DNA from: a virus | DNA length: 44,758 bases | Virus record (IMG/VR): IMGVR_UViG_3300031507_000013 | Location: 1-44,758 of that record | Strand: one strand, 5' to 3' | Shown here: in pieces, positions 1 to 44,758 of the stretch | Layout of the letters: each line of letters starts with the position of its first letter | Position numbering within the stretch: the first letter of the stretch is position 1 | Program-made: the position numbers and the translations under genes | Notes under the pieces: model-generated | What the model was told of the DNA's origin: nothing | The model's input: only the letters and a program-made list of their open reading frames with translations | Databases searched by the model: none

Positions 1-117
1 CGTTCTATGGCCTCCTGGCAAACCTGAGCACCTATACGCCGGCAAGCGCGGAAGTCTTCACGGTGATTCTCGAATTGCTGGACTCCTATTGATGGACGGC
101 GTTCTCGTCCGTCCTCA
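1..117. repeat. terminal direct repeat, left copy (identical to 44642..44758)
   Basis: nt 1-117 equal the last 117 nt of the window. The repeat runs through the 3' end of one CDS and the 5' end of the next, so the unique unit is 44641 nt and closes into a circle. Confidence 0.9.
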
Positions 118-415
118 TTTTGACGATAAAACCGTCAAGATCGAGCATGTGCAGGATGTAGAGCCAATCCTTGACTGGAATCGCGAAGCCCGCCGCGAGG
201 ACCAGAACGGAGATTGGGGGCGGCATGTCGCGCGCATCCCGAACGTGATCTATGTGCGGTGGTTCGACGAGGAGCATGCGCGGGGCAACACGAACTTGCG
301 CATGTTCACGCCTGAGTTCGATGCCATCGTTCAGAAGAAGCTTGAGGATCCGGAGTGGGCCTATTTGAGGGTCGATAGGCCGGCTCTGCAAGCTGGCTGG
401 AGCGCGAACCTGTGA
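89..415 (+). CDS. hypothetical virion-module protein (108 aa)
   Basis: TTG start overlaps the stop of the preceding gene, and its stop overlaps the GTG of the next gene (GTGA). No recognisable motif. Confidence 0.55.
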   Translation: MMDGVLVRPHFDDKTVKIEHVQDVEPILDWNREARREDQNGDWGRHVARIPNVIYVRWFDEEHARGNTNLRMFTPEFDAIVQKKLEDPEWAYLRVDRPALQAGWSANL

Positions 416-1065
416 CGCTGATCACGAGCTACACGACGCTGCAAACGGCGATCGGCGATTACCTCAAGCGCGATCAGGACACACAATTGACCGCGGCCTT
501 TCCCGGCTTCATCCAGCTTTTCGAAGCCAAGATGAACCGGGAATTGTTCGTGCGGCAGATGGAGCAACGCTCTAGTGCCAGTGTCGTTGCAGGCGTGACT
601 GATAGTGAATTCGTGCTTCTCCCCAGCGATTTCCAGTCAATGCGCAGGGTGCGGCTGTCGAGCGTGACCGGCAAACCAGCCCTTGAGTTTCGATCCGGCA
701 CGCAGATGGACGAATTTCGATTCACGAACAGCGACACGACAGGGCGTCCGCGCTATTTCACGATCTTCGGTTCAGAGATGGAGTTGGGGCCGACACCGGA
801 CGCAAACTATACGGTTGAGATGGTCTATCGGCAGAACATCCCTGCGCTGTCGAGCAATTCGAGCAATTGGCTTCTGACCATGGCGCCGGATCTCTATCTC
901 TACGGCGCGCTGCTTGAATCAGCCCCCTACCTCAAGGAGGACGATCGCATTCAGGTATGGGGCCTTGGTTTTAAGACCGCACTGGATGAACTCAATCTCC
1001 TGAACACGACAGCGGCATTCAATGCCGGACCATCCGTAGTCCGTGTTTCAGGCCAAACCCCATGA
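412..1065 (+). CDS. putative head-tail adaptor protein (217 aa)
   Basis: GTG start in a GTGA overlap. The N-terminus (TLQTAIGDYLKRDQD...FIQLFEAKMNREL) resembles proteins I recall as annotated 'phage adaptor' (unverified). It lies between head genes and the tail fibre. Confidence 0.5.
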   Translation: MTLITSYTTLQTAIGDYLKRDQDTQLTAAFPGFIQLFEAKMNRELFVRQMEQRSSASVVAGVTDSEFVLLPSDFQSMRRVRLSSVTGKPALEFRSGTQMDEFRFTNSDTTGRPRYFTIFGSEMELGPTPDANYTVEMVYRQNIPALSSNSSNWLLTMAPDLYLYGALLESAPYLKEDDRIQVWGLGFKTALDELNLLNTTAAFNAGPSVVRVSGQTP

Positions 1066-1628
1066 AATTGACGCAAGATCGACTGAAAGAACTGCTCTCC
1101 TATAACCCCCTCACGGGGGTTTTTCTTTGGCTTGAGCGCGTAGTCAGGCTGGGGTTCGAACGTACAGATAGGTCGTGGAATTCTCGCTTCGCTGGCACAG
1201 TGGCGGGATGTGTCAATAAGAGCGACGGCTATCTCCAAATCTATGTCGATAATACGCGGCATGCGGCGCACCGGCTGGCGTTCCTGTTCGAAGTAGGCTC
1301 CTTCCCGAAAGAGACCGTAGACCACATCAACAACGCTCGCGCCGATAATCGGTGGGAGAATTTGCGTGAGTGCTCGGTAGCAGAGAACAACAGAAACGCC
1401 GGGCCTCTCAATACGAACACGTCTGGGTTTAAGGGCGTGTTCACGGCCACAAACGGTAAAACGTGGTTTGCGCAAATCGGTGTGGAAGGCGCGCAGCGCT
1501 ACCTCGGCAGCTTTCCGACCAAGGAAGAAGCTGCAGAGGCATATGACGCCGCAGCAGTTTGTTTGCATGGGGAATTTGCCAAACTCAATTTGCCCATGGT
1601 CGTTCGCACTTCCGGTCAGACGCCCTGA
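1062..1628 (+). CDS. HNH homing endonuclease with AP2-type DNA-binding domain (188 aa)
   Basis: His-Me finger motif VDHINNARADNRWENLRECSVAENNRN, followed by an AP2-like segment GFKGVF...GKTWFAQIGVEGAQRYLGSFPTKEEAAEAYD. ATGA overlap with the upstream gene. Confidence 0.8.
   Translation: MKLTQDRLKELLSYNPLTGVFLWLERVVRLGFERTDRSWNSRFAGTVAGCVNKSDGYLQIYVDNTRHAAHRLAFLFEVGSFPKETVDHINNARADNRWENLRECSVAENNRNAGPLNTNTSGFKGVFTATNGKTWFAQIGVEGAQRYLGSFPTKEEAAEAYDAAAVCLHGEFAKLNLPMVVRTSGQTP
1068..1132 (+). repeat. 65-nt segment identical to 11889..11953 (5' ends of two HNH-AP2 genes), contains a terminator-like hairpin
   Basis: ttgacgcaagatcgactgaaagaactgctctcctataaccccctcacgggggtttttctttggct occurs identically at both loci. 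AACCCCC-tcac-GGGGGTT followed by TTTCTTT lies at 1104..1128. Confidence 0.9.
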
Positions 1629-1629
1629 C

Positions 1630-3234
1630 ATGACCCTGAAAACAAATCACTCTTTCGTCTCGACCAAGCCCGTCGGGGATAATGCCACGCGCATCTATAG
1701 TGATAGTTGGAATGCAGATCATGTGCTAACGGGAGCGGCCGACGCAACGCAGCTCAATGCGAATGTTGTTCAGTCCGTTGTCAACGACACCAATATTCAA
1801 GGTGCGATTTCCGCGCAAACCTTGACGTTTTCGTGGGGCGGCACGCTTGCTGCTGGTAGGGGCGGATTTGGTGCCGATATCAGCGCATCAAATGGCGTGC
1901 CACTATTCGCAACCGGCGTTGCGACCTTTACCGGGACCACCGGCAGCGGCAACTTTGCGCGAGCAACATCACCGACCTTCGTCACGCCGACGCTTGGTGC
2001 GGCGCTTGCTACCTCGATCAACGGCAATAGCTTTACGACCGGAACCTATACGCTCACCGGGACGGCCGGGAAGACATTTACGTTCAGCAACTCGCTGACG
2101 CTGGCGGGAACCGATGGCACCACGCAGACGTTTCAGGCCTCTGATACGATCGTCGGGCGCGCTACCACCGACACGCTGACTAACAAGACCTTCGACACGG
2201 CCGGCACGGGCAACTCGCTCAAGATCAACGGCACTGCATTGACCGCAGTCACTGGCACCGGGAGTGCTGTTCTTGCGACCTCACCGACGCTGGTAACGCC
2301 GCTTCTCGGTACTCCGACCTCGGGCAATCTGGCCAACTGCACGGGCCTGCCTTTGACCGGCCTCGCCGCTCAGGCGGCTTGGACATTCCTCGTCAACAAC
2401 ACCAGCGGCTCGGCATCGCCGACCGCGCAGGACATTCACAGTCTCACGGTTAAGGCGACCCCCGCATCGACAGATGAAGTCATCATCTGGGATATCGCAG
2501 GCGCGGCTCTCAAGAAGGCAACCGTTTCTGGCATCGGTACCAGTTCTGGCGTCACCTCTCTAAACACCAGTACCGGCGCGATCTCCCTCTCTGTCGTCAA
2601 GCAGGTGTTCGTTGCAAACGGCACCTATACGCCAACCTCGGGAATGGTCTATTGCGTCGTTGAATGTGTTGGAGGAGGCGGCGGAGGTGGTGGCTCTGCT
2701 GGCGCTACAAGTGCAACTATCACGGGAGCAGGTGGCGGAGGTGGCAACTATTCGCGAAGTGTCATATCCGCGGCAACCATAGGCGCATCGAAAGCTGTCG
2801 CCATCGGCGCTGCAGGATCTGCCGGCGCAACGGGCAACAATGCCGGTGGCAATGGTGGCGATACAACGCTGAATACCACGACGGTCGTAGCAAAGGGTGG
2901 AACCGGCGGATCAGGAAGTTTAGGCGTTCCCACCGTAGGCGGCGCTGGAGGAGTCGCCGGTACGGGAGATATCACGATCCCTGGCGAGCGGGGAGGGGCA
3001 TCGCAGGTTACGACTGTCAATGCAATCTATGTCTCCTCAGGCAGAGGCGGTAACAGCCTTCTCGGTTGCGGCGCCGGCAATGTTGTTACGGTCAACGGCG
3101 TCTTGAGTGGAAACGCTGGCGGCAACTATGGCGCCGGTGGTTCAGGTGGCGTTGCTCAAAATACTGCATCGACGACGACGGGCGGCGCCGGATCGGCGGG
3201 AGTGATGTACATTACAGAATATTGCATCGCCTAA
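1630..3234 (+). CDS. tail fibre protein with glycine-rich C-terminal domain (534 aa)
   Basis: ATG lies 1 nt after the HNH stop. The protein is Thr/Gly/Ala-rich and beta-rich. The C-terminus reads VVECVGGGGGGGGSAGATSATITGAGGGGGNYS...GGAGSAGVMYITEY, like glycine-rich domains seen at phage fibre C-termini. The part of the track ORF upstream of 1630 overlaps the HNH gene and is rejected. Confidence 0.7.
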   Translation: MTLKTNHSFVSTKPVGDNATRIYSDSWNADHVLTGAADATQLNANVVQSVVNDTNIQGAISAQTLTFSWGGTLAAGRGGFGADISASNGVPLFATGVATFTGTTGSGNFARATSPTFVTPTLGAALATSINGNSFTTGTYTLTGTAGKTFTFSNSLTLAGTDGTTQTFQASDTIVGRATTDTLTNKTFDTAGTGNSLKINGTALTAVTGTGSAVLATSPTLVTPLLGTPTSGNLANCTGLPLTGLAAQAAWTFLVNNTSGSASPTAQDIHSLTVKATPASTDEVIIWDIAGAALKKATVSGIGTSSGVTSLNTSTGAISLSVVKQVFVANGTYTPTSGMVYCVVECVGGGGGGGGSAGATSATITGAGGGGGNYSRSVISAATIGASKAVAIGAAGSAGATGNNAGGNGGDTTLNTTTVVAKGGTGGSGSLGVPTVGGAGGVAGTGDITIPGERGGASQVTTVNAIYVSSGRGGNSLLGCGAGNVVTVNGVLSGNAGGNYGAGGSGGVAQNTASTTTGGAGSAGVMYITEYCIA

Positions 3235-3258
3235 TCGACAGAAAAGGGATCAGACAAA

Positions 3259-3909
3259 GTGCTTTCATTCATCCGTGCGGCTTTCATCCTGCTTAGCTTG
3301 ACCGGCATCGCCAATGCGGCTCCGCGAAGCCTCGTCGAAATGACAGGTTTTTCGTACTATCTGGGATGTAATCCGTCGATACCCTCGTGCTGGGCTACGA
3401 TGCCAAGCCCGGCATTCTACAACATCCTCAACATCGGCACGAACACCAAGCCCGTGGTCATCCGCGATGATCTTGCCGAGATGAACATCGTTACGGGCGG
3501 GTTTACACCGCAGGCGAGCGGCATTTATGAAGCGCGGCTTTTGATGGAGGGCGCTGCCGGCACCGTGGGTGGGCCAGCCCCTGGCTATGCGTTCGACCCT
3601 AGACCGCAAACCCTTCTGGTCTGCGGGTGGCACACCTATGCCGATCCTGCCACGGGCACTCCTATCACCCAGCAGTCTATGACGTATGCAATGCCGCCCA
3701 ACTCGATCGTCATGATCGAGCAGCAGCATTCTGGATTCTGGAGCAATAGCCACATGACGCCTCTGATAATGCCGCTGACCGGAGGCGTGACCTACTACAT
3801 GACGTGCTGGGCCAGTGCTCCGTGGTTATTCAACAACCTGACCACTCAGAGCGGCGGGGTGTGGACGCCGATTCCGGTCGTCGATTTCATCATCAACCGG
3901 ATCGACTGA
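3259..3909 (+). CDS. secreted hypothetical protein (216 aa)
   Basis: GTG start. The N-terminal signal-peptide-like segment is MLSFIRAAFILLSLTGIANA/AP. It sits within the tail module. Confidence 0.6.
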   Translation: MLSFIRAAFILLSLTGIANAAPRSLVEMTGFSYYLGCNPSIPSCWATMPSPAFYNILNIGTNTKPVVIRDDLAEMNIVTGGFTPQASGIYEARLLMEGAAGTVGGPAPGYAFDPRPQTLLVCGWHTYADPATGTPITQQSMTYAMPPNSIVMIEQQHSGFWSNSHMTPLIMPLTGGVTYYMTCWASAPWLFNNLTTQSGGVWTPIPVVDFIINRID

Positions 3910-4151
3910 TGCATAAGCTATTTGCGGACTTCCTCCAAGACCAGAGGGTAAATGTCTGGCTTACCGTCGATTCCGTGATGAGGAAGGAACGGCTGCGCCA
4001 GGAGCAAGTAACCAATCCCGAGTTGGAGGGTTATCGCCACTGTGAAGAGGATAACGCCCTTTCGCGAAATAGTGGGTTTATTGATCATTGTGGTCTCCTC
4101 AAGAAGGACGAGCCTATTTGGCTCCTCCTGATCGAGCAAGCAAAAAACTAA
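3909..4151 (+). CDS. small hypothetical protein (80 aa), uncertain
   Basis: Coupled at both ends (TGATG with the upstream stop, TAATG with the downstream start). It competes with an antisense 56-aa TM ORF at 3918..4088. Confidence 0.35.
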   Translation: MHKLFADFLQDQRVNVWLTVDSVMRKERLRQEQVTNPELEGYRHCEEDNALSRNSGFIDHCGLLKKDEPIWLLLIEQAKN

Positions 4152-4333
4152 TGCCGGGCTTCGGTACATTCGACGGCAATACCTTCGACGATGACGCGTT
4201 CGACACCGACATTTTCGAGGCCATCACGCCTCCAACTTCAACATGGACAGGAACAGCCGCGCCCGTGAGCACATGGACACCGACAACGCCACCGTCCACG
4301 CCGTGGACGCCAGCAGATGATGACGGGTTCTGA
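4151..4333 (+). CDS. small acidic Thr/Pro-rich protein (60 aa)
   Basis: ATG at 4151 in a TAATG overlap, and its stop overlaps the next ATG (TGATG). Sequence MPGFGTFDGNTFDDDAFDTD...TPPTSTWTGTAAPVSTWTPTTPPSTPWTP. Confidence 0.45.
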   Translation: MPGFGTFDGNTFDDDAFDTDIFEAITPPTSTWTGTAAPVSTWTPTTPPSTPWTPADDDGF

Positions 4334-5805
4334 TGCCTCTACTTCAATTTTCTGATTTCCGGCCGGACACGAGCGACTACGAAGGGACTAGCGTTCACAC
4401 CATCCTCAACGTCGTCCCACGCGGAGATGGCTACGGCCCGTTCCCGAGCTTCTCTGCCTATACCAGCGCGTTGCCTGCGGCCTGTCGTGGTGCCTTCTAT
4501 GCTTTGAAAGCAGATGGAACGGTCATCACGTTCGCAGGAACATCTACAAAGCTCTATCAGCTCAATAACACGACATTCGGTTGGACGGACGTTTCGTTAG
4601 GGGCCGGATCATATAGCGCGCTCACTTCTTCGGCTAATTGGCAGTTTGCGCAGACCGGAAATCTGGTCTTTGCCACTCATGCGAATGTCGTCCTGCAGGT
4701 CTTTGATCTGTCGTCTTCCAGCGCTTTTGCAGCCGCAGCCGGTTCGCCTCCGCAGGCGGCCTATATCAGCGTCGTCGGCCGCTTCCTCGTGCTGTCTGGT
4801 CTTCTCTCGCTTGCATTCCGCATTCAGTGGTCCGGCCTGAACAATTTCAATGCCTCGGATAGCTGGACAAGCGGTGTCAAGTCGTCCGATTTTCAGGACT
4901 TCCCGGATGGCGGCATTGTTCGCGGCGTGGCTGGTGGAGAAGCTGGGATCATCTTTCAGGATCAGGCCATCAGGCGCATGTCCTATGTTCCTGGCTCTCC
5001 GATCATATTCCAGATCGACCGCATTACGCAGGATAAGGGCTTGCTTGCGCCATACTCGATCATTCGCGCCGGCGAAATCATCTTTTTCTATGCGGGACAG
5101 GGCTTTCACAAGATCGCCCCAGGTGGAATCCCCGAGCAGATCGGCCGTGAAAAGGTCGATCGCACGTTCCTTGCAGACCTCGACAAAGGAGATTTGCAGC
5201 TATTCATAGGTGCTGCCGACCCGCGCTCAACGCGAGTGTATTGGGCCTACAATTCCGTGTCTGGCGCCTCCGGCGTTTATGACAAGATCCTTGGGTATGA
5301 CTATCTGATCGATCGTTGGTTCTCGATCGCGGCTACTGGAGAATACTTGCTCGGCATCTCGCAGACTGGACTAACGCTGGAAAATCTCGACACGATCTCA
5401 TCATCCATCGATGCCCTGACGCTATCGCTCGACAGCTATGCGACCGCCGTTCAGCCGCAAATCGCGCAATTCAATTCCTCGCATGTGCTAGGGTTTTTCT
5501 CTGGGCCAAATCTTGAAGGAACCATTGAGAGCGCGGAGCAGGGCGACGATGAGATCAGGGTGACGGTGAAGGGTTTCCGCCCGATCACGGATTCGGCGAC
5601 GGTTTACGGTTCGATCACTTATCGGGATACGCAGGGGGTGTCTCCCGTCATTGGATCGGAAATCCTGATGAGTTCGCGCACCGGCCGCGTCGATATGACC
5701 AGAGACACCAGATATGTCAGGTTTAAGGCGCGATTCCCGGCCGGTACAATCTGGAGCTATATCGTCGGTGTGGTGCCTGACATCAAGGGCGGTGGAAAAC
5801 TGTGA
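4333..5805 (+). CDS. virion structural protein, tail-associated (490 aa)
   Basis: Large ORF in the tail module, coupled to both neighbours. No enzymatic motif recognised. Confidence 0.7.
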   Translation: MPLLQFSDFRPDTSDYEGTSVHTILNVVPRGDGYGPFPSFSAYTSALPAACRGAFYALKADGTVITFAGTSTKLYQLNNTTFGWTDVSLGAGSYSALTSSANWQFAQTGNLVFATHANVVLQVFDLSSSSAFAAAAGSPPQAAYISVVGRFLVLSGLLSLAFRIQWSGLNNFNASDSWTSGVKSSDFQDFPDGGIVRGVAGGEAGIIFQDQAIRRMSYVPGSPIIFQIDRITQDKGLLAPYSIIRAGEIIFFYAGQGFHKIAPGGIPEQIGREKVDRTFLADLDKGDLQLFIGAADPRSTRVYWAYNSVSGASGVYDKILGYDYLIDRWFSIAATGEYLLGISQTGLTLENLDTISSSIDALTLSLDSYATAVQPQIAQFNSSHVLGFFSGPNLEGTIESAEQGDDEIRVTVKGFRPITDSATVYGSITYRDTQGVSPVIGSEILMSSRTGRVDMTRDTRYVRFKARFPAGTIWSYIVGVVPDIKGGGKL

Positions 5806-6125
5806 CAGCCTACGTTCCTGCAATTACCGAAACCGATCTGAAAAAGGTCATTCTATCGCTGCAGCAAGTAGCAGCCGGCCGCTCGAACGCAACCGGCACC
5901 GTGACGCTGACAATCAACGTTGCCACCACGACGGTTACGCCAACACAAACCGGATCAATCGCAGCTGGTTCAACACCTATTCTGACGCCAACAACGGCCA
6001 ATGCCGCGACAGAAGTCGGTAACGGAACGATGTATGTGAGTGCGGTTGCAAACGGTTCATTCACAATCACGCATGCCAACGCCGCCACGACAGGGAGAAC
6101 GTTTTTATATGCCATCCTTGGTTGA
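5802..6125 (+). CDS. hypothetical virion protein (107 aa)
   Basis: GTG start in a GTGA overlap. Thr/Ala-rich. Confidence 0.55.
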   Translation: MTAYVPAITETDLKKVILSLQQVAAGRSNATGTVTLTINVATTTVTPTQTGSIAAGSTPILTPTTANAATEVGNGTMYVSAVANGSFTITHANAATTGRTFLYAILG

Positions 6126-6522
6126 GCTTGATTGCGTCGATCCGGCGCGCATCGCTGAAGTCTGGCCTCTTGCGCGAGGTCTGATCAAATCGGCGATCGA
6201 TGCGACGGAATTGAGCGACTTTGGCGAGTTCGAGGGCGATATTCTGGCCGGACGGCAACTGCTGTGGCTGGCCCTCACCAACACCTCGATCGAGGCCGCC
6301 GCAACCACGCATCTGTCCAAGGTCAATGGCCGTCTGGTCTGCACGCTGACGGCATGCGCCGGTTATTGCCGTGAGCGCTGGTTGCCGCTGTTTTTGAAGA
6401 TCGAGCAATACGCAAAAGACGAGGGAGCGGTTCGTATGCGCCTGTTCGGCCGCAAAGGCTGGTCGCGCATTCTGGACGGCTATCACGTCGAATATCTCGT
6501 TTTGGAGAAAGGACTTACCTGA
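6109..6522 (+). CDS. hypothetical protein, possible GNAT-like fold (137 aa)
   Basis: ATG at 6109 inside track ORF 6040..6522. The C-terminal segment IEQYAKDEGAVRMRLFGRKGWSRILDGY is loosely acetyltransferase-like. The fold call is weak. Confidence 0.55.
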   Translation: MPSLVELDCVDPARIAEVWPLARGLIKSAIDATELSDFGEFEGDILAGRQLLWLALTNTSIEAAATTHLSKVNGRLVCTLTACAGYCRERWLPLFLKIEQYAKDEGAVRMRLFGRKGWSRILDGYHVEYLVLEKGLT

Positions 6523-7391
6523 TGGGTGGCGAGACCAAGACCAGTCAGACGCAGAACAGCGTCACGCAGCCATGGTTAGCTGCCCAGCCGGCGCTACAGG
6601 GTATCCTTGGCCAGATCAGCACCGGCTTGAACAACACCGGGCTCACCGGTGCGGAAAGCGGTGCTATCGGTCAGCTCGAGCAGAACGCGGGGCAGGCCGG
6701 GCAATATGCGCCGGCGATCCAGAAATATGCCACAGATCTGCTCGGAGGAGGGGGTGCCACAGATCAATCCGGCAATGTCAACGCCAACTATCAGCGCTAT
6801 GTCGACCAGACCAATCCGCTCGCCTCAAACATGAACTATGATCCGTCTCAAAATCCGGGGACAGCCGGGCTTTTGTCGCGGATTCAGTCCGATGTTGGAA
6901 GCTCGGTGAATGGCCAATTCGCTGCGGCTGGCCGGGATTTTTCAGGTGCCAACCAGCAGGCATATGGCCGCGGCATCGCACAAGGTGAAGCTCCGGTTCT
7001 GTTCGACCAGTACAACGCCAACCGGGCAGCTCAGCAGGGAGCGGCAGGCAATCTCTACCAGGCCGGCAATACGACCGCAGGTCTCCAAACCGGAATGACG
7101 CAGCAGGGCTTGATTAACAAGGGACAGGGCGTCACTGCAGCTGGCGCGGCCAATGAGGCGCAGAATGCTCCAGCGAACGCCGTCCTGCAGGCCGAGGCAG
7201 CGCGGCGTGGCATTCCGGTGCAGGCGCTCGGGCTTCTGGCACAAATCGGGATTCCCATCGCCGGACTCGGCTCGGAAAGCAGCGGCAGCGCGCAGGGCAC
7301 GCAGAACATGAGCGGCGCGCAGCAGTTCGCGACGATCGCGGGCGGTATCGGATCACTATGGCCAAAAGCTCCAACGACGTTCAAATTCTGA
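6522..7391 (+). CDS. putative internal virion / ejection protein (289 aa)
   Basis: Gln/Gly/Ala/Asn-rich. It is the first of three consecutive large low-complexity proteins upstream of the lytic transglycosylase, as in podovirus ejection modules. Confidence 0.5.
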   Translation: MGGETKTSQTQNSVTQPWLAAQPALQGILGQISTGLNNTGLTGAESGAIGQLEQNAGQAGQYAPAIQKYATDLLGGGGATDQSGNVNANYQRYVDQTNPLASNMNYDPSQNPGTAGLLSRIQSDVGSSVNGQFAAAGRDFSGANQQAYGRGIAQGEAPVLFDQYNANRAAQQGAAGNLYQAGNTTAGLQTGMTQQGLINKGQGVTAAGAANEAQNAPANAVLQAEAARRGIPVQALGLLAQIGIPIAGLGSESSGSAQGTQNMSGAQQFATIAGGIGSLWPKAPTTFKF

Positions 7392-7398
7392 GGGGAAA

Positions 7399-9000
7399 AT
7401 GGGCCTTTTAGACGCTATTTTTGGTGGCGATAGTGGGGGCAGCCTTCTCGGCGGTCTGCCGCGCGAGTGGCAGTATCAAAATCCGCCATCGCAAGGGTTC
7501 GGCCCCATCTTTGCTGGCCAGCCCGATCAAAAACCACTGAATCCTATTGAACAGCAGATGATGAGTTTGCTATCTCGTCCGGGATATCAGCCCGGCTTGC
7601 CGGCTCCTATTCAAGGCGCACCGACGGGAGCTCCTGCGCAACAGCCTATGCCTGCTCAGCCGGCCGCCTCTCCGATCGCCGTTGGTGGCTATCAGATGCC
7701 GCGCGTTGGCAATCCTGACCTCTACCAGCCGCAACAGGTTGACACCCCGCCACAGGCCCAGCCGACGCAGGGAACGTCGTCAGCGCCTCCTGCCGTCCAA
7801 GCCGCCTTCATGCAGCCTCCAACCCAAAGCGGATTTGGAGGCGCTATGCGCGGCGCGCTGGCCAATATGCAGGGGGGACCGCTTGGGTTGCTGACGGGTG
7901 CGATTGCCGGTGGTCTTGGTATGGGTCAAGGCAATGAACTCGATATCGCACGCCAAAATCAACAGGCGCAGTATCAAGCCTTCATCGGCGCCGGTATGAC
8001 GCCTCAGAACGCCATGCTCGCCGTGCTCAACCCCGAGGCTGGAAAAACGCTGATCAATGAGGCGCTGACGAACAAGGAGAAATACCAGAAAATCGGCGTC
8101 GATGCTTTCGGAAACGAGAATTACGGCTTCGTCAACGAGCGCGACCAGACTATCAATGGCCGACCCATCGGGCAGGGCGAAGCCGGCGCATCACCAATGA
8201 GTGGTGGCTTCCTCGCTCCCGGCGTCAAGTCGATCGATAGCAGCCTGACCGGAAAGGACTATCTCGGCCAGTTTTCCCCGGAAATTCAGGCCGCCGTGCA
8301 GAATTATGTCGATGGCAAATCAACGCCGACCGGCAACCCGCGCAAGGGCTTCACGCAAACCGTGAAGATGGTCGCGCAGAAGTATGGCGCCGATATTGGC
8401 CAGTCGGTGGATGATGCTTCCTTCGCCGCTCGTAAGACCATGCGCAATCAGCTCAGCTCGAGCGCTCCGGCTTCTCTCGGCGGACAGATCAACATCGGCA
8501 ATACGGCGGCAGGTCATCTCGCAGACCTTAGCCAGAAGGCGCTTGATCTTGGCAACTGGGATACCGGGATTGCGCCGCTCACCTCCATCGTCAACGCGGC
8601 CCGCGGGCTCGGCACCGAACAGGCCGCAAAAATGGAGGCCCTGAAGGGTGCAGCGCAGCATTACGGGCAGGAAATCACCAAGTTCTATGCCGGCTCGCCG
8701 GGTGGCACGGCGGAACGCGATCGCTTCATCGAATCGGTGAACGGAGCTCGAAGCCCGAAGGAACTCGCGGCTATCCTGGCGACAGAAGGCGAACTAATGC
8801 GTTCACGACTGGACGCGCTGGGTGGCCAGATCAGCGGCGTCCTCGGCGAGGAAGAGGCGAAGCAATATCCAGTGCTGCGCCCTGATGGACAAGCCGCATT
8901 GGCTAAGGTCGAGCAGAACGTTTCGCGCTTGAAGGGAAATGCGCCTACAGAAGCCGCGCCTTCCGCGCTTCCATCCGGTTGGTCAGTGAAGGTCCGCTGA
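7399..9000 (+). CDS. putative internal virion / ejection protein (533 aa)
   Basis: Good RBS (gaggggaaaATG). Pro/Gln-rich N-terminus. The call rests on position in the ejection module. Confidence 0.55.
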   Translation: MGLLDAIFGGDSGGSLLGGLPREWQYQNPPSQGFGPIFAGQPDQKPLNPIEQQMMSLLSRPGYQPGLPAPIQGAPTGAPAQQPMPAQPAASPIAVGGYQMPRVGNPDLYQPQQVDTPPQAQPTQGTSSAPPAVQAAFMQPPTQSGFGGAMRGALANMQGGPLGLLTGAIAGGLGMGQGNELDIARQNQQAQYQAFIGAGMTPQNAMLAVLNPEAGKTLINEALTNKEKYQKIGVDAFGNENYGFVNERDQTINGRPIGQGEAGASPMSGGFLAPGVKSIDSSLTGKDYLGQFSPEIQAAVQNYVDGKSTPTGNPRKGFTQTVKMVAQKYGADIGQSVDDASFAARKTMRNQLSSSAPASLGGQINIGNTAAGHLADLSQKALDLGNWDTGIAPLTSIVNAARGLGTEQAAKMEALKGAAQHYGQEITKFYAGSPGGTAERDRFIESVNGARSPKELAAILATEGELMRSRLDALGGQISGVLGEEEAKQYPVLRPDGQAALAKVEQNVSRLKGNAPTEAAPSALPSGWSVKVR

Positions 9001-11048
9001 TGCCAACCTTTGATCTGACCTCGCCGGACGGGAAAACTTACTCGATCGAAGGGCCAGACGGTGCGACTCCCGCGCAGGCGTTCCAGATCTTGCAGCAGCA
9101 TCTTCAGGCCGCGCCGCCGCCCGACAAATACCAGCAGGCCGCGCTAGACGAGCAGGCCCAGATCAAAGCGGCTGGAGGTGACACTGGTGCGGGTTATACG
9201 CGCCGGCTCGCTCATGGCGTGACCCTTGGGGCTGATACGACACTCCTTGCCGGCCTCGAAACCCCGCTGGAGATGATCCGACAAGGCACATTCAGCCCGG
9301 CCGAAGGCTACAATTACGCCAAAGCCCGCGAAGATCTGATCATGAACAAGGCGCGCGAGAACACCGGCGCACTCGGGACTGCGGCGGAAGTGCTCGGAGG
9401 AGGTGTGAGCGGCGCTGGGTTGGCGGCTGGCGGTCTGACGGCTGGGCGGCTTCTGGCGCCAGGCGCGAATGTCATCAAGCGGGCGCTGGCTGGCGCTGCC
9501 GATTCCGGTGCGCTCGGGGGATTCTCCGGGGCCATGGAAGGTAATGGCTTGGCCGAGCGGGTACAGAATGCCCTCAAGGGCGCTGGAACAGGCGCGCTTG
9601 TGGGCGGGGCTCTCCCGCTCGCCGGCGCGGCGATTAGCGCCGCAGCCTCACCTGTGATTTCCAACATCCGGGCCAGAATCAACCCCACAGGCTATGCTCA
9701 ATCCCAGATCGCTCGAGCTATCAGCGAAAGCGGGCAAACCCCGGCCGCGCTGGATGCCGCTGTCCAGCAGGCAGGTCGTGAAGGCCAAGGCGTCTTCAAT
9801 GTCGCCGATGCAATGGGCAATGCCGGGCAGGAGATGCTAGGGGCTGCCGCTAGAGGGGCAGGCGCTGGCCGTACGGCGGTTATCAATGCGCTGGAAGGTC
9901 GGCAGGGTACGCAAGGGCGCCGGATTTCGAATGCGCTTGCTGAGGGCTTCAACGCGCCTGAAACGGCCGCTCAAACTGAGGCACGAATGACGACGGCGCG
10001 CGGGACTGCGGCAGACGCGGACTTTGGTGCGGTGCGTGGCGGTTCGGCTCCGGTCAATCTTGTCGGCCCGATCAACCATCTTGACAACATTATCGGGACG
10101 CGGCCAGGCCAAGTCCTGACGCCGGCAAACGATAGTATCGAAGCGGCCTTGACTCCCTTCCGGCAACGCTTGGCGCGGGTCAACCCAGACGATTTCGAGG
10201 CAGTGCAGCGCATACGCGGCGATATGGCGGATGCGGCGCAAAGCGCAAGACAAGGCGGCCAAGGCAACCGGGCGCGGCTGATCGGCGGCGCGGTGCGTCA
10301 GCTTGATGCCGCCATGGAGGCGGCCAGTCCAGGCTATCGACAAGCCAATGCGAACTTCGCGCAGGCATCCCGCAATATCGAGGCAGTGCAAGCCGGACGG
10401 CAGGCGGCAACGCGCGGCCGTACTGAAGACACGATTCCTGCTTTCCAAGCGCTCCAGCCGCAAGGTCAGCAGGCTTTCCGATCCGGCTATGTCGACTCGC
10501 TAATAGCGCAGACCCAAGGCGCGGCTTTTGGCGTCAACAAAGCGCGACCTTTGTTGAACGATGCATTCCAGGCTGAAGCGCAGGCCATGTCCCCAAGAGG
10601 ACAGCTTGTAAATGGCCGCGTTGTCCCTGGAATGAATGTGCAACCAGCATTTCCGCTGATGCAACGCCGGATCGGCCGCGAACAGACCATGTTCGAAACG
10701 CGGAATACGGCGTTGGGAGGGTCACCAACGGCGAAAAACCTCGCGCATGATACTGCGATGGGTGTCAGCCCGCACCTGATCGGACAAGTCCTCACTGGAA
10801 ACGTTCATGGCGCGATCAGGAGCGCGCTTGCCGCAGGCCACAATCTGATGACCGGGAATACCCCACAGGTCCGCGAACAGATCGCCAATGTGCTCTTGCG
10901 CAACGGCTCGAATATGGCCCCGGGCCAACTTCGCGACATGGTGCAGAACACTGTCGCGCGTATCCAGTTCGTGCAGAACATCGCTCGCAATCTCGGACGG
11001 GGTGCCGCTGGCGGCCTCGCGATCGAGGGCGCCCAGCGCCGTCAATGA
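9000..11048 (+). CDS. putative internal virion / ejection protein (682 aa)
   Basis: ATG at 9000 overlaps the upstream TGA. Ala/Gly-rich large protein directly upstream of the transglycosylase. Confidence 0.55.
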   Translation: MPTFDLTSPDGKTYSIEGPDGATPAQAFQILQQHLQAAPPPDKYQQAALDEQAQIKAAGGDTGAGYTRRLAHGVTLGADTTLLAGLETPLEMIRQGTFSPAEGYNYAKAREDLIMNKARENTGALGTAAEVLGGGVSGAGLAAGGLTAGRLLAPGANVIKRALAGAADSGALGGFSGAMEGNGLAERVQNALKGAGTGALVGGALPLAGAAISAAASPVISNIRARINPTGYAQSQIARAISESGQTPAALDAAVQQAGREGQGVFNVADAMGNAGQEMLGAAARGAGAGRTAVINALEGRQGTQGRRISNALAEGFNAPETAAQTEARMTTARGTAADADFGAVRGGSAPVNLVGPINHLDNIIGTRPGQVLTPANDSIEAALTPFRQRLARVNPDDFEAVQRIRGDMADAAQSARQGGQGNRARLIGGAVRQLDAAMEAASPGYRQANANFAQASRNIEAVQAGRQAATRGRTEDTIPAFQALQPQGQQAFRSGYVDSLIAQTQGAAFGVNKARPLLNDAFQAEAQAMSPRGQLVNGRVVPGMNVQPAFPLMQRRIGREQTMFETRNTALGGSPTAKNLAHDTAMGVSPHLIGQVLTGNVHGAIRSALAAGHNLMTGNTPQVREQIANVLLRNGSNMAPGQLRDMVQNTVARIQFVQNIARNLGRGAAGGLAIEGAQRRQ

Positions 11049-11186
11049 TGCATCCAATGAATCGCGGCGAAGGTCACAAGCCAGCCAACCGCATAGGCCA
11101 GCGCGCCGGGCAAATCGCTGCCGAATATCGGTTCGCGCGGCTTTTTGCGTTCGGACGTCCATTCCTTCGGAGGTAGATCGATATCC

Positions 11187-11879
11187 ATGGGCTTGATTGA
11201 CTCCATCATCGGTGCCGAAAGCGGCGGCAATCCGAATGCCACCAATCCAAATTCATCCGCTGCCGGTCCCGGACAATTTATCGACAGCACGTGGCTCTCG
11301 ACTATCCGCAGCATTCGCCCTGATCTGGCCGACCAGCCCGATTCCGCAATCCTCGCCCTGAAGACCGATCCGCAACTCGCCCGACAGGCCACTGAAGCCT
11401 ATGCTCAGCAGAATCAGGCCGTTCTGTCAAAGGCTGGTCTACCCGTCACAGACGGAAACACTTATCTGGCCCATTTCGCAGGCCCGCAAGGCGCGGTAAA
11501 GATCCTGCAAGCCGATCCGGGCGCGTCGGCCGGCGATATCCTCGGGCCCGGTGTGGTCAAGGCCAATCCGTTCCTCGCGAATATGACGGCGGCCGATCTG
11601 CAGGCATGGGCAGCGCGGCGGGTTGGTGGACAGCCATCTCAAGCTACGCCTCAGCAGGCCGCGCTGGTCGCTCCGCAGCCGTCAGCCCCGATCTTTGCCC
11701 AACCGCAACAGAGCGCACCCCAGCAGGCTCCGCAGCAGCAGGCAGCCGCACCTGATGCTCCCGCCTACATGCCGCCGTCGATGCCACAGATGCAGCCTAT
11801 CTTCGCGCAGCCTCGCCGGCCGGTCGATCTCTCTAAACTCCGCGCGGCATTCCAGCCGCCGCAATTCTACAGAGGATAG
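11187..11879 (+). CDS. virion-associated lytic transglycosylase (SLT-like) with Pro/Gln-rich C-terminus (230 aa)
   Basis: The catalytic-region motif IIGAESGGNPNATNPNSSAAGPGQFIDSTW matches SLT/GEWL-type transglycosylases. GGAGG RBS upstream of the ATG at 11187. Confidence 0.75.
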   Translation: MGLIDSIIGAESGGNPNATNPNSSAAGPGQFIDSTWLSTIRSIRPDLADQPDSAILALKTDPQLARQATEAYAQQNQAVLSKAGLPVTDGNTYLAHFAGPQGAVKILQADPGASAGDILGPGVVKANPFLANMTAADLQAWAARRVGGQPSQATPQQAALVAPQPSAPIFAQPQQSAPQQAPQQQAAAPDAPAYMPPSMPQMQPIFAQPRRPVDLSKLRAAFQPPQFYRG

Positions 11880-11882
11880 CCG

Positions 11883-12383
11883 ATGAACTTGACGCAAGAT
11901 CGACTGAAAGAACTGCTCTCCTATAACCCCCTCACGGGGGTTTTTCTTTGGCTGGAGGGTCGCGGCGGCAAGAAAGCCGGCGATGTCGCAGGGTGCCGAA
12001 AGCGAATATATACGTTCATCTCGGTCGATGATCGCGTTTATCGCGCTCACCTTCTTGCATGGTTCTACATGACGGGCGAGTGGCCCGATCCCTTCGTCGA
12101 TCATCGCGACCTCGACAAGCATAACAACGCTTGGGTCAATCTGAGGCTTGCAACGAAATCGCAGAACCAAGCGAACATCGGCCTCATCAAATCCAACAAG
12201 TCCGGCCTTAAAGGCGTCTCGCGATATCGCGCGGGTGAGAGTTACGGCAAGCCGTGGCAGGCCTGCATAACAAAAGATGGAAAGAGCATGAATCTAGGGC
12301 ACTTCGCCACAAAGGAAGATGCTCACGCGGCTTATGTCGCCACTGCTGAAAGATTATTCGGCGAATTTGCGAGGGCTGCATAA
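11883..12383 (+). CDS. HNH homing endonuclease with AP2-type domain, paralog of 1062..1628 (166 aa)
   Basis: VDHRDLDKHNNAWVNLRLATKSQNQAN followed by GLKGVSRY...GKPWQACITKDGKSMNLGHFATKEDAHAAY. The first about 22 codons are nucleotide-identical to the other copy. Confidence 0.8.
   Translation: MNLTQDRLKELLSYNPLTGVFLWLEGRGGKKAGDVAGCRKRIYTFISVDDRVYRAHLLAWFYMTGEWPDPFVDHRDLDKHNNAWVNLRLATKSQNQANIGLIKSNKSGLKGVSRYRAGESYGKPWQACITKDGKSMNLGHFATKEDAHAAYVATAERLFGEFARAA
11889..11953 (+). repeat. 65-nt segment identical to 1068..1132
   Basis: Exact nucleotide identity. The hairpin AACCCCC-tcac-GGGGGTT plus T-run lies at 11925..11949. Confidence 0.9.
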
Positions 12384-13381
12384 TGGCTTTTTGGTCTTGG
12401 AGTCGAACGGCAGCGACGAATGCCACAGCGGACAGCACGATCAACTACAGCGAAGGGCAGGCACCGTCCACTATCAATGACAGCGCCCGCGCCATGATGG
12501 CCAGGCTTTCCGAATATCGCGACGACATCGCCGGCGCCATTGTTACGGGTGGCAGCTCGACGGCCTACACGGTCACTAGCTTTCAGGTGTTCGATACTCT
12601 GGCTCACATGAGCGGGCAGGTGATTGCATTCACTCCGCACGCAACAAACACGAATGCGGTAGCGGTCGACATTACGCTGAATGTTGATGGTCTCGGCGCA
12701 AAATCAATCCGGGCGGCGCCGAATGTAGCGCTGCCGAACGGGACGCTCATTCTCGGTACCCCGTATATCGTGGTCTACAACAATTCAGACGCAGTATTTT
12801 ATCTGCGAGGAATGAGCAATCCTTATTCGATTCCGCTTGCTGGAGGTATCGATTTCTGGGGTACGACGGCACCGAATTCATCATTCGCGTTTCCGATCGG
12901 GCAGGCGCTTTCGCGCACGACTTATGCGACGTTGTTCTCGATTATGAGCACTACCTATGGCGCAGGAGACGGATCTACCACGTTCAACCTTCCTGACAAA
13001 ACTGGCCGTGTTTCGGCGATGAAAGAGGCCAGTGCCACGCGGCTGACCTCAACATATTTCGTCGGCAATTCGACAACGCTTGGCGCAACCGGAGGATTAG
13101 AAAGCAACACGCTGGTCACAGCCAATCTTCCACCCTACACCCCAGCGGGATCAGTAACAGTTACTCCAAGTTTCGGAGCCAATGGAACGCCTCTGGGTGT
13201 GTTCAGTGGTGGCGGATCAAATGGGTTTGCTGCTGGTGCAAATCAAAGTGCAAATTTCTTTGGTGGCGCAGGCGTATCTCTTCCTGCATCATTCACGGGT
13301 ACTGCACAGGGAGGAATCAGTACGCCAGCCAAAATCGTGCAGCCAACCATCATATGCAACTACATCCTGCGGATCATCTAG
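12383..13381 (+). CDS. tail fibre protein with phage tail-collar domain (332 aa)
   Basis: The C-terminal part FPIGQALSRTTYATLFSIMSTTYGAGDGSTTFNLPDKTGR matches the tail-collar (Collar) motif. TAATG overlap with the HNH gene. Confidence 0.75.
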   Translation: MAFWSWSRTAATNATADSTINYSEGQAPSTINDSARAMMARLSEYRDDIAGAIVTGGSSTAYTVTSFQVFDTLAHMSGQVIAFTPHATNTNAVAVDITLNVDGLGAKSIRAAPNVALPNGTLILGTPYIVVYNNSDAVFYLRGMSNPYSIPLAGGIDFWGTTAPNSSFAFPIGQALSRTTYATLFSIMSTTYGAGDGSTTFNLPDKTGRVSAMKEASATRLTSTYFVGNSTTLGATGGLESNTLVTANLPPYTPAGSVTVTPSFGANGTPLGVFSGGGSNGFAAGANQSANFFGGAGVSLPASFTGTAQGGISTPAKIVQPTIICNYILRII

Positions 13382-13551
13382 AGGCCCATATTTGTAAGCG
13401 GCAGTAGAATCGCTAATGTGGCAATGATGGTCAGCCACGCCAATGCACCGAGAATGATTTTCGTTTTCATCGCGCCAAAGTAGCAAACCAAACCCGGACA
13501 ATCAATGACCGATCTTAACGCGCTCAAGTCCGCGAATGCGGGACCGCGCCC

Positions 13552-14166
13552 ATGAAAACATCACCAAACGGGCGGTTGTTCATCGAGGCGTTCGAAGGCA
13601 AATTTCTCCACACCTATGACGACGGTACGGGGGTTCTGACGATCGGATATGGCCATACATCGGCGGCTGGCCCTCCTGCCGTATTCCGTGGACAGACGAT
13701 CACCGACGCGCAATGCGATGCCATCTTGGCCACCGATCTCGCCGCAGTCGAGCGTAATGTCGAGCGCTGCATCAAGGCACCGATAGTGCAAGCGCAATTC
13801 GATGCGTTGGTATCGTTCGATTTCAATACAGGTTCGTTGGCTAAATCGTCGATAGACGACAAGATCAATTCCGGTAACCCTGGTGCTGCAATGGTGACTT
13901 TGCTGCAATACGATCATGCTGCCGGCCAGCAAATGGCTGGTCTCACACGACGGAGACGAGCAGAAATACTCATGTTTAATGGCGATATTTCCGGCGCCCT
14001 TAAGCTTGCCGGCGCTCATGCCATGACCGGAACGAAGATGCCGCAGGCTCCAACAACATCTGCACCGATAGATAAGCCTGCACCGCCATCGATCTCCCAT
14101 CCCGCGCCTGGCAGTATCGGCGCTTTCATCGCGTCAATCTTCAATGCCATCTTCCGAAGGAAATAG
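13552..14166 (+). CDS. endolysin, T4/lambda-type lysozyme (GH24) with Pro-rich linker and cationic amphipathic C-terminal helix (204 aa)
   Basis: LFIEAFEGKFLHTYDDGTGVLTIGYGHT carries the E...D...T catalytic arrangement of GH24 lysozymes. The C-terminus reads PAPPSISHPAPGSIGAFIASIFNAIFRRK. Confidence 0.85.
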   Translation: MKTSPNGRLFIEAFEGKFLHTYDDGTGVLTIGYGHTSAAGPPAVFRGQTITDAQCDAILATDLAAVERNVERCIKAPIVQAQFDALVSFDFNTGSLAKSSIDDKINSGNPGAAMVTLLQYDHAAGQQMAGLTRRRRAEILMFNGDISGALKLAGAHAMTGTKMPQAPTTSAPIDKPAPPSISHPAPGSIGAFIASIFNAIFRRK

Positions 14167-14167
14167 C

Positions 14168-14527
14168 ATGTTCTCCCTGATCTTCATTATTCCCGGTCTG
14201 ATCGCTGCCTATTTCATGCTTCTGCGGCCGTTCCTCGAAAAGCTTCCCGCATTCCAGAAGTTCTACATTGAGGCAGATGGCTTCTGGGCCAAGGTCTGGG
14301 CGGTCTGCGGCAAGTCCCTGACTCTTTCATGGTCGTATATCCTGATGGGCGCAGGCGCATTGCTCAATCAGCTTGATAGCATCGCGGCCACAATGGGAGA
14401 CCCGAATTTCAAGGCGCAAGTTGCAGACTTCCTCCATTCTGACCCGAAATATCTCGGCTACTTCGCGATGCTGGTTTCCGCCGTGACGATTGCGGCGCGT
14501 CTCCGCTCGATTGGGAAGGCTGCCTGA
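14168..14527 (+). CDS. membrane protein of lysis cassette (holin/antiholin candidate, 119 aa)
   Basis: ATG lies 1 nt after the endolysin stop. Hydrophobic segments are LIFIIPGLIAAYFMLL, SYILMGAGALL and YFAMLVSAVTIAA. Confidence 0.55.
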   Translation: MFSLIFIIPGLIAAYFMLLRPFLEKLPAFQKFYIEADGFWAKVWAVCGKSLTLSWSYILMGAGALLNQLDSIAATMGDPNFKAQVADFLHSDPKYLGYFAMLVSAVTIAARLRSIGKAA

Positions 14528-14528
14528 G

Positions 14529-14957
14529 ATGCTTGAATGGATCGCCGCAAAACTGCTTGCCACTCCGGTCATTGGCGCCATTCTTAATCCGATCATATCG
14601 GGGCTGCTCACCGCGCAGAAACAGCATTTGGATGCCGTTGGCAGTCATGAGGCTGTAGCCGCCGATCTGGCAAAGCGTGCGTTTGATCTCGATCAGCGCG
14701 AGGCTGAGGTCAACGCCAGCATGGTCATAGCAGAGCAGGGCAATTGGATAACCCGATCAGTGCGTCCGATGTTCGCGGCACCGTTCATCGTCTTCCTCTG
14801 GAAGGTTGTAGTTTGGGACAAGGTGCTTGGACTCGGCACGACTGATCCGCTCGACCCGAAAATGTGGGGCGTTTTTATGCTCGTCGTCGGGGCCTATATG
14901 GGCGGTCGCACGGCTGAACGTGTCGCTGACAAGATCGCTGGGGTATTCAAGAAGTGA
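14529..14957 (+). CDS. 3-TM holin candidate (GTA-type holin-like, 142 aa)
   Basis: ATG at 14529 follows the upstream TGA. TM segments are LLATPVIGAILNPIISGLL, FAAPFIVFLWKVVVW and WGVFMLVVGAYMGG. It resembles the 'holin of 3TMs for gene-transfer release' family from memory. Confidence 0.55.
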   Translation: MLEWIAAKLLATPVIGAILNPIISGLLTAQKQHLDAVGSHEAVAADLAKRAFDLDQREAEVNASMVIAEQGNWITRSVRPMFAAPFIVFLWKVVVWDKVLGLGTTDPLDPKMWGVFMLVVGAYMGGRTAERVADKIAGVFKK

Positions 14958-15130
14958 GCTGCGCTGTCTTCCTCGCCATGCTGTTTCCTGGCATTGACAT
15001 TGCAAACCTCGATCGAACCCGCATCTATGAGGTACCGGGTCCTATTGTTGCATCCACGCCAGTTTCAAAGGTCTGGCTCGCGAAAGCCTGTGCGATCAAA
15101 TATGGGATTCACTGGCGAGTGGTGAAATGA
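14954..15130 (+). CDS. small ORF (58 aa), function unknown
   Basis: GTG overlaps the holin stop (GTGA), and its stop overlaps the next ATG (ATGA). No lipobox, so it is not an obvious o-spanin. Confidence 0.3.
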   Translation: MSCAVFLAMLFPGIDIANLDRTRIYEVPGPIVASTPVSKVWLAKACAIKYGIHWRVVK

Positions 15131-15276
15131 CCCCGGAATGGGTTACGGCAATTTGTGCTATAACTTCAGTAGCGTTTGGCATCCCTGCGGCTTGCATTCA
15201 CATTTATCGAATTTGTCAGATCGAGAAAAACACTAGAAATTTGAAGCGACCCAACCCAACCGGTCGAAACGGTTAG
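15127..15276 (+). CDS. small single-TM protein (49 aa)
   Basis: ATGA overlap with the previous ORF. TM segment WVTAICAITSVAFGIPAACIHIY followed by a basic tail. Confidence 0.35.
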   Translation: MTPEWVTAICAITSVAFGIPAACIHIYRICQIEKNTRNLKRPNPTGRNG

Positions 15277-15351
15277 GTCAGGTCTGGCCACCACAGAGCT
15301 TAGGACTCCGAAGATGGTTGAAACCATTCTATTTTCGTTTGAGTTAATATT

Positions 15352-15846
15352 TTGACTACGTTCATCACGCTTCGGTTTGTGGAACAGCAAAAAGGCGTGT
15401 TTACGAAGCTGATCGGCGTTGCCCAATACGGCTCCGAGCTTTCGCATGTCGAGGCGGAGACCGAAGATGGAACCTACATTGGTGCGCATCTCCTCGGTGG
15501 CGTGCAAGAGCTCAAGCCCGGCTATGATGCCGGCTTCAGGCGAGAGTTATTTGTCCGTCTGAAGGCCACTCCAGAGCAGGCAGACGCATTCATCGCATTC
15601 CTGCGCAGCCATCTCCACGAACCCTACGATCCCATCGCTGTCGTCTACTTTTGGGGGCCGTTCGCCAATCGAAATTGGCATGAACCTGGCGCATGGGAAT
15701 GCACACAGTTCATCGCAACTGGGCTTCTAGCCTGCAAATGGCTCCCCGAGAACAAGGAGGTTCCAGCAGGCCGGCTTACCCCCCGCGACTTGTATTGGCT
15801 CACAAGCACTTTGGAAGCTATGGCCAGCGGTGGGGCGAATGCTTGA
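15352..15846 (+). CDS. putative permuted papain-fold (NlpC/P60 / YiiX-like) peptidase (164 aa)
   Basis: TTG start (there is no in-frame ATG near the 5' end). His-first order SHVEAETEDGTYIGAHLLGG ... YD ... then Cys in AWECTQFIATGL, as in permuted NlpC/P60 amidases. It lies in a low-GC stretch. Confidence 0.45.
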   Translation: MTTFITLRFVEQQKGVFTKLIGVAQYGSELSHVEAETEDGTYIGAHLLGGVQELKPGYDAGFRRELFVRLKATPEQADAFIAFLRSHLHEPYDPIAVVYFWGPFANRNWHEPGAWECTQFIATGLLACKWLPENKEVPAGRLTPRDLYWLTSTLEAMASGGANA

Positions 15847-16135
15847 TGCGGTTTTCGAGCATATTTACCTGTCGTGCATTGCATTCGGATTCGTTGGTGC
15901 GGCTCTGCACCTTGCAAACACAGAGGAAAAGATCTCAGCCAAGTACGCCATACGTTATTTGGTCACTGGCATGACGATGGCGAACCTTCTCGCTCCTCAT
16001 TTGTTTAAGATATTGACCATGTTCCCGCTTGAAGTGATCTCGACGGGAGTTGGCGCAACCGGAAAGCATTGGTTCTCTCTCCTAGAATTGGCTTTCAGAA
16101 AACTGGATCTGCTCGGAAAGACAAAGAATGAATAA
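15839..16135 (+). CDS. 2-3 TM membrane protein, holin-like topology (98 aa)
   Basis: ATG at 15839 overlaps the upstream gene by 8 nt. TM segments are IYLSCIAFGFVGAALHLA and YLVTGMTMANLLAPHLF. Confidence 0.55.
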   Translation: MLDAVFEHIYLSCIAFGFVGAALHLANTEEKISAKYAIRYLVTGMTMANLLAPHLFKILTMFPLEVISTGVGATGKHWFSLLELAFRKLDLLGKTKNE

Positions 16136-16505
16136 CCTACTCCAAGCGTCCATTTGCTTTTACTCGTTCATTGCCATGTCTGGAGCATGCCTCCTGCTTT
16201 ATGTCTTGTATCTGGCTCTGGAAGATCTCCACCTCAACAGAACCGACAAGCCAAGTGTCATCAAGGACCGCAAGCGCGCATTCTTTGCAGATGCGATATT
16301 TATCGCTCTGACGGTTGGATTCCGAGAATATTGGATCATCCATCCAATCGTTGCACTGGTCGCTTCAGGATTCATCGTCGGCGGCGCGTGGATATTAGTC
16401 GTCAATGTCATATCCCTGCGCGATCGAGCTCCGCACCCGCCAAACGATCACGGCTACCAAGCCGCAAGATCAGGATGGTGGAGAAACTATAGGAGACCGT
16501 TTTGA
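16128..16505 (+). CDS. 3-TM membrane protein (125 aa)
   Basis: ATG overlaps the upstream gene's 3' end. TM segments are ICFYSFIAMSGACLLLYVLYLAL, AIFIALTVGF and IVALVASGFIVGGAWILVVNVI. Confidence 0.6.
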   Translation: MNNLLQASICFYSFIAMSGACLLLYVLYLALEDLHLNRTDKPSVIKDRKRAFFADAIFIALTVGFREYWIIHPIVALVASGFIVGGAWILVVNVISLRDRAPHPPNDHGYQAARSGWWRNYRRPF

Positions 16506-16510
16506 AATTG

Positions 16511-16603
16511 ATGTGGCTTGCTGCCGGCGCTGGTCTGGCAATTTGGTTAGTATCGTCAACCGATCTTCCATGGGAAATTATCAATATGGGGGTACGTCCG
16601 TGA
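16511..16603 (+). CDS. micro-ORF, single TM (30 aa)
   Basis: MWLAAGAGLAIWLVSSTDLPWEIINMGVRP. It starts 6 nt after the upstream stop, and its stop overlaps the next GTG (GTGA). Confidence 0.3.
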   Translation: MWLAAGAGLAIWLVSSTDLPWEIINMGVRP

Positions 16604-16794
16604 AAGATGATCCGTGGCAGGCCGTCAGGAATGTTATTGCGCATGCGATCGAGGGAATTGTTGCTCTCGTCGGCGCGCTCGCCCTCATCGTCATTGTTGG
16701 GATGATGATCGAGTCCAGAGGAACATACGTCGAAGACCATGGACGCTGCCTGAAGCAAGCCACCAACGGCTATGAAATCGAGCGGTGCCGATGA
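16600..16794 (+). CDS. small single-TM protein (64 aa)
   Basis: GTG at 16600 in frame with track ORF 16405..16794. TM segment IEGIVALVGALALIVIVGMMI. C-terminal Cys pair. Confidence 0.4.
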   Translation: MKDDPWQAVRNVIAHAIEGIVALVGALALIVIVGMMIESRGTYVEDHGRCLKQATNGYEIERCR

Positions 16795-16886
16795 GGCAGA
16801 ATTTCAACATCATGCTGTTTTCGATCTTCCTGGTTGGACTGATCATCTCGACCGGACATTCGATCATGCAGCATTGGCCATGGTAA
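16791..16886 (+). CDS. micro-ORF, single TM (31 aa)
   Basis: ATGA overlap with the upstream stop. MRQNFNIMLFSIFLVGLIISTGHSIMQHWPW. It competes with the N-terminal part of track ORF 16772..16999. Confidence 0.25.
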   Translation: MRQNFNIMLFSIFLVGLIISTGHSIMQHWPW

Positions 16887-16999
16887 ACGTAGTGCGCTGG
16901 CTGATGATCATAGCGGCCATCCTGCTATCTCCGTTCTATGCGCTGTGGGTGGGGTGCGGCTGGATCGCTGATCAGTTGGAGCGCAAACGATGGGCATAG
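16880..16999 (+). CDS. micro-ORF, single TM (39 aa)
   Basis: ATG at 16880 overlaps the previous TAA (ATGGTAA). MVNVVRWLMIIAAILLSPFYALWVGCGWIADQLERKRWA. It may instead start at 16772. Confidence 0.35.
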   Translation: MVNVVRWLMIIAAILLSPFYALWVGCGWIADQLERKRWA

Positions 17000-17052
17000 T
17001 CGCCTATACCATCCTGATCCTCATCCTGATAGCGGTTTTCGATCGAGGATGA
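16990..17052 (+). CDS. micro-ORF, hydrophobic (20 aa)
   Basis: ATG overlaps the 3' end of the previous ORF. MGIVAYTILILILIAVFDRG. It is the last plus-strand ORF before the convergent junction. Confidence 0.2.
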   Translation: MGIVAYTILILILIAVFDRG

Positions 17053-17063
17053 GTTCTTAGTTG

Positions 17064-17079
17064 TAGCTTATTAAAGCTA
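17064..17079. terminator. weak AT-rich hairpin at the convergent late/early junction
   Basis: tagctt-atta-aagcta followed by tttcgtatt on the plus strand. It lies between the last plus ORF (17052) and the stop of the last minus ORF (17077). Confidence 0.3.
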
Positions 17080-17253
17080 TTTCGTATTCAGCCACGCCAG
17101 CATATCGTCGGCATTGTCGAACGATGCTTCCGGCGGCTCTTTGTCGGCGGCCAAGATTTCCTTGACAAACTCTCGCCTGATCTTCTTCGCTGGCCACCGC
17201 TTTGGCTTCTTCGGATCGCCGTAACTCGCGACCACCTTCGGTTTCTTGGTCAT
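17077..17253 (-). CDS. small basic protein (58 aa)
   Basis: MTKKPKVVASYGDPKKPKRWPAKKIRREFVKEIL... It is the last gene of the minus-strand operon. It is below the length of the shortest ORFs in the supplied track and was found by reading the strand. Confidence 0.45.
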   Translation of the reverse strand: MTKKPKVVASYGDPKKPKRWPAKKIRREFVKEILAADKEPPEASFDNADDMLAWLNTK

Positions 17254-17268
17254 AGCTTTATCTCACCG

Positions 17269-17529
17269 TTAATGAAATCTCTCAGGCGAGCCATATGTCT
17301 GGTCCATGATTTTATCCAAACCACCTCGGCGCCATCTCTCAATGCGCTCGCACCACTCGCCCTCGCACTCTTCGCAGCAATCGCCGTAATAGTGGCGTTC
17401 TTCAGGGGTCAGAACAGCGCCACACCCATCAACCGGGTGGCGACCTTGGCAAACAAGGTTCTCCGTAGCTGAGCAATAGGTGCTCAGATCATCCGCCTCA
17501 TGCTCGCACTTCGGACAGCGTTGTGTCAT
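17269..17529 (-). CDS. Cys-rich small protein, zinc-ribbon-like (86 aa)
   Basis: CPKCEHE...CSATENLVCQGRHPVDGCG...CCEECEGEWC. Confidence 0.55.
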   Translation of the reverse strand: MTQRCPKCEHEADDLSTYCSATENLVCQGRHPVDGCGAVLTPEERHYYGDCCEECEGEWCERIERWRRGGLDKIMDQTYGSPERFH

Positions 17530-17544
17530 CGTTGCTGCTCACCG

Positions 17545-17634
17545 TTACTGAAAAGCGGCCCAGCCGATCATACCGAGCGCGGCAATCACGGAAGCCACCA
17601 GAATCCAAACAGCAATGATCTTGCCCTTGGTCAT
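17545..17634 (-). CDS. micro-ORF, single TM (29 aa)
   Basis: MTKGKIIAVWILVASVIAALGMIGWAAFQ. It fills the gap between two track ORFs. Confidence 0.3.
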   Translation of the reverse strand: MTKGKIIAVWILVASVIAALGMIGWAAFQ

Positions 17635-17636
17635 CG

Positions 17637-17831
17637 TCAACGCAAGTCCTTCTCTTCCAGAGGAACAACCTTAAACCCTAGCAGCCAAAGCCGGGCCAGC
17701 ATATCATCTGTCAGGACGTCGCCCATCGGTTCCATGCAATAGGATAGAGCGGCAGCCATAGCCTCGCGAGCGCCGTTTCCTAGGTTCGGCGGCGGCCGGC
17801 GTTCGTTGAGGTTGATGACGTTGTCGGTCAT
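17637..17831 (-). CDS. hypothetical protein (64 aa)
   Basis: Track ORF in operon register. No motif recognised. Confidence 0.5.
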   Translation of the reverse strand: MTDNVINLNERRPPPNLGNGAREAMAAALSYCMEPMGDVLTDDMLARLWLLGFKVVPLEEKDLR

Positions 17832-17837
17832 GTGATG

Positions 17838-18041
17838 TTAAGGCAAGGACCGACGAGCAAGTGTGCGACACCGCACGCAGTCGTCGTTCTGGTGCCATGT
17901 TGACGATCCGCACTTGTCACAGTGTGCAGTTCTCACATAGCCAGACAACCGGTTAACGCATTCTGTATCTGGTTCCACGAGCATAGCGCACCGCCCTTTA
18001 GGGCAATCACAGTTCTCGTTGTGGATGGTCGGGACCGTCAT
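17838..18041 (-). CDS. Cys-rich small protein (67 aa)
   Basis: NCDCPKGRC...ECV...HCDKCGSSTWHQNDDCVRC. Confidence 0.5.
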   Translation of the reverse strand: MTVPTIHNENCDCPKGRCAMLVEPDTECVNRLSGYVRTAHCDKCGSSTWHQNDDCVRCRTLARRSLP

Positions 18042-18226
18042 GTTTTCCCTGACTGCTGATGAATGAAAGCGTCATCGCGACGCTCTGCCTCGATATAGCG
18101 CCTGATAGCTTCTCGGCTGATCTTGCCGGCGATGCGCCCGCACTTCAGACACTCGCCCCAGACGTGGGTGTCATCGTCCCTCTGGACCATTCCGCACCAT
18201 CCCAGCCAGCATTTCAATTTCATCAT
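18038..18226 (-). CDS. Cys-rich small protein, zinc-ribbon-like (62 aa)
   Basis: KCWLGWCG...WGECLKCG. ATGA-type overlap with the next gene. Confidence 0.5.
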   Translation of the reverse strand: MMKLKCWLGWCGMVQRDDDTHVWGECLKCGRIAGKISREAIRRYIEAERRDDAFIHQQSGKT

Positions 18227-18229
18227 TAA

Positions 18230-18412
18230 CTACCTATGAATACGAGGCTTAAGTTCGTAATGCGTCATGATAGCAACCGCGATATCGTAGCACCGACAAT
18301 GAACTGGCGGGTCGCAATTGCGACGGAATGTCGTCTTGTCATGGTAGCAAAGATGGCTCCCCCACTCGTCGGCGACCTTCTTTCGTATCTCGTCAATCTT
18401 TGGCTCTGCCAT
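18230..18412 (-). CDS. hypothetical small protein (60 aa)
   Basis: Track ORF in operon register. Contains the Cys/His-containing stretch HLCYHDKTTFRRNCDPPVHCRCY. Confidence 0.5.
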   Translation of the reverse strand: MAEPKIDEIRKKVADEWGSHLCYHDKTTFRRNCDPPVHCRCYDIAVAIMTHYELKPRIHR

Positions 18413-18428
18413 TTGTCCTACCTGTCTA

Positions 18429-18620
18429 TTAACGCTGAGCCTTCGCGTGGCCCTTCAAATAGGCGATGGCCTTTTCGCGGTCCTCATCTTCCATATGATA
18501 GAACCGGCCATCAGAAGCGCGTGCCTCGATGCGCTTGATCAGCCCCCAGATGGAGTCGGCTTCCTTGGCAATCCGCTCCTCGGCCGTCTTAGGAATGTCC
18601 AAATCGATTGTCTTGCTCAC
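18429..18620 (-). CDS. hypothetical small protein (63 aa)
   Basis: GTG start overlapping the upstream stop (GTGA). Confidence 0.5.
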   Translation of the reverse strand: MSKTIDLDIPKTAEERIAKEADSIWGLIKRIEARASDGRFYHMEDEDREKAIAYLKGHAKAQR

Positions 18621-18772
18621 GATCGCATTTCCTTCCTGATCTCAAGCTTGGCCTTCATGCGGGCCGCAGTCTTACCAGCATTCTTGTTCGACCCGGCGTT
18701 CTTCTTGCTGTACTTGCCCTGGCAGCAAGGGCAACGCCGCAGGCGAGTGACTTCGGAGTGGAGAGGCTTCAT
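18617..18772 (-). CDS. small basic protein (51 aa)
   Basis: MKPLHSEVTRLRRCPCCQGKYSKKNAGSNKNAGKTAARMKAKLEIRKEMRS. ATGA overlap upstream and GTGA overlap downstream. Confidence 0.4.
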   Translation of the reverse strand: MKPLHSEVTRLRRCPCCQGKYSKKNAGSNKNAGKTAARMKAKLEIRKEMRS

Positions 18773-19095
18773 GATGTTTCCCCTGACGACGCGTTAAAGC
18801 TAGAGCCTGCGAATGCTGCCGTTCGGCATGATCTCGATCGGCGTATCGTCTTCGCTATTGAGAAGCGCTTGGAGATCTGCGATCGTTGGTACGGGCTTGA
18901 ACGGATCAGTCCCGCCGGCTTCCAGCCATCCATGCATAAAAGCCGCCCATAGCGATCCGTCCATAGCTTCATGCTCTTGATCTGGAATCCCTTGGCGACC
19001 ATGTCGGTGCGGGCCTGCCAGCGGGCCTCGTGGCCGTTGCGACGTTTCTTCCAGACGAGACCTGGCGCACTACGCACCTTCACCGGCTTGGTCAT
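18769..19095 (-). CDS. hypothetical protein; only the N-terminal ~50 codons look genuine (possible integrase arm-domain remnant or frameshifted gene)
   Basis: The ATG at 19095 is in an ATGA overlap with the upstream HTH gene. MTKPVKVRSAPGLVWKKRRNGHEARWQARTDMVAKGFQIKSMKLW looks protein-like. The remainder is Arg/Ser-rich and looks out of frame. Confidence 0.35.
   Translation of the reverse strand: MTKPVKVRSAPGLVWKKRRNGHEARWQARTDMVAKGFQIKSMKLWTDRYGRLLCMDGWKPAGLIRSSPYQRSQISKRFSIAKTIRRSRSCRTAAFAGSSFNASSGETS
18800..18964 (-). CDS. alternative-frame ORF (54 aa) overlapping the 3' half of 18769..19095
   Basis: MDGSLWAAFMHGWLEAGGTDPFKPVPTIADLQALLNSEDDTPIEIMPNGSIRRL is compositionally far more protein-like than the overlapping frame. 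Confidence 0.35.
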   Translation of the reverse strand: MDGSLWAAFMHGWLEAGGTDPFKPVPTIADLQALLNSEDDTPIEIMPNGSIRRL

Positions 19096-19277
19096 TTCAC
19101 GTCCTCGGGCTTTAGCTTCAGCTTGATGCAGAGACGCAGGAGTTTGGCGACTGGCTCGGGCGGCCCTTTGGTAGCGTAATTCTGGCCAGTGCGGCCAGTA
19201 ACGCCGAGCCATTCCCCGGCGCTCTCTTGCGAGAGGCCGAGGGTCTTGATGGCGGCTTTGTATTGGATCGGGGTCAT
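19092..19277 (-). CDS. small HTH DNA-binding protein (61 aa)
   Basis: The HTH-like segment is LGLSQESAGEWLGVTGRTGQNYATKG. It is coupled by ATGA overlaps on both sides. Confidence 0.6.
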   Translation of the reverse strand: MTPIQYKAAIKTLGLSQESAGEWLGVTGRTGQNYATKGPPEPVAKLLRLCIKLKLKPEDVK

Positions 19278-19453
19278 TCGGGACGGCGGCGGGTGAGTTC
19301 ACCGATGATGCGGCCGGTGCCATCGCTGAGTTCAGCGGTGCAGCCGTTGCAGAAAACAACGGTGAAGGCTTCGCCAGTGAAACGGCAGTAGACGGTTTCA
19401 CCAATGTGGAAGGCGGGGCCGTTGAAGGTTCCGATGGGGTGGGTGAGGGACAT
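19274..19453 (-). CDS. small hypothetical protein (59 aa), first gene behind a palindrome-rich promoter
   Basis: MSLTHPIGTFNGPAFHIGETVYCRFTGEAFTVVFCNGCTAELSDGTGRIIGELTRRRPE. GGAG RBS 9 nt upstream. Not in the supplied track (shorter than any ORF listed there). Confidence 0.45.
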   Translation of the reverse strand: MSLTHPIGTFNGPAFHIGETVYCRFTGEAFTVVFCNGCTAELSDGTGRIIGELTRRRPE

Positions 19454-19480
19454 TTTATATGCTCCGTTGCTGACGATCCC

Positions 19481-19528
19481 TACATACGAACATATTTCGT
19501 ATTACGCAAGTCTTTCGTATTCACGAAA
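19481..19528 (-). promoter_or_regulatory. sigma70-like promoter with two palindromic operator-like sites
   Basis: On the minus strand: TTTCGTgaatACGAAA (19513..19528), then -35 TTGCGT (19504..19509), a 17-nt spacer, and -10 TATGTA (19481..19486). The palindrome ATACGAA-N5-TTCGTAT (19484..19502) spans the spacer and the -10. Confidence 0.5.
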
Positions 19529-19760
19529 TGTTACGATCCACCTTAAGCCCGTTCGTCCGGTCGAGGTAAGCCTTCACAGCGGGCCAATACCGCCGATTTC
19601 CCCACAAAGCTTTCTTCTGTGGGAAGTTGGAACTGCGGTCCCGGTCGAGTGCGTGGATCGCGGCATATGCGATCTTCTCCGGAACGCCCATGCGCCGGAT
19701 CAGCTCTGCGTCAGTGACGTACAGACCTTCGTATGCGGTTTCAGTGGCCTGCTCGCTCAT
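19521..19760 (-). CDS. winged-helix DNA-binding protein, excisionase-like family (79 aa)
   Basis: LYVTDAELIRRMGVPEKIAYAAIHALD...ALWGNRRYWPAVKAYLD resembles a family I recall beside integrases in Rhizobiales prophages (unverified). Confidence 0.5.
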   Translation of the reverse strand: MSEQATETAYEGLYVTDAELIRRMGVPEKIAYAAIHALDRDRSSNFPQKKALWGNRRYWPAVKAYLDRTNGLKVDRNIS

Positions 19761-20209
19761 GGCCGCCTCTCCCGATAAACCTTCTGCGGTGTCTCTACCG
19801 CTCTAGCTACATCCCACCCTCGTTTAATTCGAGTTCTGGCTACGTTTCTCCGAACGATCCTTCCGGCCAGGATGACGGCGTACTCTAGACTAAGCTCTTG
19901 TGCTCGGTAGACGACCAGAAGCGTGTTGCGCCGATTGTTCTGCTGCTCTTTGCGGGTTGCCCACCGGCAATTCGTCGGCTCGTAATCCTTATCTGTGTCG
20001 ATCCGGTCAAGCGTATGCGCTCGGGATGGTTTTGAACCCATATCGGCAAAGAAATTCTCAAAGCTCACCTTCCATCGATCGCAGACCCTGATCCCGCGCC
20101 CGCCATAATCACCGAACTGTTTGTAGGTCGGCCGATAGCAGCGCGTCTTCATGCTGATCCATGCGCGGTATTCCGGGACGGTGTACATTCCATGGGTCGG
20201 CGCCGGCAT
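19757..20209 (-). CDS. HNH-like nuclease / DNA-binding protein (150 aa)
   Basis: YRAWISMKTRCYRPTYKQFGDYGGRGIRVCDRW...HTLDRIDTDKDYEPTNCRWATRKEQQNNRRN, a pattern common in phage proteins annotated as HNH endonucleases. Confidence 0.5.
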   Translation of the reverse strand: MPAPTHGMYTVPEYRAWISMKTRCYRPTYKQFGDYGGRGIRVCDRWKVSFENFFADMGSKPSRAHTLDRIDTDKDYEPTNCRWATRKEQQNNRRNTLLVVYRAQELSLEYAVILAGRIVRRNVARTRIKRGWDVARAVETPQKVYRERRP

Positions 20210-20269
20210 GAGATGTTTCCTAGTTAGAGAGTCTCTCGGGTGTCATGGTCGAGTGTGTCGGACATATTG

Positions 20270-20437
20270 TCACTCAGAATCCATGGCCTTGGTGATGCAC
20301 CTCTCGGCTCTCTCGATAAGGAAACGAATGCGCCTGACCTGCCCGGTTGCGCCCGGGTTCAGTTCTTCGAGCATTCCGGTGATCTCCTCGACGACATCAA
20401 GAAGGTCGTTGATGGCGAGGTGACTGTTCTTAGTCAT
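20270..20437 (-). CDS. small acidic helical protein (55 aa)
   Basis: MTKNSHLAINDLLDVVEEITGMLEELNPGATGQVRRIRFLIERAERCITKAMDSE. AGAAGGAAAG RBS upstream. Not in the supplied track (shorter than any ORF listed there). Confidence 0.45.
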   Translation of the reverse strand: MTKNSHLAINDLLDVVEEITGMLEELNPGATGQVRRIRFLIERAERCITKAMDSE

Positions 20438-20457
20438 CTACTTTCCTTCTCAGTTCG

Positions 20458-20664
20458 TTAACGGCGACGTTGCGGCGATGCGTCGTGATCGCGCAGTGCA
20501 CGCCTGACTTTTCGCCATGGGATAATCGTCTGCTCAGCCGGATTTCCATCCGGCATTCGTTGGCATATGATGAGGCCCTTCCGCTGCACGTAATACCAAA
20601 ACCTGTCGTTGATATCGTGCGGATCAGTAGGATAGCCGAGGTAGTCAAATATTCGACGCGCCAT
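20458..20664 (-). CDS. hypothetical protein (68 aa)
   Basis: Track ORF in operon register. Confidence 0.5.
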   Translation of the reverse strand: MARRIFDYLGYPTDPHDINDRFWYYVQRKGLIICQRMPDGNPAEQTIIPWRKVRRALRDHDASPQRRR

Positions 20665-20669
20665 GTGCT

Positions 20670-20852
20670 TTAACCCGAGGGTAAGGTGAGTGAGTTATGA
20701 GCCCTGATGGCATCTAGCTTCCGGCCCTCGCACGAGCTGATGTGATCGCATCTGTCGCACTCAACGCGAGACCATCCGCTCTCATACGTGTAGCAAGCCA
20801 CGGGGGCACCGCATTTCTGGCATGGCTTCATCTTGGGATAGGTCATTTGCAT
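20670..20852 (-). CDS. Lar-like zinc-ribbon protein (possible restriction alleviation), 60 aa
   Basis: Start at the internal ATG in a TAATG overlap. MKPCQKCGAPVACYTYESGWSRVECDRCDH...DAIRAHN is loosely like the Lar pattern (PCxxCG...C..C...AI..WN). Confidence 0.4.
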   Translation of the reverse strand: MQMTYPKMKPCQKCGAPVACYTYESGWSRVECDRCDHISSCEGRKLDAIRAHNSLTLPSG

Positions 20853-21241
20853 TATCCAGTGGTTAATGTGATTTTGCGGCTCGCGTTGTGTTTGTCGATC
20901 GCTACCATCCGGCGCAGGAAGCCGAACATGAGGCCTCGCGTTTCCTCGTGCGCTCTCCACGTTGCGCCTCTGACATTCTCCTTCAGATCGTCATGAAGGT
21001 TGCCATGCGCCCAGCACACGCAGGGAAGATTGTTTTTTACCCACGTCCTCAGGTCAACGCAGTGAGAGCACGTCTTGAAATTGTCGGCGCGGCCGTCCCA
21101 GACGCCGAAGACATATTCGTATGTCTCGCCGGGCAGTATGACGCCGCTGCACTCATAGCATTTGTGCTGCTTGCGAGCTTTGCGGCGCGCGGCGTTGTAG
21201 ACCGCAGCCGGCTCGTAGTCACAGGAGCAATCGTAATCCAT
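20852..21241 (-). CDS. Cys-rich hypothetical protein (129 aa)
   Basis: CSCDYE...HKCYECSG...CSHCVDL...CVCWAHG. Confidence 0.6.
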   Translation of the reverse strand: MDYDCSCDYEPAAVYNAARRKARKQHKCYECSGVILPGETYEYVFGVWDGRADNFKTCSHCVDLRTWVKNNLPCVCWAHGNLHDDLKENVRGATWRAHEETRGLMFGFLRRMVAIDKHNASRKITLTTG

Positions 21242-21256
21242 GGCTTTATCAACTCG

Positions 21257-21469
21257 TTAACGAACACCAGTGACGAGCGTAACTACCGGATTGCCAACAA
21301 CCCGCACACCACGCTCTTTCTGGAATAGGATGTGGAGGCGCTGCACCGCTTCCTCGCCGGCTGCTTTGAAAATCTGTTCCGCAGACGACTCCACTTGCCA
21401 AGATGCAGCATCGACTTCGACGGTCAGTGATACTCGCGCCGTTGCGAACAATTCTTTCTTCTCAGTCAT
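21257..21469 (-). CDS. hypothetical protein (70 aa)
   Basis: Track ORF preceded by the conserved 16-nt element ACACCACTTAAGGAAA. Confidence 0.55.
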   Translation of the reverse strand: MTEKKELFATARVSLTVEVDAASWQVESSAEQIFKAAGEEAVQRLHILFQKERGVRVVGNPVVTLVTGVR

Positions 21470-21560
21470 GCTGGTTTCCTTAAGTGGTGTGGCGTTTACC
21501 TCGTTAATGCGAGGTGGGCGGGATCATGACCCATGGTGCCTGCCGCCCGCCCATCCTCTA

Positions 21561-21578
21561 CCGCTGATCGATCAGCGG
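21561..21578. repeat. perfect 18-bp palindrome CCGCTGATCGATCAGCGG
   Basis: It spans the stop codon of 21572..21769. A second GC-rich inverted repeat, GGGCGGG-N23-CCCGCCC, lies 10 nt away in the 100-nt intergenic gap. Confidence 0.8.
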
Positions 21579-21769
21579 ATTTCTGTAGCGCTCAAATGGT
21601 TCTTGCGCGGGCAAGTAGGGCTCTCACAAGTTTTCTCGCTCGTCGGCGGACAGATGCAGCCGGTTGGATAAATCACAGGCGCTTGCGGGAGTGTGAACAC
21701 CGGCTGACCCGGAAAATATCCAGGATTGCAGATCGGGCAAGGATGGCTTGGGTAATAATGCGCTGACAT
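21572..21769 (-). CDS. Cys/Pro-rich small protein (65 aa)
   Basis: Start at the internal ATG (21769), preceded by the same 16-nt element ACACCACTTAAGGAAA. Sequence contains HPCPICNPGYFPG...GCICPP...CESPTCP. Confidence 0.45.
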   Translation of the reverse strand: MSAHYYPSHPCPICNPGYFPGQPVFTLPQAPVIYPTGCICPPTSEKTCESPTCPRKNHLSATEIR

Positions 21770-21800
21770 CTCTGCTTTCCTTAAGTGGTGTACAATGCTG

Positions 21801-22025
21801 TCACGGATTGAGGACGTAGATTTCCTGCACAAAATGCAGTGGAATAATCACGTCGGCGCTGTCGTCCTCAAAGATGATGTTGGCGACCAGATAGAAGCCC
21901 ATGGGGCCGGGGAGCTGATTGACCCCAATGCTCATGATGCCTTTGACTCCCGCTCTATAATGGTCGCCAGCCGGCGTGATGACGCCAAGCAGCCGATCTC
22001 CAACGCGCAATAGCTCTTTGCTCAC
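21801..22025 (-). CDS. hypothetical protein (74 aa)
   Basis: GTG at 22025 lies 3 nt after the upstream stop, with a GGGAGA RBS. The ATG at 22070 would overlap the upstream gene by 43 nt. Confidence 0.5.
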   Translation of the reverse strand: MSKELLRVGDRLLGVITPAGDHYRAGVKGIMSIGVNQLPGPMGFYLVANIIFEDDSADVIIPLHFVQEIYVLNP

Positions 22026-22027
22026 TT

Positions 22028-22222
22028 CTATTCTCCCTGTGCGGTCTTTAATGAATCTTCCGGATAGCAAAACGACTTGCTATAGCCGATCGCGCTTTTG
22101 GTGCCGTCCTTCAATACGATCCACCAATGGCCGCCGCGGCCCTCGCCAGTGATGAGACCATTGAAGGCTGGCCGCTGGTCGCACCTCACCGTTACGCGAT
22201 CGCCCTTCTTAAGATCGTTCAT
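22028..22222 (-). CDS. hypothetical small protein (64 aa)
   Basis: Internal ATG at 22222 (MNDLKKGDRVTVRCDQ...). It overlaps the methyltransferase 3' end by 14 nt. Confidence 0.5.
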   Translation of the reverse strand: MNDLKKGDRVTVRCDQRPAFNGLITGEGRGGHWWIVLKDGTKSAIGYSKSFCYPEDSLKTAQGE

Positions 22223-23135
22223 CAGGTTTACCTTGAGCAGAAGCAAAGGCAACTTTCATGATAGCTCTCCCGATTGCTTCCGGGATTTGCGGGACGACTG
22301 CGTTGCCCAATCCTTTAAGCCTGTCCACCCGAGAGGGAATCCCATAAGCCACTCGACCCACGTCGGGTTCAATTGCCCAGACTGATCCGATACCGACATG
22401 GAGAGCATTACTTGCTTGCCCTTCTCCACGCGGCGTTTGATGGCCGGCGTAGATAGATTGCCTCTGTCCCGGTTGTCTGATGCACTCGGGGTCGGCCACA
22501 TTCGGTTCTTGACCGCCGTTGCCAGACCATCGCCGCTGGTAGCGCTTGCTCCCTTGCGGTTGTAATTCCCGTTGATAGTTGGCGTCGGCCATAGGGGAGC
22601 TAGAAAGTTCCGCGGCGAGCGCCCTGCTGAACGGAGGGCGACCGCTTTCGTGTTGCTCGCCTCCGGCGTCGGCAATAATCCAGACGCGATCTCGTCGGTG
22701 AGGGGCACCAACGGCGCTCGCCGGAATGCAATGCCATTCCGCGTCATACCCGATCTCGGCCAGGTCCCCGAGAACTGTTCCCATCCCTCGACTAAGCAAC
22801 GCTGCCACGTTCTCCACGATTGCGAAGCGCGGTCGAACCACGCGAATGGCTCGTAGGAGTTCCCGCCAAAGTCCAGAACGCTCGCCGGCAAGTCCGGCGC
22901 CGCCGCCAGCCGTGCTGATGTCCTGACAAGGAAACCCCCCGCAGATAACATCGGCCTCGCCCTCAATGAAGTCTCTGGTCGTGATGTCATCGTGACAGGG
23001 GACGTCAGGCCAGTGCTTGGCGAGCACTGCGCGACCGTAGGGATCAATCTCGCAGAACGCGACGGTTCGCATTCCGGCTCGTTCGAGCCCGAGGCTGAAG
23101 CCGCCAATTCCTGAGAAGAGATCGAGGACATTCAC
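22209..23135 (-). CDS. DNA (cytosine-5)-methyltransferase (308 aa in this frame)
   Basis: Motif I DLFSGIGG, motif IV GGFPCQD, motif VI IVENV, motif VIII APHRRDR, motif X LGNAVVPQ. The middle section (about residues 160-255) is low complexity. See the finding about the second open frame. Confidence 0.85.
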   Translation of the reverse strand: MNVLDLFSGIGGFSLGLERAGMRTVAFCEIDPYGRAVLAKHWPDVPCHDDITTRDFIEGEADVICGGFPCQDISTAGGGAGLAGERSGLWRELLRAIRVVRPRFAIVENVAALLSRGMGTVLGDLAEIGYDAEWHCIPASAVGAPHRRDRVWIIADAGGEQHESGRPPFSRALAAELSSSPMADANYQRELQPQGSKRYQRRWSGNGGQEPNVADPECIRQPGQRQSIYAGHQTPRGEGQASNALHVGIGSVWAIEPDVGRVAYGIPSRVDRLKGLGNAVVPQIPEAIGRAIMKVAFASAQGKPDERS

Positions 23136-23626
23136 TGTTGGCCTTCCGAAACATATGCATAGGTCTGGCCCTTTTGGACCATGATGATGTGAGGTCTGGA
23201 GACGCCAAATCGGTCGGCTAAAGACTGCTGCGTCACGATTCCGCGCAACCGTCTAATCTCCCGCACGTCGTCGGCAGTGAGCCTGTATCTGGGCAAACCC
23301 CTTCTCGGCAGACGCTCCTTTTTGTAGCGGTCGCGCTGGTTTTCACTGCGCGTTTTCCATCCAAGATGGGTCTGGTTGCAGCACCCCAGATGACCATTTC
23401 CGCAACTATGGGCCGCTTCATGATCGGGGGAAGGCGCTGGACCATGGGCCATAGTGCACATCAAAACGTGGGCTCGCCACATCTTGCCCATGTAGCCTAG
23501 CTGTCCGTAACCGTCTGTCACCCGCGCAAACGGATAAGGCAAACAGTCGGTTCCGGCATAGGAAACATGGGCGATGATCCACGCCGCACACTTTCCTTTA
23601 CCTTTGTTGTAGCCGCCTGATGTCAT
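23132..23626 (-). CDS. HNH endonuclease (164 aa)
   Basis: AAHSCGNGHLGCCNQTHLGWKTRSENQRD (His-Me finger with Cys ligands). The C-terminal part is HTH-like (IVTQQSLADRFGVSRPHI). Its stop overlaps the MTase GTG start (GTGA). Confidence 0.75.
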   Translation of the reverse strand: MTSGGYNKGKGKCAAWIIAHVSYAGTDCLPYPFARVTDGYGQLGYMGKMWRAHVLMCTMAHGPAPSPDHEAAHSCGNGHLGCCNQTHLGWKTRSENQRDRYKKERLPRRGLPRYRLTADDVREIRRLRGIVTQQSLADRFGVSRPHIIMVQKGQTYAYVSEGQQ

Positions 23627-24015
23627 GTTCTGAAATCGTCAGTTAAAGGAAGTGCGGCATCGACAATCTGTCGGATGTCCCACATCTGCGCATTGGCCGG
23701 TCCATAAATTCGTTTCCGGATATCCTCCAGCGCCTTCCTGGCGCTCGCGAGTTGCGATGTTGCCTTTCTGGCCTCGTCCTCCCATCCGCGTTGGATTATG
23801 ATCTGCGCTGCAAGCTGGGCGCGGAGGCTGGAGATCTTGCAGCCAACGCCATGGAAATCTTCCCATGACATCGTGACGGTCTCTGGTTCTGGTCGAGCGC
23901 CGCGATAGAACTCGTCGCCAAGCTCGCAGCACGTGACTGCAACAGCTTCCATGCCGAGCCCATTGTCCACGTAGTGGAACGGATCGCGGTTGCAGAAAGG
24001 ACATTCATCGCTCAC
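23623..24015 (-). CDS. hypothetical protein (130 aa)
   Basis: GTG start preceded by CTTAAGGAG. N-terminal CPFC...CC cluster. Confidence 0.55.
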   Translation of the reverse strand: MSDECPFCNRDPFHYVDNGLGMEAVAVTCCELGDEFYRGARPEPETVTMSWEDFHGVGCKISSLRAQLAAQIIIQRGWEDEARKATSQLASARKALEDIRKRIYGPANAQMWDIRQIVDAALPLTDDFRT

Positions 24016-24025
24016 GTCGTTCTCC

Positions 24026-24253
24026 TTAAGGCTTCAATAAAGCTGCATTTTCCTGGGTGAGCTTGAGTAGCAAGACGCCCGGAACGTTCCACTTTGCGGC
24101 GGCGTCTTCCTCGGTATCGCAAGATGGACCTTTCGCCGCGCAATTATCGCATTCGACCCAAGCATCAGTTACGACGCCGTTACCATCGGTTTCAGTCCAA
24201 AGCTCCGCGTGTGATTTAGAGCAGAATACACAAGGCATAAGATGCATCATCAC
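24026..24253 (-). CDS. Lar-family restriction alleviation-like protein (75 aa)
   Basis: MPCVFCSKSHAELWTETDGNGVVTDAWVECDNCAAKGPSCDTEEDAAAKWN matches the Lar pattern PCxFC...C..Cga.gp...eA...WN. Confidence 0.6.
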   Translation of the reverse strand: MMMHLMPCVFCSKSHAELWTETDGNGVVTDAWVECDNCAAKGPSCDTEEDAAAKWNVPGVLLLKLTQENAALLKP

Positions 24254-24804
24254 TCGCCCTTTCGATTGTCGGCGATCGCGTCCATCGTCTTGCGGTTCGA
24301 GGCCCGCGTCTTGATGGCCTCGACGATGTCGCGGCAGGCCTGATCATATCCATCACTGTATATTTCCGGATCATCCCAATTGCCGTTATCGACATGCTCC
24401 ATCGCGATCTTGGCGCATTCCGCGAAGATGGCTTCACCCGCGCCGGAAGCCGACTTTACTACCGGCTCACACTCTCCTGAATTGAGATGACTCGCGTCAG
24501 GCGCAGGTGAACTTGGGGAGGCGATGGCATCACGGACTTTAGCGAACGAAACCTCAATTATCTGCACGAGAGATCGCAGGCCGAGACGATAAGCGTTATC
24601 CTTTAGCCATTCTTCCTGAATATCCAGCGCCTCCCGCGCCAGCGCGACCGGCTCACCCTGAGCGGGGAGGGCGCGGATCGCGTCTGCCTTGTCGCGCGCA
24701 ATCTTCATACGCCTAAAATCCTCTTGTAGAGGAATACAGTAGTGCCGATCCAATGCGGTAAATGCTTCTGGATCTATAATCCGCGCGATCTCTTCCCGGA
24801 TCAT
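24250..24804 (-). CDS. hypothetical protein (184 aa)
   Basis: Track ORF coupled on both sides. No motif recognised. Confidence 0.6.
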   Translation of the reverse strand: MIREEIARIIDPEAFTALDRHYCIPLQEDFRRMKIARDKADAIRALPAQGEPVALAREALDIQEEWLKDNAYRLGLRSLVQIIEVSFAKVRDAIASPSSPAPDASHLNSGECEPVVKSASGAGEAIFAECAKIAMEHVDNGNWDDPEIYSDGYDQACRDIVEAIKTRASNRKTMDAIADNRKGE

Positions 24805-24893
24805 GGCTTGGTCTCCTCATGTGCAGCAAGGAATATCGCCGCGATACCCAAGCCGCAGCCAAGCAAGAATGAAATGGTGACAAAGGAGATCAT
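24801..24893 (-). CDS. micro-ORF, single TM (30 aa)
   Basis: MISFVTISFLLGCGLGIAAIFLAAHEETKP. ATGA overlaps at both ends. Confidence 0.35.
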   Translation of the reverse strand: MISFVTISFLLGCGLGIAAIFLAAHEETKP

Positions 24894-25021
24894 GGCATCC
24901 CCCAAGGTAGGCCGAGCCAAGGCGTCGGCTTCGAGCGCATGTCTTTCCGAATCTGGCGGATCGCGGTGACGGCCCAGCGAGCCACCGTGCATGCGCCAAT
25001 GAAAGCCAAGACGTAGATCAT
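24890..25021 (-). CDS. micro-ORF, single TM (43 aa)
   Basis: MIYVLAFIGACTVARWAVTAIRQIRKDMRSKPTPWLGLPWGMP. RBS GAAAGG upstream. ATGA overlap downstream. Confidence 0.35.
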   Translation of the reverse strand: MIYVLAFIGACTVARWAVTAIRQIRKDMRSKPTPWLGLPWGMP

Positions 25022-25052
25022 TGCTCAACCTTTCGGTGACGAGGCATTATGG

Positions 25053-25295
25053 CTAACCGGCATTGAAACTGGCGAGAACAACCGTTCCAGCTTCAAGATT
25101 TGGCATAGCTTCGCCGATGCAAATTGCGCCGACCTGATCTGGTCGTGAAGCCCATGTGCCGCAATAGTCGTTCCATCCGCTGACTGTGCTCGGATGGATG
25201 GCGCGGGCGGAATCCGCATCCGGCGCGACAACTACGGCGCTGTCGTATGTGTCGTATCCGTCGTTCATATCTTGATAGATCCGCCAAAGTTTCAT
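25053..25295 (-). CDS. hypothetical protein (80 aa)
   Basis: Track ORF in operon register. Confidence 0.55.
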   Translation of the reverse strand: MKLWRIYQDMNDGYDTYDSAVVVAPDADSARAIHPSTVSGWNDYCGTWASRPDQVGAICIGEAMPNLEAGTVVLASFNAG

Positions 25296-25311
25296 GTCCG
25301 CTAATTCCCAA

Positions 25312-25686
25312 TTATCGAAATTCGACGGTGCCGTTCATTCGCTTGCGGATTCCGCTTGCCTTTGATCCAGGCATCGTCCGACCCTTGCGCTTCATACCGA
25401 ACGTTGCCTTGAGCACGCGATCAGCTTTTGCCATGCGCGGATTGTCTTCATCGAATGTCTTCCGCGTTGCGCAGACATCGCAATAGACGGCGATGTTTTC
25501 CATTGTTGGTTCACCGCCCAACCCGTCCGGCTGCACATGCTCGAAGATCAGATGGCCGGCGCGGATCACCTTGCCGCAGCCTGGCGCCTCGCATTTCGGA
25601 ATGCCGTCTGGCTTGCAGGAGCGAGCAAAAGCGGCCTTCTTGATAGCCTGCGGAAACTCGGTACGTGTCTCGCCTCGCATGCTCAT
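25312..25686 (-). CDS. HNH endonuclease (124 aa)
   Basis: CEAPGCGKVIRAGHLIFEHVQPDGLGGEPTMENIAVYCDVC is a classic HNH with flanking Cys pairs. The start was chosen at the ATG in an ATGA overlap with the upstream stop. Confidence 0.75.
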   Translation of the reverse strand: MSMRGETRTEFPQAIKKAAFARSCKPDGIPKCEAPGCGKVIRAGHLIFEHVQPDGLGGEPTMENIAVYCDVCATRKTFDEDNPRMAKADRVLKATFGMKRKGRTMPGSKASGIRKRMNGTVEFR

Positions 25687-26186
25687 GCGCCGACCCTCAT
25701 CCATGCTTCATATTGGTCGTTAATCTGATGCCAGACGACGCGACTTCTATGGTCTATATTTAGGTCGGCCCGAGATTTCACATCGCAGATCAGGCGAACA
25801 CATTCCGCCGCATCATCTCCGCTCTCGTGCCAATCAAGGTCATATGCTGATTTGAGAAACGCCACAAAACTTGGTTCTGAACATCTGATCCCTGCCTGCT
25901 GAGATGGCTGCATATCCCGCCACTCACGCTTGGCCCGAGCCGACTTGTCCTGTTTCGGCTCGGGCCGCGCATCAACTGCGGGTTTGGATGGGTTATTGGG
26001 CATCATCTCCTTGATTGCGGCGATCGCAAACCAGCGCTCATTGGCTGGATTAGGTAGACCGCCAAGAACCTCATACGCTGCATCAAAATCAGCCAGCGGA
26101 AGCTCAAAGATGAGTTGTACGATCTGTCGCGTCTTGACGATCTTCATGTCCGCGAATGCGGCGCGGATGGCCAGTGGCTTGCTCAT
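25683..26186 (-). CDS. hypothetical protein associated with the recombinase (167 aa)
   Basis: ATGA-coupled downstream of the annealing protein. No motif recognised. Confidence 0.6.
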   Translation of the reverse strand: MSKPLAIRAAFADMKIVKTRQIVQLIFELPLADFDAAYEVLGGLPNPANERWFAIAAIKEMMPNNPSKPAVDARPEPKQDKSARAKREWRDMQPSQQAGIRCSEPSFVAFLKSAYDLDWHESGDDAAECVRLICDVKSRADLNIDHRSRVVWHQINDQYEAWMRVGA

Positions 26187-26821
26187 GCTGCGGCTTTCTT
26201 CGGCATCTTGGCGATAACCAGTTCCTTCAACTGATTGACTTCATCGCTGGTCAAACCGAAATCGCGTCGGGCTTGCTTTTCCCCATCCCACCAGGGGAGA
26301 ATGCGCGGATCCTGATCGGGGAAGTTAGCGATCTTGGCCTTGCACTCCGAAACGTAGCGCAGCCGGCTTTCATCGGCTTCATCCGCGACGTTCGCGCGCT
26401 CCTTGTCATAGAGTGCTAGACCAAATGGATTTCCGAACGTCATGAAGGCGCGCTTCATCGCGTCCGTTTCAGCTTCCTTGATAGCGCTTTCGTGAGCCTG
26501 TCCGAGGTCTCGATCGATGCCATGGCCGGCACCGCAGCCCTCGCGCGCCACGCCATCAACAATCACGCGAACCTTGCAGATGTAGGTTACGCCATAGCCG
26601 GGAGTTTTTGCCTTTCCGATTTCACGGTCTTTCTCAGCAACACAGCGGACATCCAACGTCTCGCGCGTCCAGTTGTCGAAACCGAAAATCCGGTTGGCTT
26701 CCGCGATAACATGCCAGCCCTCGACATAGGACACCTGACGGCCGGCCTGATCACGCGACTTGACGGCGCTCATGGGGAGCTTCGCGGCGAGATCGCCCTT
26801 TTGCTGTTCTGAAAAACTCAT
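26183..26821 (-). CDS. Rad52/22-family single-strand annealing protein (212 aa)
   Basis: QVSYVEGWHVIAEANRIFGFDNWTRE...GCGAGHG...HESAIKEAETDAMKRAFMTFGNPFGLALYD matches the Rad52-like SSAP pattern. Confidence 0.75.
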   Translation of the reverse strand: MSFSEQQKGDLAAKLPMSAVKSRDQAGRQVSYVEGWHVIAEANRIFGFDNWTRETLDVRCVAEKDREIGKAKTPGYGVTYICKVRVIVDGVAREGCGAGHGIDRDLGQAHESAIKEAETDAMKRAFMTFGNPFGLALYDKERANVADEADESRLRYVSECKAKIANFPDQDPRILPWWDGEKQARRDFGLTSDEVNQLKELVIAKMPKKAAA

Positions 26822-27030
26822 TCGTCATTCCCTCGACGTTTTACCCAGACCGGACAAAATCCACCATTAATCCCAGAGCAGCGCATATATGGAGCATCAA
26901 CCCAGCCATTCGGTGCAACGGGATTTAGCCCGCGCAACTTAGGAAATTTCACGCATTGCCACTGTGTGTAGGACTGCTTTCTCGTTTCCATATGCACGTT
27001 GTCGCAGCTCTCGCACGGTGTCGCGGTCAT
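26818..27030 (-). CDS. Cys-rich small protein (70 aa)
   Basis: CESCDNVH...WQCVKF...CSGINGGFCPVW. It overlaps the upstream ORF by 92 nt, so the start is uncertain. Confidence 0.45.
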   Translation of the reverse strand: MTATPCESCDNVHMETRKQSYTQWQCVKFPKLRGLNPVAPNGWVDAPYMRCSGINGGFCPVWVKRRGNDE

Positions 27031-27187
27031 AAATTTTGTCCATCAGAAGATGAAGTTGTCCTTCGACGACTTCCAATTCCAAAAACTCCGATCGCACCGT
27101 ATCGGCTGGCATTTCAAGAAGTCTCATGAGAGCACTCATGAGATCGCGTACCGCCATTCCGACTGCAATTTCCTGATCGGAGCTCAT
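26939..27187 (-). CDS. hypothetical helical protein (82 aa)
   Basis: Track ORF. The ATG is in an ATGA overlap with the upstream micro-ORF. Confidence 0.5.
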   Translation of the reverse strand: MSSDQEIAVGMAVRDLMSALMRLLEMPADTVRSEFLELEVVEGQLHLLMDKIYDRDTVRELRQRAYGNEKAVLHTVAMREIS

Positions 27188-27297
27188 ATCTCATCGTTCC
27201 GGTTGCCGGATATCTCGGCGACGCAGATTGCAAGTACGCTGTAAAGGATCGCGATGCTGATGACTGCAGCTATTACTGCGATTGTTAAGCTTGGCAT
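27184..27297 (-). CDS. micro-ORF, single TM (37 aa)
   Basis: MPSLTIAVIAAVISIAILYSVLAICVAEISGNRNDEI. It fits exactly between two track ORFs (the upstream stop abuts its ATG as TGAATG, ATGA overlap downstream). Confidence 0.4.
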   Translation of the reverse strand: MPSLTIAVIAAVISIAILYSVLAICVAEISGNRNDEI

Positions 27298-27621
27298 TCA
27301 CGCCTCCTGCCGCAGCTTGCGATCGTGATCGATCAGCGCGAGCACGCTATCGAACTTGCTCATGATGCGGTCGTGTTCGGTCGGCTCGGTGTAGAACCCA
27401 GCCTCTTTGAGCAGCGCATTGGTCACGTCGTCGCGTTCGTCATCGTGAATGTGATCGATGAATGCGATCTGCCCGTATTGCTTGGTGCGGATGCGGTCGA
27501 CGACCTCACGACGGGTCAACTCAGGGTCTACGCAAGCTTCCCGACCGCGGCGCCCGAGGTCGACCATAACGACGTAGTAATCGCGGACAGATTGGGGTGA
27601 GGAACAATGGGCTGACATCAC
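27298..27621 (-). CDS. hypothetical protein (107 aa)
   Basis: Track ORF, second gene of the early-left operon. Confidence 0.6.
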   Translation of the reverse strand: MMSAHCSSPQSVRDYYVVMVDLGRRGREACVDPELTRREVVDRIRTKQYGQIAFIDHIHDDERDDVTNALLKEAGFYTEPTEHDRIMSKFDSVLALIDHDRKLRQEA

Positions 27622-27854
27622 GCGATCCCCATCAAAAACCGAGAGGCGGAAATCCCGAGATGATCCGCGAGCGCCAGCATCGTGCTGACGGCCACGCGAT
27701 TTTTGCCGGATTCGTATTTCTGGATCTGTTGGAAACTGACGCCGATGGAAGCGCCAACTTCGGCTTGGCTGAGGCCATATGACGTGCGCAAATAGCGTAA
27801 GCGCTCACCGATCTTGGTGTCGACTTCTGTGCACTTTCTCGGAGTGGTTGTCAT
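27618..27854 (-). CDS. XRE-family HTH regulator, first gene of early-left operon (Cro-like role inferred)
   Basis: IGERLRYLRTSYGLSQAEVGASIGVSFQQIQKYESGKNRVAVSTMLALADHLG is a canonical HTH_3/XRE signature. Confidence 0.8.
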   Translation of the reverse strand: MTTTPRKCTEVDTKIGERLRYLRTSYGLSQAEVGASIGVSFQQIQKYESGKNRVAVSTMLALADHLGISASRFLMGIA

Positions 27855-27878
27855 GCGGTGCTCCCGTGTTGAGGAGCT

Positions 27879-27930
27879 ATATTTCTCACAGGAATAAGAT
27901 TACGTCAACAAAAATATTCCTACCGGGAAT
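27879..27930 (-). promoter_or_regulatory. early-left promoter with two operators (ATTCC-N5-GGAAT)
   Basis: On the minus strand: perfect operator ATTCCcggtaGGAAT (27916..27930), T-rich spacer, -35 TTGACG (27903..27908), 18-nt spacer containing the imperfect operator (27881..27895, ATTTC-N5-GGAAT on plus), then -10 AAATAT (27879..27884). Confidence 0.55.
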
Positions 27931-27976
27931 GAAAATCAACATGCAAATGCATGCTCTAGATTCGGGACATGATCTA

Positions 27977-28273
27977 TCAGGCGTTTTTCTGCTGGCGGGC
28001 GAGAATTGCAGCCTGCGCCTTTGGCGAAAGGTTTTTCAGGGTGCTGAGCTGCGACCGATTTGGTAGGCGACGGTAAAAATCGTTGATATTGACGCCCATA
28101 TGATCGGAAAGCTTTAGCAAAAACTTGATGTTAATGCTGGTCCTGCGATTGGCTATGATGTTCGAAAGATAGCCCTGCGAACAGCCGGCTATCTTCGCTG
28201 CCTCGGTGACCTTGAGGTCAAAAAGCTCAAGCCAAGCTCCAAGGAATATCTGTGGTTCGTCGTTTTCGTGCAT
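27977..28273 (-). CDS. CI-like XRE-family repressor (98 aa)
   Basis: Only the C-terminal 98 codons of track ORF 27977..28672 are used. LKVTEAAKIAGCSQGYLSNIIANRRTSINIKFLLKLSDHMG is an HTH_3 signature. The gene lies between the two operator-bearing promoters. Confidence 0.65.
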   Translation of the reverse strand: MHENDEPQIFLGAWLELFDLKVTEAAKIAGCSQGYLSNIIANRRTSINIKFLLKLSDHMGVNINDFYRRLPNRSQLSTLKNLSPKAQAAILARQQKNA

Positions 28274-28307
28274 ACCCAAAGGTATCGTGGGAGGAGAAAA
28301 TATTCTC

Positions 28308-28359
28308 ATTCCCCCTAGGAATTTTTTGTCTTGACTTTCCGCATTCCTGGGAGGAATAG
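28308..28359 (+). promoter_or_regulatory. early-right promoter with two operators (ATTCC-N5-GGAAT), divergent from the repressor gene
   Basis: ATTCCccctaGGAAT (28308..28322), T-rich spacer, -35 TTGACT (28331..28336), 17-nt spacer, -10 GAATAG (28354..28359). The second operator ATTCCtgggaGGAAT (28343..28357) overlaps the spacer and the -10. Confidence 0.55.
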
Positions 28360-28367
28360 TCTGAGCC

Positions 28368-28586
28368 ATGTCTGACAAACCGAAACATCCGCTACTCGCT
28401 TGGGCCGATCGCAAAGGTATGACCGTTGGCGAGGTTGCTGAGGCCGCCAATTGCTCTGAATGGCATCTGCGCAATATCTGCGCTGGCCGTAAGGATGCAT
28501 CCTTACGCTTGGCCAAGCGCTTGAGCGAGGTCTCTAACGGCCGGGTTCCGATGGACGCCTTCTTGAAGTCGAGCGTTCTCGCATGA
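28368..28586 (+). CDS. Cro/YdaS-like HTH protein (72 aa)
   Basis: LLAWADRKGMTVGEVAEAANCSEWHLRNICAGRKDAS is HTH-like. It is the first gene of the rightward operon. Confidence 0.6.
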   Translation: MSDKPKHPLLAWADRKGMTVGEVAEAANCSEWHLRNICAGRKDASLRLAKRLSEVSNGRVPMDAFLKSSVLA

Positions 28587-28710
28587 CGCGCGAACTGCAA
28601 AACCTTGCCCATGTCGGCCATTCCGGGATGTGTCGAAACGATGACAATGGAATCGATTGCAGCGAGTTGCAAGACAATTTTTCACAACCATAAGCGAAAG
28701 GGGCTTTCGC

Positions 28711-29109
28711 ATGTCACGCCACTTCGGAACCTCCTATCATCCTGAAAATTATTACATGCGCGGGCCCGGCCCAGCCTGCGCACAGAACGCGCGCAACATC
28801 CTCAAGACGAACGCGCGTCCGGCGTCCCCTGTTCAAGCCCCGGCTCGGGACGCCGGCCCTCCTTTCCCGATTAACGATGCTGAGATCCTTTCAGTCGTCC
28901 AGCGTGGGGGACGGTTGCTCTCAGAAAGTCGGCCTGCGGGCTCGGCATCGTTTTCGCATAGCAATACCCGTTCAAGGTCGGCATCCCACGCACTCTTTCT
29001 CGACCAGTCGCTGAGAAACCTCACAACGACGGCATTTTCCTTCTTCGCTCTCGGCCTCGCGGCACTCCCGTTCTTCCTGGGCGCGGTGATCTGGTCGCTG
29101 TTCTTCTAG
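28711..29109 (+). CDS. hypothetical C-terminally membrane-anchored protein (132 aa), uncertain
   Basis: ATG at 28711 with an AAAGGGG RBS. The C-terminal TM segment is TTTAFSFFALGLAALPFFLGAVIWSLFF. The antisense ORF 28972..29172 is an alternative reading. Confidence 0.4.
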   Translation: MSRHFGTSYHPENYYMRGPGPACAQNARNILKTNARPASPVQAPARDAGPPFPINDAEILSVVQRGGRLLSESRPAGSASFSHSNTRSRSASHALFLDQSLRNLTTTAFSFFALGLAALPFFLGAVIWSLFF

Positions 29110-29206
29110 TCGCCTGACGAGCCGCGCGGCCGCAACTGCGATCGGCTCGAACACAAAGTCATCCTCCGTCATGGGAGCATCCAGACACCATGACAGAGGT
29201 AATTAG

Positions 29207-29587
29207 ATGAGGAACTTCGACAGGGAATCGCCTGCCATGTCCGCACTTGCCTTGACCGACGCAACGAGATCAGCGCTCGGCCACCTGCTCCAGAAAGAGC
29301 AACACCGCACCGGTTCACGAGAACTCGCCTATGAGACCGTTGCCAAGAAAGTCGGAGCCAGCTCGAGCTGGCTGAAGAAATTTCTATCGAACCATCAGGA
29401 AGTCAAAGAACCGCGGATCACGCTTTTCCTGTCGATCCGCGATGCCTACCGCGATTTGTGCAACCGCGTTGAACAAGAGCATGCGAACGAGCTGGCCAAG
29501 CTGGCGGCTCTGCGGGGGCAATTGAATGAGGTTGATCAGGGCTTTGTGGAAATGGTGGCTGGCTCGAGTAGCTCGTCTGCTGGCTGA
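29207..29587 (+). CDS. hypothetical protein (126 aa)
   Basis: AGAGG RBS. Helical, with no motif recognised. Confidence 0.55.
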   Translation: MRNFDRESPAMSALALTDATRSALGHLLQKEQHRTGSRELAYETVAKKVGASSSWLKKFLSNHQEVKEPRITLFLSIRDAYRDLCNRVEQEHANELAKLAALRGQLNEVDQGFVEMVAGSSSSSAG

Positions 29588-29616
29588 ACGTTTCATCAAC
29601 GGGAGGAAATCACTCA

Positions 29617-30483
29617 ATGCTGAGACCAGAAGGCGACGGGATGGACTATCAGAAACGACACCATCCGAGGAACCAGATCGGCAGTGCAATGCTGCTACGG
29701 CGGTTGATGAAACATCATCCCGAGCACGGTCCGTCCCCTGAAGCGTTCAAATTTTTCAATAATGATGATCCCGAGATTTTCGACATCAAATGTGCGGTCG
29801 CCAAATACTTCGGGCGATCACTGGACGAGATGGACAATCCGGATGGCCGCACGACAGAAGAAATCGCGCCGCGCTGGGTGTTCATGTTCCTGGCTCGCTA
29901 TGCCGGAAAGAAGTTCGCCCAGATCGGAAAATCACTCGGCCTTCACCATGCATCGGTCATGCACGGTTTCCAGAAGTTCCGTGATCTGTCGCGTGATGAC
30001 TGGACGATTGCTTATGATGCCGGACATGTCGACAAAATTATCATGGGAGAGAACGCCCGACGCCCTGTGGCGCAGCCAAATGAACCTGACACCAGAACCG
30101 ATAACAATAGCAAGATCATCAATGCCGTCTGCGCGAAGTTCGACATCACGCGCACCATTTTTCACGGGGAAAGCCGGAACGGGATAGTCACCGTGGCACG
30201 CCGTGAGGCAATCATAGAATTGAAATGCGCTGGCTTGAGCCGAGCTGCCATATCGCGCGCGACAGGGCTCAATCAATCGACCGTCATCTATTGGCTGAAC
30301 GCAACCAAGCGGGAATCAGTCAAGGCCAAAATGCTGATCAACGCTCGTTCCAAGGCAAAGGCGAAGAGAAATGGACATCTTCACAACGCTGCGCAAAATC
30401 AGGCGCCTGCCAAGGCCGCACCGGATCGCGTTTCTCCAGTCGCTCACAGCCCTGGAGCCGCCGCGCTCCATTCGCCGCGCTGA
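29617..30483 (+). CDS. replication-initiation-like protein with two DnaA domain-IV-type HTH modules (288 aa)
   Basis: APRWVFMFLARYAGKKFAQIGKSLGLHHASVMHGFQKF and VARREAIIELKCAGLSRAAISRATGLNQSTVIYW both resemble the DnaA C-terminal DNA-binding domain. The last about 35 residues are low complexity. Confidence 0.6.
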   Translation: MLRPEGDGMDYQKRHHPRNQIGSAMLLRRLMKHHPEHGPSPEAFKFFNNDDPEIFDIKCAVAKYFGRSLDEMDNPDGRTTEEIAPRWVFMFLARYAGKKFAQIGKSLGLHHASVMHGFQKFRDLSRDDWTIAYDAGHVDKIIMGENARRPVAQPNEPDTRTDNNSKIINAVCAKFDITRTIFHGESRNGIVTVARREAIIELKCAGLSRAAISRATGLNQSTVIYWLNATKRESVKAKMLINARSKAKAKRNGHLHNAAQNQAPAKAAPDRVSPVAHSPGAAALHSPR

Positions 30484-30565
30484 GCTTGAGGCCGCTACAA
30501 AGTTCGAGATGACCGCACAACTCCGCAAAGAGAGCGGCCGACGCAAACACAGGAGATCGGCGTGA
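30371..30565 (+). CDS. overlapping small ORF (64 aa), uncertain
   Basis: It overlaps the last 113 nt of the previous gene in another frame. Its stop overlaps the GTG of the next gene (GTGA), which fits the operon's coupling pattern. Confidence 0.35.
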   Translation: MDIFTTLRKIRRLPRPHRIAFLQSLTALEPPRSIRRAELEAATKFEMTAQLRKESGRRKHRRSA

Positions 30566-30777
30566 AAGCCAAACTCGCCTATCTCACCACGCCAGCCCCG
30601 GGCATCTTTGTCCTCAACATCCAAGTTGGAGACGCGCCGGTGCAACGTTTCGAAATCTCAAAAGCGCACCTCAGCAATATTCTGATCGACGGCGCATCAG
30701 TTGCCTTGCGTGAATATTCACAGAACGAGGAACCACATGAGCGAACTTCAAACGGCTCCAGCCGCTGGCCACAATAG
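30562..30777 (+). CDS. hypothetical protein (71 aa)
   Basis: GTG start. Track ORF. Confidence 0.45.
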   Translation: MKAKLAYLTTPAPGIFVLNIQVGDAPVQRFEISKAHLSNILIDGASVALREYSQNEEPHERTSNGSSRWPQ

Positions 30778-31006
30778 CTTCCCGAAGGAACAGCTGCGCT
30801 TAATCATCGAGCGGATCGAGAACCTTGAGGGTGAAAAGAAAGAGCTCGGGAAGGACATCGCCGAAATCTATCTGGAAGCCAAGGGGAATGGCTATGACTG
30901 CAAGGCGCTTCGGGCCATCGTCCGCATGCGCCGGCAAGATCCAAACGACAGGCAGGAGGCTGAGACGATCCTGGAGACCTATATGCATGCCTTGAACATG
31001 ATCTAA
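30737..31006 (+). CDS. GapR-like (DUF2312) DNA-binding protein (89 aa)
   Basis: QLRLIIERIENLEGEKKELGKDIAEIYLEAKGNGYDCKALRAIVRMRRQDPNDRQEAETILETYMHAL matches the DUF2312/GapR pattern. Confidence 0.75.
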   Translation: MSELQTAPAAGHNSFPKEQLRLIIERIENLEGEKKELGKDIAEIYLEAKGNGYDCKALRAIVRMRRQDPNDRQEAETILETYMHALNMI

Positions 31007-31476
31007 TGAGCAAAAAGACGGACCTGTGGATGCCTCTTTATGTTGGCGACTACCTCGCCGATACGGGGCACCTGTCAACTACGCAGCATGGGGCATATTT
31101 GCTTCTGTTAATGCACTATTGGCGCAAGCGAGAACTCCCCACCGATGACAAGCAACTAGCAGCAATTGCTAAGCTACCGCTGCGCATTTGGTTGGACACC
31201 AAAGAGACGATACAGGCGTTCTTTTACATGGGTTGGCAGCACAAACGTCTCGAAGCTGAGCTGGAGAAGCGGGCAAAGGTAGCAAATGCTAGGGCAATTG
31301 CTGGGCAAAAGGGCGGTTCGCGTACTCAGATGAACAGTTTCATAGCGAAAGCAAATGCTCCATTTTGCTCAAGCATGACACATACACAAAGAAATATAAC
31401 TACTGCTGCCTCTGAGGATAGACGAACTCGGCCTCTGATCAGCACCGAAGCCTTGTCGAAACTGAAAGGGGCTTAG
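31006..31476 (+). CDS. DUF1376 (YdaU-like) replication-associated protein (156 aa)
   Basis: LWMPLYVGDYLADTGHLSTTQHGAYLLLLMHYWRKRELPTDDKQLAAIAK is the typical DUF1376 N-terminus. Confidence 0.7.
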   Translation: MSKKTDLWMPLYVGDYLADTGHLSTTQHGAYLLLLMHYWRKRELPTDDKQLAAIAKLPLRIWLDTKETIQAFFYMGWQHKRLEAELEKRAKVANARAIAGQKGGSRTQMNSFIAKANAPFCSSMTHTQRNITTAASEDRRTRPLISTEALSKLKGA

Positions 31477-31478
31477 CA

Positions 31479-31682
31479 GTGATCAGAGATCCATCGGACG
31501 GATCGGTGCGTGAAGCGCCAAAATCCGAAACCAGGATCCTGGTTTCGAAGGTCGATATCGGTATTCCGACATCGCATGTCCCATCTGGCCTCCCCACAGC
31601 ATCCACCAGACCACAAATGATTGCGAAGCTTGAGAAATCGCGCGAATGGCTGAAGAACTATCACGAGAGGAAACACAAATGA
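31479..31682 (+). CDS. hypothetical protein (67 aa)
   Basis: GTG start 2 nt after the upstream stop. ATGA overlap downstream. Confidence 0.45.
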   Translation: MIRDPSDGSVREAPKSETRILVSKVDIGIPTSHVPSGLPTASTRPQMIAKLEKSREWLKNYHERKHK

Positions 31683-32260
31683 CGATGACCACTCGCCGAT
31701 ATGATAAAATGAGCCGCCAGAAGCGCCAAAAGCCCTACGACCCGGCCGCAGCCAAGATCCACGATCGCCGTACGGCGGACTTCAATCGCGGCCAGACCGG
31801 CCATGTCGCCCCGATCGAGGTCGACGACCCGCTCGAGCGCGGTGCCCGGCTCGTCGTCATGCGCTCGACCCGTGACGACCCCTTGGGCCGGCTGCACTCA
31901 CACCGCCAGATCGACGAAGCGCAATACCAGGCGGGCAGGGCGTTCCAACAGGACTTTGAAACCGCAGAGAACGGTCCCAGAGCGATTGATCCGGCCAAGG
32001 AGTACGTGGATGGCGGGGCGCTCCCAGAACCTATCAGTGAGCTCCGTATGCGATCTGTAGCCCGGTTGAACAGGATCGAAGCCGCCTTGGGAATGGAAGG
32101 CTCGATAATCGTGCATCAGATCCTCGTTTTCGGCTGGACAATGCGGGCCATTGCCGGCGCTCGTGGGCTGAACGGCCGGAGCTGGGACGACTATTTCGGG
32201 AAGCGGTTTCGCTGCGCGCTCGACACGATGGCGGTTATTTATGGATTGGCGATGCGGTAA
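31679..32260 (+). CDS. putative transcription regulator (DUF6456-like), candidate late-gene activator (193 aa)
   Basis: DDPLGRLHSHRQIDEAQYQAGRAFQQDFETAE resembles a family I recall as DUF6456 (unverified). It is the last early-right gene, directly before the non-coding region that precedes the late operon. Confidence 0.4.
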   Translation: MTMTTRRYDKMSRQKRQKPYDPAAAKIHDRRTADFNRGQTGHVAPIEVDDPLERGARLVVMRSTRDDPLGRLHSHRQIDEAQYQAGRAFQQDFETAENGPRAIDPAKEYVDGGALPEPISELRMRSVARLNRIEAALGMEGSIIVHQILVFGWTMRAIAGARGLNGRSWDDYFGKRFRCALDTMAVIYGLAMR

Positions 32261-32513
32261 AATGTGCACAACTTTCAAAAATATTGCCCCCGGGGCAAAT
32301 CAGTGCAACTGACTATAATCGCAAGCGAGATTTGTGGTTTGGTCCCGGCTGGCTCTGCTCCTCCCCGTGCCGCCGCCCCGTATAGCTGATTATGTCTTTG
32401 CACGTAGTCGGTTGCAAATGGCCTATCCAAGTTGACCGCAAAATCTAGGTGGATGAGCCATTCTACGGCCTTGGTGAAAGCCAAGGGGGATCGCCAAATT
32501 CCAAGAGGTCGTC
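32261..32513 (+). promoter_or_regulatory. 253-nt AT-richer non-coding region upstream of the late operon
   Basis: It contains the palindrome TTGCCCC-C-GGGGCAA (32284..32298), a consensus TATAAT (32314..32319), the hairpin CCTTGG-N6-CCAAGG (32469..32486), and the RBS AAGAGG before the ATG at 32514. Confidence 0.5.
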
Positions 32514-32699
32514 ATGCCGATTCAGAAAGGCGCCAAGCCCGGCTCCAAGGGATTTTCATCCAACATCAAGGCTGAAATGACCGCGGGGCGCCCGCAGAAG
32601 CAGGCTGTTGCGATCGCCTATTCGGAAGCGGGTGAGAAGCGCAAGCCGGCGGGAAAATCACGGACCAGCGGCATGTTGGGCGGAATCGGAAAGAGATAA
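32514..32699 (+). CDS. small basic protein (DUF6496-like, 61 aa)
   Basis: GRPQKQAVAIAYSEAGEKRK resembles a small conserved family recalled as DUF6496. It is the first gene of the late operon. Confidence 0.5.
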   Translation: MPIQKGAKPGSKGFSSNIKAEMTAGRPQKQAVAIAYSEAGEKRKPAGKSRTSGMLGGIGKR

Positions 32700-33137
32700 A
32701 TGCCGGCAGGTCGCCCGTCCGATTACAGCATCGAGACCACAACGGCGATCTGCGTTCGCTTGGGACTCGGGGAAAGCCTCCGGGAGATTTGTCAAGAAGA
32801 GGAAATGCCGGACAAGTCGACCGTCATGCGGTGGCTGGCAACTCACGCCGAATTCCGCGACCAATACGCGAGCGCGCGTGAAGCTCAAGCTGACTACTAC
32901 GCTGAGGAGATTATAGAAATCAGCGATGATGGCTCAAATGATTGGATGGAGCGCCAGCGCAATGACGGCTCGATCGAGGAGGTTGAGAACAAGGAAGTCC
33001 TGAACCGATCTCGGCTCCGCGTCGATACCCGGAAATGGCTGATGGCCCGTATGGCACCCAAGAAGTACGGCGACAAGGTAGTTCAGGAACACCAAGGCCC
33101 TGATGGCGGTCCCGTCGTCATAACATGGCAACGATAG
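32700..33137 (+). CDS. terS: terminase small subunit (145 aa)
   Basis: The N-terminal HTH-like segment is GRPSDYSIETTTAICVRLGLGESLREICQEEEMPDKSTVMRWL...FRDQYASAREAQAD, typical of this TerS family. It lies directly upstream of TerL and overlaps it. Confidence 0.75.
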   Translation: MPAGRPSDYSIETTTAICVRLGLGESLREICQEEEMPDKSTVMRWLATHAEFRDQYASAREAQADYYAEEIIEISDDGSNDWMERQRNDGSIEEVENKEVLNRSRLRVDTRKWLMARMAPKKYGDKVVQEHQGPDGGPVVITWQR

Positions 33138-34423
33138 TCATTCCCTATCGACCGCGACCGCAGTTCGAAGCCTACCACGACCGCACCGAACGCTTTGCCA
33201 AAATCGTTGCGCACCGTCGCTTCGGCAAGACCGTTGGCTGCATCAACGACAAGATCAAGGCCGCTCTGACCAACACCAGGCAGCATCCGCCTCCGCGCTA
33301 TGCCTACATCGCTCCGACCTATGCGCAGGCGAAGGACGTGGCTTGGAGCTATCTGAAGCACTATTCGTCTCCCATCCCCGGAATTGACGCGCGTGAATCT
33401 GATCTGAGCGTCGAATACCCGAACGGAGCTCGCATCAGGCTTTATGGCGCGGACAATTATGATCGGCTTCGCGGCCTGTATCATGATGGCGTCACGATCG
33501 ATGAGCCGGCGCTCATGGATCCAAGGGCATGGCCTGAGGTTATCAGACCGACTCTTTCGGATTATTCTGGCTGGGCTACTTTTATCGGCACTCCTGCGGG
33601 TCGTGACTGGTTCTACAAGGTAGACCGGCTAGAGGATGGTCGATCGGCCGATGGCTGGTTCAGACGCATTCTGAAGGCCAGCGAAACGGGCATAATTTCG
33701 GCTGAGGAGCTTGCAAGCCTCAAGGAAGGACTGACCCAAGACCAATACGACCGCGAATTCGAGTGCTCGTTTGATGCGGCGATCATCGGTGCCTATTACG
33801 CGCAGATGATGGCGAAGGCCCAAGCTGATGGCCGTATTGGTCGGGTTGCGGCCGATCCTTTGTTGCCACTGCGTGCGTTTCACGACATCGGCGGGTCAGG
33901 TGGGTTGGCAGATGCCTACACCATCTGGATTACCCAATGGGTGGGGCAGGAAATCCGCATTCTCGACTATTACGAGTCGGTCGGCCAAGTGCTCGCATAT
34001 CACGTCAACTGGATGCGAGCGCGAGGCTATGAGGCGGCAATCAACTATCTGCCGCATGATGGTGTCGAGTCCGACAAGATCACCGGCAAGAAATATGAGG
34101 ATCACTGGCGCGATGCCGGGTTCAAGGTTGAGCCGCCGGTCAAGAACCAAGGTAAGGGCGCGGCGCTCCGACGTGTCGAAGAGTTGCGGCGCATTGGAGA
34201 CAAGATCTGGTGGAACGAGGCAACTACGGAACCGGGACGCAACGCGCTGGTTCACTATCATGAAAAGCGAGATGAGACTCGCAATGTCGGCCTTGGCCCG
34301 GAGCACAATTGGGCAAGCCACGCGGCTGATTCAATCGGCATGATGGCGATCTGCTACCAGCCGCCGGCGAACGAGGCTAATTTCAATCGGTCGCTGGCCT
34401 ATGAGAACAGAGGATGGCGATGA
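33125..34423 (+). CDS. terL: terminase large subunit (432 aa)
   Basis: Walker A-like AHRRFGKT, Walker B HDGVTIDE, and a C-terminal nuclease-like region (FHDIGGSG...YLPHDG). Confidence 0.85.
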   Translation: MATIVIPYRPRPQFEAYHDRTERFAKIVAHRRFGKTVGCINDKIKAALTNTRQHPPPRYAYIAPTYAQAKDVAWSYLKHYSSPIPGIDARESDLSVEYPNGARIRLYGADNYDRLRGLYHDGVTIDEPALMDPRAWPEVIRPTLSDYSGWATFIGTPAGRDWFYKVDRLEDGRSADGWFRRILKASETGIISAEELASLKEGLTQDQYDREFECSFDAAIIGAYYAQMMAKAQADGRIGRVAADPLLPLRAFHDIGGSGGLADAYTIWITQWVGQEIRILDYYESVGQVLAYHVNWMRARGYEAAINYLPHDGVESDKITGKKYEDHWRDAGFKVEPPVKNQGKGAALRRVEELRRIGDKIWWNEATTEPGRNALVHYHEKRDETRNVGLGPEHNWASHAADSIGMMAICYQPPANEANFNRSLAYENRGWR

Positions 34424-34701
34424 TGAAAGGAACGTTTGGCATTACCCGAGAAGAAGGCGGATATTGGGAAAAGGCGGAGCGCGGCAATTCCGTCCACTCA
34501 ATTTGGTTTGATGATGGCTCGCAATGGGATGCCGTGAACGGCTGGCGTGACCGAGTAAGGCCCGTCACGTTCGCGGATCGTGTCAATCTCATCATCACTG
34601 AAGCTAATCAGAAGTTTGACCGCTTGGCGGCGGCTCTTCGAACGGAATCAGATCTTCTTCGCGTGGGTCCCGGCCGGGTTATTCGGAGCGAATGGCGATG
34701 A
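34414..34701 (+). CDS. hypothetical protein (95 aa)
   Basis: Track ORF overlapping the TerL 3' end. Confidence 0.5.
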   Translation: MAMMKGTFGITREEGGYWEKAERGNSVHSIWFDDGSQWDAVNGWRDRVRPVTFADRVNLIITEANQKFDRLAAALRTESDLLRVGPGRVIRSEWR

Positions 34702-34725
34702 TCTCGCACTCATGCGGAATGTGAA

Positions 34726-35307
34726 GTGGCAAAGCTGAGCGTTGACGACATCAAGACCATGCTGGCGAGCGAGAAATCCAGCGCCATGGCCGCGCTCTCG
34801 GCTGCCAACCTGGCTGACGACCGCGCTAATGCCATGGATTACTACCTCGGCCACATGGAAAAGGACATGCCGGCGCAGGATGGCCGGTCGCGCGCTGTCT
34901 CGACTGACGTGGCTGACACCATTGAGGGCTTGTTGCCTCACCTGATGGATATCTTTGCGGGATCTGACGAGGTTGTGCGGTTCGAGCCGGTCGGCCCCGA
35001 GGACGAAGAGGCCGCGCAGCAGGAGACCGATTACGTCAATCACGTCTTCATGCAGCAGAACCCCGGCTTCATGGTGCTGTACGGATTTGTGAAGGATGCG
35101 CTGCTCTCGAAAACCGGAATCGTGAAGATCTGGTGGGAAGAGGACGAGCAGGAGGAGCGCGAGAGCTATTACGACCTCTCGCAGGACCAGTTCGACGCGC
35201 TGGCCATGGGCGTGGAGATGTCGAACGGGAAAATGAAGATCGTCGAGCATACGCAGAACGGCGAGGACGAGGCTGCGGAGCCCCAGGAAGAGGCCGAGAC
35301 GAACTGA
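34726..35307 (+). CDS. portal protein, N-terminal part (193 aa)
   Basis: GTG start. AMDYYLGHMEKDMPAQDGRSRAVSTDVADTIEGLLPHLMDIFAGSDEVVRFEP...QQETDYVNHVFMQQNPGF...GIVKIWWEE resembles portal N-terminal regions (memory, unverified). It ends in an acidic tail, and its TGA overlaps the next ATG. Confidence 0.6.
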   Translation: MAKLSVDDIKTMLASEKSSAMAALSAANLADDRANAMDYYLGHMEKDMPAQDGRSRAVSTDVADTIEGLLPHLMDIFAGSDEVVRFEPVGPEDEEAAQQETDYVNHVFMQQNPGFMVLYGFVKDALLSKTGIVKIWWEEDEQEERESYYDLSQDQFDALAMGVEMSNGKMKIVEHTQNGEDEAAEPQEEAETN

Positions 35308-35429
35308 TGCGACCAGGCACCCGAGTTTTCATTATCACTGACTATGCCGCGATCGAGATCACAAAGGACGGTCATATCCTGCGCAACCTAAATTGGTGTG
35401 ACCCGCGCATTCTAGTGCTGCGCCCATGA
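35307..35429 (+). CDS. 40-codon ORF intervening between the two portal ORFs
   Basis: MRPGTRVFIITDYAAIEITKDGHILRNLNWCDPRILVLRP. TGATG overlap upstream and ATGA overlap downstream. Confidence 0.35.
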   Translation: MRPGTRVFIITDYAAIEITKDGHILRNLNWCDPRILVLRP

Positions 35430-37417
35430 ACGCATACGTCGGCGCGGCGCAGGGCAACCCGATCGAGCCAGCCCAAAACGCGCTCGTTCAGACACCGGCT
35501 CAACAGCTCCAAGCACTCCCGCCGGAGCCGCCCAAGCCGATAAGTCACGACGTCACGATCGTCACAACCCGCAAGCTCGCCCGTGCCCGAGCGCTCGGGG
35601 TTCCTCCCGAGGAATTCGGCATCGAGCGGGCCGCGCGGGACATCAAGACATGCAATTACTGTTTTCACGAGGTCGTCACCAAAACCCGCGCGCAGCTGAT
35701 CGCGGAGGGCTTTGACGAAGACCAAATCAACGCCATCACGACATGGACCGGCCAGGCACCTACCGCCGTTGAGGTTCAGGCCCGTGATTCCGTCCATGAA
35801 AGCTATTGGACATCCTCGGACATCAACACGGCGGCCCAGCCGGTCAAGATCACCGAGCATTACGTTCGGATGGATTACCGCGGTGACGGACGGCCATGCC
35901 TCTACATGGTGGTGACGGGAGGCGATCTCGGCGACGTTCTCAAAAAGGACGGGAAGGAGGTGATCGAACCAGTCGATGTTATCCCATTCGCCGCGACCAC
36001 GCCGGTTCCGATCACGCACCGGTTCTTTGGGCGATCGATCGCCGATCTGGTCATGCCGGCGCAGCGGGAAAAGACGGCGCTCAAGCGCGGCGCGCTGGAC
36101 AACCTTTATCTGCACAACAATCCGCGCGTAGAGGTCGCGGAGCAAAATGCTGGACCGAATACTCTCGATGATCTTCTGGTTAGCCGCCCTGGTGGCGTGG
36201 TTCGCACAAAGACGCCGGGCGGGCTGAACTGGCAGACCGTGCCGGATATCACCCCGTCGATCTACCCCATGATGAATTACATCGATGCCGAGCTAGAAGC
36301 CCGCACCGGCTTGGCCAAACAGACGCAGGGCATTGATGCCAACGCGCTGCAGAACCAGTCGGCTACGGCCGTGGCGCAAGTGTTCAGCGCCTCCCAGATG
36401 CGCATCAAGCTCGTCGCGCGCATCATGGCGGAGGGCGTGCGGGACATCTTCTCTTTGCTGCACCACACCATTCGCTCGCACGGGCAGGAAAAGCAGACCG
36501 TACGGCTGCGCAACAAATGGGTTCCGGTCGACCCGCGTGCATGGAAAACCCGCGACGACATGACGATCCATGTCGGGCTTGGCTCTGGCGGGAAGGCCCA
36601 GCAGTTCGCCCAGGTCATGGCGCTCGGCAACGTGCAGAAGGAACTGCTGGCTGGCGGCAAATCCAATCTGGTCGGCGACCGCGAGCTTTATAATACTGCG
36701 GCGGAACTGACCCGGATCATGGGGCACAAGAACCCGGACCAGTTCTTCAACGATCCGACCGCCAAAAAACCGGATGGCTCGCTGAAGAACCCGCCGGTGC
36801 CTCCCCCGCCAGATCCGAAGGTGCAGATCGAGCAGATGAAGGCCCAGGGACAGGCCCAGCTCGAGCAGCAGAAGCAACAGCATACAATGCAGGTTGAGCA
36901 GGGCAAAGGACAGCTAGAGCTATTCAAGACCCAGGCCAAGGCCCAGCAGGACGCCGACAAGGCCAAGCTGGATGCTATGCATCAGCAGATGAAGACTGAG
37001 GCCGAAATCGAACTGGCGCGGCAAAAAGCTCAGCTTGAGACGGAAAAGGCCGTCATCGATGCCCAACTGAAGAAGGAATTGGCGCAGATCGAAGCGCAGA
37101 TGAAACAGCAGAACATGGCGCACCAGCAGGCCACTCACCAGCACGAGATGGCCATGAAGCAGATGGAAATGGCCCACGCGAACAGCCAGCATCAGCAGAA
37201 GATGCAGCATGTCCAATCTGCGCATGAGAGCAAGATGAAGCAGGGTGAGGCCAAGGCGAAGGCCAAGAGCGCACCAAAGCCTCAAGCTCCGAAGGCTGAG
37301 AAGCCGGCCGGCAGCCCTGTGGATGATGCCGTGAAGATCCTTGAGGCGGTGGCCAAGGTGCAGAAGCCGAAAAAGGTAATCCGTGACGACAAAGGTCAGG
37401 TGACGGGCATCGAATGA
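35426..37417 (+). CDS. portal protein, C-terminal part with long Gln/Lys-rich coiled-coil tail (663 aa)
   Basis: VPPEEFGIERAARDIKTCNYCFHEVVTKTRAQLIAEGFDEDQI plus a large conserved core. About 160 C-terminal residues form a heptad-like Q/K/A/E-rich helix reminiscent of the P22 portal barrel. The position after TerL supports the call. Confidence 0.7.
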   Translation: MNAYVGAAQGNPIEPAQNALVQTPAQQLQALPPEPPKPISHDVTIVTTRKLARARALGVPPEEFGIERAARDIKTCNYCFHEVVTKTRAQLIAEGFDEDQINAITTWTGQAPTAVEVQARDSVHESYWTSSDINTAAQPVKITEHYVRMDYRGDGRPCLYMVVTGGDLGDVLKKDGKEVIEPVDVIPFAATTPVPITHRFFGRSIADLVMPAQREKTALKRGALDNLYLHNNPRVEVAEQNAGPNTLDDLLVSRPGGVVRTKTPGGLNWQTVPDITPSIYPMMNYIDAELEARTGLAKQTQGIDANALQNQSATAVAQVFSASQMRIKLVARIMAEGVRDIFSLLHHTIRSHGQEKQTVRLRNKWVPVDPRAWKTRDDMTIHVGLGSGGKAQQFAQVMALGNVQKELLAGGKSNLVGDRELYNTAAELTRIMGHKNPDQFFNDPTAKKPDGSLKNPPVPPPPDPKVQIEQMKAQGQAQLEQQKQQHTMQVEQGKGQLELFKTQAKAQQDADKAKLDAMHQQMKTEAEIELARQKAQLETEKAVIDAQLKKELAQIEAQMKQQNMAHQQATHQHEMAMKQMEMAHANSQHQQKMQHVQSAHESKMKQGEAKAKAKSAPKPQAPKAEKPAGSPVDDAVKILEAVAKVQKPKKVIRDDKGQVTGIE

Positions 37418-37818
37418 CACACCAGTATTCCGTTGCCGTCAGAAATGCAGCGCTCGACGCGCGCGAGACGCAGATCGGCACGGGTGCCATCCTGAAGCTG
37501 TTTTCGGGTGCGGAACCTGCCAACTGCGCGGCGGCCGATCCGTCCGGGCTGCTCGCTACTCTGACGTTGCCAACGGATTGGATGGCAGCGGCTTCTGGTG
37601 GGGTAAAAGCCAAAGCCGGGGTGTGGACAGGGACGGGCTCTGGAGCCGGCACAGTGGCCTCCTATCGCATCTATGACAGTGGTCTGGTGGCCTGCCACGT
37701 CCAGGGAACGGTGACGGCGACCGGTGGGGGCGGTGATATGACGGTCGACAATGCTGTCATTGCCAGCAGCCAGACAATCACGGTCAACACCTATCAGTGG
37801 ACGGCCGGTAATCCATGA
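37414..37818 (+). CDS. hypothetical virion-module protein (134 aa)
   Basis: ATGA overlap with the portal gene. Confidence 0.6.
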   Translation: MTHQYSVAVRNAALDARETQIGTGAILKLFSGAEPANCAAADPSGLLATLTLPTDWMAAASGGVKAKAGVWTGTGSGAGTVASYRIYDSGLVACHVQGTVTATGGGGDMTVDNAVIASSQTITVNTYQWTAGNP

Positions 37819-38102
37819 GCAGCGTCGGGACAGCTACATTGTCGTTTGGTGCCGCGCCGGGATCGAGCATCGCGACTATTGCTGTGACCGGACAAGCCGC
37901 GATCGGGGTCAATGACTATGCAGAGGCGTTCCTGATGGGTGATGCGACGGCAGATCACAATGCGCCTGAGCATACGCTGTTCAAGCGGCTGGTCGGACTG
38001 ACCTGTGGCTCTGTCGTGGCCGGAACAGGCTTCACGATTACGGCCGAAAGTGAATTGCGGCTGACCGGTGCAGTTAAGTGTCGCTGGGTCTGGAGCGCGT
38101 AA
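37815..38102 (+). CDS. hypothetical virion-module protein (95 aa)
   Basis: ATGA overlap upstream. Confidence 0.55.
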   Translation: MSSVGTATLSFGAAPGSSIATIAVTGQAAIGVNDYAEAFLMGDATADHNAPEHTLFKRLVGLTCGSVVAGTGFTITAESELRLTGAVKCRWVWSA

Positions 38103-39533
38103 ATGGCTGGCATCAGGCTCGAAGGTAACGTTTCCGGAAATGTCGCCGAAGTCGATGCTGTAGGCAATTTGCGGGCCACCGGGCCTCTGACTGAAATCGA
38201 TGCGGGTTTTGCGTCCGCCACGTCAGAGGTTGACGCCGGCTCTGTGACAGGGTCGCGCGTCATGCGCTCTGTCGATGTCAGCGGCGATTACCGCGTTCGA
38301 ATGGGCGCCGATACGCTGTTGTTCAATGAGCAGTTCACCGGCGCCGCGCTCAATACGACGATTTGGAATCAAGCCATTACCACGATGGCGATTGCGCCGT
38401 CATCAGGGTTTATTGTCCTCAATTCAGGCAATTCGCTCGCAAGCGGTGCGGTCGCGCGGTTGCAGACTTATGCGTTTTTCCCCTCGGTCGCGACCTTCCC
38501 GCTTTATGCACAGCTCACCGTGCAATTTCCGTTCGCGCCGGTAGCAAGCAATATCTGCGAATGGGGCTTTGGGCTTGCGTCAGGCACGACTGCTCCGACC
38601 GATGGCATTTTCTTCCGACTGAACGCGGCAGGCGAACTGCGCGGCGTGATGAATTTCGGCGGGACAGAGACCGTTACACCCGTGATGAACTTTAGCACTC
38701 TGATTGGTGTCAACTCGACAGCCATTTGCGTCGTTGAGGTCTGCGAGGCCGACGCGACGTTCTGGATCGACGACATCATCGTCGGCAAGATCACGGTTCC
38801 TGCAGGTCAGGGCGCGGCTACTTCGGCGCAGAATCTCCCGATATTGGCACGATGCTATAATACCGGAGCGACTGGGTCGGCCCAGCAATTGAAGATCGGC
38901 CAAGTCAATGTTTCGCTGGGGGAATGCCATTCCATCAGGTTGTGGAAGGAAATTCGTGTCGTTGGGGGTGGTCATGCCAGCCAGGGTCAGACCGGACAGA
39001 CGCTGGGGACCACAGCCAACTATGCCAATAGCGCCAATCCGTCCGCAGCCGTGCCGACCAATACCACGGCCGCACTCGGAAGTGGGCTCGGGGGCCAATT
39101 CTGGGAGACTGATACGCTCGCGGTAACGACGGACGGGGTGATTTCCAGCTATCAGAATCCGGTTGGATCGGCGACGGCTCTCGGCAAGAACCTAATGGTT
39201 ACCGGTGTGGTGATCAACAGCATGATCCAGACTACGCTGACGGGTGGCGGCTATGTGGCCTCATGGTCACTGGCCTATGGCCATACTGCTGTCTCGCTGG
39301 CCACGGCTGATGGAACCGGAACCAAGGCACCACGGCGTATCCCGATGGGATTTCAGGCTGTGGCGTCGGGCGCTGCCGCGCCATCATTGCTTGCAACGCT
39401 CTTGATGAGTTTCGATCCGCCGATATGCGTCTATCCGGGTGAGTTCATCGCGACCGTCAAGAAGAAGATCGGCACGGCGCCATCAGCCGGCACAGTGGCG
39501 CACCACGTCACCATCAACGGGTATTTCGAATAA
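38103..39533 (+). CDS. hypothetical large virion protein (476 aa)
   Basis: The ATG immediately follows the upstream TAA. Beta-rich composition. Confidence 0.65.
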   Translation: MAGIRLEGNVSGNVAEVDAVGNLRATGPLTEIDAGFASATSEVDAGSVTGSRVMRSVDVSGDYRVRMGADTLLFNEQFTGAALNTTIWNQAITTMAIAPSSGFIVLNSGNSLASGAVARLQTYAFFPSVATFPLYAQLTVQFPFAPVASNICEWGFGLASGTTAPTDGIFFRLNAAGELRGVMNFGGTETVTPVMNFSTLIGVNSTAICVVEVCEADATFWIDDIIVGKITVPAGQGAATSAQNLPILARCYNTGATGSAQQLKIGQVNVSLGECHSIRLWKEIRVVGGGHASQGQTGQTLGTTANYANSANPSAAVPTNTTAALGSGLGGQFWETDTLAVTTDGVISSYQNPVGSATALGKNLMVTGVVINSMIQTTLTGGGYVASWSLAYGHTAVSLATADGTGTKAPRRIPMGFQAVASGAAAPSLLATLLMSFDPPICVYPGEFIATVKKKIGTAPSAGTVAHHVTINGYFE

Positions 39534-39796
39534 TGGCCGGGAATATCTGGATTGTCGGGCGCGTCGTCGATGCTTCTCGTGATAGCGATCAGCCGCCGAC
39601 GATCGTCAGCTTCACACTGACATATATGGTAACGGGATCACCGATCCAGCTTATCGGTGAAATGGTGGCGCTCGTCGACGTTCAGCAGAATGAAGCACAG
39701 GTGAACGCTGCATTGCGACTTGCGCTGGCCAACTTCATTAATGATCAGATACCGCTAGGTCTCACCGCCAATGACGTGATGGGCTGCAATATCTAA
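39533..39796 (+). CDS. hypothetical protein (87 aa)
   Basis: TAATG overlap upstream. Confidence 0.55.
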   Translation: MAGNIWIVGRVVDASRDSDQPPTIVSFTLTYMVTGSPIQLIGEMVALVDVQQNEAQVNAALRLALANFINDQIPLGLTANDVMGCNI

Positions 39797-40498
39797 ATGT
39801 CTCTCCTGCTCACGAGGCTTGGCGCGGCAGGAATTACCGCCAATCTCGCGGTTATAGAGGAAAATGACACGATTTCTGCGACCGCTATATCAGCGGTCAC
39901 GGCAACTCTGGCCATCACGGAGGCCGGCGACACTGTATCCGCAGCGGCTACGGTTGGAATTGTCGCCGCAGCAGCCATTACAGAGGCCGCCGATACTGTA
40001 AGCTCTACCACTGCCGTTCTGGCCAAGGTCAGTGCATCGATCACCGATGCTGCTGATACGGTTTCGAGCGCGGCGTCACTCGCGATTGCCGCGTCGTCCT
40101 CTATTACGGAACAAGTCCAGTCGATCGCGAGTACCGGATCTCTTCTGATAGCGGCCGCTGCGGCCATTACCGGGCAGCCTGATACGATATCGGCCACTGC
40201 TTCGAGTTCAAGCACTTCGACTACGGCCGATCTCGCCATCGTCGAAGATGACGACACGGTTCTGTCGGAACTCTACAGCGGCAGGGGTGATGAAACGCTC
40301 GGTCCGACCGTCCTCAGTGGAGGCGGCTACAATCGGGCTGAAATCGACAGGGCCGTCAAAGAATATCTGAACCGGAAGAAGCGGCGAGCGCTCAAGTTTG
40401 CGACGACTGGACCGGATTACAAGCAGGCACTTGCTGCGGAAGTGGCCAAGGCCAGCAACGATGACGACGAAATCATTCTGATGCTTCTGGCAGCATAG
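39797..40498 (+). CDS. repeat-containing virion-module protein (233 aa)
   Basis: It contains about 6.5 tandem 21-aa repeats (AITEAxDTVSxxxxxxxxAAx), followed by a basic/acidic C-terminal tail. Confidence 0.6.
   Translation: MSLLLTRLGAAGITANLAVIEENDTISATAISAVTATLAITEAGDTVSAAATVGIVAAAAITEAADTVSSTTAVLAKVSASITDAADTVSSAASLAIAASSSITEQVQSIASTGSLLIAAAAAITGQPDTISATASSSSTSTTADLAIVEDDDTVLSELYSGRGDETLGPTVLSGGGYNRAEIDRAVKEYLNRKKRRALKFATTGPDYKQALAAEVAKASNDDDEIILMLLAA
39848..40270 (+). repeat. tandem 63-nt (21-codon) coding repeat, about 6.5 copies
   Basis: Units are AVIEENDTISATAISAVTATL / AITEAGDTVSAAATVGIVAAA / AITEAADTVSSTTAVLAKVSA / SITDAADTVSSAASLAIAASS / SITEQVQSIASTGSLLIAAAA / AITGQPDTISATASSSSTSTT, then a partial unit. 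Confidence 0.8.
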
Positions 40499-40509
40499 GA
40501 GAGAAAGAA

Positions 40510-40767
40510 ATGAACGATGAACTTATCACATTTCTCAGCAATCAGACCCACATGGGACGATTCACCGCTGGCGAAATCGCGGAAGTGCTGGAGCGCATGA
40601 AAGTCCATGGCTGGGAAGTCATGCGAATCCCAGCCGAGCCCATGGTTTTGACCGCAGTCGATGGGCCGGACTATGACGCGGCGCTAGCCGGCGAGATCGC
40701 TCATTCCGACGCCACGAACGCTCAGGTCGAGGGTGACGACGTTCCGGCGGATCATCCGAATGTCTGA
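40510..40767 (+). CDS. hypothetical protein (85 aa)
   Basis: AGGAGAG RBS upstream. Track ORF. Confidence 0.55.
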   Translation: MNDELITFLSNQTHMGRFTAGEIAEVLERMKVHGWEVMRIPAEPMVLTAVDGPDYDAALAGEIAHSDATNAQVEGDDVPADHPNV

Positions 40768-41059
40768 TGAGGACAAGCTTGCGATCGCCCAGGGGCGCGC
40801 CGCGCAGGCCCGCGATCTGCTTGACAATGAGATCCTCACCGATGCGTTCAAGACGCTTGAGGAGAGCTATACGGCAGCTTGGCGCAACACGCATGTAGAC
40901 GAGGCTCAGGCCCGGGAAAAGCTGTTCCTGGCGGTCAATATCGTCGGCAAGGTCAGGGACCACCTCGTCGCCGTGCTCAATAACGGCAAGCTCGCCGCGG
41001 CCGAACTGAAGCTGATCGCCGAAACCGCGGAGCGCAAAAGGCGCTTCGGAATTATCTAA
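40760..41059 (+). CDS. hypothetical helical protein upstream of scaffold (99 aa)
   Basis: Internal ATG at 40760 (MSDEDKLAIAQGRAAQARDLLDNEIL...). It overlaps the upstream gene by 8 nt. Confidence 0.5.
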   Translation: MSDEDKLAIAQGRAAQARDLLDNEILTDAFKTLEESYTAAWRNTHVDEAQAREKLFLAVNIVGKVRDHLVAVLNNGKLAAAELKLIAETAERKRRFGII

Positions 41060-41074
41060 ACCACAGGGAAATCC

Positions 41075-42166
41075 ATGACCGACCAAGCCACGCAAGGGAA
41101 CGATATCTCCGTGCCCGAAACATTCGATTCGCCCAGCAGCGCTGCGGATTTTCTCGCCGGCGTATGGGAGAAAGAGAAAAAGTCTGCCGATGGCGCCGAT
41201 ACGGCGACCGCAGACGAGGAATTGCCCGTTGAGGGCGACACCGGCCCTGAAGAGGTCCCCGGTGAGACGCAGGAGGCTGACCCGGAAGAAACTCTTCCGC
41301 CCGTCGAGCCCCCGAGGTCTTGGACGAAAGAGGCAAAGGATCGCTGGAACACCATTCCTCGTGAGGCGCAGGAAGAATTTGCGCGGATCGAGCAGGGACG
41401 AGAGCGGGAATTCCTCCGTAGCCAACAGGAAGCCGCTGAAAAGCTCAAGGGCCTCACGGCCAAGGAGCAACAGGCGGACGAGGCAAGGCAGAAATCTGAA
41501 GCTGAAGCTTCACGGTATATGCAAAAGCTGGTTGATCAGAATAACCAACAGTTTTCCGACATCAAAGGATGGGAAGATCTCCAGACGTTATCGCGTGAAG
41601 CGATGCGTCTGAGTGCAACCGATCCTATCGCTGCGGGACAAATCCAGGCCTATATACAGGCATGGAACGTCCATCAGCAGGAAATGGCGGATACCAAGGC
41701 CAAAGTTGATCAGGCCAACGCTCGAAAGCAGGACGAGACGCGGAAAGAGGCTGTCGCGCGCAAAACGCGAGAGCATTCCCTGCTGATCGAAAAAGCTCCC
41801 GAGTTTGCAGACCAAAAGAAGCTGGATGCCGCCCAAAAAGCGGCTGTCGAGATGTTTCGGGAAAAGGGGTTCGGCGACGACGACCTGATGAAAATCGGTG
41901 ATGATCCAATCTTCGATGATCACCGCATGCAGCTCATCGTCAATGACGCCCTGAAATTCCGAGCACTTGAAGCAGCTAAGGCGACGGTTGCCGCCAAAGC
42001 CGCGCCGAAAACCCTGCCTCCCGTCCAGCGGCCCGGAATCTCGCGCCCAGCAGGCGCCGGTAATTCCGAACGTATCCAAGCCCTCGAAGCAAAACTTAAC
42101 AATTCCGGCAGCGAAGCAGACGCTTTCGCGCTGCTCATGGCACGCCGTGCCAGCCGGGCATCATAA
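41075..42166 (+). CDS. putative scaffolding protein (363 aa)
   Basis: Acidic N-terminus, then long charged helical/coiled-coil sequence. It lies immediately upstream of the major capsid gene. Confidence 0.55.
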   Translation: MTDQATQGNDISVPETFDSPSSAADFLAGVWEKEKKSADGADTATADEELPVEGDTGPEEVPGETQEADPEETLPPVEPPRSWTKEAKDRWNTIPREAQEEFARIEQGREREFLRSQQEAAEKLKGLTAKEQQADEARQKSEAEASRYMQKLVDQNNQQFSDIKGWEDLQTLSREAMRLSATDPIAAGQIQAYIQAWNVHQQEMADTKAKVDQANARKQDETRKEAVARKTREHSLLIEKAPEFADQKKLDAAQKAAVEMFREKGFGDDDLMKIGDDPIFDDHRMQLIVNDALKFRALEAAKATVAAKAAPKTLPPVQRPGISRPAGAGNSERIQALEAKLNNSGSEADAFALLMARRASRAS

Positions 42167-42178
42167 GGACTTTCAGAA

Positions 42179-43144
42179 ATGGCCCTCCCGTCCAATACCG
42201 TTACCGCGGCTGTCGCAATCGGCAACCGTGAAGACCTCTCGGACATGATCTATCGCATCGATCCGACCGATACCCCGTTCATGGCCGGCGTTGCCCGTGA
42301 AAAGGCGGCCGCTGTCCTCCATGAATGGCAAACCCAGGCCCTGGCTGCAGCAGACGGCAACAATGCCCAGCTCGAAGGCGACGATCCGACCACCACCGCC
42401 GCGACCGTCACCGTTCGCCTGACCAACCGGACGCAGATCAGCTACAAGGTCGCCCGCGTATCCGGGACCCAGCAGGCTGTCGAGCACGCCGGACGTTCGA
42501 ACGAACTCGCCTATCAGGAGATGCTGAAAGGCTTGGAACTGAAGCGCGACATGGAGACCGTTCTGATCGGCACGAACCAGGCCAAGCAGACCGGCGCGTC
42601 CGCGACCGTTCCAAAGACTGCTTCCGTTCTATCGTGGATCAAATCCGCCACCTCGACGGGAGGAACTTCGCCTTCTGATCCGGCTGCGGCAGACGGCACC
42701 GGAACCCGGACGGACGGTACCGGCACGCTCGCGCAATTTACCGAGAACCGGCTGAAGGGCGTTCTTTCCACGATCTGGACGAACGGCGGCAAGCCAAACA
42801 TCATCTTCACTGGCGCCTTCAACAAGCAGCAGTTTTCTTCGTTCACCGGTCGAGCCTCTCCGATCGAGCAAGCCTCAACCAAGAAGATAACGGCTGCGGT
42901 CGATGCCTACGAATCAGATTTCGGCAGGCTGAAGGTCGTTCCCAATCGTTTCCAGCGAGCGCGCGATGTGCTCGTGCTCGAAATGGATAAGTGGGCGCTC
43001 GGCTTCCTGAACGGTCGCAACATGATCTCGATCCCGCTCGCCAAGACGGGTGACTCGGATCGGCGTCAGATCCTGTCCGAATATTGCCTCGTTGCCCGCA
43101 ATGAAAAGGCGAGCGGCGGCGTGTTCGACAATACTTCGTCCTGA
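42179..43144 (+). CDS. major capsid protein, HK97-fold (SU10-type) (321 aa)
   Basis: IGNREDLSDMIYRIDPTDTPFMAGVAREKAAAVLHEWQTQALAAAD is the characteristic N-terminal motif of this capsid family. It is followed by a strong terminator. Confidence 0.8.
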   Translation: MALPSNTVTAAVAIGNREDLSDMIYRIDPTDTPFMAGVAREKAAAVLHEWQTQALAAADGNNAQLEGDDPTTTAATVTVRLTNRTQISYKVARVSGTQQAVEHAGRSNELAYQEMLKGLELKRDMETVLIGTNQAKQTGASATVPKTASVLSWIKSATSTGGTSPSDPAAADGTGTRTDGTGTLAQFTENRLKGVLSTIWTNGGKPNIIFTGAFNKQQFSSFTGRASPIEQASTKKITAAVDAYESDFGRLKVVPNRFQRARDVLVLEMDKWALGFLNGRNMISIPLAKTGDSDRRQILSEYCLVARNEKASGGVFDNTSS

Positions 43145-43150
43145 CTCATT

Positions 43151-43180
43151 GGGGCCGGTTGATCCGGCCCCTTTCACCCC
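43151..43180 (+). terminator. rho-independent terminator after the capsid gene
   Basis: GGGGCCGG-ttgat-CCGGCCCC followed by tttcacccctttg, starting 7 nt after the capsid stop. Confidence 0.7.
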
Positions 43181-43197
43181 TTTGAAAGGATACTCCA

Positions 43198-43827
43198 ATG
43201 GGTACGACAGACGGTCCTGACACCCCAACCGAAACTACGATCGCGCTAGCGAGCGACAAAATTCTGATCATGAGCGGCGCCACGACGCGCGGCGCCCAGA
43301 AGACAGCCGATCAGTATACGGCTTTGAGCGGCAAAACCAGGCTCTATAACGTCGGTCCCGGCAATCTCGGCGCCCTGACCGCGATCGACACCAACGGCCG
43401 CGCCGGCGTGCAAAACACCATGTGGTTCAGCGATGTGTTCGTTCCATATCCCTGCGTTCTGCTCGGTATTGGCGTGCTCAACGGAACCACGGTTGGCACA
43501 ACGAAAGCCATCGTCTCGCTCTACAACTCGGCCGGCACGCTGGTGGCCAATTCATCCGTGACCACTGGCGGCGCGGTGACCTCAGGTGCCTCGGCCTTCC
43601 AGCAACGGGCATTCGTCTCGGCATATACGGCCAAGCCCGGCCAATACTGGATCGGCGTCATGCCGGACAGCACCACCGACACATGGCGGACCATTCAGGC
43701 CGCGACATGGGTTGACACCAATACCGGAACGGTTGCTGGCGTTGCCGCGACAGCCACGCCGACTATCACGCCGACCACAACGTTCACCGCCTCGCTCGGC
43801 ATTCTTTCCTACGTCTATACGGCATAA
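43198..43827 (+). CDS. hypothetical virion protein (209 aa)
   Basis: AAAGGA RBS. Thr/Gly/Ala-rich, beta-type composition. Confidence 0.6.
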   Translation: MGTTDGPDTPTETTIALASDKILIMSGATTRGAQKTADQYTALSGKTRLYNVGPGNLGALTAIDTNGRAGVQNTMWFSDVFVPYPCVLLGIGVLNGTTVGTTKAIVSLYNSAGTLVANSSVTTGGAVTSGASAFQQRAFVSAYTAKPGQYWIGVMPDSTTDTWRTIQAATWVDTNTGTVAGVAATATPTITPTTTFTASLGILSYVYTA

Positions 43828-43838
43828 GGAACCCAGAC

Positions 43839-44240
43839 ATGAGCCTTCCTAACCCGCATGCGCAGTTGCAGGAGTTTTTCCTGTCGACGACGACGAACTC
43901 GCTTGCCAGCACTCCGCTGGCCTGCAGCGTTCGCGCGCCGAAACGCTGCAAAATCACCATGATCAGCGCCGTATCTCATGGCATCTTCACTACCGATTGC
44001 TCGGTGGCCATGGCGATCATTCCATCTGTTGCCGGCGGTACGGCTCCAGGCGCCGGCACCGCGATCACGGGATCTCCGCTCGTGATTACAGCAGCAAACA
44101 GCGCGCTAGGCACAAGTGCTTCGATGGTGCCGAGCGGTGCCAACCTCGCGAACGAGGGCGATCTGATCACGTTCACGCCTTCTGGCTCGACAGGAACGAC
44201 GATCGGTGGAACGTTCTGTATCTGCCTCATGCCGGCGTGA
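43839..44240 (+). CDS. hypothetical virion protein (133 aa)
   Basis: Track ORF with an AAGGAA RBS. Confidence 0.55.
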   Translation: MSLPNPHAQLQEFFLSTTTNSLASTPLACSVRAPKRCKITMISAVSHGIFTTDCSVAMAIIPSVAGGTAPGAGTAITGSPLVITAANSALGTSASMVPSGANLANEGDLITFTPSGSTGTTIGGTFCICLMPA

Positions 44241-44244
44241 CACC

Positions 44245-44733
44245 ATGCAGATTACCAACCCATCAGCGACATTCACCAGGCCGGCCGATACAACGCAATA
44301 CTCGATTGGTGATCTCATCGCCAATTCAACTACGGCCGGCTCCGTGGTCCCCATGGCTTTTGATCCCGGAAATTCAGCCGGAACTGGCCAGTTCCGATTG
44401 ACGCGGCTTCGAATCATCAAGAGCGGAACAAGCGTCACGGCCGCAAACCTGCGGCTGCATCTCTATGAAAACCTGCCTGTTGTTGCGAACGGTGACAACG
44501 GAGCCTGGTCGACCGATAACGCCGCTCATTGGCTGGGCAATATCGACATGGCATCGATGCTGGCGTTTACGGACGGCGCCGCCGGAACAGCTTCGGCAGT
44601 GGCAGGCTCAGAACTTCTGATCAAGATGTACCAGGGCAAGACGTTCTATGGCCTCCTGGCAAACCTGAGCACCTATACGCCGGCAAGCGCGGAAGTCTTC
44701 ACGGTGATTCTCGAATTGCTGGACTCCTATTGA
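44245..44733 (+). CDS. hypothetical virion protein (162 aa); its 3' end is duplicated at 1..92
   Basis: Internal ATG at 44245, 5 nt after the upstream stop. Its last 92 nt lie inside the terminal repeat. Confidence 0.55.
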   Translation: MQITNPSATFTRPADTTQYSIGDLIANSTTAGSVVPMAFDPGNSAGTGQFRLTRLRIIKSGTSVTAANLRLHLYENLPVVANGDNGAWSTDNAAHWLGNIDMASMLAFTDGAAGTASAVAGSELLIKMYQGKTFYGLLANLSTYTPASAEVFTVILELLDSY

Positions 44734-44758
44734 TGGACGGCGTTCTCGTCCGTCCTCA
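44642..44758. repeat. terminal direct repeat, right copy (identical to 1..117)
   Basis: Exact identity to nt 1-117. Confidence 0.9.

What the first reader, a model, noticed from the sequence alone, without database searches (positions are those of the whole stretch)
15127..17052. Low-GC island after the lysis cassette: permuted papain-like peptidase followed by a chain of overlapped membrane micro-ORFs
G+C drops sharply at the distal end of the late operon. My spot counts of 60-nt lines are 23/60 at 15181-15240 and 29/60 at 16141-16200, against 43/60 at 9361-9420.

A weak hairpin plus T-run sits at about 15314-15340. After it, the island encodes:
- a TTG-initiated 164-aa protein with His-before-Cys order (SHVEAE...YD...WECTQF), like permuted NlpC/P60 or YiiX amidases;
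- a 98-aa 2-3 TM protein;
- a 125-aa 3-TM protein;
- five successive tiny hydrophobic ORFs of 30, 64, 31, 39 and 20 aa, four of which overlap their upstream neighbour at the start/stop codons (GTGA, ATGA, ATGGTAA, ATGGGCATAG).

This comes in addition to an apparently complete lysozyme plus holin cassette at 13552..14957. That makes up to nine consecutive membrane proteins plus a cell-wall-type hydrolase of foreign composition. I know of no described module with this layout. Candidate roles are a second lysis or lysis-timing device, superinfection exclusion, or a membrane-acting defence/counter-defence cassette.
Basis: partly seen in the sequence, partly recalled or inferred. Interest (0 to 1): 0.65.

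Follow-up and report, generated by a model that had tools for sequence, protein, structure and literature searches.

The report
Accessory lysis-like cassette with permuted peptidase
At the far end of this phage's late operon lies a conserved but optional gene cassette: a soluble "permuted papain" hydrolase, a holin-like membrane protein, a second 3-helix membrane protein and several real micro-proteins, which most likely acts as an extra cell-envelope-breaking or lysis-timing device that has not been described before.

Summary
All coordinates, start/stop overlaps and spot GC counts are exact. The 164-aa TTG-initiated protein is a permuted papain-like NlpC/P60 enzyme of the YaeF/YiiX type. His32 and Cys117 are invariant and Tyr92 nearly so. 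The AF2 model is confident, and its best structural matches are 3kw0 and YiiX.

It is the first gene of a trio with 8-nt overlaps: hydrolase, a 98-aa 3-TM holin-like protein, and a 125-aa 3-TM protein. I found this trio in about 15 other phage contigs, down to very low identity. The micro-ORFs of 64, 39 and 20 aa are conserved and under purifying selection. The 30-aa and 31-aa ORFs each rest on a single close relative.

The "foreign composition" claim is not supported. The GC dip is only 5 points and third-codon-position GC is mostly normal. The hairpin with T-run is not conserved. The cassette is optional: phages with homologous lysozyme and holin genes lack it.

Best reading (about 0.4): a late-expressed accessory lysis cassette, in which a cytoplasmic hydrolase is released or positioned by its own holin-type membrane proteins, with an envelope lipid, lipoprotein or peptidoglycan substrate. 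Main rival: an exclusion or envelope-modifying moron. It is a new variant of a known kind, and the function is untested.

The parts
15246..15351 (+). Conserved non-coding leader in front of the hydrolase gene. Its left end overlaps the last 10 codons of the 49-aa ORF.
   Evidence: In 10 loci the mean column identity is 85%, with long invariant blocks. The left edge is sharp, and beyond it the upstream genes are unrelated. A predicted stem-loop at about 15249-15286 has only one compensatory pair, and the fold z-score is -1.6, so a structure is unproven. There is no Rfam match. The leader is absent in L001, L004 and L026, where the gene abuts the upstream ORF.
15352..15846 (+). 164-aa soluble permuted papain-like NlpC/P60 hydrolase/acyltransferase (PPNE, YaeF/YiiX-like) with a TTG start
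   Evidence: There are 28 close homologues and 2470 representative clusters at E<=1e-3. His32, Gly50 and Cys117 are invariant, and Tyr92 and Asp93 are nearly invariant, across 66 diverse members. The AF2 model has pLDDT 85.7. Foldseek top hits are 3kw0 and 2if6 YiiX and BFVD proteins named "permuted papain-like amidase". The family profile aligns its His, YD and CSE motifs to 3kw0. No TM segment or signal peptide was found. dN/dS is 0.20.
15839..16135 (+). 98-aa 3-TM holin-like membrane protein (p98). It overlaps the hydrolase gene by 8 nt.
   Evidence: It matches PHROG 2359 "holin" at E=3.3e-4, and 5 of 6 relatives match with a best E of 6.4e-7. The AF2 model has pLDDT 86.6 with three long helices. 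Its BFVD structural neighbours are mostly annotated as holins, including the LydA superfamily III. The family has 57 members, all unannotated. Polar residues H24, N49 and E83 are conserved, together with K76/H77 of the majority GKH motif. dN/dS is 0.23.
16128..16505 (+). 125-aa 3-TM membrane protein (p125). It overlaps p98 by 8 nt.
   Evidence: It always follows p98, including in the distant loci L052, L054 and L055. It has a conserved charged loop (DLHLNRTD...RK) and a basic tail (SLRERAPP). There is no Pfam or PHROG family match. dN/dS is 0.18.
16502..16603 (+). 33-aa (TTG) or 30-aa (ATG 16511) hydrophobic ORF. Its status is uncertain.
   Evidence: The only homologue is in L021 (85% aa). The ORF lies in a stretch where nucleotide homology to L005 breaks off (window 16441-16606 against L005 2406-2482). 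Eight substitutions are too few to judge selection.
16600..16794 (+). 64-aa single-pass membrane protein (p64) with an N-terminal DDPWxAVRN motif and two conserved C-terminal Cys residues
   Evidence: It is conserved in 8 other loci at 70-94% aa identity. Variable sites by codon position are 20/12/46 and dN/dS is 0.15. Shorter relatives that keep the same N-terminal motif occur in L004 and L054.
16791..16886 (+). 31-aa hydrophobic ORF. Its status is uncertain.
   Evidence: A homologue exists only in the close relative L005. Other loci carry different small TM ORFs at this position.
16880..16999 (+). 39-aa single-pass membrane micro-protein (p39)
   Evidence: It is conserved in 10 further loci at 54-85% aa identity, and in L054. 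Variable sites are 11/10/23 by codon position. dN/dS is 0.18-0.22, against 0.9-1.3 in the other frames. In the window a TAG shortens it by 6-12 codons relative to its relatives.
16990..17052 (+). 20-aa hydrophobic micro-protein (p20), the last gene of the late operon
   Evidence: It is conserved at 60-95% aa identity in 8 loci, always overlapping the end of p39. Variable sites are 6/5/14-15 by codon position. dN/dS is 0.24, against 0.6-1.0 in the other frames.
13552..14957 (+). Context: the canonical lysis genes upstream. These are the lysozyme (13552-14166), a 127-aa TM protein (14144-14527) and a GTA-type 3-TM holin (14490-14957).
   Evidence: Pfam Phage_lysozyme E=8.8e-34. GTA_holin_3TM E=4.8e-5. 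PHROG 3427 holin E=7.7e-9.

Best explanation
The core of the island (15352-17052) is an accessory, late-expressed, lysis-type cassette.

**Components.** The first gene makes a soluble cytoplasmic thiol hydrolase/acyltransferase of the permuted papain (NlpC/P60, YiiX-like) fold. It is translationally coupled to a class-I-like, LydA-like 3-TM holin-type protein (p98) and a second 3-TM protein (p125). Small single-pass proteins (p64, p39, p20) follow.

**Proposed mechanism.** The membrane proteins assemble in the inner membrane late in infection. They either let the signal-less enzyme reach the envelope, as a holin does for an endolysin, or dock it on the membrane. The enzyme then cleaves an amide or ester bond in an envelope component: an acylated lipid or lipoprotein, or a peptidoglycan peptide or tether. 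This speeds up or completes envelope breakdown. p125 and the micro-proteins would tune the timing, like antiholins.

**Shown.** The fold and the catalytic His/Tyr/Cys residues. The absence of an export signal. The 3-TM holin-like architecture of p98. The fixed gene order with overlaps. Purifying selection on six of the eight ORFs. The position after the lysis genes.

**Inferred.** Late co-transcription, physical or functional coupling of enzyme and membrane proteins, the substrate, and any effect on lysis.
For: 1. **Enzyme.** His32 and Cys117 are invariant and Tyr92 is nearly invariant in 66 diverse members. The model is confident and its best matches are 3kw0 and YiiX. The profile aligns the catalytic motifs to 3kw0. 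No TM segment or signal peptide is found, which is the property of holin-dependent endolysins.
2. **p98.** It matches PHROG 2359 "holin" in 5 of 6 members, best E 6.4e-7. The 3-helix model has neighbours that are overwhelmingly annotated as holins, including LydA superfamily III. It is 98 aa long with a charged C-terminus.
3. **Fixed trio.** The trio with 8-nt overlaps occurs in about 15 distinct loci, including L052, L054 and L055, where the enzyme matches the family profile only at E about 1e-22.
4. **Position.** The trio always sits at the distal end of the late operon. In the loci where lysis genes could be recognised upstream (window, L001, L004, L006, L019/L057, L020, L022) it lies just downstream of them. 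It is usually tightly packed against the upstream gene: a 4-nt overlap in L001, and gaps of 11-60 nt in L026, L052 and L055. This argues for late co-transcription.
5. **Distant relatives next to muralytic genes.** One overlaps a GH25 gene by 1 nt (L009). One lies in a GH108 lysis cluster (L012). One lies 1.4 kb from an N-acetylmuramidase in Ralstonia jumbo phage RP13, with TM proteins between them.
6. **L007 lineage.** No recognisable muramidase lies between the tail fibre and the operon end, so the permuted enzyme is the only enzyme-like gene there.
7. **Large phages.** Family members occur in phages with 93-290 kb genomes (V22, RP13, Vibrio Yong XC31). This points to a role in the lytic cycle rather than in lysogeny.
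8. **Precedent.** A permuted NlpC/P60 enzyme is known to work as a complex with an integral membrane protein: LnsA-LnsB (PMC13559823).
Against: - The window already has an apparently complete lysozyme plus holin pair.
- The cassette is dispensable for this phage type. Eight loci with homologous lysozyme and/or holin genes lack it.
- In many other lineages the enzyme family follows tail-fibre and chaperone genes, not lysis genes. Examples are RSA1, between the tail-fibre genes and FI, and V22, after the receptor-binding protein and its chaperone. The neighbours in 21 IMG/VR loci are dominated by tail-fibre families. The lysis link could therefore be positional, reflecting only the end of the late operon.
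- "Holin" labels in PHROGs and BFVD are mostly unverified annotations, and the Foldseek E-values are marginal (3e-3 to 0.1).
- p98 has unusually well-conserved polar residues inside its helices, which is atypical for holins.
- The third catalytic residue of YiiX-type enzymes aligns to an invariant Gly.
- Nothing here measures expression, localisation or activity.
Confidence: 0.4

Rival explanations
1. Moron-type cargo. The cassette would be a superinfection-exclusion or envelope-modifying module. It would alter a membrane lipid, lipoprotein or receptor, or block DNA entry, to protect the infected or lysogenic cell from other phages. It would not take part in lysis.
For: - Presence/absence polymorphism among phages with homologous lysis genes.
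- A terminal position in the late operon, next to the convergent early block. This is a classic cargo site.
- In P2-like RSA1 the enzyme sits between the tail-fibre genes and FI. From my own knowledge, that is the Z/fun cargo hotspot of P2.
- In V22 and many IMG/VR loci it follows receptor-binding genes, where exclusion genes such as cor and llp are typically found (own knowledge).
- The variable small TM ORFs interleaved in the cassette differ between relatives.
- GC is slightly lower.
- In some lineages a conserved leader could carry its own regulatory signals.
Against: - No sigma-70-like promoter or conserved terminator flanks the cassette.
- GC3 is mostly normal, so there is no sign of recent foreign origin.
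- In several loci the first gene overlaps or abuts the upstream late gene.
- The enzyme has no export signal, so it cannot reach surface receptors without a membrane lesion.
- Family members occur in jumbo phages. From my own knowledge, these are generally virulent.
Confidence: 0.25
2. The hydrolase acts on a cytoplasmic protein target and is functionally independent of the membrane ORFs. It could be an isopeptidase, deacylase or maturation protease for tail-fibre or virion proteins. It could also remove a host defence modification, for example a ubiquitin-like tag placed on tail proteins.
For: - The protein is soluble and signal-less.
- Across the wider family the most frequent neighbours are tail-fibre and tail-fibre-chaperone genes, often with overlapping stop/start codons.
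- The permuted papain fold is shared with PPPDE/DeSI isopeptidases. 3ebq is rank 7 in Foldseek with probability 0.51.
Against: - In this clade the enzyme is locked to p98 and p125 by 8-nt overlaps over deep divergence.
- The best structural matches are the lipid-binding YiiX and 3kw0 proteins, not PPPDE.
- No defence-system link was observed.
- The tail-fibre adjacency may simply reflect the operon end.
Confidence: 0.1
3. The small ORFs are chance open frames in a hydrophobic, AT-richer spacer, and only the 164-aa gene is real.
For: The 30-aa and 31-aa ORFs have support only from one close relative each. Short ORFs are common by chance.
Against: p98, p125, p64, p39 and p20 are conserved across many loci. 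They show a third-position excess and dN/dS of 0.15-0.24, while the alternative frames give 0.6-1.3. p64, p39 and p20 are more conserved between the window and L026 than the enzyme itself.
Confidence: 0.03

Closest known systems
[quoted passage not shown]
   Same: His-before-Cys order with an invariant dyad. A conserved Tyr (YD motif) precedes the Cys. The beta-sheet-plus-helices core is shared. These are the top Foldseek and profile matches. Eleven of 66 family members reach PF05708 at E down to 2.2e-5.
   Different: The window protein itself gets no Pfam hit. The position of the third catalytic residue (Glu64 of BcPPNE) aligns to an invariant Gly. TM-scores are only 0.52-0.57. This is a phage-borne sister family of about 150-170 aa. 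No member with a known function turned up in any search run here.
Canonical holin-endolysin lysis cassettes, for example P1 LydA/LydB with Lyz or lambda S/R (own knowledge of these systems)
   Same: A signal-less soluble enzyme gene lies next to a roughly 100-aa 3-TM protein with a charged C-terminus, followed by a further membrane protein. All are at the end of the late operon with overlapping genes. p98 matches a PHROG holin family and LydA-like models.
   Different: The enzyme is not a known muralytic class. [quoted passage not shown] The cassette comes in addition to a lysozyme plus holin pair and is optional. It carries conserved 64-, 39- and 20-aa micro-proteins with no known counterpart.
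LnsA-LnsB lipoprotein N-acyltransferase of Staphylococcus aureus (PMC7387801, PMC13559823)
   Same: A permuted NlpC/P60 enzyme with a Cys/His dyad needs an integral membrane partner and acts on membrane lipid or lipoprotein substrates.
   Different: LnsA is secreted with a cleaved signal peptide, whereas this enzyme has none. LnsB is a CPBP-family polytopic protein, whereas p98 and p125 are small 3-TM proteins with no CPBP match. The lns genes are not adjacent and are not phage genes.
Ralstonia phage RSA1 ORF26 and Alteromonas phage V22 ORF28 (PHROG 1128)
   Same: Same protein family (PHROG 1128 E=2.7e-7 for the window protein; tblastn links).
   Different: These genes stand alone after the tail-fibre and chaperone genes, without p98 or p125. 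The PHROG label "enoyl-CoA hydratase/carnithine racemase-like" appears to be a mis-annotation.

Membership tests
[quoted passage not shown] | Circular permutation: the catalytic His lies N-terminal to the catalytic Cys, and both are invariant | tested here: met
   H32 and C117 are invariant in 27 close and 66 diverse homologues. They align to His49 and Cys154 of 3kw0 (residue numbers from PMC3142127).
[quoted passage not shown] | Conserved Tyr that contacts the P1 carbonyl | tested here: met
   Y92 is at least 90% conserved, within the PYD motif. It aligns to the YD of 3kw0, which is Tyr127.
[quoted passage not shown] | Third polar triad residue about 15 residues after the His (Glu64 in BcPPNE) | tested here: inconclusive
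   The profile alignment places invariant Gly44 at that column. A remote alignment may be shifted by a residue or two. PPPDE1 and LRAT tolerate loss of this residue (PMC3142127).
[quoted passage not shown] | Core fold (5-stranded sheet plus helices) superposable on solved members | tested here: met
   Foldseek against 3kw0 gives E=7.4e-4 and TM 0.54-0.57. Against 2if6 it gives E=5.8e-3 and TM 0.55, both with probability 1.0. BFVD hits are annotated as C92 family.
[quoted passage not shown] | Match to the Pfam model above threshold | tested here: not met
   The window protein has no Pfam hit at E<=1. Only 11 of 66 relatives match PF05708 weakly, best E 2.2e-5. It is best filed as a divergent sister family within the permuted NlpC/P60 group.
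[quoted passage not shown] | Hydrophobic S1 pocket or lipid binding | not testable with these tools
This needs pocket analysis or biochemistry.
Holins (class I / superfamily III, LydA-like) | Small protein (60-150 aa) with TM helices and a charged hydrophilic C-terminus | tested here: met
   p98 is 98 aa. Helices run at 11-27, 34-58 and 64-97 in a model with pLDDT 86.6, and the tail reads RKLDLLGKTKNE.
Holins (class I / superfamily III, LydA-like) | Sequence or structure relationship to a recognised holin family | tested here: inconclusive
   PHROG 2359 "holin" matches at E=3.3e-4 for the window protein and 6.4e-7 for a relative. BFVD neighbours are annotated as holin or LydA with probability 1.0 but E of 3e-3 to 0.1. 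There is no Pfam holin hit, only a weak YLATT match at E=1e-3. The labels are not experimentally verified.
Holins (class I / superfamily III, LydA-like) | Timed, lethal hole formation that releases the lytic enzyme | not testable with these tools
   This needs expression and complementation assays.
Holins (class I / superfamily III, LydA-like) | Dual-start holin/antiholin motif | tested here: not met
   An upstream in-frame GTG (V-G-R-M) exists in the window and close relatives. It is replaced by stop codons in L001, L004, L052, L054 and L055.
Spanins (Rz/Rz1 or unimolecular) | A lipobox-bearing outer-membrane lipoprotein ORF in the lysis region | tested here: not met
   No lipobox ORF lies on the + strand at 12300-17100, even with a permissive pattern. 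Relatives that lack the cassette mostly lack one too, so the cassette is not specifically a spanin substitute.
Moron (autonomous cargo gene set) | Own promoter and terminator, and deviant composition | tested here: not met
   No promoter-like site was found. The terminator-like hairpin is not conserved. GC3 is mostly like the rest of the genome.
Moron (autonomous cargo gene set) | Presence/absence polymorphism among otherwise related phages | tested here: met
   The cassette is absent from L056/L064, L060, L062, L063, L065, L067, L068 and L069, all of which share the lysozyme and/or holin genes.
LnsAB-type two-component acyltransferase | A permuted NlpC/P60 enzyme plus a CPBP-family membrane partner, with the enzyme exported | tested here: not met
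   p98 and p125 have no CPBP match, and the enzyme has no signal peptide. Only the general principle of enzyme plus membrane partner is shared.

The most novel reading that the evidence does not exclude
The cassette is a new kind of phage lysis device. A dedicated LydA-like holin complex (p98, p125 and micro-protein regulators) would release or dock a permuted-papain enzyme whose substrate is not murein glycan. Instead it would cut an acyl-amide or tether bond of the envelope, for example in ornithine or lysine lipids, in lipoprotein anchors, or in covalent links between outer-membrane proteins and peptidoglycan in alphaproteobacterial hosts. This would be a lipid- or tether-cutting step in Gram-negative lysis, comparable to mycobacteriophage LysB.
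Probability: 0.12. Interest if true: 0.8.

Novelty: new variant of a known kind. Interest (0 to 1): 0.52.

Why it matters
Phage lysis of Gram-negative cells is usually explained by holin, endolysin and spanin.

This cassette is recurrent and under purifying selection. It pairs a signal-less enzyme from the lipid-associated, permuted branch of NlpC/P60 with holin-like and micro-protein membrane partners. The phage group that carries it mostly shows no recognisable spanin.

If the cassette acts in lysis, it would add a new enzyme class and new small regulators to the lysis toolkit. It would also give a first function to a family of at least 2,400 protein clusters that is currently mislabelled "enoyl-CoA hydratase-like" in phage annotation. 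The enzyme could be of interest as an envelope-active enzybiotic.

If the cassette is instead an exclusion module, it would be a new membrane-based one.

Independently of function, three micro-proteins of 20-64 aa with clear signatures of selection are good test cases for micro-ORF annotation.

Tried and rejected
- **Direct family and structure searches.** Pfam and PDB sequence searches with the 164-aa protein alone found nothing. The link appeared only through structure and a broader profile.
- **Host or prophage context.** A GTDB genome scan for a prophage copy found no relative. The host is inferred only from 70% nucleotide identity of the lysozyme gene to a Bradyrhizobium phage.
- **Rfam.** No family matched in the window or in the leader.
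- **Promoter and terminator scan.** Nothing useful lies around the island.
- **Dual-start antiholin motif in p98.** Not conserved.
- **Spanin search and the "spanin substitute" idea.** No lipobox ORF was found, but relatives without the cassette lack one too, so there is no correlation. My first, stricter lipobox filter missed true lipoproteins in L007 and L062 and was relaxed.
- **Search for p98 in deposited phage genomes.** tblastn found no match.
- **p125.** No family assignment in Pfam or PHROGs.
- **Covariation in the leader.** The sequences are too conserved to test a structure.
- **Identity of alternative endolysins.** Attempts to identify those of L052 and L006 through PDB sequence search found nothing.
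- **Literature.** No paper gives a function for phage permuted papain-like amidases or for PHROG 1128.
- **Not run.** A p125-anchored homologue search and a metagenome scan were skipped. The trio's co-occurrence was already established from two independent anchors.

Full report
**1. What is in the sequence**

The window looks like a complete, circularly permuted phage genome.
- The portal gene is at 35426-37417 (SU10-type).
- A collar-domain tail fibre is at 12383-13381.
- A Rad52-type recombinase and a CI-like HTH protein lie on the minus strand.
- The plus-strand late operon ends at 17052 and meets a minus-strand block that starts at 17077.

The three spot GC counts also reproduce.

The island (15127-17052) is the lowest-GC stretch of its size in the window: 51.7% against 57.1%, in the bottom 0.5% of sliding windows. 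The drop is only about 2 SD. Third-codon-position GC of most island genes (0.55-0.73) is like that of the rest of the genome (0.56-0.76). Much of the deficit therefore sits at codon positions 1 and 2, as expected for hydrophobic proteins. I do not accept "foreign composition".

**2. The 164-aa protein**

It has 28 close homologues. A profile search finds 2470 representative clusters at E<=1e-3, nearly all single-domain proteins of 145-180 aa.

Across 66 diverse members, His32, Gly50 and Cys117 are invariant. Phe9, Val51, Tyr58, Gly89, Tyr92 and Asp93 are at least 90% conserved.

The AlphaFold model is confident (pLDDT 85.7, pTM 0.83).
- Its best PDB matches are the Bacillus cereus YaeF/YiiX-family cysteine peptidase 3kw0 and E. 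coli YiiX 2if6, both with probability 1.0 and TM about 0.55. PPPDE1 follows far behind.
- Among viral models, its matches include proteins named "permuted papain-like amidase, YaeF/YiiX, C92 family".
- The family profile hits 3kw0 by sequence (E=0.005). It aligns the SH, YD and CSE motifs onto His49, Tyr127 and Cys154 of that enzyme (residue roles from PMC3142127).
- Eleven of 66 members touch Pfam PF05708. The window protein itself does not.

The third triad residue (Glu64 in 3kw0) aligns to an invariant glycine, so that feature is unresolved.

There is no TM segment or signal peptide. The N-terminal extensions seen in a few homologues are not hydrophobic.

Calling it a "cell-wall-type hydrolase" goes too far, because the permuted branch is the lipid-associated one:
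- YiiX crystallised with a fatty acid, and the authors proposed cleavage of fatty-acyl-amino-acid amides (PMC3142127).
- LnsA is a lipoprotein N-acyltransferase (PMC7387801, PMC13559823).
- Tox-Act1 and LRAT are lipid-directed (PMC12994826).

**3. The membrane ORFs**

Using the enzyme as an anchor, and separately using p98, I recovered about 15 distinct contigs that carry the same order: enzyme, p98, p125, with 8-nt overlaps. These are L001, L004-L007, L017-L022, L026, L052, L054 and L055. In L052 and L055 the enzyme matches the family profile only at about 1e-22, so the trio is old.

- **p98** is a 3-helix membrane protein (model pLDDT 86.6). It matches PHROG 2359 "holin" (best E 6.4e-7 among relatives). 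Its structural neighbours are mostly annotated as holins, including the LydA superfamily III. Its family of 57 proteins is otherwise unannotated. It carries conserved polar residues within the helices.
- **p125** is a 3-TM protein with a strongly conserved charged loop and a basic tail. It has no family match.
- **p64** (DDPWxAVRN motif, one TM, two conserved C-terminal Cys), **p39** and **p20** recur in 8-10 loci. Changes concentrate at third codon positions, with median dN/dS of 0.15, 0.2 and 0.24. The other reading frames of the same DNA give 0.6-1.3. They are real genes. Between the window and L026 they are more conserved (85-90% aa) than the enzyme (62%).
- The **30/33-aa** and **31-aa** ORFs are seen only in one close relative each (L021 and L005). 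Other relatives carry different small TM ORFs at those positions. Their status is open.

**4. Boundaries and regulation**

Homology to relatives begins sharply at about 15246. This is inside the last codons of the 49-aa ORF and 106 nt before the TTG start.

This leader has 85% mean column identity across ten loci whose upstream genes are unrelated. It is at least as conserved as the coding sequence. It contains a predicted extended stem-loop. With only one compensatory pair and a z-score of -1.6, the structure is unproven, and Rfam has no match.

Its stem is not maintained in L005, L006 or L007, so I reject it as a conserved terminator.

The leader is missing where the enzyme gene abuts or overlaps the preceding late gene, as in L001, L004 and L026. 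Together with the lack of promoter-like sites, this suggests transcription with the late operon.

**5. Is it an indel?**

Eight loci have a homologous lysozyme and/or GTA-type holin but lack the enzyme, p98 and p125. One of them is a locus that matches Bradyrhizobium phage ppBeUSDA76-2. Five loci have the lysozyme and/or holin genes together with the cassette. The cassette is optional cargo at a fixed site.

**6. Context of the wider enzyme family**

Two patterns appear.
- **Next to muralytic and membrane genes.** One member overlaps a GH25 gene (L009). One lies in a GH108 cluster (L012). One lies 1.4 kb from the N-acetylmuramidase of Ralstonia jumbo phage RP13, with 1- and 3-TM proteins between them. 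In the L007 lineage, no recognisable muramidase lies between the tail fibre and the operon end.
- **Directly after tail-fibre or chaperone genes.** This is the case in P2-like RSA1 and in Alteromonas V22. Tail-fibre families dominate the neighbours of 21 IMG/VR loci.

The common denominator is the end of the late operon. This weakens pure guilt-by-association with lysis.

**7. Interpretation**

I favour an accessory lysis-type cassette (0.4). A signal-less hydrolase is genetically welded to a holin-like protein and further small membrane proteins, directly downstream of the lysis genes. This has the logic of a holin-endolysin unit, with an unusual enzyme whose relatives handle acyl or lipid substrates.

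The main rival is a moron-type exclusion or envelope-modification module (0.25). Its support comes from the presence/absence pattern and from the tail-fibre-adjacent contexts.

A cytoplasmic protein-directed role for the enzyme (0.1) cannot be excluded.

I tested the attractive idea that the cassette replaces spanins. The window has no lipobox ORF, but most relatives lack one whether or not they carry the cassette. The data give no specific support for that idea.

**8. Novelty and score**

The enzyme fold is known, and a few phage homologues are already annotated as permuted papain-like amidases. PHROG 1128 labels the same family, wrongly in my view, as "enoyl-CoA hydratase/carnithine racemase-like".

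The conserved trio with its micro-protein retinue, and its position, are not described in the literature I could search.

I rate it a new variant of a known kind, with interest 0.52. It is solidly real and conserved, plausibly important for lysis biology, and functionally untested.

Noticed in passing
window 15246-15351 (also L005 1212-1316, L006 4619-4726, L007 5890-6000, L017-L022): A roughly 106-nt non-coding leader upstream of the hydrolase gene is 85% identical across ten loci. Its left boundary is sharp, and beyond it the upstream genes are unrelated. It has invariant blocks (GGTCTGGCCACC..ACAGAGC, CAGATGGTT, AGTTAATATTTTGACTACG) and a possible long stem-loop. The gene starts with TTG and has no clear Shine-Dalgarno sequence. 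The leader could be a regulatory RNA, a processing site or a module-junction sequence.
   Followed up: partly
window 13552-14166 (aa 168-204); L004 3701-4387; L006 2417-3094: The lysozyme ends in a hydrophobic/amphipathic basic tail (PAPGSIGAFIASIFNAIFRRK). The same tail is attached to a different, unrelated catalytic domain in L004 and L006. A shared C-terminal membrane-active or anchoring module is swapped between endolysin types. It is a candidate outer-membrane-disrupting element in a phage group that mostly shows no lipobox (spanin-type) ORFs.
   Followed up: partly
window 14954-15130: A 58-aa ORF directly after the holin is extremely conserved in 4 other loci. Variable sites are 14/4/44 by codon position and dN/dS is 0.05. 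It has no family match.
   Followed up: partly
window 12300-17100 and the whole + strand: No lipobox-bearing ORF is present, so there is no recognisable o-spanin or u-spanin. The same is true of most related loci. Exceptions are L007, L052, L055 and L062, which encode 74-130-aa lipoproteins in the lysis region.
   Followed up: partly
L050 (Ralstonia phage RSA1 ORF26) and L051 (Alteromonas phage V22 ORF28): PHROG 1128, and RefSeq products derived from it, call this permuted papain-like family "enoyl-CoA hydratase/carnithine racemase-like". This looks like a propagated mis-annotation.
   Followed up: partly
window 15127-15276; L005 541-1207; L006 4198-4615: The slot between the lysis genes and the cassette holds different cargo in each relative: a 49-aa TM ORF here, a PAS-domain protein plus an 86-aa ORF in L005, and other small ORFs in L006 and L007. 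The 49-aa ORF is 37 aa in L026. In the window it runs on into the conserved leader.
   Followed up: partly
L007 7153-7718; L060 7706-7924; L069 8123-8764: A two-gene unit recurs at the operon end in phages with or without the cassette. It consists of a 70-74-aa 3-TM protein followed by a 115-119-aa coiled-coil protein, which gives a weak Rz-like PHROG hit (E=0.009).
   Followed up: no
window 16997-16999: The 39-aa gene ends at a TAG where all relatives read on for 6-12 more codons, overlapping p20 further. The window copy is C-terminally shortened.
   Followed up: no
L052 1-2720: A 1363-aa protein with InPase and ART-PolyVal toxin-type domains lies just upstream of the lysis genes of a distant cassette-bearing phage. 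It may be a virion-delivered effector.
   Followed up: no
window 17053-17076: Only 24 nt separate the convergent late and early blocks. A short AT-rich inverted repeat (TAGCTT-ATTA-AAGCTA) starts in this gap, runs a few bases into the end of the minus-strand gene, and could act as a weak bidirectional terminator.
   Followed up: no

Follow-up and report, generated by a model that had tools for sequence, protein, structure and literature searches.

The C5 cytosine DNA methyltransferase M.EcoHK31I, from E. coli HK31, is composed of two polypeptides: its beta chain is encoded within the alpha gene, in a different reading frame, and activity results from association of the two chains (Lee, Kam & Shaw 1995; PMC2836561, PMC3404938). 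It belongs to a bacterial restriction-modification system that recognizes YGGCCR, and the same accounts place its target-recognition domain on alpha (PMC2836561, PMC3404938). M.AquI, from Agmenellum quadruplicatum, has a large subunit with motifs I-VIII and a small subunit with motifs IX and X, encoded by consecutive genes (Karreman & de Waard 1990; PMC3404938). M.HhaI and M.HaeIII (PF00145) are single chains encoded in one frame, in which the recognition domain and motif IX lie between motifs VIII and X.

The methyltransferase locus analyzed here is on the minus strand of the window, a stretch of 44,758 nucleotides comprising IMG/VR virus record IMGVR_UViG_3300031507_000013, and it contains two overlapping open frames, frame B being +1 relative to frame A (Table 1). 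Its product is very probably a C5 cytosine DNA methyltransferase of the M.EcoHK31I type, a heterodimer of two polypeptides. This reading follows from the complementarity of the motifs, with I, IV, VI, VIII and X on alpha and IX on beta, and from the experimentally characterized precedent of M.EcoHK31I. Purifying selection acts on the two frames in complementary segments, and a very large family has inherited the layout. The predicted beta ORF, from either of its candidate starts, is enclosed entirely by the alpha ORF in a different frame. The two systems thus share a two-polypeptide C5 methyltransferase with beta nested in alpha, and the locus joins the nested two-chain kind described in 1995, which is a rare layout. 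The two differ in setting: the gene in the window stands as an orphan within the replication module of a phage, and M.EcoHK31I is part of a restriction-modification system.

Table 1. Positions of the two overlapping genes, their motifs and neighboring features in the window
Feature	Coordinates	Strand	Details
Alpha gene (frame A)	22209..23135	minus	308 aa, GTG start; ORF list
Frame B, full open extent	22256..23131	minus	291 codons, ATG start; ORF list
Predicted beta gene (frame B, +1)	22256..22951	minus	231 aa; ATG 22951 to TGA 22256-22258; ORF list
Frame B upstream open part, codons 1-60	22952..23131	minus	From ATG 23131; probably not functional coding
Motif I FSGIGG, AdoMet binding, frame A aa 7-12	23100..23117	minus	Near-invariant columns, alpha alignment
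Motif IV GFPCQD, catalytic Cys70, frame A aa 67-72	22920..22937	minus	F68 P69 C70 Q71 D72 invariant
Motif VI ENV, frame A aa 108-110	22806-22814	minus	Sequence
Motif VIII HRRDR, frame A aa 146-150	22686-22700	minus	Sequence
Motif X core GNAVVPQ, frame A	22287..22307	minus	Within LGNAVVPQ, aa 276-283; aligns with HhaI motif X FGNSVV
xPTP units, frame B	LLPTP 22664-22678; LWPTP 22580-22594; MWPTP 22487-22501	minus	Sequence
Beta motif IX, LNPTWVEWLMGFPLGWT	22322..22372	minus	Overlaps alpha EPDVGRVAYGIPSRVDR; dual-coding zone 2
Dual-coding zone 1	22658..22849	minus	Alpha motifs VI-VIII over beta N-terminal FAWFD...SWRTWQ...WPRSGMTRNG...LLPTP
Middle segment	22380..22658	minus	Frame B: conserved recognition modules; frame A aa 160-252: stop-free non-conserved tether
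Upstream HNH gene ORF	23132..23626	minus	Matches HNH endonuclease families
GGAAGG, possible ribosome-binding site	23142..23147	minus	6 nt upstream of alpha GTG 23135
GAGGG, possible ribosome-binding site	22960..22964	minus	8 nt upstream of beta ATG 22951; weak

The alpha chain, like the large chain of M.EcoHK31I, has the catalytic half of the enzyme, and the two are close in length, M.EcoHK31I alpha being about 309 aa long and the chain encoded in the window 308. The catalytic motifs characteristic of the C5 family, I (FxGxG), IV (PCQ), VI (ENV) and VIII (QxRxR), occur in order; motifs I-VIII are followed by a non-conserved tether and then by motif X, and motif IX is missing. PF00145 matches aa 1-161 above its gathering score (E=7.7e-41), TIGR00675 matches with 114 bits against a cut-off of 100.65, and a match to phrog_363 spans aa 1-299. 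A profile built from 60 alpha homologs matches M.HhaI residues 12-173 (E=5e-27), with motif X corresponding to HhaI 298-318. The AF2 model of alpha matches the large domain of HhaI and HaeIII over about 162 columns with an rmsd of 3.2 Å; the catalytic large-domain fold and motifs I-VIII and X are shared with these monomeric enzymes. Both ends of this model are confident (pLDDT 87-96). Residues 187-257 have a pLDDT of 35-45 and no secondary structure, and on this model the tether, about 70-90 residues long, is probably disordered. A further family feature, the presence of motifs IX and X C-terminal to a variable recognition region on one chain, is absent, and the locus is a member of the C5 methyltransferase family only as a two-chain assembly.

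The preliminary description of this DNA, made from the sequence alone, had already recorded that the middle of frame A looks out of frame and that this frame lacks motif IX. The extent of the Pfam match, which covers aa 1-161 only, agrees with the first point, and motif IX is indeed present only in frame B. The motifs it quoted from frame A (FSGIGG, GFPCQD, ENV, HRRDR and LGNAVVPQ) and from frame B (FAWFD...WPRSGMTRNG, three xPTP units and the motif IX element) are all found as given. So are the overlapping readings of the same bases, VWIIADAG in A as SGLLPTPE in B, and EPDVGRVAYGIPSRVDRLKGLGN in A as LNPTWVEWLMGFPLGWTGLKD in B. M.EcoHK31I was not named in that description.

Frame B matches phrog_1008 (E=1e-31) and more than 7,500 database proteins, the best of them at 50-65% identity. 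Synechococcus phage S-H1, mycobacteriophage Abdiel, Propionibacterium phage B22 and an E. coli prophage all have the same beta sequence, again in the +1 frame. The curated libraries Pfam and NCBIfam contain no model for beta, and a search of the beta profile against PDB sequences gave only chance-level matches, to glycolipid transfer proteins. The AF2 model of beta alone is of low confidence (pLDDT 60, pTM 0.25). Most loci escaped a strict regular expression for the FAWFD motif, which is of descriptive use only. In the beta alignment, L194, N195, P196, W198, G204 and P206 of motif IX are invariant, and VEWLM is nearly so. When the beta profile was compared by hhalign with M.HhaI, whose sequence was partly confirmed, the sole match paired beta 187-210 with HhaI 267-290, which is motif IX, at a non-significant E=0.26; in this weak match beta LNPTWVEWLMGFP lines up with HhaI LHPRECARVMGYP. 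Beta resembles the small chain of the M.EcoHK31I type in having a motif IX, weakly aligned to that of HhaI, and its own selection. Target recognition would most likely be carried out by the xPTP modules of beta. Here the locus departs from M.EcoHK31I, in which published accounts assign the recognition domain to alpha: the middle of alpha in the window is unconserved and predicted to be disordered, and the xPTP modules are on beta.

Comparison with M.AquI shows the same division of motifs I-VIII and IX between a large and a small chain, but the M.AquI genes are consecutive and motif X is on the small subunit, whereas in the window the genes are nested and motif X is in the alpha frame. A small subunit with both IX and X, not found in the window, is found in mycobacteriophage Abdiel: gp78/gp77, relatives of the window gene, have the M.AquI layout, and beta carries IX and X in one frame. 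Paenibacillus phage Shelly (gp55/gp56, NC_041909) has, like the window, a +1 gene with xTP units, annotated as an "internal gene" and ending in LNPEWVECLMGFPIGWT. Its beta is only about 36% identical to that of the window, and its alpha motif X does not overlap beta but follows some 30 codons after it, well beyond the beta end. The placement of motif X in Shelly, together with the shared frame of IX and X in Abdiel, indicates that the conservation of beta motif IX is independent of alpha motif X. No functional study of Shelly gp55/gp56 and their relatives was found. Among 5,426 E. coli genomes, blastn of the gene gave only four matches, all of them partial and to methyltransferases of prophages, and detected no restriction-modification locus like that of EcoHK31I. 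A tblastn search of plasmids with frame B gave five matches, which shed no light on EcoHK31I.

The nested two-frame layout is common in phages, and a literature search for a phage-wide nested arrangement found no relevant description. Of 76 related viral loci, 72 have motif IX shifted by +1 from the frame of motifs I-VIII; their alpha identities are 49-66%, and their +1 ORF, of 150-340 codons, contains LNPxWVEWLMGF, whereas openness of the +2 frame is limited to about 35-130 codons. In 80 loci of bacterial genomes, drawn from many phyla, motif IX is likewise +1 relative to I, IV, VI and VIII wherever these four were found, with a handful of exceptions. About 58 of these loci return motif X to the alpha frame and two have it in the motif-IX frame, and none has a single-frame version with all motifs.

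Beta is probably translated separately, from ATG 22951. In 53 of 67 loci a frame-B ATG is located 17-47 nt upstream of PCQ. The Asp codon giving rise to the beta ATG reads GAT in 39 of 65 loci, compared with 34% for other Asp codons (P=1.5e-5, phylogeny ignored), a pattern that suggests maintenance of the start in homologs. In four loci beta can start only further downstream, and a scan for Shine-Dalgarno sequences upstream of candidate beta starts gave weak signals that are inconsistent across homologs. It could be instead that a long beta of 291 aa, initiated at ATG 23131 and coupled to the upstream HNH gene, replaces or accompanies the 231-aa form. The stop codon of the HNH gene (TGA, 23132-23134) overlaps the alpha start as GTGA, and ATG 23131 directly follows it (TGAATG), shares the GGAAGG site with the alpha GTG and is the stronger start codon of the two; from here on frame B stays open, in the window as in about 22 of 76 loci. 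That proportion (29%), however, matches the chance expectation of about 25%. The region of codons 1-60 contains stops in about 70% of homologous loci, and the 60-94 extra codons are without frame-B selection, which makes the long form unlikely.

The boundaries of selection on frame B are visible in where variation falls. In codons 1-94, and again in the last ~19 (273-291), variation is on frame-B position 2, which is frame-A position 3; these parts are not under selection in frame B, and their openness is consistent with chance. From about codon 95 to 272, frame B is under its own purifying selection. When synonymous codons were shuffled with the alpha protein held fixed, 4.8% of shuffles left all 291 codons of the +1 frame without a stop (P=0.048), and 48% left its first 60 codons so. 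The preliminary claim that the gene is open in two frames end to end is thus accurate as to the openness of both frames but overstated, the first ~94 codons and the tail being unselected and the openness partly incidental. Its argument that the case should rest on motif content and not on ORF length is borne out by the same shuffles, and by the phrog_1008 and database matches and the recurrent layout.

The same description had suggested that the active enzyme might require +1 and -1 shifts, through recoding or indel errors. A single chain would then be made by a +1 shift near the end of motif VIII (about 22664-22685) and a back-shift near 22310-22322, and the joined segments would show the order of motifs that is canonical for monomeric C5 methyltransferases. 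The junctions do fall where both frames are conserved. The points of frame change differ among relatives, as in Abdiel, in B22 and in the type with motifs I-II fused to beta, and any of them, if shifts took place, would likewise yield a canonical enzyme. Yet frame A has no X_XXY_YYZ heptamer and no homopolymer in or near the proposed shift zones, so that the conserved slippery site at a frame junction that characterizes programmed frameshifting is lacking; its sole homopolymer, GGGGGG, lies at 22935-22940, a long way from the junctions. Frame A likewise offers nothing on which ribosomes would stall, neither a stop codon nor a rare-codon trap. Frame A remains open over about 93 non-conserved codons in 62 of 62 loci, which would be needless if ribosomes left it, and this stop-free middle, with motif X in frame downstream, implies that alpha is read straight through. 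Separately expressed chains are sufficient in M.EcoHK31I, and to our knowledge there is no precedent for two efficient, opposite shifts in one gene. Inheritance of the layout over the alpha divergence given above and in many phyla shows that it is not an error, and a recoded single chain is very unlikely.

It has also to be considered that frame B is a non-functional shadow of frame A codons and that the "homologs" in databases are ORFs called in error. Gene callers do pick frame B over alpha, including in this contig (P0001), the +1 openness taken alone is not very improbable, and the unselected codons 1-94 and 273-291 are just such a shadow. The middle segment, however, is conserved in frame B and not at all in frame A. 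As protein-guided codon alignments of this segment were too gappy, frame-agnostic alignments and three-frame Smith-Waterman comparisons with equal treatment of the frames were used instead, and pairwise statistics were used for the selection tests. Over ~93 codons in 62 non-redundant loci, median Smith-Waterman scores were 29 for frame A, 50 for frame B and 30 for frame C, against 25-26 for shuffled sequences, and the frame-B score exceeded that of frame A in 1767 of 1891 pairs and in each of the 61 comparisons involving the window. Conservation of frame A here does not exceed that of the non-coding third frame, yet frame A is always stop-free: stops occur in none of the 62 loci in frame A or frame B and in 56 of 62 in frame C, which has 3.6 on average. 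In the frame-agnostic nucleotide alignments of the segment, the most variable position is position 3 of frame B. In alpha aa 1-90 and 281-308 it is position 3 of frame A (0.62 in aa 281-308).

Under the conserved parts of beta, the synonymous sites of alpha are suppressed. Third-position diversity at conserved alpha codons decreases from 0.58 in aa 1-90 to 0.41 in dual-coding zone 1 (P=1e-4), and it is 0.11 over beta motif IX, compared with 0.58 at the N-terminus (P=1.5e-7). Frame B alone supplies motif IX, an element that C5 methyltransferases require. The shadow explanation is for these reasons highly improbable. Two of the explanations in the preliminary description can be separated: the resemblance of frame B as a by-product of frame A accounts for the first ~94 and the last ~19 codons but fails for the core, and a second, overprinted protein is upheld, with its own selection over codons ~95-272, its contribution of motif IX and an existing precedent. 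Descent from a normal single-frame methyltransferase, whether by decay into a pseudogene or through two compensating indels in the assembly, is hardly credible: such a pair of indels would look exactly so in a single sequence, and some relatives are annotated as pseudogenes or split genes, but the same layout recurs in hundreds of independent, deeply diverged assemblies with both frames intact and under selection, and the single-frame version is missing from the genome loci. Sequencing or assembly error, pseudogene and by-product were accordingly rejected on the conservation evidence.

In the two-chain enzyme proposed here, alpha would provide the catalytic, AdoMet-binding large domain, with motifs I-VIII, the tether and motif X. 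Beta, most likely in its 231-aa form, would provide the elements of the small domain, namely a strand-rich N-terminal part, the xPTP modules for target recognition and motif IX. The two chains may be translated independently from one mRNA, with beta initiating at its own start, and may then associate to form the active heterodimer. We infer an anti-restriction role: in a phage without a partner restriction enzyme, methylation of phage DNA could allow escape from host restriction.

The locus is a clean example, conserved to great depth, of one stretch of DNA that specifies two functional proteins, each in its own frame, and selection signatures separate its alpha-only, beta-only and dual-coding segments. 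It also bears on annotation. Gene callers retain one ORF of the two, and in the source of this contig frame B was retained and the catalytic chain dropped; relatives are annotated as split genes, as pseudogenes or without the nested ORF. Expression from the "annotated" ORF alone would probably give an inactive enzyme. The heterodimeric nature of M.EcoHK31I made it attractive for targeted-methylation engineering (PMC2836561), and the present family is predicted to offer many natural heterodimeric methyltransferases.

A broader reading is tentative, and may well prove too broad. It may be that these loci form a very large, multi-phylum phage and prophage clade in which the whole recognition small domain is a separate +1-frame polypeptide, the middle of the catalytic chain is a stop-free "shadow" tether, and the frame break-points move between lineages, making the arrangement an old and evolvable overlapping-gene platform. 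If so, it would depart from the published view of M.EcoHK31I, which has the recognition domain on alpha, and the platform would be one without a Pfam or NCBIfam model that is often missed or split in the annotation of the relatives examined. The break-point forms seen among the lineages are the nested form, an AquI-like form, a form with motifs I-II fused to beta, and the B22 type.

Three-frame translation locates FSGIGG, GFPCQD, ENV, HRRDR and LGNAVVPQ in frame A, the alpha chain, and FAWFD...WPRSGMTRNG, three xPTP units (LLPTP, LWPTP and MWPTP) and LNPTWVEWLMGFPLGWT in frame B, which contains the beta chain. The two-frame gene set out in the preliminary description is thereby confirmed: both frames are open, every quoted motif string is in place, and the quoted peptide pairs do arise from identical bases. 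Pfam model PF00145 matches frame A over residues 1-161 only (E=7.7e-41), and a Pfam search with frame B gave no match. In PHROGs, positions 1-299 of frame A belong to phrog_363 and positions 64-272 of frame B to phrog_1008 (E=1e-31), separate families both named 'DNA methyltransferase'. Over 7,500 database proteins are related to frame B codons 61-291, with identities of 50-65% for the closest, and in tblastn both frames are matched by the same phage records, in differing frames of each record. Openness by itself is not strong evidence: with the alpha protein fixed and synonymous codons shuffled, the +1 frame is stop-free over all 291 codons in 4.8% of shuffles, and for codons 1-60 alone the figure is 48%. 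The content of frame B, however, is a different matter.

Coordinates of the two frames, neighboring genes and variant loci
Feature	Coordinates	Strand	Description
Frame A (alpha)	22209..23135	minus	GTG start, 308 aa
Frame B	22256..23131	minus	ATG start, 291 codons, +1 relative to A
HNH endonuclease genes	23132-23626 and 19757-20209	minus	near the methyltransferase
Motifs I-II fused to beta	L004 1530-2437; L087 1501-2382; L088 1501-2586		third arrangement, loci of relatives
Propionibacterium phage B22 gp50 (L090)	3-1655 and 850-1281		long methyltransferase ORF and 143-aa +1 ORF

Codon-position diversity was measured over 67 non-redundant loci. In alpha residues 1-90 and 281-308, variation is by far the highest at frame-A position 3 (0.57-0.64); these ends are ordinary single-frame coding, and the frame-B codons that overlap them (1-94 and 273-291) are unconstrained. 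At alpha codons conserved in amino acid, third-position diversity is 0.58 in residues 1-90, 0.41 in residues 96-159 (P=1e-4) and 0.11 in residues 254-275 (P=1.5e-7), returning to 0.55 in residues 276-308, so that alpha synonymous sites are constrained exactly beneath the N-terminal conserved part of beta and motif IX. The middle segment (22380-22658, ~93 codons) was scored alike in three frames over 62 loci. Median Smith-Waterman scores are 29 for A, 50 for B and 30 for the third frame, C, with 25-26 for shuffled partners, and B outscores A in 1767 of 1891 pairs and in every one of the 61 comparisons that involve the window. Stops interrupt frame C in 56 of the 62 loci and frames A and B in none; in frame-agnostic nucleotide alignments, variability peaks at frame-B position 3 and is lowest at frame-B position 2 (frame-A position 3). 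The comparison of homologues for frame-specific conservation thus finds the middle of alpha kept open without sequence selection, and that of beta selected. The idea that frame B is a by-product of frame A holds for its two unconstrained ends and fails for the rest, where conservation of beta across relatives supports the competing proposal, a second overprinted protein.

Judged from sequence, the likeliest beta start is ATG 22951, given a GAGGG 8 nt upstream, the presence in 53 of 67 loci of a frame-B ATG at 17-47 nt before PCQ, and the Asp codon that creates this ATG, which is GAT in 39 of 65 loci versus 34% at other Asp codons. ATG 23131 is a less probable alternative: it comes immediately behind the TGA that ends the upstream HNH gene, but the 60-94 codons it would add show no selection. 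That HNH stop shares bases with the alpha start (GTGA), and the frame-B ATG comes at once after it (TGAATG), which suggests translational coupling.

The layout extends well beyond the window. The viral set comprises 80 loci with alpha 49-66% identical to that of the window, and frame structure was analyzed in 76 loci (72 of these 80, together with the window and three loci of reference phages). Of the 76, 72 have a +1 stretch of 150-340 codons that is open and contains LNPxWVEWLMGF, the +2 frame of the viral loci is open for only ~35-130 codons, and motif X lies in the alpha frame in nearly all of them. A beta search also found 80 bacterial and archaeal genome loci from many phyla. In these, the frame of motif IX is +1 to that of motifs I, IV, VI and VIII where these were found, with a handful of exceptions; motif X returns to the alpha frame in ~58 and shares the motif-IX frame in 2, and none of the 80 has all motifs in one frame. 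Conservation of the layout in both sets excludes sequencing error, compensating indels and a recent pseudogene. The recoding shifts or indels proposed earlier are likewise unsupported, since the layout is kept across loci and the suggested junctions contain no slippery heptamer or homopolymer; there is no indication of frameshifting, nor any need for it.

A profile of 60 alpha homologues matches monomeric M.HhaI over residues 12-173 (E=5e-27), with LGNAVVPQ falling on HhaI motif X. The AF2 model of alpha superposes on the large domain of M.HhaI and M.HaeIII, with pLDDT of 87-96 for the bulk of the N-terminal half and close to the C-terminus, and of 35-45 in residues 187-257, which have no secondary structure. 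For beta alone, AF2 gives a poor model (pLDDT 60), a sequence search of the PDB gave no match, and the sole hhalign match to M.HhaI, non-significant at E=0.26, puts LNPTWVEWLMGFPLGWT in the expected place, on motif IX (267-290). The putative methyltransferase of E. coli prophage CP-933R (PDB 3g7u) matches alpha residues 3-184 (E=2.7e-17) and may belong to the nested methyltransferase family.

The window quite probably codes for a heterodimeric methyltransferase, in which alpha would be the catalytic domain, with motifs I-VIII, a tether and motif X, and beta, translated apart from it, would supply the recognition modules and motif IX. The basis is an anatomy equal to that of the nested two-polypeptide enzyme M.EcoHK31I, as published, whose alpha and beta give full protection from separate plasmids (PMC2836561, PMC3404938); the likeness is one of described anatomy. 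The literature assigns the EcoHK31I recognition domain to alpha (PMC2836561, PMC3404938), whereas in the window it is beta that carries the conserved modules, the alpha middle being unconserved and, by prediction, disordered. In two-subunit M.AquI, the variant with consecutive genes, the small subunit has both IX and X (PMC3404938).

Relatives show beta to be an entity of its own. In mycobacteriophage Abdiel the genes are consecutive, and beta has xPTP units, IX and X in a single frame. In Paenibacillus phage Shelly, an ORF annotated as 'g55 internal gene' has xTP units and LNPEWVECLMGFPIGWT, ~30 codons upstream of alpha motif X; Synechococcus phage S-H1 carries a nested ORF that its annotation omits (FAWYD...WPRQGLMRNG...LLPTP...LNPSFVEEMMGFPIGWT), and an E. 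coli prophage locus has the identical nested layout.

The Abdiel beta frame (L001 1468-2202) is open from GTG 1468, overlapping gp78 by ~170 nt, and the annotated gp77 start at 1618 appears to be too far downstream; the extra segment contains a conserved W.EFSGTFPTSGMTRSG element. In the third arrangement, FSGIGG...AFCEI (motifs I-II) is in the beta frame, in ORFs of 290-361 aa, and the -1 frame holds motifs IV-VIII and X and gains an ATG at the conserved 'WP' (CGA/CAA TGG). The arrangement is shared by two lineages with mutual identity of only ~50% and looks inherited rather than erroneous; these loci may represent a differently split enzyme or a frameshift. Motif I is in the beta frame in ~3 of the 80 genome loci, and about a third of the top 120 beta matches carry a PF00145 flag. 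Phage B22 gp50 is one long ORF with an intein-like insertion at motif IV (...VVHN|CQD...), and its frame break differs: the first recognition part (WPTSGMTRDG, LLHTP, LLPTP) is in the +1 ORF, and the main frame carries the last LLPTP unit together with IX and X. Two alpha homologues, P0161 (431 aa) and P0221 (418 aa), have a ~130-aa insertion just upstream of motif X, bordered by a duplicated segment of EPDVGRVA type. Either a mobile element or a duplication that encodes motif IX in the other frame may account for it.

The gene lies in a module for phage replication and recombination that includes HNH endonucleases, and this neighborhood shows no obvious restriction enzyme. We infer that the enzyme is probably an orphan, anti-restriction methyltransferase.

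The gene is of a kind already known but little annotated, and its mechanism is not new; its interest is as a dual-coding gene of textbook quality and a trap for annotation. No beta model was found in Pfam or NCBIfam. The gene call on record for this DNA (P0001) is the 291-aa frame-B ORF, at 100% identity, and the protein collection lacks the 308-aa catalytic chain, whose best match there is 73% identical; the source's gene caller retained frame B and dropped the catalytic chain. RefSeq annotations of two prophage homologues, from E. coli PCP07014 (L086 2785-3546) and PT62 (L085 2398-3157), differ: one is a pseudogene ('internal stop') and the other a 245-aa methyltransferase, whose 251-codon +1 ORF with LNPQWVEWFMGWPIGWT is left unannotated.
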